Part shown: piece after piece, positions 1-36,534 of the stretch
How positions within the stretch are numbered: the stretch's first letter is position 1
Layout: every line of letters begins with the position of its first letter
From: a virus
Taxonomy: Duplodnaviria; Caudoviricetes
IMG/VR virus record: IMGVR_UViG_3300017739_000035
Coordinates: 1-36,534 of that record
Length of the DNA: 36,534 nucleotides
Strand: one strand, 5' to 3'
The notes under the pieces: generated by a model
Told to the model about the DNA's origin: nothing
Seen by the model: only the letters and a program-made list of their open reading frames with translations
The model's database searches: none
Program-made: the position numbers and the translations under genes

Positions 1-359
1 GGAACGGCCATATTTTTCTTAATATTATAATCATCTAATTCTGGATCAGGCGGAACCAAAGTAGAGTTATTTAAGAAGTTTTTATAAACTTCTACTTCCC
101 AATTTTTTTGATAATAAATAACTGCATCTGTGTCTATATAACATTTATCATTTTCTTTAGTTAAAGCCAAAGCACTATCTGTTTTATTCCATTCAAATCT
201 TACATCTTCTTTGCTTACCGGATCAGTAACCCACATAGATAATCTTTGAAAAGGTTTATTATCTTCATCAACATCATTATTAATTGCTACATCTACAGAA
301 TAATCTTTTCTAGTTTGTCCTTGAACCTTAACAAATTGTTCTAGTTCTATCTTACTCAT
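1..359 (-). CDS. Hypothetical tail-region protein, runs off the window edge
   Basis: ATG at 359 overlaps the upstream stop (TAATG); open frame MSKIELEQFVKVQGQTRKDY...KKNMAV to position 1; not in the ORF track. Confidence 0.7.
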   Translation of the reverse strand, partial: MSKIELEQFVKVQGQTRKDYSVDVAINNDVDEDNKPFQRLSMWVTDPVSKEDVRFEWNKTDSALALTKENDKCYIDTDAVIYYQKNWEVEVYKNFLNNSTLVPPDPELDDYNIKKNMAV

Positions 360-994
360 TACTGTCCTATAAAAGTTATAGTAGTGCTTGAGCTAGGAGC
401 AGACATAGGAGATATTGCTCCTGTTGTATTGTTAGGTACAGTTTGCGTTCCTAAGCTCCAATTCCATTGTTCAAAAAGAGATATCTCGGAATAAGTCGCA
501 TCACTTCTGTTGTAAGTAGAGCTATTAACTTTGACTTTTAAAAAAGCGGCGTTTGTATTTGCACATCCGTCAGCACATTGTAAAATCATTATAGTTGAAG
601 CAGGTTGAGCTACAGACGAGCTTCCATTAACAGCAAAAGCATATATAGTTTTGTTGTTTAAATAGTCTGCATCTTGATAGTCATTCATAGAGCCATAAGT
701 CTGAGTAGCTCCGGGTCTTGTACCATTTACACTATTATATCCCCTATATCTTTCTGTATTAGCGGCTACATAATCACTTCCTGCTGTGCTTACAGTAGTT
801 TGTCCTGTGGACATAGTTATAATCCATTTGGCTTTTTTGCCATACCAAGCATTTAATCCTCTTGCAGTATTAGCAGAAAAATCCCCTATATCTCGTATGT
901 CTGCATCATTCATTGTACAAGTCGCTCCAGAAGATCCCCCTGCTTCAACATGAAGCTGATTTAAACTTATTGTTCCAGATCCTGGTAAAGCCAT
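359..994 (-). CDS. Putative tail fibre-associated / adhesin protein
   Basis: N-terminus MALPGSGTISLNQLHVE is of the type that follows S74-chaperone fibres; Ser/Thr/Gly/Ala-rich; TAATG-coupled to the fibre gene. Confidence 0.55.
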   Translation of the reverse strand: MALPGSGTISLNQLHVEAGGSSGATCTMNDADIRDIGDFSANTARGLNAWYGKKAKWIITMSTGQTTVSTAGSDYVAANTERYRGYNSVNGTRPGATQTYGSMNDYQDADYLNNKTIYAFAVNGSSSVAQPASTIMILQCADGCANTNAAFLKVKVNSSTYNRSDATYSEISLFEQWNWSLGTQTVPNNTTGAISPMSAPSSSTTITFIGQ

Positions 995-2532
995 TATTTA
1001 CCTTCTAATTCTTTTACTCTAGCTGATAGCTCTTTAACTGCTTCTATTAAAACCGAAGTAATTTTTCCATAATCTACAGACTTAGTACCCATTTCATCAT
1101 CTGCTGTATTAACAATCTGCGGCAAAATTTCTTCTACTTCTTGTGCTATAACTCCAATATTTTCTTTATTTTTTTCTGTGTCTTTTCTTTTGTATGTAAC
1201 CCCTCTAAGTTTTTCAACAATCTCTAAACCGCCTTCTATAGTTTTAATATCATCTTTAAGTCTTACATCTGAAAAAGCTGTAACATTTCCACTAGCAGTA
1301 ATGCCACTAGACGCTATGGTAAAAGCTATAGTTTGACTACCGCCTGAGCTTGTTTTAAAAGTAAAATTTGTATTACTCGCCGCTGTAGCAGAAAAAGCCG
1401 GACTTGTACCGCTTACACCACCGCTTACAAGCAAATGTAAAGGGCCACTATTATCATAAAATTCAATTTGATTGCCTTCTAGTCTTACAGCAGAATGTCC
1501 TTTTAATCTTAAATACTTACCAGCGTTATTTCCAGGATCGTTAATAGCTATCGTTGCTACTTGTGTGCTGTTGGTACTATTGTCAAACTCAATTTCATTA
1601 CTTTTAAATATAGCTTTTCCTGCTTCAGACATATCAAGAGTAAGAGCAGTAATAGTCGCAGATCCGTCCACACCTTTAAATATAATATCTTTATCTGATG
1701 TTATTTGGCTAAATATTACATCTGAATTAGAGTCTTGTATTAATCTTGCATAAGTAGATCCCGCATCTTGAAAATTTATAGTGCCGTCGCTACCTGCATT
1801 AAGCATTAATTCATTTGCCGCTTTTAACTCTAAATGACTGCTTAATTTTTCTAAAGTGCCAACACTTCCAGATCCGCCTGTATAGGTCAAATCTGTTTCA
1901 GCTTCTAAAGTATCTGCCGTTGAGCTTCCGGTAATTATTCTGTTATCAGCATTATTATTAACAGTAGTTCCACCACCGCCGATAGCTCCCCAAGCATTGT
2001 TTTGATAACCTTCAAATTCATTTGTCGTGGTGTTGTATCTAAACATTCCATTAACAGGAGATCCGTTTCTTTGAGCTGTAGTTCCGGCAGAAACTTTAAT
2101 TGAGTCGGTCCCATTTAAAACCATATCTCCTGAGATCGTTACTCCATTTGCAGTAGTTTCTAATTTTTTAACATTATCGTAATATAAATCTACTGCTCCA
2201 TTGTCGGCCATACAGATAAAATTTTCATCATGCGTTCCGTTTTGCAAACAAAAAGTATCTGCCGCAATATACAAACCACCTGTTCCGGTATGTGTAAATT
2301 TAGTGTTGTTTCCGTCATGCCTTATATTGGCATCATCATTTGTTCCAAAATTAATTTGTTTACTATCATCAAAATTAGCAGAATTAAATCTCATATTTAC
2401 TTCTGTTCCGCCAGAAGCAAATATTGCGTCTATATCGTCTAAGTTAGAGTTTAGCGAAATTCCCCAAGTATTTTCCGCCGCTCCTGGTTCTGGTTTTATT
2501 AAATTTAAGTTGGTAGTCTGTGTATCTGCCAT
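994..2532 (-). CDS. Tail fibre with C-terminal Peptidase_S74 intramolecular chaperone
   Basis: C-terminal SDVRLKDDIKTI...LRGVTY...IGVIAQEVEEILP...VDYGKITSVLIEAVKEL; fibre modules such as AGTTAQR...GMFRYNTTTNEFEGY. Confidence 0.9.
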   Translation of the reverse strand: MADTQTTNLNLIKPEPGAAENTWGISLNSNLDDIDAIFASGGTEVNMRFNSANFDDSKQINFGTNDDANIRHDGNNTKFTHTGTGGLYIAADTFCLQNGTHDENFICMADNGAVDLYYDNVKKLETTANGVTISGDMVLNGTDSIKVSAGTTAQRNGSPVNGMFRYNTTTNEFEGYQNNAWGAIGGGGTTVNNNADNRIITGSSTADTLEAETDLTYTGGSGSVGTLEKLSSHLELKAANELMLNAGSDGTINFQDAGSTYARLIQDSNSDVIFSQITSDKDIIFKGVDGSATITALTLDMSEAGKAIFKSNEIEFDNSTNSTQVATIAINDPGNNAGKYLRLKGHSAVRLEGNQIEFYDNSGPLHLLVSGGVSGTSPAFSATAASNTNFTFKTSSGGSQTIAFTIASSGITASGNVTAFSDVRLKDDIKTIEGGLEIVEKLRGVTYKRKDTEKNKENIGVIAQEVEEILPQIVNTADDEMGTKSVDYGKITSVLIEAVKELSARVKELEGK

Positions 2533-2533
2533 A

Positions 2534-3061
2534 TCAATCCTGCTCGGTCCATGTTTCAGAAGAAATATTTACCGGAGTCCAAGACTCAGTAGGTATTACT
2601 TGTTCAGTCCATGTTTCAGTTGTTAAAGTTTCTGGTTCCCATTTTAACCTACCGGTAGCTGTAAAACTACTGACAGCGTTAATAATACAAGCTCCTGTTT
2701 TTACAATACTTCCAACAGCAATTGCAGACGAAACAGCAGTTATAATGCTACTTCCTAAATAAATACAAGTTGGGTGTGCATGAACAGAAGCAACAGCTTC
2801 TATACTAACAGTTGATGTTCTAAATCTTTGTCCGGCAGAAATAAATTGAGAGTTTGCTTCAACAAGAGCAGATCCTAAAAAGATTTTTGTACCTATAACA
2901 CTAGCATCAGAAACAGCACTAATAACACTAGCGGCAGAAATTACTATAGATCCTTGAGCTTGTGCAGAGCTAACAGCAGTAATAGTAGCTCTAGCTTGAA
3001 AAGCTAAGTCATTCCATTTTGATCTGCTGTAATAACCTTCGTTATAGCCGATTGTGGCCAT
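2534..3061 (-). CDS. Putative virion/tail protein with Ala/Ser/Ile beta-repeats and ETWTE repeats
   Basis: 175 aa ORF within the tail operon; repeated ITAVSS-like units and three C-terminal (E/T)xWT motifs. Confidence 0.55.
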   Translation of the reverse strand: MATIGYNEGYYSRSKWNDLAFQARATITAVSSAQAQGSIVISAASVISAVSDASVIGTKIFLGSALVEANSQFISAGQRFRTSTVSIEAVASVHAHPTCIYLGSSIITAVSSAIAVGSIVKTGACIINAVSSFTATGRLKWEPETLTTETWTEQVIPTESWTPVNISSETWTEQD

Positions 3062-3065
3062 GATG

Positions 3066-3455
3066 TTATGCTAGTCTGATGTCAAGATCTCCGGCGTTTA
3101 TACGGAATACATCTCCTGTATCAATAGTTTTGTTAGTTGTTAAAGTTGAATAAGCTAATAAATTGCCACCGCTTGACGCATCAAAAACTCCTACAGCTAA
3201 TACTGTTCCATAACTAGCTGTCGCAGTTGGATATTCTACAGAAGCAACATTACTAGCTTCGGTAGGATTTGTACCAGATACATTAAAAGTAGCAGTTTGC
3301 CTAGCGTAAGCTCCACCAGAAACTTCTGTGCCACCGCCGGTATCAGAAGGAGCAACAGTAAATAAAGCTACATACAAAGTAGAAGGAGCTGTAAAAGCGT
3401 TGCCGCCAAATACATGCTCTAAAACTTTGTCTTCTAAATAATCACTAAATGCCAT
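3066..3455 (-). CDS. Conserved phage structural/tail protein
   Basis: LYVALFTVAPSDTGGGTEVSGGAYARQ motif typical of a widespread ~130 aa virion protein family. Confidence 0.7.
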   Translation of the reverse strand: MAFSDYLEDKVLEHVFGGNAFTAPSTLYVALFTVAPSDTGGGTEVSGGAYARQTATFNVSGTNPTEASNVASVEYPTATASYGTVLAVGVFDASSGGNLLAYSTLTTNKTIDTGDVFRINAGDLDIRLA

Positions 3456-3466
3456 AATAATACCTT

Positions 3467-4114
3467 CTAGTTTTTAAAATAATATGTTTGTTTTTTTGCT
3501 TTACCATATTTTTTTCTTCTTGGTATAAGCGAACCTACTCCAAAAGAAGCTCTTTCTTGTTGCAACCTTACTTCTTCTAATGCTTTGTCAAAAAGAGTTT
3601 GGAACATTCCTATTCTTTCATCTTCCATTAAAAAAACAGAAGCGTGTTTGCAACACCCATATATATAAACATCTGGAAACTTATCACTAACAACATTTGT
3701 TGTATTAGTTGAGCTTAGCTCCGGTATGTTTGCATAATATGTTAATTGTAACTCATAATTTGTGTCTGGTGTGGGACAAAGTTCTATAGCATTATCGGTA
3801 ATTGCAAAATATTCTGGTCTTCCAGATACATTATCTATAGAAGTTCTTTTTAAATCTAAAGACTCTGTAGATTGTTGTAATAAAGTAGTGTGATCGGAAG
3901 TGTTTAATTCAACATTTATAACCCTAGACCAATCACTAGGTAATTGTGTGTACTGTGTTTCTGCGACAGCGTTAGCTCTTTTTATAAGATCCTGGTGTTT
4001 AATAACTTTGTTTATATCAGACTCAGTAAGATCTATGAACATATCCATTTGAGAAGTCAAATCAGTTCTATTTAAGTATTCTGCTACTTTTGTTTTTATT
4101 TCGTCATAAGTCAT
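3467..4114 (-). CDS. Head-tail adaptor (tail tubular protein A-like)
   Basis: MTYDEIKTKVAEYLNRTDLT start, GRPEYFAI...IELCPTPD..Y, PDVYIYG; position just downstream of the capsid gene. Confidence 0.75.
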   Translation of the reverse strand: MTYDEIKTKVAEYLNRTDLTSQMDMFIDLTESDINKVIKHQDLIKRANAVAETQYTQLPSDWSRVINVELNTSDHTTLLQQSTESLDLKRTSIDNVSGRPEYFAITDNAIELCPTPDTNYELQLTYYANIPELSSTNTTNVVSDKFPDVYIYGCCKHASVFLMEDERIGMFQTLFDKALEEVRLQQERASFGVGSLIPRRKKYGKAKKQTYYFKN

Positions 4115-4401
4115 ATCTTACCTTTCCATGTCCTAAAACATTCGTTGTCTTTGTTGTTAAGCCATTCTTTCCATTTAGCTTGGTCATTGGCCCACCCCTC
4201 TAGTATAGCTTTTTCCCAGATAACTTTGGGGATTTCTGCAACATGACGAAAATCTTTTTGTGCTTTTTGTTCTGATAAATATTTTGCATGGTTAATAACT
4301 TTTTTAACATCTTGAACAGAATGAATTATTGATTTGTTATCTTCTGTTACAAAAGAAGATGAATAACCTGTTTCGTGATTTATAAGAGTTGTCTTAGCCA
4401 T
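4111..4401 (-). CDS. Hypothetical protein conserved downstream of capsid genes
   Basis: 96 aa, HVAEIP and KEWLNNKDNECFRT motifs; ATGA overlap with adaptor. Confidence 0.65.
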   Translation of the reverse strand: MAKTTLINHETGYSSSFVTEDNKSIIHSVQDVKKVINHAKYLSEQKAQKDFRHVAEIPKVIWEKAILEGWANDQAKWKEWLNNKDNECFRTWKGKI

Positions 4402-4411
4402 TTTTAAATAA

Positions 4412-4431
4412 GGGGGAGCATAAGCTCCCCC
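4412..4431 (-). terminator. Intrinsic terminator hairpin after the major capsid gene
   Basis: GGGGGAGC-ATAA-GCTCCCCC perfect 8-bp stem; TTATTT follows on the minus strand. Confidence 0.75.
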
Positions 4432-4453
4432 AATATTTGTTGCCTACAAATTA

Positions 4454-5395
4454 TTAAGCAGTTAAGTCGGCTACAATTCCGTGTGCCGCTTCGTTGCTCA
4501 TTTCTAAGCCGTACTCAGCTAAGATCATTTTTGTATCAGCATCTCCGATTTTAGCAATATCCATTGTTTGGAAATTTCTTAAATAAGAAACTTTAGCAAA
4601 CTCAGGATCTACTAATAACAAAGATCTATCTCTGCTTCTGTTTGAAGGTACGATTTGTAACTCTCCAAAATCGGAAGCATAGACTGAAATACTAGCACTT
4701 ACTGTATCAGCAGATACATTTTGTCTAGTATTGCTTCGGCCTGTAAAACCAGAGATAACTCCTTTATTTACCGGACCGGCTATAGCCATTTTAGGTTCAG
4801 CTCCGTTAGTGAACATAGACTGCAAAACACCTTTCAAAAGCGTTTCGGTTAATGCCCTTCTGTTTCCTGTAGCCGCATCAGTAGCCGCCGCAGAAGCAGA
4901 TCCGTCAGCTCCGCCTGTACCTCTACTTTTGTTAGTAGTGATCCACGCTTCGAAAGAACGAGTCTGTCTAGCAGTAGTAGCATTACCTGCATTTTTAGCA
5001 GTATTTTGACATAGAGCTACTTCCATATCTCTTTTTAATGCTTTAGACATTAAGGCCATTTGATGTGCCAATTCCTGCTTTTTACCGGCAGGATCAGAAG
5101 CATCTTGTGAACCAGATACAGTTGCATCTCTTGATGAAATTTGAGCCACATTGGACTCCCTAGTAGTCGCTGTACTTGTAGCACGAGAAAGTTCAAAACC
5201 TTCTAATTGACCTGTTCCGCTAGGAGTAGGTAAATTTTCAGTTTGCCAATCGAATACAACATTAGTAATATTTTTTGATCCGATAGCACTCATAAATGGA
5301 GTAGCAGTTGGATCTATATTGTAAATTACATTCGAAAGGTCTTCTCGGTTAGAAGTAGCGTCATATGATGTAAAAGAATTTGTAACTTTTGCCAT
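4454..5395 (-). CDS. Major capsid protein (DUF5309-like)
   Basis: NREDLSNVIYNIDPTATPFMS, FDWQTENL, KRDME, YASDFG, EYGLE motifs; follows the scaffold gene; GAGG SD. Confidence 0.9.
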   Translation of the reverse strand: MAKVTNSFTSYDATSNREDLSNVIYNIDPTATPFMSAIGSKNITNVVFDWQTENLPTPSGTGQLEGFELSRATSTATTRESNVAQISSRDATVSGSQDASDPAGKKQELAHQMALMSKALKRDMEVALCQNTAKNAGNATTARQTRSFEAWITTNKSRGTGGADGSASAAATDAATGNRRALTETLLKGVLQSMFTNGAEPKMAIAGPVNKGVISGFTGRSNTRQNVSADTVSASISVYASDFGELQIVPSNRSRDRSLLLVDPEFAKVSYLRNFQTMDIAKIGDADTKMILAEYGLEMSNEAAHGIVADLTA

Positions 5396-5412
5396 TTTAT
5401 TTAACCTCTAAA

Positions 5413-6456
5413 TTAGATTATTTTTTCAAAATAATTGGCCGCATCAGACACTCTGCCTGTTTTAGCCACCCTTTGTTGAGCTTTCTTGACAGAAGATGTT
5501 GGCTTAACCCTATTAGAAGTTCCTGGTTTAGCTAATTTTGTTCTGGCCTTCGCTTGTGTTGGTTTTTTCTTTAATGCTGTTTTTTGCTTGTTATATAAAC
5601 TCGCATCTCTCAGCAAAAGAATAAAGCGATAGTCAGTTACAGCATTAACTTCTTCTTTAGTGAAACCTAGACTTTCAGCAGTTTTGGTTATGTTTGAAAT
5701 TTCTTCCATTTTAACCTTTTCATCTTTCCACTCCGGAAGAAGATCCGATAATTTCTGTTGGCTATCTAATAATTGTTTCTTGAGCAGTTCTTGCCTTTCA
5801 GCATTTTCTTGCTCTGTAATACGATTATATTCAGCATCTACAGACTTTATCTTATTAAGATGTTCGTCCCATTCTTGTTTTTTGGTCAGATACTCTACCT
5901 GGTCCTGTTCCCTTAAAGACTCCCAATTTGGTTCTTCTACAAAACCATTTTGTAATATAGTTTTGATTTTAGGTAACAATTCTCTGTACTCTGCTCTTTC
6001 ACGATTTATGTCAGACAAGTTATTATCAATTTCAGATTGCTTAGCATCTAAGTCTTTCCTTAATTGAGATAACTCCTGAGTTTTTCGTGTGTAATCACTA
6101 TTCCGACTGTAACCATTGATTAATTCTTCTTGGGTTACTTCTATTTCTTCGCCGCCAACTTTGACAACATAAGTTTGAAGTTCCTCAGTTTCATCAACTT
6201 CTACTTGATCTTCTTGTAATTCTTGTTCTTCTTCTTCTTCGGCTTCTTCTTCTATTTCAGCTTCGGTTTCGTCTTCTTGGATTTCTTCCTGTGCTTCTAT
6301 TTCAGTTTCAGCTTCCGTTTCATCAGAAACTTCTTCAACATCAGTATTTTCTTCGTCTGCTTCTTGCTCCTCAAGAGGAGTAAGCATTTCTTCAAATGCC
6401 TGTGTTGCTTTGCTTATATCAGTTTCAAAACCATTCGGCTTGGCGTTGTTGGTCAT
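5413..6456 (-). CDS. Capsid scaffolding protein
   Basis: Acidic N-terminus, VKVGGEEIEVTQEELINGYSRNSDYTRKTQEL motif, coiled coil; ATG 6456 preferred over GTG 6465 because AAGGTG SD precedes it. Confidence 0.85.
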   Translation of the reverse strand: MTNNAKPNGFETDISKATQAFEEMLTPLEEQEADEENTDVEEVSDETEAETEIEAQEEIQEDETEAEIEEEAEEEEEQELQEDQVEVDETEELQTYVVKVGGEEIEVTQEELINGYSRNSDYTRKTQELSQLRKDLDAKQSEIDNNLSDINRERAEYRELLPKIKTILQNGFVEEPNWESLREQDQVEYLTKKQEWDEHLNKIKSVDAEYNRITEQENAERQELLKKQLLDSQQKLSDLLPEWKDEKVKMEEISNITKTAESLGFTKEEVNAVTDYRFILLLRDASLYNKQKTALKKKPTQAKARTKLAKPGTSNRVKPTSSVKKAQQRVAKTGRVSDAANYFEKII

Positions 6457-6523
6457 ATTTTCCACCTTATATAAAATATTTGCGTTTATTTTATCTTAAA
6501 AATATACATTTTTGTTAAAATGT

Positions 6524-6787
6524 TTATTTAAAAGATCTAATTCTGTTGAATTGTGTTTTAGCAATTTTTCCTTTTTCTACAATAATTCTTAAATGTCTTT
6601 CGACTTCTGGAATAATTTTTATTGCCTGGTAAATTGCTTCTCTTAAATCCTGATCTTTTTCAACATCTGAATTTATCCACTTTGCAATATATTCAGCAGT
6701 TAAATTTTTAACTGCATCTTTGAATACATCACTATTTAATAATGCTTCTGCTTGTGTAGAAGCATCTATCTCCTTTTGTGTTGCCAT
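6524..6787 (-). CDS. Hypothetical head-region protein
   Basis: 87 aa, AGGA SD; AEALLNSDVF..RE motif often seen near portal/scaffold genes. Confidence 0.6.
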   Translation of the reverse strand: MATQKEIDASTQAEALLNSDVFKDAVKNLTAEYIAKWINSDVEKDQDLREAIYQAIKIIPEVERHLRIIVEKGKIAKTQFNRIRSFK

Positions 6788-6790
6788 ATA

Positions 6791-7012
6791 TTATCCTATT
6801 GCTTGGTAAATAATTTCTTGAAATAAAAATCCGGTAATTCCTAAAAAAATTGTAACTATGAATAATAATGTATTTCTGATTGTTTTATTTACTGATGCAA
6901 TACCATTTTCAATAGAGTCTAGTCTTCGATAATTTTCTTTCCAACGTTGATCGCATCTTGCTTCGTGTGCACTTAATCTTTTATCTACTTCTGTAACTGT
7001 AGCTCTTGCCAT
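6791..7012 (-). CDS. Small coiled-coil membrane protein (lysis accessory candidate)
   Basis: Likely start MARATV at 7012 (TAATG coupling); HEARC coiled coil and one C-terminal hydrophobic helix. Confidence 0.6.
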   Translation of the reverse strand: MARATVTEVDKRLSAHEARCDQRWKENYRRLDSIENGIASVNKTIRNTLLFIVTIFLGITGFLFQEIIYQAIG

Positions 7013-7395
7013 TAATAACTCCAAATATGCGGTCTTGGTCTATTGTTGTTTCCTTTATAAGTGTCTAAATGTATAAATCTGCTATTTCCTTTCTGATTAA
7101 CACCTATTCCGGTAAAGCCAAAACTAGATGCTAGTGTAACTATGTTAAATGCTTTTTCATGAGAACACAAAATATCTACAGCAAGTCCTAAAGTATGTAT
7201 GCCTGGAGTCTTTTTATTTACTTCTACAGGGTGTTTTAGACAACGATAAGCAGATGTAATAACAAAAGAAAAACCGCAACAAGTTCTGAGATCCTGTAGC
7301 TTTTGCAAAAAATCATAATCCATTTTTTGTTCGCCACAATGAGAACAGGCAAACTCCTCTGGTTTAAAATTCAAGAAATCCCAGTCCTTCATCAT
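7012..7395 (-). CDS. Peptidase M15A-family endolysin (Zn D-Ala-D-Ala peptidase fold)
   Basis: EFACSHCG, ITSAYRC, H.LGLAVDI and FIHLD zinc-ligand motifs. Confidence 0.88.
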   Translation of the reverse strand: MMKDWDFLNFKPEEFACSHCGEQKMDYDFLQKLQDLRTCCGFSFVITSAYRCLKHPVEVNKKTPGIHTLGLAVDILCSHEKAFNIVTLASSFGFTGIGVNQKGNSRFIHLDTYKGNNNRPRPHIWSY

Positions 7396-7564
7396 CTAAA
7401 GATTTTATGCTTTGCATATATTCGCCGACTATTCTTAAATCGCCATTCATTTTTTTTGCTTTTAATTTTGCTTCTCTAAGTGTTTTGGCAGTAATAATTG
7501 GTCCTTCATGTGTTTCTATTTTTCCTTCGATAGTCTGTATGTCTATCTCAGTTATAAACATCAT
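7364..7564 (-). CDS. Hypothetical protein
   Basis: 66 aa ORF overlapping both neighbours in the lysis cassette. Confidence 0.55.
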   Translation of the reverse strand: MMFITEIDIQTIEGKIETHEGPIITAKTLREAKLKAKKMNGDLRIVGEYMQSIKSLDDEGLGFLEF

Positions 7565-7941
7565 TTCGTATCTGTCCTCTTTAATTTGTCGTAAGATCTA
7601 AGTCCGGACATTCCTAACAATGCCATTAAAATTGTGGATAATTGTGAAAAATCAAACTCTGGCATTTCTATTTGTACTCCAGAAGTTTTAAGAGCAACTT
7701 CTATAATTGGAGCTAAGACGAAATGATAACCAAGTGCAAAACTACAAATCCACCCTACAGAAGGTCGCCAATTTCTTTGAAATGGAGATCCTTTTGCTTC
7801 TATTTTATTTACTTCTATTTGTGCAAGATTTGCTTGATGAAATAAAGTAGTTAGTTCGTGATCTAATTGTGCTTGTAAATCTTTATCTTTTACAAATTTA
7901 CTTACTATGTTGCTAACCGGCTTTAGTAAAGTTTCAATCAT
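7561..7941 (-). CDS. Holin of 3TMs (GTA holin family)
   Basis: AQIEVNKIEA...WRPSVGW...LLGMSGLRSYDK signature. Confidence 0.88.
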   Translation of the reverse strand: MIETLLKPVSNIVSKFVKDKDLQAQLDHELTTLFHQANLAQIEVNKIEAKGSPFQRNWRPSVGWICSFALGYHFVLAPIIEVALKTSGVQIEMPEFDFSQLSTILMALLGMSGLRSYDKLKRTDTK

Positions 7942-8293
7942 TTTTTCCCTCTAATATTTTTTGTAATTTTATAGCTTTTTCATGTGCTGAGTCTGCGTGT
8001 AAATCTTTATCAACTATTTTTTCTAATTTAAGACTTTCTATTTTGTTGTTACTAATATATCTCCAAGTATATCCGTCTTTTCCATACACACCAAATATAG
8101 TAGTGCTTAGACCAATCTTTATAATCATGGCCTGTTCGCCGTCTAATATTACTTTTTCGCCTTCGTTAAATTGTGAATTTAATTTGAATTTAAGGCCTTT
8201 AATAAATGAAATCGAATAGTCTTTGAGAGCTAATCCTGCTAAAACAGAAGCTATAAAAATAGATAATTCAAGATAATATTGCTCAAAATTCAC
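7934..8293 (-). CDS. Small MscS-like (mechanosensitive channel beta-domain) membrane protein
   Basis: One N-terminal TM helix, then FNEGEKVILDGEQAMIIKIGLSTT...YISNNKI, resembling the MS_channel middle domain; GTG start. Confidence 0.55.
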   Translation of the reverse strand: MNFEQYYLELSIFIASVLAGLALKDYSISFIKGLKFKLNSQFNEGEKVILDGEQAMIIKIGLSTTIFGVYGKDGYTWRYISNNKIESLKLEKIVDKDLHADSAHEKAIKLQKILEGKND

Positions 8294-8296
8294 TTT

Positions 8297-8458
8297 TCAT
8301 TTGCCAACTTTTTTCATAGCGATTTTGTGCGACTCTGTAAATGTTTTACCTCGTCGCATTAATCTTTTCATTTCGGCCATGTGTTTAGCCGTATGATGTT
8401 TGCTATGCCTTTTCAAAGTATCTTTTTGTCTTTGAGTAAGCTGTTTGGTTTTGTTCAT
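8297..8458 (-). CDS. Small basic protein (53 aa)
   Basis: Manual translation MNKTKQLTQRQKDTLKRHSKHHTAKHMAEMKRLMRRGKTFTESHKIAMKKVGK; abuts the upstream stop. Confidence 0.65.
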   Translation of the reverse strand: MNKTKQLTQRQKDTLKRHSKHHTAKHMAEMKRLMRRGKTFTESHKIAMKKVGK

Positions 8459-8512
8459 TTATTTTTTTTTCTTCTTTTTTTTCTTTTCAGGTTTTCCGTA
8501 ATATCCTGGCAT
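8459..8512 (-). CDS. Poly-lysine micro-peptide (17 aa)
   Basis: MPGYYGKPEKKKKKKKK; TAATG-coupled upstream and directly followed by the next ATG. Confidence 0.5.
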   Translation of the reverse strand: MPGYYGKPEKKKKKKKK

Positions 8513-8628
8513 TATTTTTTCCTCTTTTTATTTTTAAGTTTTTTAAAATCTGCTCCGGTAATTTTATTTCTAGGCGGAGCAACTCTAGCAATCTTTTTTT
8601 GTTTTTTAGATAATTTTTTTCCTGGCAT
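8512..8628 (-). CDS. Small basic protein (38 aa)
   Basis: MPGKKLSKKQKKIARVAPPRNKITGADFKKLKNKKRKK; starts 1 nt after the upstream stop. Confidence 0.65.
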   Translation of the reverse strand: MPGKKLSKKQKKIARVAPPRNKITGADFKKLKNKKRKK

Positions 8629-8629
8629 T

Positions 8630-8812
8630 TTATTTCTTTTTCTTTTTAGGTTTTTTTGCCGTCTTGGCCGCCTGTTTAAATTGTTTAGCCGTTGGAGCTC
8701 CTTTGCTTCCTGGCTTTCTCATTTTCTCTTTAGATCCAGCTTTTATTCTTTTGCGTTTAGCATGAATATTAGCGTACAGTCCTTTCTTTTTTTTCATAGA
8801 TACCTCTACCAT
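8630..8812 (-). CDS. Small basic protein
   Basis: GLYANIHAKRKRIKAGSKEKMRKPGSKGAPT motif; true start may be the internal ATG after GAGG. Confidence 0.7.
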   Translation of the reverse strand: MVEVSMKKKKGLYANIHAKRKRIKAGSKEKMRKPGSKGAPTAKQFKQAAKTAKKPKKKKK

Positions 8813-9084
8813 TTAGTGCGGTTGGCCCAATAGGCCGCCGACATTTTACCTTTAGATATGTTTTTGGCATGACGAGCTTTGAAGGATTTTCTTCGAGCTT
8901 TATCTTTTTTGCTCTTAGGATTTTTTCCTGCTCCGCTTACGCCTTGCTGACCAAATCTTATAGTCTTTATTTTACTACCTTCTTTAGCAACTACAACATG
9001 AGATTTTGTTGGGTGTCCCGGAGTTCTTTTTGGTTTGTTGTAACCAGATACTCCTGCCCTTGTTAATCTTGAGTCTTTTGACAT
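8806..9084 (-). CDS. Small basic conserved phage protein
   Basis: GYNKPKRTP, KTIRFGQQG, RKSFKARH, SAAYWA motifs. Confidence 0.75.
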   Translation of the reverse strand: MSKDSRLTRAGVSGYNKPKRTPGHPTKSHVVVAKEGSKIKTIRFGQQGVSGAGKNPKSKKDKARRKSFKARHAKNISKGKMSAAYWANRTKW

Positions 9085-9263
9085 TAATGTATAGTGTTTT
9101 CGCTAACAATTAAAAAAATAGTATTTTTGTTTATTTTTTTGCCAAAAACTAACTTCATAGTTTTTACTGCTTCTTCTTCATTTCTAGCTTTAACATCTGT
9201 GCCAACTAAAATGTGTTCATCAGACATAGCTTCTATATGATAAAGTTTTTTAGCTTCCTTCAT
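9084..9263 (-). CDS. Hypothetical protein (59 aa)
   Basis: Manual translation MKEAKKLYHIEAMSDEHILVG...VSENTIH; fills the gap after the portal; TAATG-coupled downstream. Confidence 0.6.
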   Translation of the reverse strand: MKEAKKLYHIEAMSDEHILVGTDVKARNEEEAVKTMKLVFGKKINKNTIFLIVSENTIH

Positions 9264-11385
9264 TTTTAAACAATCCCTGTGCTTCTGCTTTTTGCATAGC
9301 TCTTAACTCGTCGTTATTCTGCTCTAGGATTTGTTTAACCTCGTCTAAATCAACGGCATTTTGCCCATACTTGCCGTATAGCTCTGCCATTCGTAATTTA
9401 GTGCTTACTAAGAATTTATCTCTTTCTAAGTCGTCGTTCATAACAACTTTCATACGATCAGTTTCAGCATCTACTTCAATTTTCCTAGCTTGTGCCTGTG
9501 CCTTCATAGTTTCTGCCATAGCTAATTGATCTTCTGGTTTTGGTTTTTTAGCATTAGGATCTTCTGGTGGCATAGGCGGTATTTGAGAATTTATGAACTG
9601 CGAAGTATCTTTAAATCCTGCCATTTCTATAACTTTTGTAATGGTATTTGCGTATTGTTGTAGAGAAACCATAGGATTTCTTGGTCCTAAAGTCTGTATT
9701 ATTTGCTCTTGTTTTTGCAATAATCTAGTCAAAGTAGCTAATTGTTCTTCGTCGCTAGACTTACTGATAGCTACATTACATACCATATCTTTATCGGTGT
9801 CCCAATATCTAGGATCTATTTCAACAAATTGATTATTTAGTCTAATGATTTCTGCTTTATCTTGATTTTTTATAGACAGATTATTGATTAAACCAAATAA
9901 ATCCTTCATGCCCTCTGCAAAATGACGGCATATAAGCTCGATACGGCCCTGTGCGGCGGACATTGTGGCAGCGACGGCAGTTTTTGTCGAACTTTGTAAA
10001 GCGTCTGCATTAAGACCTGCACTTGCTTTAGAAACACCTGTACGATTTTCTTTTTGTTCGTCTAAATATTGTAAAAACGGGAACGCTTCTTTACCGCTAA
10101 ACGGAACAGAAAAAGGTTGTACTGCTCCTGGTTGTCGCATACGGATAGGTTGTCCTATATCATTGTTTAGAACATCATCTATATTAACTTGGCCTTCAAC
10201 TATTCCCATTCTAGGAAAAATAGAATGGCCTAAAGAGTCTAAACTATCTCTAATTATTTGCGATTTAATATCTTGTATAGGTTTTAAGTAATCTGCCGGG
10301 CAAGATCCTATTGCTGTGTGCGGTTCTGGATCTGGACAAAACATTACGATTGGCAAGTCGTCCCATGCTTCACAATTTACTATTTCTAGGCCGTCCCCGA
10401 TTGTACAAACCTTGAGTAATTCGTTAATGCCGTCTTGATCTTTGTCGTATCTGACATAATGTTCAATATATAAAATTTGCTGTCCGGTTACATCTGTTCT
10501 GTCTGGATCATTTATTTCATGTAATGGATTTCTAGCTTTTCTTTCGTCTTCGTTAGAAGCGTCGTTGCCGTAATTTGCGTACTCCTCTACTTCTTCTTTG
10601 TCATATCCCATAGCAACTAGATCCGAAACGCTAACAATCATTCTATGTGCAACATAAGGCGAGTCATGTAAAGACCTGGAGTTTCTGGATATTAAAATTT
10701 CTTCTGGCGGTACTGCTTCAATACAAACTTTGTCGTAAGATTTTACTTTTCTAACTTTTAGATTGTAAGCAACTACTACTTCTTCTGAGTCTTTTTTGCC
10801 GTCTTCATTAACTATTGTCCTGCTTTCCATAATTGGATTTTCTTCTAGGACCTCTATATCTTCGTCTGTCATTATTGCAATATATTGCTCAACAGATAAA
10901 TTTTTGTATTCGTGTGTAGTCGTATCTATGCTTGAGTCGTAAAATGCTTTTACAAAACCTGCTTTTCTAATCAATGCGTCTTTAAATACAGAATATAAAA
11001 TATTAAATCCTGGATTTTTTTGATTAAAAATATAATTTACATAGTCTGTTTGTTGTTGTGCCGCAGGTATATCTTCCTGGTTTTTAGGTACAAATTCGAC
11101 AACTTTGCTTGTGCCGAAAAATGTACGCATTAATGAAGGCATTATGTGTAAGACAGCATCTCTAACATCTGTAGAAACATACTCAGACTGAATATCGCTT
11201 CCGCCTTCCGGAGAATTGCCTAGATAGTATTCGGTGGACTCAGCTCTCTCGTCGCCGAGCTGATCTATAAAATCTTTAGCGTCGTCTAATTCTGATTTTA
11301 AAACGCTTTGTAATTCTTCTTCATCAAATTCGTCTTCTACAACTTCTGTAGAAACGCTTACAGATGTTTCTTTTTTATATTCCAT
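9250..11385 (-). CDS. Portal protein (P22-like)
   Basis: 711 aa directly after terL; YVSTDVRDAV, FKDALIRKAGFVK, VPPEE motifs; C-terminal coiled barrel. Confidence 0.9.
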   Translation of the reverse strand: MEYKKETSVSVSTEVVEDEFDEEELQSVLKSELDDAKDFIDQLGDERAESTEYYLGNSPEGGSDIQSEYVSTDVRDAVLHIMPSLMRTFFGTSKVVEFVPKNQEDIPAAQQQTDYVNYIFNQKNPGFNILYSVFKDALIRKAGFVKAFYDSSIDTTTHEYKNLSVEQYIAIMTDEDIEVLEENPIMESRTIVNEDGKKDSEEVVVAYNLKVRKVKSYDKVCIEAVPPEEILISRNSRSLHDSPYVAHRMIVSVSDLVAMGYDKEEVEEYANYGNDASNEDERKARNPLHEINDPDRTDVTGQQILYIEHYVRYDKDQDGINELLKVCTIGDGLEIVNCEAWDDLPIVMFCPDPEPHTAIGSCPADYLKPIQDIKSQIIRDSLDSLGHSIFPRMGIVEGQVNIDDVLNNDIGQPIRMRQPGAVQPFSVPFSGKEAFPFLQYLDEQKENRTGVSKASAGLNADALQSSTKTAVAATMSAAQGRIELICRHFAEGMKDLFGLINNLSIKNQDKAEIIRLNNQFVEIDPRYWDTDKDMVCNVAISKSSDEEQLATLTRLLQKQEQIIQTLGPRNPMVSLQQYANTITKVIEMAGFKDTSQFINSQIPPMPPEDPNAKKPKPEDQLAMAETMKAQAQARKIEVDAETDRMKVVMNDDLERDKFLVSTKLRMAELYGKYGQNAVDLDEVKQILEQNNDELRAMQKAEAQGLFKNEGS

Positions 11386-11389
11386 ACAA

Positions 11390-12922
11390 TTATCCTACTC
11401 TATAGATTTTGGATTTTATTGGTCGTTTAAAATTATACCCCATAAATGAGCTTCCGCCACCAAGAACGGCAGAAGTAGAAGCAAAAGTTAAAGCTAATGC
11501 GTCTGCTTTGTCTGGAGATTTGATACCTCTCTTTTTCATTTCTTCTTTGCTTTCTAATTTTATTTTTCCGGTAGATGTATATTTATATATTGGCGACACT
11601 AATTGTTGTACTAATTCTTCATCACTAGGCATAAAAACATCTCTACCAGATAGCCATTCTTTAATTTTAAACCATAGTTCAGCTCGGAGATTTAAGTAAT
11701 TCTTTTTACTAGAAGGGGACTCTCCTACATTAACACCGATAACCGGCAAGTTTAGTTCAGATAATCTATCTACTACGCCAGATCCCACACCGATTACATC
11801 TATTAATATTTCGCTTGGTTTTTCTAATGTAGTGCAATCATCATATTCATTTTTAATAGCTCCACATAACGCCATTAGATCCATAGAATTATATGTTTTC
11901 ATCTCTAATACAGAGTTTCCTTGTCTTTTGCATAGTGCAGAATTGTCGCCACCAAACCTGGCTACATCAATTCCCCAAACTATCGGCTCAGAAGCAGTTA
12001 AATCTACTTCTCGCATAACAGCAGAACGACATAATTCCATAGGTATAACTGTGTCATTGTCATAACTAGGAAACTCGCCTAATACTTCTACTCTAGCAAC
12101 AGTAGAGTCTTCTCCATATTGCTCTAACATACTTTGAAATAGCTTTTGATCTGTGCCTTCTACAGTTCTTGAGTCTATTTGTTCATTTTTCCAAAAAGAT
12201 CTTTTGCCGTGAAAGCTATCAAAAAACGGCCCACTATTCCTTCTAGGGTTTGAAAATGTGAACCAATACCTGTCTTTTGTCGGCTCAGAGAAAAATCCCT
12301 CAGAAACGCTGTAAATCGGTCCTGGAATACCTGACGCTTCGTCCATAATTAAACAAACTCCATAACTAGAATGAATACCAGCAAATGCGTCTGGATTTTC
12401 TTCTGACCATAATTGAGCTTGTGCGTAATAATAGCCGGTGTCTATTTTTAAATCTTTCTGTAGTGCTTCTTCAAACCACTTTGCAGGTTTTATTGTTGTT
12501 GCTGTTTTTTCCCACCAATGATTATTTACAGAAAGAGTTAGCCACTTTCCTAGTTCGGCCCATGTTCTTGATCTTAATTGTTGCTCGGTGTTTGCAGTTA
12601 CAATTATGGTAGATCCTAGTCTAGTAGATAAAAACCATAGTATTAACCAAGACACTAAAGCAGACTTGCCAATACCACGACCACTAGCAACTGCTAGTCT
12701 ATACATTTCCGGAAAATCTACTGTTTCATTTCTAGCTATATGATTTGCAATATCTTTTAAAACTTTTTCTTGCCACTTTCTAGGACCTTTAAAATGCTCA
12801 AGAGGGGTATCTTCTTGCTCCCAAGAAAAACAATATTTAACAAAATTGTATGGATTGTCTTTGATGTTTAAAGACCAAAGATCTGACATTAATTGTTTTT
12901 CTTCTTCTGGCTTGTATTTCAT
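11390..12922 (-). CDS. terL: Terminase large subunit
   Basis: Walker A ASGRGIGKS, Walker B LIMDEASG, SNP coupling motif, nuclease GIDVARFGGD and SPDKADA. Confidence 0.95.
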   Translation of the reverse strand: MKYKPEEEKQLMSDLWSLNIKDNPYNFVKYCFSWEQEDTPLEHFKGPRKWQEKVLKDIANHIARNETVDFPEMYRLAVASGRGIGKSALVSWLILWFLSTRLGSTIIVTANTEQQLRSRTWAELGKWLTLSVNNHWWEKTATTIKPAKWFEEALQKDLKIDTGYYYAQAQLWSEENPDAFAGIHSSYGVCLIMDEASGIPGPIYSVSEGFFSEPTKDRYWFTFSNPRRNSGPFFDSFHGKRSFWKNEQIDSRTVEGTDQKLFQSMLEQYGEDSTVARVEVLGEFPSYDNDTVIPMELCRSAVMREVDLTASEPIVWGIDVARFGGDNSALCKRQGNSVLEMKTYNSMDLMALCGAIKNEYDDCTTLEKPSEILIDVIGVGSGVVDRLSELNLPVIGVNVGESPSSKKNYLNLRAELWFKIKEWLSGRDVFMPSDEELVQQLVSPIYKYTSTGKIKLESKEEMKKRGIKSPDKADALALTFASTSAVLGGGSSFMGYNFKRPIKSKIYRVG

Positions 12923-12931
12923 TACTTAGTC

Positions 12932-13017
12932 GGCAGGAGTAAAAGTGAGGAGAATATATAGTGCGTGATACTCCTGCCTATGATATTTGCAAGTGTCAAG
13001 GAGAGAACAAATATCAT
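12932..13017 (-). other. Two tandem 10-bp hairpins with CU-rich loops (structured leader or sRNA), spanned by a 31-codon ORF 12922-13017
   Basis: GGCAGGAGTA 12932-41 pairs with TACTCCTGCC 12969-78; ATGATATTTG 12980-89 pairs with CAAATATCAT 13008-17. Confidence 0.6.
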
Positions 13018-13122
13018 TTTAAAAAAAATTAAAAAAATTTATCTGAACAGTATATCGTACATACACCCCCGATTTGCAAAAAAGGGGGGATATGGCCCGT
13101 TCTTTTTGTTTTTGCTTTTTGT

Positions 13123-13749
13123 TCATTCGTTATGATCTCGGGCCGGATCAGATCCGCTTATGATCTCTTTATGATCTCGGGCCGGATCTGCCTTTTTATT
13201 TTGTGGCCCGTTATGATCCGGGATCTTGCTTGTACCTGGTAAAGCTCTATTCTTTTTAGGGAGTCCGCCTGGTTGTTTAGATCCTTGATCTTTGGCCCTT
13301 GTACCTGGTAAAGCTTTATTCGGGATCGTAACGGGATCTATACCTGGTAAAGCGTCGCTTCCGGGAAGATCAATAATTCTGGCCCGTGCATCTTTTAGAA
13401 CAGATCCTAAGTTGAGATCTACATTTAAAGAAAGATCCTTTTCCGCCCATTGTCCTTGCTCCCCCCGATTAGATAAGAAGAATTTAACGGCGTGTATATT
13501 CGGATCTTCTTTAGTCGCAGATCTAAACAAGCTATTTGCTACGGCACTAAGAGCTTTACTGCGTCCCGCTTCCATTCTACTTGCAAAACTAGCAGATCTG
13601 ATTTTATTCCTGTGAAGCGTATGCCATGAAACGCCCAAGTTATCAGCAATCTGCTTCTCGCTTAATCCCAAACCTGCTAGTCGTTCAACTTCATCAAGAT
13701 CTATATTTAATCTTTTACGGCCACCTTTATTGATCTTTTGATCTTTCAT
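13123..13749 (-). CDS. terS: Terminase small subunit with repetitive C-terminal extension
   Basis: HTH (VERLAGLGLSEKQIADNLGVSWHTL), VANSLF..A, AVKFFLSNR; upstream of terL. Confidence 0.8.
   Translation of the reverse strand: MKDQKINKGGRKRLNIDLDEVERLAGLGLSEKQIADNLGVSWHTLHRNKIRSASFASRMEAGRSKALSAVANSLFRSATKEDPNIHAVKFFLSNRGEQGQWAEKDLSLNVDLNLGSVLKDARARIIDLPGSDALPGIDPVTIPNKALPGTRAKDQGSKQPGGLPKKNRALPGTSKIPDHNGPQNKKADPARDHKEIISGSDPARDHNE
13130..13353. repeat. Direct repeats within the terS 3' end
   Basis: TTATGATCTCGGGCCGGATC at 13130 and 13169; TACCTGGTAAAGC at 13233, 13302 and 13341; extra TTATGATC at 13158 and 13211. Confidence 0.9.
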
Positions 13750-13795
13750 GGCCCTATTTTAATCTATTATTCTTTTTTATATGTCTTCATTTGTC

Positions 13796-13824
13796 TTGCT
13801 ATGTCCTTTTATATTCTTTAAAAT
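13796..13824 (+). promoter_or_regulatory. Sigma70-type promoter of the plus-strand (probably early) operon
   Basis: TTGCTA 13796-801, 17-nt spacer, TAAAAT 13819-24; ACGGAG SD and ATG 13850 downstream. Confidence 0.65.
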
Positions 13825-13849
13825 GGGTTTTTTTAACGGAGAATTAGAA

Positions 13850-14056
13850 ATGCAACAAACAAAAATAAAGCAGATCAAAGATGAAATCTTGGATCTATTA
13901 AGTAAGGCGGAGATCATAAAGGCCGTTTATGAGATCCACAAAGAAAAGGAAGATCTTGACAAGTGCATCAAGTACCGGGAAGGCCTTGAAAATATCTCAG
14001 AAAAACTTTGGGATCTTCATGAACAATACGAACAATTAAAGAAGGCCCAACAATGA
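13850..14056 (+). CDS. Hypothetical coiled-coil protein (68 aa)
   Basis: Start MQQTKIK with GGAG SD; shorter than the track ORF. Confidence 0.65.
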   Translation: MQQTKIKQIKDEILDLLSKAEIIKAVYEIHKEKEDLDKCIKYREGLENISEKLWDLHEQYEQLKKAQQ

Positions 14057-14172
14057 ACACTTTTAGACATAGACAGAAAAAACAAATAATGGCGGAGCTG
14101 TATTTTTATAGATATATGATGTTCGCTATCTTAGGTTTTTGTATTGGTTATTTTGTAGGTGGCCTAATATGA
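14053..14172 (+). CDS. Small single-TM membrane peptide (39 aa)
   Basis: MNTFRHRQKKQIMAELYFYRYMMFAILGFCIGYFVGGLI; ATGA overlaps at both ends. Confidence 0.6.
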   Translation: MNTFRHRQKKQIMAELYFYRYMMFAILGFCIGYFVGGLI

Positions 14173-14816
14173 GTAAAATTTTAATTGGTTGCGAAACTTC
14201 CGGGATCGTTAGAAATGCTTTTCTCGATCTGGGCCATGACGCATGGAGTTGTGATCTTCTGCCTAGTGATGATCTTACAAACAGACATATTCAAGATGAC
14301 ATTAGAAATGTTCTTGAATATGAATGTTGGGATCTGTTAATGGTGGCACACCCGCCATGTACCCGTCTTTGCAATTCTGGAGTTCGTTGGCTAGACAATC
14401 CACCGCCGAATAAAACAGTTGAGCAAATGTACCAAGAGCTTGAAGAAGGAACTTCTTTATTTTCGGATCTTTGGAACTGTGAAGTTCCACACCTGGCAAT
14501 TGAAAATCCAATAATGCACAAACACGCAAAAGAAAGGATTCGCAATTTTGAGAAACAATCTCAAACAATCCAACCTTATGAATTTGCAGATCATATAAAC
14601 GCTGAAGACAATGTTTCTAAAAGGACTTGCCTTTGGTTGAAGAACTTGCCCTTATTAAGAAAGACGGGATCTTTGACTAAAGAAACCGCAAGACACGATA
14701 TTCATAATTGCCCACCTAGTAAAGATCGTTGGAAGATCAGAAGCAAATTTCATGTAGGAATTGCGAAAGCTATGGCGGATCAATGGACCGAATTTTTAAA
14801 CCAAACGGAGAAATAA
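14169..14816 (+). CDS. DNA (cytosine-5) methyltransferase, short phage type
   Basis: ILIGCETSG (motif I-like), WSCD, DDI, catalytic HPPC (motif IV), IENP (motif VI), KRTCLW, GIAKAMADQW; start at MSKIL by ATGA coupling. Confidence 0.8.
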   Translation: MSKILIGCETSGIVRNAFLDLGHDAWSCDLLPSDDLTNRHIQDDIRNVLEYECWDLLMVAHPPCTRLCNSGVRWLDNPPPNKTVEQMYQELEEGTSLFSDLWNCEVPHLAIENPIMHKHAKERIRNFEKQSQTIQPYEFADHINAEDNVSKRTCLWLKNLPLLRKTGSLTKETARHDIHNCPPSKDRWKIRSKFHVGIAKAMADQWTEFLNQTEK

Positions 14817-14818
14817 AA

Positions 14819-14998
14819 ATGAAATGTAATAACTGTTATGACGACGGCGTTTATATGCACAAAGGCAAATTTAAAAAATGTTCTTGTGAAATAGGCCATT
14901 CAATTAATAAATCTTATGTAGAAGATCTCAATGCGGATCTTTTCTTAAACAATCTATGGAGATCTAAAAATGTTAAATTCAGAAACCAGAACTTATAA
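14819..14998 (+). CDS. Small Cys-rich protein (possible zinc finger)
   Basis: MKCNNCYDDG...KKCSC; AACGGAG SD. Confidence 0.6.
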   Translation: MKCNNCYDDGVYMHKGKFKKCSCEIGHSINKSYVEDLNADLFLNNLWRSKNVKFRNQNL

Positions 14999-15659
14999 TT
15001 TTATAAAGTGTCCGTCTTGCGACTCAAAAAGCGAGATCTTAAAACTAGAATACAAAACTATCAATCCGGAATTTTTGCAGGATCAAGAAGCGGAGAGAGA
15101 TCCTAAGAAGATCCTAAAAAAGACGGCCCGACTTGATACGAAGGCCGTTAGACATTTTGGGCCTGCAATCCATTTCTGCAATTCTTGTGGTCAAGATCTT
15201 GGAAGGGATATTGAAAAATACAAATATCAGGGAACTTTTAAAAAAGGATCTTTAGATGATTATTATGATCTAGGATCTAATAAGATCATAAAGCATACAG
15301 AAGATTTTTTAAGACGCTGTGATCTGACCTTACATAATGAATTTTTAGAAAAAGAATATTGGTTTGAAGAAGTAGATAATTATTATCCAATGAATGAAGA
15401 CGGAGAAGAAGACGACGACGGAGAATATCCGGAAATTTATCAGGCCTTCATTGTTGATTATTGCTTTTTTAAAGATCTGCAAGAAGCAGACGAAGTGGTT
15501 TCTGATAGTGGCCATTATATCTGGTGTCGCAGTTCTTTTGGCCAAGCAATATCTCTGGATCGAGTCATACAGGGTATTGCTTATAAATTTGCAGATCCGG
15601 AGAAACTCCCGGATCTTTGGACGCTTGAAAAAGCAGAACGCCTTGAAGATCTAAAATGA
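14970..15659 (+). CDS. Hypothetical protein with two CxxC motifs and an acidic C-terminal half
   Basis: CPSC and CNSC; EIYQAFIV...YIWCRSSFGQAISLD; GGAG SD. Confidence 0.75.
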   Translation: MLNSETRTYNFIKCPSCDSKSEILKLEYKTINPEFLQDQEAERDPKKILKKTARLDTKAVRHFGPAIHFCNSCGQDLGRDIEKYKYQGTFKKGSLDDYYDLGSNKIIKHTEDFLRRCDLTLHNEFLEKEYWFEEVDNYYPMNEDGEEDDDGEYPEIYQAFIVDYCFFKDLQEADEVVSDSGHYIWCRSSFGQAISLDRVIQGIAYKFADPEKLPDLWTLEKAERLEDLK

Positions 15660-15844
15660 CAAATCTTAAAATAAATGATTATGTCCAGATCTCCGGAAGG
15701 GATCTATTCGGGATTTATTGCGGATCTTACAAAGGAAAGGCCCGGATCTTTTTAGATGAACCGATCATTAAAAAAGGACGGGCCAAATATATCTATTTAA
15801 CTAACTATCAAAACATAAGGAGTGCAGACAAATATGAAAACTAG
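15656..15844 (+). CDS. Hypothetical protein
   Basis: 62 aa, ATGA overlap. Confidence 0.6.
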   Translation: MTNLKINDYVQISGRDLFGIYCGSYKGKARIFLDEPIIKKGRAKYIYLTNYQNIRSADKYEN

Positions 15845-16037
15845 CGGAAAGCTATTTTTAAATAGCCATATTAAATATAAAGGTGTTTGGATCAAGTGTT
15901 TAACATTACAGGCCAATGAGAAACAGAAATTTTATTGTCCTATGTTAGATCCTTACAATGAAATTTATTTTCAACACAAGTACCAAGCCAAAAGACTAAT
16001 TAATAAACTAATGGAGAAAAACAAATGGAAAAAATAA
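15834..16037 (+). CDS. Hypothetical protein
   Basis: ATG start MKTSG after AAGGAG; start uncertain (track uses GTG 15822). Confidence 0.55.
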   Translation: MKTSGKLFLNSHIKYKGVWIKCLTLQANEKQKFYCPMLDPYNEIYFQHKYQAKRLINKLMEKNKWKK

Positions 16038-16321
16038 ACCATGATGAATGGAGTAATAAATATCGTGAAGCATCTACGGACCTTCTGGCCCGTTTTTTAG
16101 TAGATCGGTATATACCAACCACAAAAGCAAATCAGATCTCAAAAGCTATTAAAGATCTTCATACGGCCTTCTGCCAAATAGATCCGCCACGCCTGGATTA
16201 TATCGCTGATAATCTACCGGAGTTATTTTATACGGCCTGTTTATATACAGATATTCACGGAGAGCCAAACAAGGATCTTAAAAAGGTTTTATCTGAATAC
16301 CGCAGGGAGAAGATCAAATGA
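16025..16321 (+). CDS. Hypothetical protein
   Basis: 98 aa, GGAG SD. Confidence 0.65.
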   Translation: MEKINHDEWSNKYREASTDLLARFLVDRYIPTTKANQISKAIKDLHTAFCQIDPPRLDYIADNLPELFYTACLYTDIHGEPNKDLKKVLSEYRREKIK

Positions 16322-16581
16322 CAGAAGGAATTTTTGTAATGGGTGGCCTGGTTATGTTTTTTGCATTAGCCGGGTACATCTTTGACAGCTTTTGGTCAGT
16401 CAAAAAAATTACCAAAAAACAATTAGATCCTTTTGTCCATGAACTCTGGATCAATTACCAGAAAGAATATGATAAAGGCACTTGGCCTGGATCTAAAAAA
16501 AAGTACCAAACAAAAGAAGAATTTATAAACAATAACTTACCTTTCATCATCAATAAAGCGACTGAGAAAGGTTTAATTTAA
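16318..16581 (+). CDS. Hypothetical protein with N-terminal TM anchor
   Basis: GIFVMGGLVMFFALAGYIF hydrophobic segment; ATGA overlap. Confidence 0.65.
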   Translation: MTEGIFVMGGLVMFFALAGYIFDSFWSVKKITKKQLDPFVHELWINYQKEYDKGTWPGSKKKYQTKEEFINNNLPFIINKATEKGLI

Positions 16582-16594
16582 CGGAGAAAAAAAT

Positions 16595-16753
16595 ATGAAT
16601 AAATTACCTAAAACAATAGTAGCTAATCAAATAACTATCCAATGGAATGACAGTCCGAAATTAGTGGTCCTTATGCACGATATGCCGGAGTATGTCAGGC
16701 AACCATTTGATGAATGGTTAAGCGAGATAGAAGCACAGGAGAACGCAAAATGA
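16595..16753 (+). CDS. Hypothetical protein (52 aa)
   Basis: MNKLPKTIVANQITIQWNDS...EAQENAK; AACGGAG SD. Confidence 0.65.
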   Translation: MNKLPKTIVANQITIQWNDSPKLVVLMHDMPEYVRQPFDEWLSEIEAQENAK

Positions 16754-17019
16754 CTGTAAGAGATATAAAAGACGGATTGATAAATAAAGTTGTTGAAGAC
16801 TTTACCGACTATGCAATTCACACACACTATTATTTTTCTAACGGCGTAGATCTTATAGTTTGTAGGTCGCTTTATCCGTATTGCTTTTTATTTTTAAGAA
16901 CTAATAAAACTTATACTTTTTGTACGGAAGATGAATTACCCAAGTTTATTCATAAGGAGATCTCACTCCAAGCATTAAAAGAGTATGAAGCATTTATACA
17001 ATCTCAGGGAATACTATGA
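16750..17019 (+). CDS. Hypothetical protein
   Basis: Start MTVRDIK with AGGAG SD and ATGA overlap. Confidence 0.65.
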   Translation: MTVRDIKDGLINKVVEDFTDYAIHTHYYFSNGVDLIVCRSLYPYCFLFLRTNKTYTFCTEDELPKFIHKEISLQALKEYEAFIQSQGIL

Positions 17020-17168
17020 CAGATTATTTTAGAAAAATGGCCAATCTAAAAAAGGCCTTACGCAGATCCAAAAATATTGAATTTCAAAATATGTGGATCA
17101 AACAGATCAACCGACTAAAACATAAAAGGCATTTATATGAAAAAAGATGTCAGGAGAAAAGCCAATGA
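17016..17168 (+). CDS. Small basic hypothetical protein (50 aa)
   Basis: MTDYFRKMANLKKALRRSKN...; ATGA overlaps at both ends. Confidence 0.55.
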   Translation: MTDYFRKMANLKKALRRSKNIEFQNMWIKQINRLKHKRHLYEKRCQEKSQ

Positions 17169-17428
17169 AACTATATCAAATTGATTATATAAATTCTTAC
17201 GGAAAAAAAGAATTTGTTGCTATTACAAACGATCCTAATGAATGGTTGAAAGATAATAACAAGCAAAGAATAGGCGACGGAGAAAGGCCAGAAAAAATTA
17301 CCGATTTTGAAATACACCTTCTTTATTACCACTACGATAAGAAAAAGAAAAAAACTTATAAAATTTACAATACTAGATCTGCAAGATCTGAAATAAAAAC
17401 GCATATTTATAACAAGGAGAATGATTAA
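17165..17428 (+). CDS. Hypothetical protein
   Basis: Start MKLYQIDY with AGGAG SD. Confidence 0.65.
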   Translation: MKLYQIDYINSYGKKEFVAITNDPNEWLKDNNKQRIGDGERPEKITDFEIHLLYYHYDKKKKKTYKIYNTRSARSEIKTHIYNKEND

Positions 17429-17604
17429 TGAATGATGAAGATATGTTAAGACTAATCATGTGGTTAAATGATTTACCAGAATACAGAAAAAAACAAATTG
17501 CTATTTTATTAATGAGTACCTGTTTAAATACTTTAGCTCAAGACGAGTTAGCCGGTTTTATGTCTGGCCTGGCCCGTGAAATAGTAGAAAAAAAACCAGA
17601 ATAA
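17428..17604 (+). CDS. Hypothetical protein (58 aa)
   Basis: MNDEDMLRLIMWLNDLPE...; AAGGAG SD, TAATG coupling. Confidence 0.6.
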   Translation: MNDEDMLRLIMWLNDLPEYRKKQIAILLMSTCLNTLAQDELAGFMSGLAREIVEKKPE

Positions 17605-17633
17605 TAATAAAATTAAAACTCAAAGGAGATTAT

Positions 17634-17954
17634 ATGAAAGTAAAAATACAAGAAACTATTTACCACCATAAAGAAAACGACAAAGGTTATCACAAAGATA
17701 AAACCATAGTTGAAGTTGCAGAGAATGGTAATCTAAAAATGATTGAAACTATAGATGTGCAAGAAAAATGGTTTGATACAGAAGCAGAAAGAGATACTGC
17801 CTATCTGGAAAGTTATGATAACTGCGTAGAAGCAAAAACCTATATTTTAGGAAACAAAGACTTTGCTTTTTTTGAATTTGTAGAAGATCTGGAAGAAGTA
17901 GAAAAAGAAATACAAACTCAAAATGAAAATTATGGGAAGGTCATAGATGTCTAA
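17634..17954 (+). CDS. Acidic hypothetical protein
   Basis: 106 aa, AAGGAG SD, Glu/Asp-rich. Confidence 0.7.
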   Translation: MKVKIQETIYHHKENDKGYHKDKTIVEVAENGNLKMIETIDVQEKWFDTEAERDTAYLESYDNCVEAKTYILGNKDFAFFEFVEDLEEVEKEIQTQNENYGKVIDV

Positions 17955-18066
17955 TTATCTGAACCAACTCATGCTAGAAAGACTTGTGGAAGAAGGATTA
18001 GAGAAGGGACTTACCCAGAAACAAGCAGAAGACTACGCAAACAGAATATTTTTTAGTGAAGATTAG
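17947..18066 (+). CDS. Hypothetical protein (39 aa)
   Basis: MSNYLNQLMLERLVEEGLEKGLTQKQAEDYANRIFFSED; GAAGG SD. Confidence 0.55.
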   Translation: MSNYLNQLMLERLVEEGLEKGLTQKQAEDYANRIFFSED

Positions 18067-18114
18067 ATTAGCTCGATAATTCTCCCCTTCCCAAAAAGCA
18101 GAGCTAATCGGGAG

Positions 18115-18142
18115 AAGGCCTATTAATTTAGGCCTTTTCTTT
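18115..18142 (+). terminator. Terminator at the convergence of the plus-strand operon and the replication operon
   Basis: AAGGCCTA-TTAATT-TAGGCCTT stem followed by TTCTTT. Confidence 0.65.
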
Positions 18143-18592
18143 ATCAGCTTCTAACTTCTTATCCAAAGCGTAGCCAATGCCAACTAAGAGAATATGTTTT
18201 TTAAATCTTTTCTGAGCTTCTAGTTTCTTTTTAGCCCTCGGTGTAGATCCTTCTACAGCTATCACTATCAATCCTGCCTTAGATAAATTATTAACCGCCA
18301 TAGCTACTGTCTTCCTATTCATACCTGTAGCTTTACCAAGATAAATATAACTATCCCAACATGAAAAAGAAACTCCTTTTACCCTTTCGCAAATAATCCA
18401 TAAGATAATCTTTTCCCTAGATCCTAGATCTCTGCGATCTAGTTTAGATCTAAACCAAGACCAAATTACCGCCTTTAGTTTAGTATAGTTTGTAAATTTT
18501 AATGCCGTTGCTAAGTTTATATAAGGACTATCTATGCTTGTATATTCCGTACTTACCCACCAATAATTTTTAAACTTTTCCTTCCTTTTCAT
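18128..18592 (-). CDS. Winged helix-turn-helix protein (replication-initiator/HTH_36-like)
   Basis: SYIYLGKATGMNRKTVAMAVNNLSKAGLI HTH signature; downstream of the primase-helicase. Confidence 0.7.
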   Translation of the reverse strand: MKRKEKFKNYWWVSTEYTSIDSPYINLATALKFTNYTKLKAVIWSWFRSKLDRRDLGSREKIILWIICERVKGVSFSCWDSYIYLGKATGMNRKTVAMAVNNLSKAGLIVIAVEGSTPRAKKKLEAQKRFKKHILLVGIGYALDKKLEADKEKA

Positions 18593-18746
18593 TTCTTAGC
18601 TTAGCTTAGATTTACCCGCCTTCATTTTCTTTTTATATGGGAGAACCTTTGTTCTCCCTATATATGTATATATAAGTCTGTATGACCATACGCCTACCCA
18701 GAAACGCATAGCTCTATGGGAGTACCTATGGTCAGAAACTAAGGTA
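18593..18746. promoter_or_regulatory. Candidate replication origin / regulatory intergenic region
   Basis: TTAGC tandem repeats, GGGAGAAC/GTTCTCCC palindrome 18639-58, TA run 18659-74, TGACCATA/TATGGTCA inverted pair, CAGAAAC direct pair. Confidence 0.4.
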
Positions 18747-20603
18747 TCAATCCCAGTTAATATCATTAACAGATCCCTTTTTTTCGTCTAAAAGTTCAAG
18801 TTCAAATCCTTTTCTAATTAAAGTTTTAATACTCATGTCAGCTTCACTATTGGCTTTTACTAGAGCAGACTTGACTACTGCTAACCTGTTAAATGGAATA
18901 CCTTGTTCAAAGCAAATTTGCTCTGTGTTTTCTTCTGAGTCCAGGAACATAACAAAAACTGCCCTATGGCTATCAGTTAATGCTGTAGCTCCCCTGATTG
19001 AGCTTCTGGCAGATAAAACATCATTTGTATTGGATAATGCACTCTTATTGAGATGATGTACCGAGAGTACGCTACAACCAAATTTAGCGGACAATGACGC
19101 TACATATTGTGCGTAGAGTTGTGCTACTTCATTATCATTTAATTGTGCAGACACGACAGATTGTACCGGATCTATGACTATCAATTTAAGATCATCAATA
19201 TCTTCTAAAGAGTTAGAAAGCTCTATTGCTTCCGGAGTTATATGCAATCCATTAATAGCATCTTGTTTTATCAATGTTAATGGCTTACCCATTTCGCTAG
19301 TACACATAACAAAGGTGTCATGTTCAGTTTCAAATCTTCTGTTATCTTTATCTAATAACGCTATTCTCCTTCTAACTTCGTCAGTATCATCTTCACTAGA
19401 CAAGATAATACAATTACCCTTATCCATAATTTTATTACCTAAAAAATTACCATTCCCTTGATTTATGTCTAAACAGGCCTTCAAAGTTATTCCAGATTTA
19501 CCTATACCACCTATAGAACATAACAAGGATATTTTAGATAGCTCTAAACTTTGATCTACTAACCACCTTCTAGGCGGCGGAGTACCTACAAAGTTTTTTA
19601 TTGAGTATTGTGAAAACTTATAACCTTTACTGAGGATTTCACTTTTTACTGCATTAGGTCCTTCTTCCTGGTACAAGTCATTATAATCCCCCACTTTACT
19701 AGGTATTCTTATCAAGCAAGAGCTAAGTGAAGCACAAATCTCTTTAGCTTTTGCCTGTCCTACGCCATTTTGGTCATGGTCAAAGCAGATTAAGAACTCC
19801 GCATTACAAAACTTCCTAATGTTCTCAAGAGCTACTAATCCAAAATTTGCAGAAAACACGCATATTGTTGGAAGGCCCGTACTTTCATAAACACTTAGAC
19901 AAGTAGCTAAACCTTCCGTAACCGCTATAGTTTTTATATTGGACCAATCGTTCCAACCTATGCCTACTGTATATATTCCAGACTTAACCTCAGAAGAAGA
20001 AGCAAAACGCTTAGACTCTGTTGTTATATATTGCAGACTCCTTAATTCTTTTTTTGTGTTTTGTGTAGAATACACCGGACAAAGAAGTGATCCGTTCATC
20101 TCTGTCAATCCATAATTATTTTTTAACCCTTTACTTGATAGGTATTCATGCTCATTAACTATTTTAGAACTTTCAAAAATTCTCTCACATTCCTTCGCAA
20201 CTTCAGTATTCTTTTTCTCCCTTTCTTTCTTGGCCCTTTGCAGATTTATTTCTATTTCTTTATTTAATTCTGTTTGCTGTTCCGGAGAAAGCTCTTTTAT
20301 AGAATTGCTGTAAAATTTCCATTGTTGATTTGTTCTCCAATTACCATATACAGAAATCCAATGTTCATTATTTTGATGAAAAAAATACCAACCAGATTTT
20401 TCTCCGGTAGAAGTTTTATCATTTCTTGATATAGCTGTAGCTTTTACCGGAACTCTTACAATCCCGCCAGAAGTATCAATGCTATCCACTAACAATCCGT
20501 CAGCGTTCATCTGTTTTATAAGATCAGATATATCTGCTTTTTGTTGTGTAAGTTTTTTTTCTTTTGATTTTCTCTTTTCAAAGAGCTGTTTGTAATTAGC
20601 CAC
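18747..20603 (-). CDS. TOPRIM primase fused to an AAA_25/RepA-like helicase
   Basis: VYGNWR N-domain, SLQYI, VTEGLAT, CFDHD (TOPRIM), Walker A GGIGKS, LIVIDP, SVHHLNK, RGATAL. Confidence 0.9.
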   Translation of the reverse strand: MANYKQLFEKRKSKEKKLTQQKADISDLIKQMNADGLLVDSIDTSGGIVRVPVKATAISRNDKTSTGEKSGWYFFHQNNEHWISVYGNWRTNQQWKFYSNSIKELSPEQQTELNKEIEINLQRAKKEREKKNTEVAKECERIFESSKIVNEHEYLSSKGLKNNYGLTEMNGSLLCPVYSTQNTKKELRSLQYITTESKRFASSSEVKSGIYTVGIGWNDWSNIKTIAVTEGLATCLSVYESTGLPTICVFSANFGLVALENIRKFCNAEFLICFDHDQNGVGQAKAKEICASLSSCLIRIPSKVGDYNDLYQEEGPNAVKSEILSKGYKFSQYSIKNFVGTPPPRRWLVDQSLELSKISLLCSIGGIGKSGITLKACLDINQGNGNFLGNKIMDKGNCIILSSEDDTDEVRRRIALLDKDNRRFETEHDTFVMCTSEMGKPLTLIKQDAINGLHITPEAIELSNSLEDIDDLKLIVIDPVQSVVSAQLNDNEVAQLYAQYVASLSAKFGCSVLSVHHLNKSALSNTNDVLSARSSIRGATALTDSHRAVFVMFLDSEENTEQICFEQGIPFNRLAVVKSALVKANSEADMSIKTLIRKGFELELLDEKKGSVNDINWD

Positions 20604-20961
20604 TATCTACTCCATTACTTGCTTTTGCTTTCTCGCAATCAAGATAACAGAGAATTAGTGTTCTAAAAAATTTTTTTCTTTCTTCTCCTTCCCACTTATG
20701 AAGCTCGTATGTTTTATTTTTTTTCGCCAACTGTTGATACAATGACTTTACTTCCGCTACTGCATAATCAACACTTTTATAATTTAAGTTAGACTGCCTG
20801 GTTATTTCCATTTTGTTTTTCACTCTTGTTTTAATTTCTTCTGTATGGTGTCCGTTATTACAGACACCATAATACTTATCATCTATTTGCAATAAAATTG
20901 CTCCAGAAGGTTTCAAACAACAGGCACATAAAGAAGGCCTGTTGTTTTTTATATCAAACAA
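20596..20961 (-). CDS. Hypothetical protein with a Cys cluster
   Basis: CACC...YGVC..H; within the replication operon. Confidence 0.65.
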   Translation of the reverse strand: MFDIKNNRPSLCACCLKPSGAILLQIDDKYYGVCNNGHHTEEIKTRVKNKMEITRQSNLNYKSVDYAVAEVKSLYQQLAKKNKTYELHKWEGEERKKFFRTLILCYLDCEKAKASNGVDSG

Positions 20962-20964
20962 GAT

Positions 20965-21570
20965 TTAAAAAGGAATTTCTTCGTCAAACTCCTCAGTCTT
21001 TGTTTCTACAGGAGCAGGAACTTCTTCTTTTTTCTCAATTTTTTCTTCTTCAAAAGATCCAAGATTTGAAATATCTATATGTTTTTCTTCCCCGACAACT
21101 TTCCAATTTTGTCCTGCAAAATCTTCGTCAAGATCCAATGTAGATTTTTTTTGTCCGTTGCTTTCGTATTCTCTTTTTTTCAAAAGACAAGTAGCACTTT
21201 TACCTTGCAACACTTGATTAAACTGCTCTATGCTCTCCGGAAAGTCTTCTGGTTTCACGCCCATAGCCATAAGAATATTTTGCAATTTCATAGTACCACT
21301 CAAGGCCGCCTTATGAAGTTTATCTTCTCCAGAATTTTCCTTGTCATAGGCAGTAAAGTATCTTGATTTAAGAGTCTTATTTTCCCAACCTTCTACATGA
21401 AACTCTATATCAGTAGCGTCATAAGTTTTACCTGATTTAGATACAAAGTCTGTTATTTCATCTGCTTGGACGAAATTTATCAAGTATCTACCTTCTGGAT
21501 ATTCTACAAAATCAGACATAGAAGCATTTTCTTCTCCCGCCTGTTCTATTAAGTTTTTGAAATTAGTCAT
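20965..21570 (-). CDS. Putative single-stranded DNA-binding protein (DUF669-like)
   Basis: PEGRY start motif, acidic tail ending EFDEEIPF; adjacent to the Sak4-like gene. Confidence 0.7.
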   Translation of the reverse strand: MTNFKNLIEQAGEENASMSDFVEYPEGRYLINFVQADEITDFVSKSGKTYDATDIEFHVEGWENKTLKSRYFTAYDKENSGEDKLHKAALSGTMKLQNILMAMGVKPEDFPESIEQFNQVLQGKSATCLLKKREYESNGQKKSTLDLDEDFAGQNWKVVGEEKHIDISNLGSFEEEKIEKKEEVPAPVETKTEEFDEEIPF

Positions 21571-21587
21571 ATTTACCTCGCTTTTTA

Positions 21588-21806
21588 CTAATGTTCTTCG
21601 TTGTTATCAAAAAATTCAAATCTACCGCTTAGAGTTTCAGAAATTTCTGTTTCTAAGTCTTCTATTTCTAGCAGACATTTCATCAATGCCTTATCTAGTA
21701 AATCGCTAGATCCAATTTTTTCTTTAATGATTCCTTTTACTCTGTCGAGTATTCGGTCATACCCTTCATAAGAAGGTAATTTACTTCTTTTGTTTGGCTC
21801 AACCAT
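21588..21806 (-). CDS. Hypothetical protein
   Basis: 72 aa, GGAG SD. Confidence 0.6.
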   Translation of the reverse strand: MVEPNKRSKLPSYEGYDRILDRVKGIIKEKIGSSDLLDKALMKCLLEIEDLETEISETLSGRFEFFDNNEEH

Positions 21807-22584
21807 TTTGATCTCCGGCCAATGCAGTTTTAAGTTCTTGCTCTAAAGTTTTCCACACCTTACCTTTTTCAACTTTCATTTCTGGGGGTAAGTTATATCT
21901 ATTTTTTGCAAAATAACTTATACAATCTTCTGTAAAGAAATATCTTTCTTTAGATTGTGTAACTTTTGTTTTGAGAGATCCTTTATCGTCTTGTGTTTTA
22001 ACTTCTCCAAATTTGTAGTTATAAAACAAAACCATATCTAAATATTCTTTAACTTTTTCTCCAAAGCCGGTCCTAAGTTTAAGCTCGTATTTTTGATAAT
22101 CTTTTAGTCCTGGTTTTTCTTTTCGGTCTTCTTTGACATGACATATAAAAACCACACGCATTTTTCTTTTATCTCTAATCTGATCTAAAAGGTCAAACAC
22201 TTGTGTCAATGTTTCTTTTGCTTTTGAATAACCTGTCCCCCATTCAAAATCGGATATAGACTCTTTGCCGTCTTTATCTGATACATATTTTTCAATGAGA
22301 GTTTCTAGCCAATCTAAAGAGTCAATCGCTAAAGTTTTTCTGCTTTTGTAATCATCATTATTAATTATTTCTTCTAGGTATTCTACAAACTCTGAAAAAC
22401 TTTCAATGGGTTCTGTATTCCAAATGTTAGTGTCTGTCTGTGTAATTAGACCTTCTTCCAATGTCAGTATCATTGGATCTGGCATTTCACAAACAGCAGA
22501 TGTTTTACCGATTGCGGCAGGTCCGTATATAGCCATACGCATAGGTTTTTTACTAGCTCCTTTTCTAATTGCTTTAATTGTCAT
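21799..22584 (-). CDS. AAA_24 / Sak4-like ATPase (ssDNA annealing)
   Basis: IYGPAAIGKT, TLAIDSLDWLE, WGTGY, FICH, AKNRYNLP. Confidence 0.85.
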   Translation of the reverse strand: MTIKAIRKGASKKPMRMAIYGPAAIGKTSAVCEMPDPMILTLEEGLITQTDTNIWNTEPIESFSEFVEYLEEIINNDDYKSRKTLAIDSLDWLETLIEKYVSDKDGKESISDFEWGTGYSKAKETLTQVFDLLDQIRDKRKMRVVFICHVKEDRKEKPGLKDYQKYELKLRTGFGEKVKEYLDMVLFYNYKFGEVKTQDDKGSLKTKVTQSKERYFFTEDCISYFAKNRYNLPPEMKVEKGKVWKTLEQELKTALAGDQNG

Positions 22585-22918
22585 TTTTTTCTCCTTTTTC
22601 TAATGTTACTCTTAATAACTCAAATGAATAATTACGCAGAAACTCAAAAGATTGTTTTAACTGCGTAAGTTGTTCAATCTTTCTTGCTTGTGTAATTTGT
22701 TCCGAGTCTTGCTCAAGTTGTGCCAAACCATTGATTGTCCAGGCACAAATCTCAGCTAGAGCTAACTGATTACCTTTGACTGTAATCTCTAGCTCAGCAT
22801 CTACTAAATTGCTTTTGTAGATATTCTTTTTTACTCCGTCCTGTTCATAAGACAAGTAAGGTTTTTCTTCGCTATCTGTTGTAGATTGCTCTTTTAGTTC
22901 GTTGTTTTTTTCGCTCAA
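22574..22918 (-). CDS. Hypothetical protein
   Basis: Likely TTG start at 22918 after GAGGAG; the track ORF's N-terminal extension overlaps the nuclease gene. Confidence 0.6.
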   Translation of the reverse strand: MSEKNNELKEQSTTDSEEKPYLSYEQDGVKKNIYKSNLVDAELEITVKGNQLALAEICAWTINGLAQLEQDSEQITQARKIEQLTQLKQSFEFLRNYSFELLRVTLEKGEKNDN

Positions 22919-23660
22919 TGTACTCCTCACTAAGTAAATACTCTTTATGAGTATCACAATTAAGTTTATGGGGACAAAAGATACAATGATCTCCCGCCGC
23001 AAAAACAGGTTCATCTTCAAAACAGGCGTCTATTTTTGGCTTTAGCCAATCAAACGCCCAATTTACCAAATTTTCAGAAGAAATTTCTGTAGATCTTATT
23101 GGTCCGTCTTTATGCCACGCTCTAGGTTGCACTATAACCATTTCTACTTTTGTTTTTTCTGAATACTTTGATAAAGCCATAAGAGCATAAGCTCTTAGCT
23201 GTAAATTATTTTCTACTTCTACCGGATATTTGCCATTCTTATAGTCAATAATAATTATTTTGTCTTTTTGCACTATTAAAATATCTGTTGTTCCCCATAA
23301 GTCTGGGTGGATCTCATGTCCGTCCAATCTTTCTTCAATATAAAGTTTTGATTTTTTTTCTTCATTTTTTCTTTGCACTACATATTCACAATATGTATTA
23401 GACGCTTCAATCATTTCTGCATCTACCTTAACTGTATGACCTTCAAATTCTACTTCTCTGTTTAACCAATACTCTTTGTAATCAACACCTTCAAATCTAC
23501 CTTGTAATCTCATTTCATTCATTTCGTGTACTACACTACCAATACGAGAAGCATTACTACTGCTAGAACCATAACCTTCTGATGCTTTTGGCGACGCAGG
23601 GCATTTTGTATATCTATCCAATCCAGACGGAGCAATCTTTGCGTGATGTATGACAGGCAT
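22872..23660 (-). CDS. DUF2800 / Cas4-like PD-(D/E)XK exonuclease
   Basis: HAKIAPS...CPAS, GSVVH, WGTTD, IIDYKNG, QLRAYA, GDHCIFCP...C. Confidence 0.88.
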   Translation of the reverse strand: MPVIHHAKIAPSGLDRYTKCPASPKASEGYGSSSSNASRIGSVVHEMNEMRLQGRFEGVDYKEYWLNREVEFEGHTVKVDAEMIEASNTYCEYVVQRKNEEKKSKLYIEERLDGHEIHPDLWGTTDILIVQKDKIIIIDYKNGKYPVEVENNLQLRAYALMALSKYSEKTKVEMVIVQPRAWHKDGPIRSTEISSENLVNWAFDWLKPKIDACFEDEPVFAAGDHCIFCPHKLNCDTHKEYLLSEEYIERKKQRTKRAIYNR

Positions 23661-23663
23661 TTT

Positions 23664-23855
23664 TTAGAATGTAGTAATTTTTTGATTATCCAAGTAACTA
23701 TCAATGTCTTGCTCCTCATACTTTACTGCTTTTTGTATCTTGTAATAACTAGGCCCTTCTCCAGAAAAACGCCAACGATCAAGTGTTCTCACGCTAACAC
23801 CAATTCTTTCAGCACACTCTTGCCTGGATAAAAATGTCTTCTGATTACTAGACAC
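23664..23855 (-). CDS. Excisionase-like / AlpA-type HTH protein
   Basis: LSRQECAERIGVSVRTLDRWRFSGEGPSYYK...VKY...ID. Confidence 0.85.
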   Translation of the reverse strand: MSSNQKTFLSRQECAERIGVSVRTLDRWRFSGEGPSYYKIQKAVKYEEQDIDSYLDNQKITTF

Positions 23856-23921
23856 GACTAGATATTATTCCTCATAACCATTATGATATACAGATGTTAA
23901 GGAAATGCAAACATTAATTAA

Positions 23922-24050
23922 ATGAAAAAGGACGAAGAAATTACTATTGAAAATATTTATAAGGCCCGTTGGGTATGGTATCACACGATACTCTCGGCGG
24001 AAATTTTCATAACTAATGTCTTATTAATTGCCATTCTCACAAAAATATAA
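23922..24050 (+). CDS. Small membrane protein (42 aa)
   Basis: MKKDEEITIENIYKARWVWYHTILSAEIFITNVLLIAILTKI; TAATG-coupled downstream. Confidence 0.6.
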   Translation: MKKDEEITIENIYKARWVWYHTILSAEIFITNVLLIAILTKI

Positions 24051-24175
24051 TGTCGAAAGGATCAGATCCTCGTCCTATAAAAGTTGATAAAAAAACTTTT
24101 GAAAATAATTGGGATAAAATATTTAAAAAAAATGTCAAGGAAACCAAAAACTCTAAAAAAGCAAGTAGCAGGTAA
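24050..24175 (+). CDS. Small conserved-looking phage peptide (41 aa)
   Basis: MSKGSDPRP...FENNWDKIF motif recalled from many phage micro-proteins. Confidence 0.6.
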   Translation: MSKGSDPRPIKVDKKTFENNWDKIFKKNVKETKNSKKASSR

Positions 24176-24368
24176 TCACTACAAGAAACTAGGCATAGAG
24201 CCAATAGAATATATATTGGCTAATAAACTATCTTATTGTTGTGGTAACGCTATCAAATATATTAGTAGAGATAAAGGAAGTAGGATTGATGATCTTAATA
24301 AAGCAATACATTACTTAGAAATGGAAATTGAATTAGTGCATAAAAAAGGAGAAAAACATGAAGACTAA
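24132..24368 (+). CDS. DUF3310 domain protein (T7 gp1.7 nucleotide kinase-related family)
   Basis: QVAGNHY...IEPIEYI...GNAIKYISR...DLNKAIHYL. Confidence 0.85.
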   Translation: MSRKPKTLKKQVAGNHYKKLGIEPIEYILANKLSYCCGNAIKYISRDKGSRIDDLNKAIHYLEMEIELVHKKGEKHED

Positions 24369-24465
24369 ACACAATGGCAAATTAACTAAAGAAACTTTAC
24401 AAAGACTTCAAATACATATTAATAAGCGTACAAAAGCAGGAGAAAAACATGGAAGAAAAAGATAG
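24358..24465 (+). CDS. Small basic peptide (35 aa)
   Basis: MKTKHNGKLTKETLQRLQ...; AGGAG SD. Confidence 0.45.
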   Translation: MKTKHNGKLTKETLQRLQIHINKRTKAGEKHGRKR

Positions 24466-25558
24466 GCATATAGCCGATAAAAAATTCAATAAATTAAAAA
24501 CTAGACATAGAAACGGATCTAAATATTATTATTTGATTTGGCACAACAAAGGAAAAAAAATAAAAAGAAAAATAGAAGCTCGTTATCCAGATGAAAGTAT
24601 TACCGAGATACGCAAAAGAGCTATAAAAATTTATTCTCATTACAAAGATATAGAAGAAGGTTTAGTAGAAGATCCAAAAGACGCAACAGAAATTAAGTAT
24701 GATGTTTTGTTTTCTGAATACATAAAAGACTGTAAGGCAAGAGATGTAAAAGAAACTACAACAAAACAATATCAATCTTTATATCAAAATTATGCAAAAA
24801 AATATCTTGGATCTATTTATGTAAATGAATTAACAAGAAAAGATATTAAAAATGTTTTTGCATTTATTTCTAAAAAAAGTAAATCACAAGCAAATAAATT
24901 TCTTAAATTCATAGTAGCTAGTTTAAATTTTGCTATTGATGAAGAATGTTATGGTATAGAAAATAATATAGCCAGAAGTATAAAAGGCAATCCAGAAAAG
25001 AAAATTACTACTAGCTATACCGAAAAAGAAAAGTTAAAAGTATTTAAAAAGCTAAATGAATTAGAAAACTTTGAACCAGGAAAGATAAGGTCTATATCTT
25101 TTATATGGTTACTCATACTAACAGGAGCTAGAAAAAGCGAAATAGCAAATGCACAAAGATCTTGGATAAAAGATAATAAAATTGTAATACCTTTTGACCA
25201 ATATAAGACAGGTAAAAAAACCGGTAAAGACAGAATTATTTATTTGTCAGATCATGCTATAAAAATTATAAATAAAATTATAGAAGTCTGTCCTAATGAA
25301 AAAACAATTACAGGTATAAAATCTCCGGAAAAAACTTGGGATAGAATTAGGAAGGAATGTGATTGTCCGCATCTAAGATTACATGATCTTAGGCACTCAT
25401 TCGCTACATATTGTTTATCAGCAGGTTTAGGCCATAGACAAGTAGGAAATTTATTAGGACATCAGAGCTTATCTTCTATGCAAAGATACGGAGAGATTAG
25501 ACAAGAAGTTTCTAAAAATAATGTAGAGTTAGCTAACAAGCTGATTTTGCTTAATTAA
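24449..25558 (+). CDS. int: Tyrosine recombinase/integrase
   Basis: Catalytic residues intact: LTGARKSE (R), YKTGKK (K), LHDLRHS (HxxR), LLGH, QRY (Y). Confidence 0.93.
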   Translation: MEEKDRHIADKKFNKLKTRHRNGSKYYYLIWHNKGKKIKRKIEARYPDESITEIRKRAIKIYSHYKDIEEGLVEDPKDATEIKYDVLFSEYIKDCKARDVKETTTKQYQSLYQNYAKKYLGSIYVNELTRKDIKNVFAFISKKSKSQANKFLKFIVASLNFAIDEECYGIENNIARSIKGNPEKKITTSYTEKEKLKVFKKLNELENFEPGKIRSISFIWLLILTGARKSEIANAQRSWIKDNKIVIPFDQYKTGKKTGKDRIIYLSDHAIKIINKIIEVCPNEKTITGIKSPEKTWDRIRKECDCPHLRLHDLRHSFATYCLSAGLGHRQVGNLLGHQSLSSMQRYGEIRQEVSKNNVELANKLILLN

Positions 25559-25981
25559 ATCTAAAGTATATTTTAAAGTTTCTTTTGAGTTTGCAGTTTT
25601 AACTTCGTCGTCGTTAAAAGTTATTCTGGTTTTTTTAAAAAAAGGTACAAAGATTATATTTTTGTAAGGAAGACAAACTAAAGCATAAAGATCTATATTG
25701 TGTGTACCTTTTGTGCCATATCTTCTTTCTTTAGTATTGCCACCCCTTCTAATATCCCAACACCAACCGGTCCTATAATGTCTGCCGTTATGTTTAGATA
25801 TATATTTCTTTTTTTTAGTAACAGTTTTTACTTGGCATTTATACAAAATATTTTTGTATTCAAAAACTATATCAGCGTGAGATCCGTGTGGCATTGTAAC
25901 TAGATCTGATCCAAATGAGTAAAGAAAAGAAGCTGTTAAATGTTCTCCGCATTTCCCAACTCTTTCTGTAGGGCAAGGCAT
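25529..25981 (-). CDS. PD-(D/E)XK endonuclease (PDDEXK_5-like)
   Basis: GKCGE, ADIVFE...CQVKT, IDLYALV. Confidence 0.75.
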   Translation of the reverse strand: MPCPTERVGKCGEHLTASFLYSFGSDLVTMPHGSHADIVFEYKNILYKCQVKTVTKKKKYISKHNGRHYRTGWCWDIRRGGNTKERRYGTKGTHNIDLYALVCLPYKNIIFVPFFKKTRITFNDDEVKTANSKETLKYTLDLIKQNQLVS

Positions 25982-28900
25982 TAATCCGTACTACGCTGTT
26001 CTTTCTCCCATGCCTTTCTCCAGGAAGGACTATATACCGGACTGTTTTCATCATACATGATAGCGTCAAGAGTCATTTGCCTTGCATTTTTTCTAAGCTC
26101 TCCCATTAATTGTTCAAATCCTTCCCTTCTAAATCTTGGCGGATCATTACTAGAAAATGTTGAAATTAATGCTTCAAACTCTGATCTAGAGTTCATAAGA
26201 TCTAATCTATCCAACATATATTCGTATTGTTTTTCGTTTAATTCTACTCCGTCTAATTTTCTATTCATTTTACCTGGAAAATAATTTGCGTCAGCAAAAG
26301 CAGTTAGTATGGGATCTGGTTCTGCCGTACCAACAGTTATAGGAGAAAACACTTGCGGACCTTGTTTTCTTCTTAACATTTTTTCTCCAAAAATATTTCT
26401 TCTGATAGGCATACCTTGATTGCTAAAGAAAGGTAGGTCGTCCATTATTTTATCTACAGCTTTTCTGGTATCTCTTAAAAATGGATCATTAACATCATTA
26501 ATGTTTCTAAACATTGTAGGTACAAAAGATCCTAAGAAATTATTTACATAAGTTTCTATGCCTGTAGGAGTTTCTGAGTCTATAGCACTTACTAAATCTG
26601 TAATACCTCTAAAGAAAGTTTTATCAGTTAAGTTTCTTTGCAAAGAATTAGTTAATCCTATTAACATATCAAAAATACGAGTTCCTAGTTTGTCCTGTAA
26701 AAACTTTCCGTCTTCTCCGTAAAATTCTGGATTTCTATAAATTTCTTCCATTATTTGTTGCATATCAGCGGCAATTCCAAAAATCATAGCAGTAGGTTCA
26801 AACCTAAAAAACTCATAACTTTTGCCGTCTGATGTTTTGAATGAATAAGGAACATTAGATCTGTCTTGAAGCCATAATCTTCTTTCTTGCCTGTCTATAG
26901 GCCCACCGCCAACAATCTTTTTTTCTGACGCTAACTGATAAGCTAAAACTGCCAATCCTGTTCCTAAAAGTGTTTTTGCTATTGCCGCATCTCGTTCAGC
27001 TCCTTGTTTTCTTAAAACATTTACAACACCGGCAGGAGATCTTTCTAAATAATATTTAACAATATTTACCGGAGTTCTTACAAAAGGCACTACAAATTTG
27101 AGAGCTTTTAATGGGCCGTTTAATTGTCTTTGAAAACTTCTTCCGGTAGGGCCAAGATTGTTTGTAAATGTTTGATAGCGTCCTTGTTCTAATGCAATTT
27201 CTTCAAAGTCTTTGCCTAAAACACCTGCTGTCGGTGTTTTTTTGTGATCCATGACAAGACTATTTACTCTTTTCATAAATTTTATAGGATCTTTAATTCC
27301 TTCTTTTGCCGCTATATCGAAGGCCTTGCCATAAACATTTTGATTGTAAGCTAGTTGTTTAAAAAATACATCTCCTGCTAATAAACCTCTGCCTGGCAAT
27401 CTAATAGTATCTCCAATAATGTCGTAACCAAAAACTTTTAATTTTGTATTAATTGATTTTTGCCTAGCTAATTCTAATTTTGTATTTGGATCTTTTACTA
27501 AATCTGGGTTGTAAAATACTTTTGCCGCTGTTTTTAAAGCATCTCTTAATCCATAAATAGTAGCAAAAGCGTTACCATTTGCTTCTGAAAAAGAGAGTCT
27601 TCTATCGGGATCTTTTCTTCTGCCTACTGAAATTGCCGCTTGAGCATACGCTTCTACAGGCCTAAAAGCCGCTACTATAGCATTACTGCCCATATTTACT
27701 GCTTGTGTAGGAATACCAGAAAGCAAAGCATTTATCCAAAATTCTTGTGCCATGTCTAAAATAGTTGGCGGTCTTACTGCACTTTGAGCATTAATAGCAA
27801 TTTGTTCTGGAGTTTCTAATTTGGCCGCATTTCTTATTCTTGCTTCTATATTTTGCAAACCTTTATTAGTAACTTGTCTTTGTTTAACAATATCATCTAC
27901 AAATTCTCTAGCTTGTTTTGGTGTTAAATTATCAACATCATATTTAAAAGAGTTTAGTAATTGACCTGCATAAGAAGTTTCTCCAACAAGTCTTTCTCCT
28001 ACAGCTCCCAGATCCATTTCTAATAATTGAAAATTGTATAATTGTTTATTAGAAGGCGTTTCTCCTGCTTCAAGTAATATATTTAATTCTTCTCCTAATT
28101 CTTTTGTTTGTTTTGCTAAATACTGCAACATCATTCTAGCGGCCATAAGTTCTTGCGGAGTAAATTTTATATTTTTAGGAGCATTAATAAATTTATCTAT
28201 AGTCAATCCGCTAGTTAAAGCATCTTCTCTTAACAATTTTCCGTCAGGACCAAATTGCATTTGATTTCTAGCTTTAATCCAATCTCCATTTTTTATGGCC
28301 TGTCTAGTTAGAGCTTGTATATCTCCTTTAGAAAAATCATATTTTTCCAAATTAATATTTACTACTTTATTAGGATCTCCAGGATCAAAGTCTGGCGGTG
28401 GCCCGTCGTCTGATCTAGGTGGTGGTGGTGGTCCAGGCGGAACATCAGCTCCTTCTCCTAATGGCAATCCTTTATCTCCTCTTAAATTAGCAGGAACAAG
28501 TGTTTTTAAAGCAGTTATTATTGGATCATCTGGCTCAAATCTTTCAGAAGTATTTTTTATAAAATTATTAATAACTTCGTCTAATTGTGCATCTGTCAGT
28601 TCATCTGGATCAAATCCCAAGTCATTAATAAGTCTTCTTTCTTCATCTATACCTTGTAATAATTGTTCGTATTCTAATAATTTAAAATCATCTTTTGGAC
28701 TTGGAGCATCTTCTGCTATTAGTCTTGTTAATACATTGTATGCAGAGTTAGTATCATCTCCTTTTTCTAAAACTTGTTGAGTATTATCATATTGAATTTC
28801 ATAACCCTTGCGTTCCATGTCTTCTGCTAAGTTGTCCCAAAATTGTCCGTCTAAAACTTCATCTTGCTCCGTTTTTTCTCTTAGATCTTTTTGATTTTGT

Positions 28901-30330
28901 GTTTCATATCTGCTTTCTTTTCCTTTGCCACGAAGATAAGCTCTACTAGGTCTTCCTCTACTATCAGTTAAACCTAAAGACTCTCCTATTTCGCCTACTT
29001 TTAATTGAGCATAGGTAAAAGGTTTTATTTTTCTTAAAATTTCTTTAGCAGTAATTACTTTAGGATAATTTGGTTCTTGTAATCTATTAGCTGAAGGACT
29101 ATCTGGTAGTTTTTTTGCTTTAAATTTTTGAAAATCTTTATTAGCTCTAATTTTAATTTTTGTAATTTCATCTGCTAAAAATTGTTTATTTAATTTTGGA
29201 TCTTCAAACTTTAAAGCAGGATCAATGTCAGATCTAAACAAACGAGAATATCTTTCAAAAATGTTTTTAAATTTATTACTATAATCTCTAGTATCTAAAA
29301 ATTTATTAAATTCAATATCATCTGGCCCATATACTTCTTTTTCTAAATATTTATTTGTATCTGAAACATCTACATCTAAAGATCCGTCTTCTCTATAAAC
29401 AGGAGTATCTAATTTTTTTTCGTTTATAATTTTTTCTGATTGGCTAGTAGGAGGTTCTTCTGGCAATTTAGGCCCAACAAATTCTTCTTCAAAGATTTGT
29501 TCTTTTTGTATTTTGTCAGCTATCTTTGCTTCTTGCTGTTTAACAGATCTAATATCAAAATTTCTGCCTAAAAAACCAACAATAGGACTAAGAAGCGATC
29601 CTATACCTGCTCCTTCTATAGCCATTTTAAATCTACTTTGAGCTACAGAGTCGTCTGGATCTGCTTTTAAATATTCAGCTACAGGGCCAACAACAAAAAC
29701 ATCTGGACCAAAAGTATCATATAAAAGATTAGATAACCTTTCTTCTTCTGGATCAAAAGAAGTTTGTTCAGCAATACTACCTATAGTTCCATATCTTACA
29801 ATATCAGACGCAGTTCTATCCGCTATATCTTTAACAGCTCCTACCTTATCAGTTTTGTAACCAGGAACCATAAGTCTATTATATAAACCCCTTACAAAAG
29901 AAGGGCCTTGCGTTGCGGCAATTTGGGGACCTCGTATTATTTTATCAAAACCAATAAAATCAGGAAGAAACTGAATAATATCTCTAGCAAAAGATCCGCC
30001 AAAATAAGTTGGTTCTGGTATTTCTGGTAATCCGTCTTCTCCATAAAGTTTTTTATTCAAAGCATTTACTATTTGCATTTGTGTCAGGGGATTATTAATA
30101 CTTGGGCCTATTACGCCACGATCTCCCATTTCAGCTAGGTCTTCTACAAGGCCAAGTTTGGATTGTCCGGAGTCCCTTAATCCACCGATAACTGTTCTAT
30201 AAAAATTACCTATAGGTCCGGGATTTTCGGGATTTGTTTCTAGCTCGATTTGAGCTTGTTCGTCTATATCTGTTACGGGGACTTCTGAAACTTCAAGATT
30301 TCCTTCTAGCCAATCTTCATAAGCTCCCAT
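25981..30330 (-). CDS. Large internal virion / DNA ejection protein
   Basis: 1449 aa, last gene of the tail operon; WINALLSG, VPFVRTPVNI, PYSF..RFEP motifs typical of podovirus internal proteins. Confidence 0.7.
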   Translation of the reverse strand: MGAYEDWLEGNLEVSEVPVTDIDEQAQIELETNPENPGPIGNFYRTVIGGLRDSGQSKLGLVEDLAEMGDRGVIGPSINNPLTQMQIVNALNKKLYGEDGLPEIPEPTYFGGSFARDIIQFLPDFIGFDKIIRGPQIAATQGPSFVRGLYNRLMVPGYKTDKVGAVKDIADRTASDIVRYGTIGSIAEQTSFDPEEERLSNLLYDTFGPDVFVVGPVAEYLKADPDDSVAQSRFKMAIEGAGIGSLLSPIVGFLGRNFDIRSVKQQEAKIADKIQKEQIFEEEFVGPKLPEEPPTSQSEKIINEKKLDTPVYREDGSLDVDVSDTNKYLEKEVYGPDDIEFNKFLDTRDYSNKFKNIFERYSRLFRSDIDPALKFEDPKLNKQFLADEITKIKIRANKDFQKFKAKKLPDSPSANRLQEPNYPKVITAKEILRKIKPFTYAQLKVGEIGESLGLTDSRGRPSRAYLRGKGKESRYETQNQKDLREKTEQDEVLDGQFWDNLAEDMERKGYEIQYDNTQQVLEKGDDTNSAYNVLTRLIAEDAPSPKDDFKLLEYEQLLQGIDEERRLINDLGFDPDELTDAQLDEVINNFIKNTSERFEPDDPIITALKTLVPANLRGDKGLPLGEGADVPPGPPPPPRSDDGPPPDFDPGDPNKVVNINLEKYDFSKGDIQALTRQAIKNGDWIKARNQMQFGPDGKLLREDALTSGLTIDKFINAPKNIKFTPQELMAARMMLQYLAKQTKELGEELNILLEAGETPSNKQLYNFQLLEMDLGAVGERLVGETSYAGQLLNSFKYDVDNLTPKQAREFVDDIVKQRQVTNKGLQNIEARIRNAAKLETPEQIAINAQSAVRPPTILDMAQEFWINALLSGIPTQAVNMGSNAIVAAFRPVEAYAQAAISVGRRKDPDRRLSFSEANGNAFATIYGLRDALKTAAKVFYNPDLVKDPNTKLELARQKSINTKLKVFGYDIIGDTIRLPGRGLLAGDVFFKQLAYNQNVYGKAFDIAAKEGIKDPIKFMKRVNSLVMDHKKTPTAGVLGKDFEEIALEQGRYQTFTNNLGPTGRSFQRQLNGPLKALKFVVPFVRTPVNIVKYYLERSPAGVVNVLRKQGAERDAAIAKTLLGTGLAVLAYQLASEKKIVGGGPIDRQERRLWLQDRSNVPYSFKTSDGKSYEFFRFEPTAMIFGIAADMQQIMEEIYRNPEFYGEDGKFLQDKLGTRIFDMLIGLTNSLQRNLTDKTFFRGITDLVSAIDSETPTGIETYVNNFLGSFVPTMFRNINDVNDPFLRDTRKAVDKIMDDLPFFSNQGMPIRRNIFGEKMLRRKQGPQVFSPITVGTAEPDPILTAFADANYFPGKMNRKLDGVELNEKQYEYMLDRLDLMNSRSEFEALISTFSSNDPPRFRREGFEQLMGELRKNARQMTLDAIMYDENSPVYSPSWRKAWEKEQRSTD

Positions 30331-30342
30331 AATGATATACCA

Positions 30343-31416
30343 CTATTTAACTCTCTGTAAGAAAGAGCTTTCTCTTGCAAAATTCAAAGCATCTGCTTCT
30401 GACTCAGTAACAAAAGATCCGTCTATGTATCTATTTATATTAGGATCTCCTGTTGTATTTTGTCTTCGTAACAAACTATTAAAATCTTGTTTTGCTTTGT
30501 CGTTTTTTACATATTGTTCATAAGTAGTTTTACTCAATATATCTTTTATCATTTTGCCTTCTGCATCATCTGGAAATTTATTAAGATTTTGTTGTAAAAA
30601 ACCAAATGCGTTTGGACTTATTGTTCCCGTTAATATATAGCTATTTAATGTATCTTCTGGTTTGTTACCTTTTGCTTCTCTATTTCCGTATGATAAAGCT
30701 ACAGCATCATTATTCATAATAGCATTTAATTCTGAGTCTGAAAGACTAGGATCTTGTGGAGCTTGTGATCTTGCAAATGATATTATTGCATTTCTATCCT
30801 GGTTTTTTAGATTTTGTGCGTTCATCAAATTTGTTTTGTATTGCAAATCTAACATTTTCATAAAATTACTCATATTAGAAGCATTTGGATCTTTACCTTG
30901 TAAAGCTAAACCTACTTTTGATAGTTTATTAAATGTTTCTTTCCTATCTTTAATTCTTTTTTCTTTTGCATCTCCGGCTCTAATAGTTCCTTGCAAATTA
31001 TTTAATAAAGCTTCTTTATCTAAATTTTGAAACATTAATGGAGCTGAGTTTGCATTTACATTATTAAGTAATGTACTGCCACTAGGTCTAGCAGGGCGAT
31101 TAAACATTGGATTTATAGGACTGTCTGTCATAGCAAGATTTGCTTGAGTTTTCATCATGTCCCTTCGTGTATTATTAACATTATTAGGAGAAATCATATT
31201 GTCATACATACTTCCTGGTTTTGGCGGTATAAAAGTAGCATTAGTTTGCGAACCAGGATTTGCAAAAGTGTTGCCAAATAAAACAGTATTTCTCATTTTT
31301 AAAGCATCTTCATTTTGTTGCAATCTATCTCTGTGATTTTTAAAAGCTGTCAAAGCGTCTGGAGTAACTCCCATATTAGCAAGAGTAAGCATATCTTTAA
31401 ATTTAGGATCTATCAT
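30343..31416 (-). CDS. Putative internal virion (ejection) protein
   Basis: 357 aa Asn/Met/Gln-rich protein in the ejection-gene position. Confidence 0.5.
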   Translation of the reverse strand: MIDPKFKDMLTLANMGVTPDALTAFKNHRDRLQQNEDALKMRNTVLFGNTFANPGSQTNATFIPPKPGSMYDNMISPNNVNNTRRDMMKTQANLAMTDSPINPMFNRPARPSGSTLLNNVNANSAPLMFQNLDKEALLNNLQGTIRAGDAKEKRIKDRKETFNKLSKVGLALQGKDPNASNMSNFMKMLDLQYKTNLMNAQNLKNQDRNAIISFARSQAPQDPSLSDSELNAIMNNDAVALSYGNREAKGNKPEDTLNSYILTGTISPNAFGFLQQNLNKFPDDAEGKMIKDILSKTTYEQYVKNDKAKQDFNSLLRRQNTTGDPNINRYIDGSFVTESEADALNFARESSFLQRVK

Positions 31417-31418
31417 TC

Positions 31419-32318
31419 TTATAAGACTCCGGCCGTTCCGCCTAAAGCTCCTACTCCAGAAAGTAATTTTCCAATATCTGATAGAGATATTGATTTAGAG
31501 CTACTTGTTTTAGTTCTGCCAATTACACTTGGACTAATTTGACCAGAAGCCGCTTGTAAAATTCCTAATCTTTCTAGCGGTATATTTCTTTCTTCGTCAA
31601 ATCTAGCTATATCTGCATCTATTAGTTGTTGGTCCAATCCCCTTCTTCTTGTTCCAAAATCATCTGATAAGTCAAGCAAGTTGTATTGATCTGCTAGTAA
31701 ATTATTTAATAAACCAGATTGTCTATCTAAATTTTGAGCATAAAGATCAGCTCCAATTCTTCTGGATTGATCTATTCTATTTGTATCTGCTTCTAATCTA
31801 CCCATAGCTTTATCAAAAGAGGATTCTCTTAATCCCGCTACTGTTTTAAGCATTTCTTCGTCTAAGGCCCTAGTGCCTTCTTGTTCAAAAATAGCAGATC
31901 TATTTCCGCCAAAAGCTCCGCTATTGATTGCATCATCTTGAATTTTTTGAACACGCATATCTCTTATTCTGTCAAAATCATTAACAACAGTATCTATAAG
32001 CGGATTAGTAAATCTGTTTTCGTAAGCAGTCATGTTTCCGTCCAACAAAGAAGCCGGATTGTAAGAAGGAGCATCTAAACCAATCATTTCCATTAAATTA
32101 GTTCTTGGATCATAAGCCATAGAAGTACCAAAAAGTCTTCTAGCTTCTGCTTCTGCTTCTATTTCTGCCGGAGTTAATCCTGCTACTCTATTTCCAGAAA
32201 ATACAGGCATATCAGCTCCTGCGGCTATTTGGCCAATGTCAGAAGCATCTTTATATAAATCTTCTAAATAAGAAGGGACATTTGCGGTATCTGTTTCTTT
32301 GCTTTTGCTAAAACTCAT
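31419..32318 (-). CDS. Putative DNA transfer/pilot virion protein
   Basis: RVAGLT, Y.N.F, GAFGGNR motif, glycine-rich amphipathic C-terminus. Confidence 0.65.
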   Translation of the reverse strand: MSFSKSKETDTANVPSYLEDLYKDASDIGQIAAGADMPVFSGNRVAGLTPAEIEAEAEARRLFGTSMAYDPRTNLMEMIGLDAPSYNPASLLDGNMTAYENRFTNPLIDTVVNDFDRIRDMRVQKIQDDAINSGAFGGNRSAIFEQEGTRALDEEMLKTVAGLRESSFDKAMGRLEADTNRIDQSRRIGADLYAQNLDRQSGLLNNLLADQYNLLDLSDDFGTRRRGLDQQLIDADIARFDEERNIPLERLGILQAASGQISPSVIGRTKTSSSKSISLSDIGKLLSGVGALGGTAGVL

Positions 32319-32695
32319 AATGTTTTTGTTAAAATAAAATCTCTTTTAAAACCTAAATGTTTTATTTTTCTATGCCAACCTGGTCTGCCACCGCCCATAA
32401 GTTTTGAACAACCTATAGCTCTAGCAAAAACCTCTATCTGTTCTATTATACCTTCTATTTCGTCATATTTACCACCTGCAAAAAGCAAGTTATATACTCT
32501 TTCTTGCGGTAAATTTACTAATTCAGTAATCATGGCAGAGTTTTTTCCAGGCCATAAATGAAAAAATCCATGTCTTATCTTATCTTCTATATCGTCTATA
32601 GTATAAGATTGTTGATATTTTACAGCAGGTTCTATAATTGGTTTACAATGATCCCAATAAACTTCCCATTCTTCTTTTTTAATCTCCTTTTCCAT
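32315..32695 (-). CDS. Conserved tail-region protein, possible GNAT-like fold
   Basis: LWPG.NSAMITE, LFAGG, GCSKL.GGGRPGW..KHLGF; positional analogue of T7 gp13. Confidence 0.55.
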   Translation of the reverse strand: MEKEIKKEEWEVYWDHCKPIIEPAVKYQQSYTIDDIEDKIRHGFFHLWPGKNSAMITELVNLPQERVYNLLFAGGKYDEIEGIIEQIEVFARAIGCSKLMGGGRPGWHRKIKHLGFKRDFILTKTL

Positions 32696-33044
32696 ACTCC
32701 ACTAAACTAACAAAAACATTAATATTTGCATGGCTAACTTGTATTTTTAATGATTGTGCTGATTTTAAAACAAGATCTCTACTTAACAATTCAACAGTAC
32801 CATTTGCCGATATATTTTTTTGTTTAAATAAAAAATGATTAGCAGATCCGGTAGTTACCACAAGATCTACAGTAGTTGCTTGGCCATTATCATCTCCTAC
32901 TAAAATAGACTCTATAACAGAAAAATCAAATTCAGTAGTACCTGGAGCTGTATATATTGTTTCAAATGTTCCTGTGTTAGAAACATCTAATTTTGCATTT
33001 GTTACATTTTGTATGTATTGATTTTTACTAGCAGGTTGTATCAT
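32679..33044 (-). CDS. Small beta-rich virion protein
   Basis: TIYTAP...SILV...LVLKS.QSLK pattern. Confidence 0.55.
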   Translation of the reverse strand: MIQPASKNQYIQNVTNAKLDVSNTGTFETIYTAPGTTEFDFSVIESILVGDDNGQATTVDLVVTTGSANHFLFKQKNISANGTVELLSRDLVLKSAQSLKIQVSHANINVFVSLVEYGKGD

Positions 33045-34813
33045 CTTCGACCTCTAGCTTTTACATCTAGTCTAATTTTTCCTACTTGAAAATCTTGAGT
33101 TACATCTCCTTCTATTTTCATTTGGACTTGTCTAGCTGAAAATCTAGCATCTGTATAACCACTAGCATTAAAGTTAAAACTACCAAAATCAGTTTCAGCT
33201 CCTAATGGATTGAAACGACCTGTAAAACTTAATGTTATTGCCGGTAAATTTGTAGTTTCTTCATCTGATAATATTTGATTTATTTGAGCTACTTTATCCC
33301 CAGATGCTATTTCTAAAGGACCTGTCTTGCAAAAAGGTTTTCTTGAACCTAATCCTGGAGAGTTAAGTAATGGTCTTTTATCATGTTCGTAAATAAATCC
33401 ATTACTATCTGTAGCCAAAGGATTTTTAAATACACCTTGATCTATCCAAGATCCTCTATCTAGCTCTCCTATACTCCAAACATTATCTAAATAATTCCAA
33501 ATAATATATCTATTTGGAGATAATTGAGTTACTTCGCCAACAGGAAAAAACCACCAGATCTCGCTAAAATCTATATTGTGAGCTCCAAAAGTAGCTTGTT
33601 GGGTATTAGTTTGTATATTGTCAAAAATAAAATCATGAACATCTGATTTTAACTCTCTAAGTTGGCCATTGTATGTAAAAAATGAATTTTCACTTATCCA
33701 AGATAAAAAACCACCAGAAGAAATTATTGATCTAGGACTTATTGCTTTACAGTTAATACCTGCATCTTCAATACCATAAACAAAAGGACTTCCAACATAA
33801 TAAAGTTTATTTATGCCTATATCTGTAAAAATAATTATGTCCTTACCAAATCTGTAAGCAAAATTTGCTTTACCACCAGAAGCTAGTTGTAAATTACCTG
33901 CTGTATTTCTAGCAGAAGCGGTCCAAGTAGTATTATCTTCTCTATCTGACCAAGCTATTCTTCTAGGATCTCCTAAAGATCCCAAAGCTATTAAATGTCT
34001 TTCGTTACTTACTACAAGGCCCTGACAACCTGTAGGAGAGTTAGGTATTTGTGTTGCTATAGTATCTGGAACACCGGTATTAGAATTAGGTCGCCATTGA
34101 TATAACTTTCCGTCTGACGGAAAACAAAAAACTAAATGTTCTCCATAATTATCAAAAGAAAAACTTTTAGTATCAAATTGTATTTGTGATTGACTTCTTG
34201 CATCTCCCCAATCTTCTACTCCATAATGATAAGCTCCATAACCAACAGAAGTAATTACATCATCAGCTACAAAACCTGCCGGAGTTATGTCGTACCAAGT
34301 ATCTTCATAAAAAACATTAACACCTGCCCTAGTTCCTACGGCTAAAATTTCTTCTCCATTGTTTGCATTATAAGAATACATACCTATTGGCACACTAGGA
34401 ATTATTATTCTAAAAGCCGAAGAAGTTGCAGAAGAAGTAGCAGATGTAGAAGTTGTAAAAGTAAAAGTTGTAGTGCTTGGAACAGAAGCTATAGAAAAAG
34501 TTTGAGCATTAAGTTCTGTTCCAGGTATTCCTCCGGTAGCTGTATAGTTTTCTATAACAAAAGAAGTTCCTACTGCTAATCCATGTGCGACAGAAGTTGT
34601 CGCTGTTATAGTATTGCTTCCGCTAGTAGTAGTTATAGTTGTAGAAAAAAAAGTTCCTAAAGGATTATTTCTAAATTTGGTCCAACCGCCAAGCGGTTTT
34701 AAATAGCCATTTTCAAAGCGGACAAGATCTCCGTCCACAAATCTATTTTTATTTGCGTAATCAGTTCCGTTTTTAACTATTCCGGCGGGTGGAGTTACTT
34801 CTACTAAAGCCAT
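33041..34813 (-). CDS. Tail tubular/stabilisation protein (P22 gp10 / T7 gp12-like nozzle)
   Basis: 590 aa beta-propeller-like; VRFENG..GGW, IAWSDRED, FSEIWWFFP, WSIGEL.R. Confidence 0.75.
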   Translation of the reverse strand: MALVEVTPPAGIVKNGTDYANKNRFVDGDLVRFENGYLKPLGGWTKFRNNPLGTFFSTTITTTSGSNTITATTSVAHGLAVGTSFVIENYTATGGIPGTELNAQTFSIASVPSTTTFTFTTSTSATSSATSSAFRIIIPSVPIGMYSYNANNGEEILAVGTRAGVNVFYEDTWYDITPAGFVADDVITSVGYGAYHYGVEDWGDARSQSQIQFDTKSFSFDNYGEHLVFCFPSDGKLYQWRPNSNTGVPDTIATQIPNSPTGCQGLVVSNERHLIALGSLGDPRRIAWSDREDNTTWTASARNTAGNLQLASGGKANFAYRFGKDIIIFTDIGINKLYYVGSPFVYGIEDAGINCKAISPRSIISSGGFLSWISENSFFTYNGQLRELKSDVHDFIFDNIQTNTQQATFGAHNIDFSEIWWFFPVGEVTQLSPNRYIIWNYLDNVWSIGELDRGSWIDQGVFKNPLATDSNGFIYEHDKRPLLNSPGLGSRKPFCKTGPLEIASGDKVAQINQILSDEETTNLPAITLSFTGRFNPLGAETDFGSFNFNASGYTDARFSARQVQMKIEGDVTQDFQVGKIRLDVKARGRR

Positions 34814-34822
34814 AAATTAACA

Positions 34823-35755
34823 TTAAGATATTCTTTTCCACATTTTTACAACAATAGAAGGTTGTCTAGCGTCTAAAGTCATAGCTTGTTGTGATTGCAA
34901 TGTTCCAGAGCTATTAAATACTGATGCTGATGTTGCAGGTGGACTATCAGAAGATCCAGAAATTCCGTCTGTATCACACCACCTATTTATGCTGTTTGTT
35001 TGGCCAACATATCCATAAGCTAAATTATAATTTTGACAGTCAGAGTTTGGTACTCCGTGTTTGTGTGGCGGTAAATTATTAACATTAATAGTTTTGCTAT
35101 AAGTTTCTTGGCCTGTGGTAGATCCTAATACTCCGTATGTGCCTGATGTATTATGACCTACTAAAACTCTACCTTGCCCAAATGCTTCCCAAGTTCCTAT
35201 GCCTAAATAAGTTGCAGGATTGTTAGAGTTAGTTGCATTTATATAAATAGATCCTACCGGATAAATTAAATCAAAAATATTTGTTCCGCTTTTTTGTATA
35301 GTTCCTAGCGTATTAAGATTTCCGGTAATTCCAACGCTACTAAAATTTCCTGTAGAAGCAGAATTAGCTCCAACAGGTGTTCCGTCTATAGCTCCGCCAT
35401 TTATATCTACAGTAGGCAAAGTGGCAGTTCCAGAAACAGTAAGACTGTTTAGAGTAGCTAAACCATTAGTTCCTAAAGTAGTAAAAGATCCTGGAGCCGG
35501 TGTACTAGCTCCAATAGTAGTGTTATCAATAGTTCCGCCTTCACAATCAATAGTTCCGTCAATATCCAAAGTTCCGGCTACTTTTAAAGTTTTTCCTGTG
35601 CCTACATTCAAACCTACAGAAGTTCCTGCTCCTGCTGAGTTAAAAATAGCATCTACAGCGTCTAAATTTGCATTGATCTTGCCACCCCAAGTATTCGTAC
35701 TTGCTCCTACTTCTGGCTTGGTTAAATTTAATATATTGGTAAATGTGTCTGCCAT
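34823..35755 (-). CDS. Tail fibre/baseplate-type protein
   Basis: N-terminus paralogous to fibre 994-2532; IDGT.IG repeats; IYPVGSIYI...NP...GTWEAFGQGRVLVG and QPSIVVKMWKRIS collar-type motifs. Confidence 0.8.
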   Translation of the reverse strand: MADTFTNILNLTKPEVGASTNTWGGKINANLDAVDAIFNSAGAGTSVGLNVGTGKTLKVAGTLDIDGTIDCEGGTIDNTTIGASTPAPGSFTTLGTNGLATLNSLTVSGTATLPTVDINGGAIDGTPVGANSASTGNFSSVGITGNLNTLGTIQKSGTNIFDLIYPVGSIYINATNSNNPATYLGIGTWEAFGQGRVLVGHNTSGTYGVLGSTTGQETYSKTINVNNLPPHKHGVPNSDCQNYNLAYGYVGQTNSINRWCDTDGISGSSDSPPATSASVFNSSGTLQSQQAMTLDARQPSIVVKMWKRIS

Positions 35756-35770
35756 AGGTTAAATTATATC

Positions 35771-35875
35771 TTAGTTATGGAATTTTTTTTTAAATTCTTT
35801 TCTTAACAGTATTTCTTGTTCTAGTTTTTTATAGAATTTTTCGTCAATTTTTTTTGTATCTAGTTTTATAGCCAT
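35771..35875 (-). CDS. Small hypothetical peptide (34 aa)
   Basis: MAIKLDTKKIDEKFYKKLEQEILLRKEFKKKFHN; overlaps the upstream stop. Confidence 0.4.
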   Translation of the reverse strand: MAIKLDTKKIDEKFYKKLEQEILLRKEFKKKFHN

Positions 35876-36534
35876 TCGCTTTCTTCTGTAGGATAACGAA
35901 CATATCCTTTGACCTGTTTTATTTCTAAAGTATTTTTGTCATACACCAAACCATAAATCCAAACAAAATCATCTTCTCTGCTTTCTGGCATAGGAAACTG
36001 TAAATTTTGTTCTTTGCAAAATTCTTTCATAATTTCTTTTGTAGTTACAAAAAAAACATCATATTCATCTGCTTCTGTTCCGTCTTCATTAAATATTTTT
36101 GCAAAAAAATGACTTTTAGAAGCGTAATAAGGAACAGGCGGTCTAGGAATAAAAGTATCTGGGTGTTCTTGATAATTACTTGTATATTCGTCGTCTTGAA
36201 TAACCACTTTTAATTGTTTTTTTCCAGATACAGTATTGTATTTTATGGCGTGCCAACCATTATATGTGTAGCCAACATCAGGAACATTAAACGCATTTAA
36301 TGTTTCTTCTGGCATTTCTATAAAAACATTGTACCAACTATAAGTTTTTTCATTCGTATAAGGCGGTCTTAGGGGAGCGTCTTCGTGAGCTGTGTAGGTC
36401 CCAATAATATTAAATCTATTTTGTTTCCAATCTTGATCTTTTCCAAAAACTTTTTCTACTTCTTCTATAAGCGGTTTAGCTTGATGTAAGCCAATGTTGT
36501 AATCCGTTCTAACTAATTTTTTATTTACATAAAC
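35866..36534 (-). CDS. Hypothetical tail-region protein, 5'-truncated by the window edge
   Basis: Frame is open from 36534 (VYVNKKLVRTDYNIG...) into the track ORF MPEET. Confidence 0.7.
   Translation of the reverse strand, partial: VYVNKKLVRTDYNIGLHQAKPLIEEVEKVFGKDQDWKQNRFNIIGTYTAHEDAPLRPPYTNEKTYSWYNVFIEMPEETLNAFNVPDVGYTYNGWHAIKYNTVSGKKQLKVVIQDDEYTSNYQEHPDTFIPRPPVPYYASKSHFFAKIFNEDGTEADEYDVFFVTTKEIMKEFCKEQNLQFPMPESREDDFVWIYGLVYDKNTLEIKQVKGYVRYPTEESEWL

Follow-up and report, generated by a model that had tools for sequence, protein, structure and literature searches.

Avoidance of recognition sites is treated as the default response of phages to defences that read sequence motifs, and T5 and T7 reportedly have leading regions free of restriction sites. 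Published studies of DNA that is injected first likewise describe depletion. Sensitivity to Type I systems is set only by the sites in the early injected region (PMC12455610), and in the site-free leading regions described in the same source (Murciavirus against Mme2I) the bias stays within a variable early module, located where entry begins, and the remaining genome keeps its sites. Such depletion is thus on record, whereas the inverse was not found in the literature searched.

Other defences take the presence of modification as the sign of self. DISARM is repressed by methylation (PMC9142583), and the entry of plasmids is lowered by additional unmethylated motifs and raised by methylation (10.1101/2021.12.28.474362). 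The motifs that carry phosphorothioates include GATC and GGCC, and against DndFGH the sulfur mark can be substituted by 6mA-GATC (PMC6435447); in the available part of that review, CCGG and CCCG are not met as phosphorothioate motifs. Modification density has also been proposed as a self signal (PMC8053081). With DISARM and DndFGH/Ssp, marked sites could therefore help incoming DNA and unmarked sites hurt it. The published DISARM motifs differ from GATC and GGCC, however, and all of these are host systems, none of which is encoded by the phage described here. A counter-strategy in which the phage multiplies its sites was not found in the accessible portions of the literature on DISARM and Dnd-type defences.

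The window, meaning the whole stretch of 36,534 nucleotides that was analysed, belongs to a marine podophage. Positions 13090–16500 form an island saturated with GATC and GGCC, in which CCGG and CCCG/CGGG are more weakly enriched. Direct counting gave 73 GATC, 28 GGCC and 14 CCGG, where 15.4, 6.2 and 6.7 would be expected from the remaining genome. The first-pass annotation had estimated about 70 GATC in 13130–16500, about 28 GGCC, about 14 CCGG and about seven GATC in the large terminase gene; the counts agree, terL (11390–12922, minus strand, outside the island) having exactly 7. The several-fold enrichment it had claimed is borne out for GATC and GGCC; CCGG is raised only about 2-fold, and its local Markov O/E is 1.0. 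A two-change-point maximum-likelihood fit on GATC+GGCC placed the changes at 13090 and 16500, exactly the island borders, in keeping with the abrupt start to the right of 13090 and the decay by about 17.4 kb that had been noticed before. The density of GATC is 39 per kb in 13057–13415, 15–22 per kb up to 16500, 8.8 per kb in a decaying tail (16501–17414) and 5.1 per kb farther on. This is not a smooth gradient, as 15001–16500 equals 13416–14000. The median spacing of GATC, GGCC and CCGG sites in the island is 19 bp, with no dominant period, and several GATC pairs lie 11–12 bp apart.

Synonymous shuffling inside the genes (n = 300) gave 41.0 ± 3.4 GATC (maximum 53) against the 73 observed, and 9.9 ± 2.2 GGCC (maximum 16) against the 25 located in genes. 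The 14 CCGG do not exceed their shuffles (10.9 ± 2.0, maximum 16), so that the proposed amino-acid-preserving shuffle upheld the enrichment of GATC and GGCC, both above all 300 shuffles, but not that of CCGG. The GATC sites in the island genes add up to 73, the number in the whole island, and the intergenic leader (14057–14168) has none; essentially every site is therefore in coding sequence. CCCG/CGGG, an enrichment missing from the first-pass annotation, occurs 23 times against 2.5 expected. It often overlaps the other motifs, and after masking 8 remain against 1.7. A longer single motif was ruled out, the flanks of GATC being the same as in the backbone, as was a degenerate GRYC motif (GACC/GGTC 5 against 8.1). 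GAAC/GTTC is not enriched (21 against 19.6), CGATCG is absent, and tandem repeats account for just a few of the sites, in the tail of TerS.

The enrichment is confirmed as real, and as far as tested the island is not an assembly artefact. One contig spans an 8-kb stretch in 4/4 runs with one base differing, although these runs may be the window's own source; an independent copy, G003, is 91% identical and has the island likewise. The two copies share 90.8% identity over the island, where 63/73 GATC are kept as against 88/138 GATC anagrams, with 14 GATC gained and 13 lost. Gains and losses of sites include transversions and multi-base changes. A neutral simulation (n = 1000) predicts 52 ± 4 GATC with a maximum of 64, whereas 71 were observed. 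The copy, diverged by about 9%, thus keeps its GATC density despite turnover of individual sites, and the density is actively maintained. This supports the earlier claim of a constraint on the DNA itself that extends over genes of both strands.

The island occupies most of an interchangeable module of about 4.3 kb (13091–17414), comprising terS and early genes, that is slightly GC-richer and has sharp recombination borders. Sister phages with a TerL 97% identical where covered, and about 95% nucleotide identity in terL between the alleles, hold an allelic module nearly without these sites and without the methyltransferase gene. The opposition is seen most clearly in the synonymous opportunities used. 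For GATC the island uses 73/110, as against 120/581 for the backbone and 2/104 for the sister allele (Fisher p = 2e-20 and 1e-7); the corresponding figures are 25/66, 42/558 and 0/55 for GGCC, and 14/74, 53/557 and 1/51 for CCGG. CCCG/CGGG is likewise absent from the sister allele, and no such flip was seen for AGCT, GTAC, TGCA or CATG. In homologous stretches, the window allele has 21 GATC and 8 GGCC against 2 and 2 in its sister, as exemplified by 15665–15792, which holds 5 GATC, 2 GGCC and 2 CCGG where the homologous sister sequence has 0. Each TerS allele is common, with clusters of 72 and 51 members. It had been proposed that the island might track terS in relatives; close sisters instead have the opposite, depleted state at this position. 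Judged by site depletion of the leading region, the sister allele fits the published pattern of PMC12455610 directly, as far as that source was available (GATC 2/104 against 120/581 in the backbone). The window allele goes the other way, with a roughly five-fold multiplication of 4-bp palindromes, and the two states segregate on a single backbone. This suggests that two alleles on a shared backbone take opposite routes past host defences, one hiding sites and the other likely displaying modified 'self' tags. Selection on the same motifs in opposite directions, at a single locus within one phage population, amounts to a natural paired experiment.

The border of the island coincides with a C-tract/G-tract/AT element (13050–13091, minus strand), conserved upstream of terL, that matches the last bases of the annotated terminal repeat of Sinorhizobium phage phiM5 (MF074189.1). 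That phage has a related TerL (37% identity), a similar layout and an integrase, and its own element lies just upstream of terL and ends an annotated 357-bp terminal repeat. By this likeness the element is predicted to be a virion end, with the physical end of the genome at about 13050–13060. If the phiM5 layout holds, 13057–13415 would be the terminal repeat; it encodes the C-terminal tail of TerS, holds short direct repeats (23 nt twice, 13 nt three times) and is the densest block, with 14 GATC, 6 GGCC, 4 CCGG and 10 CCCG/CGGG. Site density is thus highest at the predicted genome end. First-injected DNA would fit the location beside terS and the inward orientation of the early genes, the direction of entry being assumed. 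Unlike the window phage, phiM5 encodes a DNA polymerase, and its right end has no GATC, GGCC or CCGG excess.

The small terminase subunit (13123–13749, minus strand, 208 aa) contains 22 GATC and is 57% identical to the TerS of the sister allele. On the plus strand, a divergent operon begins with a small early ORF (13850–14056), followed by a short predicted C5 DNA methyltransferase (14169–14816, 215 aa), a small Cys-rich ORF (14819–14971), an acidic protein of 229 aa (14970–15659), four small ORFs in the island (15656–16581) and four more in the decaying tail (16595–17428). The depleted allele encodes a homolog of the acidic protein's C-terminal domain (PHROG 26364). An Ocr-like identity for this shared domain was ruled out, as no PDB match was obtained at E<=0.001; the protein matched uncharacterised viral proteins alone, atlas matches were <0.9, and weak PADLOC and NCBIfam matches fell below any cut-off. 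A tyrosine integrase (24449–25558, plus strand) predicts a temperate phage.

The putative methyltransferase belongs to PHROG 757, a family of short phage C5 methyltransferases that includes P-SSP7 gp12 and phi3LM21_p25 (43–53% identity, same motifs); in the T7-like P-SSP7 the homolog is gene 2, at the left end. PPC and ENP are invariant in 32 sequences of the family. No Pfam or NCBIfam match was obtained. The model (pLDDT 91.8) predicts a minimal C5-methyltransferase fold closest to the catalytic domain of DNMT3, the best Foldseek matches being DNMT3A/B (E ~1e-5) and M.HaeIII ranking 49th.

Many restriction-type sites are lacking genome-wide (GCGC, CGCG, ACGT, CCATC, GAWTC, GGATG, GTCTC and GCWGC), and the phage sequence thus responds strongly to site-reading host systems. 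The island follows the same avoidance list. Neither saturated genome contains TGATCA, where 6.7 and 8.5 would be expected, and the window has no GGATCC (17 expected), G003 having 6. Any mark on GATC would therefore not reliably shield the overlapping hexamers, which fits with partial marking or no marking.

We find it possible, at somewhat less than even probability, that the island is the first DNA into the cell and that sites modified by a host are read there as 'self', switching off a modification-sensing defence. The C-tract/G-tract/AT element would be the virion end, and this end would go in first, given the inward orientation of the early operon; the left-end place of the methyltransferase homolog in P-SSP7 would suit the same order of entry. 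The previous host would have methylated or phosphorothioated the island motifs, and the next host may carry a DISARM- or DndFGH-like sensor that modified DNA represses and unmodified motifs provoke. At the entering end, unmarked sites would be a liability and marked sites a pass, and the population would hold two alleles on one backbone, one removing sites and the other multiplying them. If this self-tag reading is true, it describes a passive counter-defence for which no protein is needed, it tests whether DISARM and Dnd-type systems recognise self by modification density, and an excess of terminal motifs would allow host methylomes and genome ends to be read from the sequences of uncultured phages. 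A wider form of the proposal, an 'epigenetic passport', is more doubtful: the leading end would be recoded for maximal host-modifiable sites, the marks of the last host would switch off the entry-sensing defences of the next, a site-free 'stealth' allele would be kept in balance on the same backbone, and weaker versions would occur in other marine phage lineages.

Among the alternatives, we regard it as unlikely that the sites dock a host DNA-binding protein (SeqA-like or a methyltransferase) by which the entering end is shielded or drawn in, or that they act as a sink titrating site-reading nucleases. The very high density at the predicted end and the closely spaced GATC pairs would suit this, but one binding protein would not explain why 3–4 motifs shift together in both directions. 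The island also lacks DnaA boxes and a dominant site period, and an unmodified decoy within essential genes would be cut. Quite unlikely, in our view, is that methylation governs terminase cutting at the genome end, as in P1, where the pac site within the small terminase gene pacA has seven TGATCR repeats in 161 bp near the packaging cut (PMC10028697, partial text). The many GATC in terS and the densest block adjoining the predicted cut resemble this arrangement; here, however, TGATCR hexamers number 0 in terS and 1 in the island, and the array has several motifs and is 3.4 kb long, extending 3 kb past terS through early genes. Furthermore, the sister allele has no array: with a nearly identical TerL and the same end element, it has 0 GATC in the homologous terS stretch against 8 in the window allele. 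Control of cutting could still apply to the first 350 bp only. We give still less weight to an epigenetic switch, with terS and the early operon silenced or timed in the lysogen by dense methylation. An integrase is present, and the island extends over the divergent terS/early operon, fading at its end, but the sites are essentially all coding, the leader has none, and active depletion of the sister allele is not predicted by a regulatory role.

Two further explanations appear highly improbable, and equally so. One is that the phage's own C5 methyltransferase marks the sites, which thereby became safe and were then multiplied as a tag, much as the first-pass annotation had imagined the embedded enzyme acting on the array. 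The saturated allele has the gene and none of the depleted-allele loci tested does, relaxed specificity is plausible for a predicted fold with a minimal recognition region, and a local GGCC-rich window was found in 10/77 scanned homolog loci. However, a GATC island is found in none of these 77 loci, and CCGG is entirely lacking from many, so the methyltransferase is probably not the cause of the island. In one clade (L210) a milder GGCC/CCGG rise occurs in 14 loci without the gene and also in 3 with it, which counts against the enzyme, although the latter are slightly richer in GGCC (17.7 against 13.1 per 3 kb). A genome-wide methylase would account for tolerance of sites, not for local saturation, and no target specificity was found for the family; its closest cultured homolog, phi3LM21_p25, is unmentioned in the available main text of PMC5537653. 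The other is a neutral pattern, in which the module came from a GATC-rich donor or was shaped by biased repair. In its favour are the recombination borders, the slightly higher GC content and the distinct composition, across 37 relatives, of the 3 kb on the terS side compared with the backbone (CpG ratio 0.92 against 0.66). The density held against turnover already weakens it, as do the transversions and multi-base changes, the adherence of the island to the backbone's avoidance list, the lack of a donor-like genome among the homolog loci and the opposite bias of the sister allele at the same place.

The strong saturated state is rare: among 39 dereplicated relatives with enough backbone, the window allele alone has a GATC or GGCC excess at p<0.001, and five cultured or annotated phages have no GATC, GGCC or CCGG excess at the matching end. 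GCGC/CGCG-rich ends in five loci (L018, L263, L267, L282 and L283) are not the same phenomenon, local trinucleotide content being sufficient to explain them (O/E ~1). The window has 4 consensus DnaA boxes, none in 13090–17414; the island thus lacks the clustered boxes of an oriC-like or T5 iss-like DnaA/GATC element. A promoter scan was at chance level (22 against 18.3 ± 4.7). A scan of 54 phage ORFs found no dnd genes. The 32 genome-contig loci included no close prophage (best TerL 49%), and no tRNA or Rfam match indicated an attachment site; 401 sampled genomes gave short chance matches alone, in 19. A 16-mer repeat matched 52 loci, and those outside the phage's own kin, all of at least 48% GC, were taken as chance. 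SAR11 was not adopted as a host call, many other restriction-type sites being avoided too; GAWTC occurs 3 times where 42 are expected whereas GASTC is kept at 42, a pattern that resembles that of SAR11 (PMC8919816).

The window, a single contig of 36,534 bases with 34% GC, is from a podophage whose portal is of the SU10 type. TerL (11390–12922) and TerS (13123–13749) are encoded on the minus strand, and an operon of small early genes runs divergently from terS on the plus strand (13850–17954); the phage further encodes an integrase, as well as a block comprising primase/helicase and Sak4. No close cultured phage was found, the best TerL match being 51%. The phage is marine: its stretch occurs in 20 seawater, marine or viral runs (16 studies), all possible sources of the record. 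Restriction-type sites (GCGC, CGCG, ACGT, CCATC, GAWTC, GGATG, GTCTC and GCWGC) are almost absent window-wide, and ACCGT, CTCTTC, GGATCC and TGATCA are nearly missing. Some members of the TerL, TerS, integrase and methyltransferase clusters lie on contigs of 60–62 kb, longer than the phage, which may be host-revealing prophage junctions; the supplementary data of two marine methylome studies (PMC8919816, PMC9516812) may be of use for host assignment.

The island at 13090–16500 holds 73 GATC, 28 GGCC and 14 CCGG, in agreement with the roughly 70, 28 and 14 counted in the first-pass annotation, and a change-point fit returned the same bounds, 13090 and 16500. The proposed several-fold enrichment held for GATC and GGCC, which exceeded all of 300 synonymous shuffles made within genes, but not for CCGG, which did not exceed them all. 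Among places where a synonymous change could yield the motif, GATC is realised in 73/110 in the island vs 120/581 in 20 backbone genes, GGCC in 25/66 vs 42/558 and CCGG in 14/74 vs 53/557. Control palindromes had no comparable rise between island and backbone (AGCT 12% vs 22%, GTAC 17% vs 11%, TGCA 27% vs 16%, CATG 28% vs 19%). CCCG/CGGG is raised too (23 vs 2.5), partly through overlap with other motifs, e.g. GGCCCG and CGGGATC. GATC, GGCC and CCGG are all mildly favoured in the backbone (GATC 134 vs 95).

Relatives were compared through 80 TerL loci kept out of 525 found, and the close ones fall into two groups at this module. L001, L007 and L204 are the sequence of the window itself. G003 (L014/L081) is an independent copy with 90.8% island identity and the same pattern. 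On the expectation that the island tracks terS, other close relatives gave a different answer, carrying a depleted module at the same place. In L004, L006, L012 and L082, identity to the window is about 95% as far as 13091, beyond which another module follows; L082, L083 and L197 rejoin the window sequence at 17414. Across six loci (up to 3.4 kb) the depleted module holds 1–3 GATC, 0–4 GGCC, 0–1 CCGG and 0–1 CCCG/CGGG. In L082, opportunities are realised in 2/104 for GATC, 0/55 for GGCC and 1/51 for CCGG; for GATC the shortfall reaches significance (p 1e-7), and for GGCC and CCGG, each taken singly, it is weak (p 0.025 and 0.07). Stretches alignable across alleles contain 21 GATC in the saturated and 2 in the depleted form. 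No homolog of the methyltransferase occurs in the depleted allele. Backbones are 88–98% identical between alleles with similar or somewhat lower motif counts, and TerS of both types is common (72 and 51 cluster members). ACGA/TCGT, CGAA and AACG are about three-fold richer in the depleted module (L082, L083, L006) than in the backbone, possibly a mark of its own. L010 and L011 (TerL 79%) have zero GATC, GGCC, CCGG, CGCG and ACGT in all DNA examined (21.5 kb for L011).

Between the window and G003, 63 of 73 GATC are kept vs 88 of 138 of its anagrams, and the 303 substitutions comprise 14 GATC gains and 13 losses. When the same substitutions were reassigned to random sites of like base and codon position (1000 runs), 52±4 GATC (maximum 64) and 17±3 GGCC (maximum 27) were left, compared with 71 and 26 observed. 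A donor signature carried along passively would decay. The island is a real, maintained and unusual feature.

Its left edge coincides with a C-tract/G-tract/AT-rich element (13050–13091), which a strict pattern detects in 78 of 149 related loci, no more than 250 bp upstream of terL; many of the others show less strict forms. The element sits 60–180 bp upstream of terL and could be a marker of genome ends throughout this uncultured family. In phage phiM5 (TerL 37%), GenBank annotates a 357-bp terminal repeat immediately upstream of terL, and the last bases of the genome form the same kind of element. Because of this resemblance a virion end would be predicted near 13050–13060, and by the same analogy the densest block (39 GATC/kb) would be a terminal repeat, present at both genome ends. 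The early operon is transcribed inward from the predicted end. The methyltransferase homolog of the T7-like phage P-SSP7 is gene 2, at the left end; left ends of T7-like phages enter the cell first. With strands and gene classes pooled, the CpG ratio is higher in the terS-side 3 kb than in the backbone in 31 of 37 dereplicated relatives (median 0.92 vs 0.66), and CA is lower there, with higher values in just 3 of 37.

The embedded methyltransferase (14169–14816, plus strand; 215 aa, PHROG 757) has invariant PPC and ENP motifs and a confidently predicted structure, the nearest folds of the model being DNMT3 catalytic domains. Its suggested tie to the array was not upheld. The scan took in 77 of 80 homolog loci, those of sufficient length, and revealed no GATC-rich window; GGCC-rich windows turned up at 10. 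GCGC and CGCG are likewise missing from the L210 clade (TerL 76%). There, 14 loci lacking the gene have on average 13 GGCC and 17 CCGG over the terS-side 3 kb, three loci carrying it have 18 and 22, and late genes have about 4 and 8 (loci not dereplicated; 10 of 27 excluded as too short or CCGG-free). Since homolog loci lack a GATC island and the L210 excess occurs without the gene, the methyltransferase is, by these comparisons, neither sufficient nor necessary for the site excess.

The depleted allele fits a published rule by which sites count only when they lie in DNA injected early (PMC12455610). For the saturated allele, sites would have to be of benefit. Under ordinary restriction-modification a methylated site is neutral, not useful. 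Defences switched off by modification could render modified island sites useful: modification turns DISARM off (PMC9142583; 10.1101/2021.12.28.474362), and for DndFGH the known motifs include GATC and GGCC (PMC6435447) and modification density is a proposed signal (PMC8053081). We tentatively favour a modification-repressed defence of the DISARM or DndFGH type, at somewhat less than even odds; that TGATCA is still missing speaks against it. A docking array for a host protein, or a decoy, is unlikely. Slightly less probable is P1-like control of packaging by the sites; terS contains no TGATCR (P1 pac comparison: PMC10028697). Epigenetic silencing is improbable, and we give least credence, in equal measure, to the phage's own methyltransferase being behind the sites, given the homolog and L210 loci, and to a neutral origin, given the simulations. 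An acidic 119-aa domain (PHROG 26364; 15240–15596), common to both alleles, was modelled with confidence (pLDDT 88.9) and has no PDB match; it is a candidate early counter-defence protein.

Literature searches directed at phage ends and early regions, covering titles and abstract openings of mostly open-access papers, found no account of sites being enriched there; the sole on-topic match describes depletion, and the T5 preprint 10.1101/866236 does not mention GATC. Compared with the known leading-region site bias, the depleted sister allele has the same sign and the window allele the reverse: the island can be classed as that bias with its sign reversed, the contrary allele occurring within one and the same population.

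Among 39 dereplicated relatives whose backbone was sufficient for the comparison, the strong site-saturated state is rare, occurring in one (G003 being counted together with the window), and five annotated phages examined had no such terminal excess. Milder signs were seen in the L210 clade and in the differently organised phage L154, a single locus chosen after the scan and with GGCC-bearing repeats nearby, whose genes between G-tract and terS realise 17/78 GGCC opportunities vs 10/245 elsewhere. A 2–3 kb block rich in GGCC/CCGG/CGCG lies upstream of the methyltransferase homolog in a marine group organised unlike the window (L154, at 5700–8900, L135, L137, L142–L144, L150 and L151); in L154 it runs between G-tract and terS, with GGCCGCAG repeats. 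L263, L267, L278, L282 and L283 have GCGC/CGCG-rich TerS tails and early regions, most with a second GCGC/CGCG peak within terL, and CCGG is missing from these lineages.
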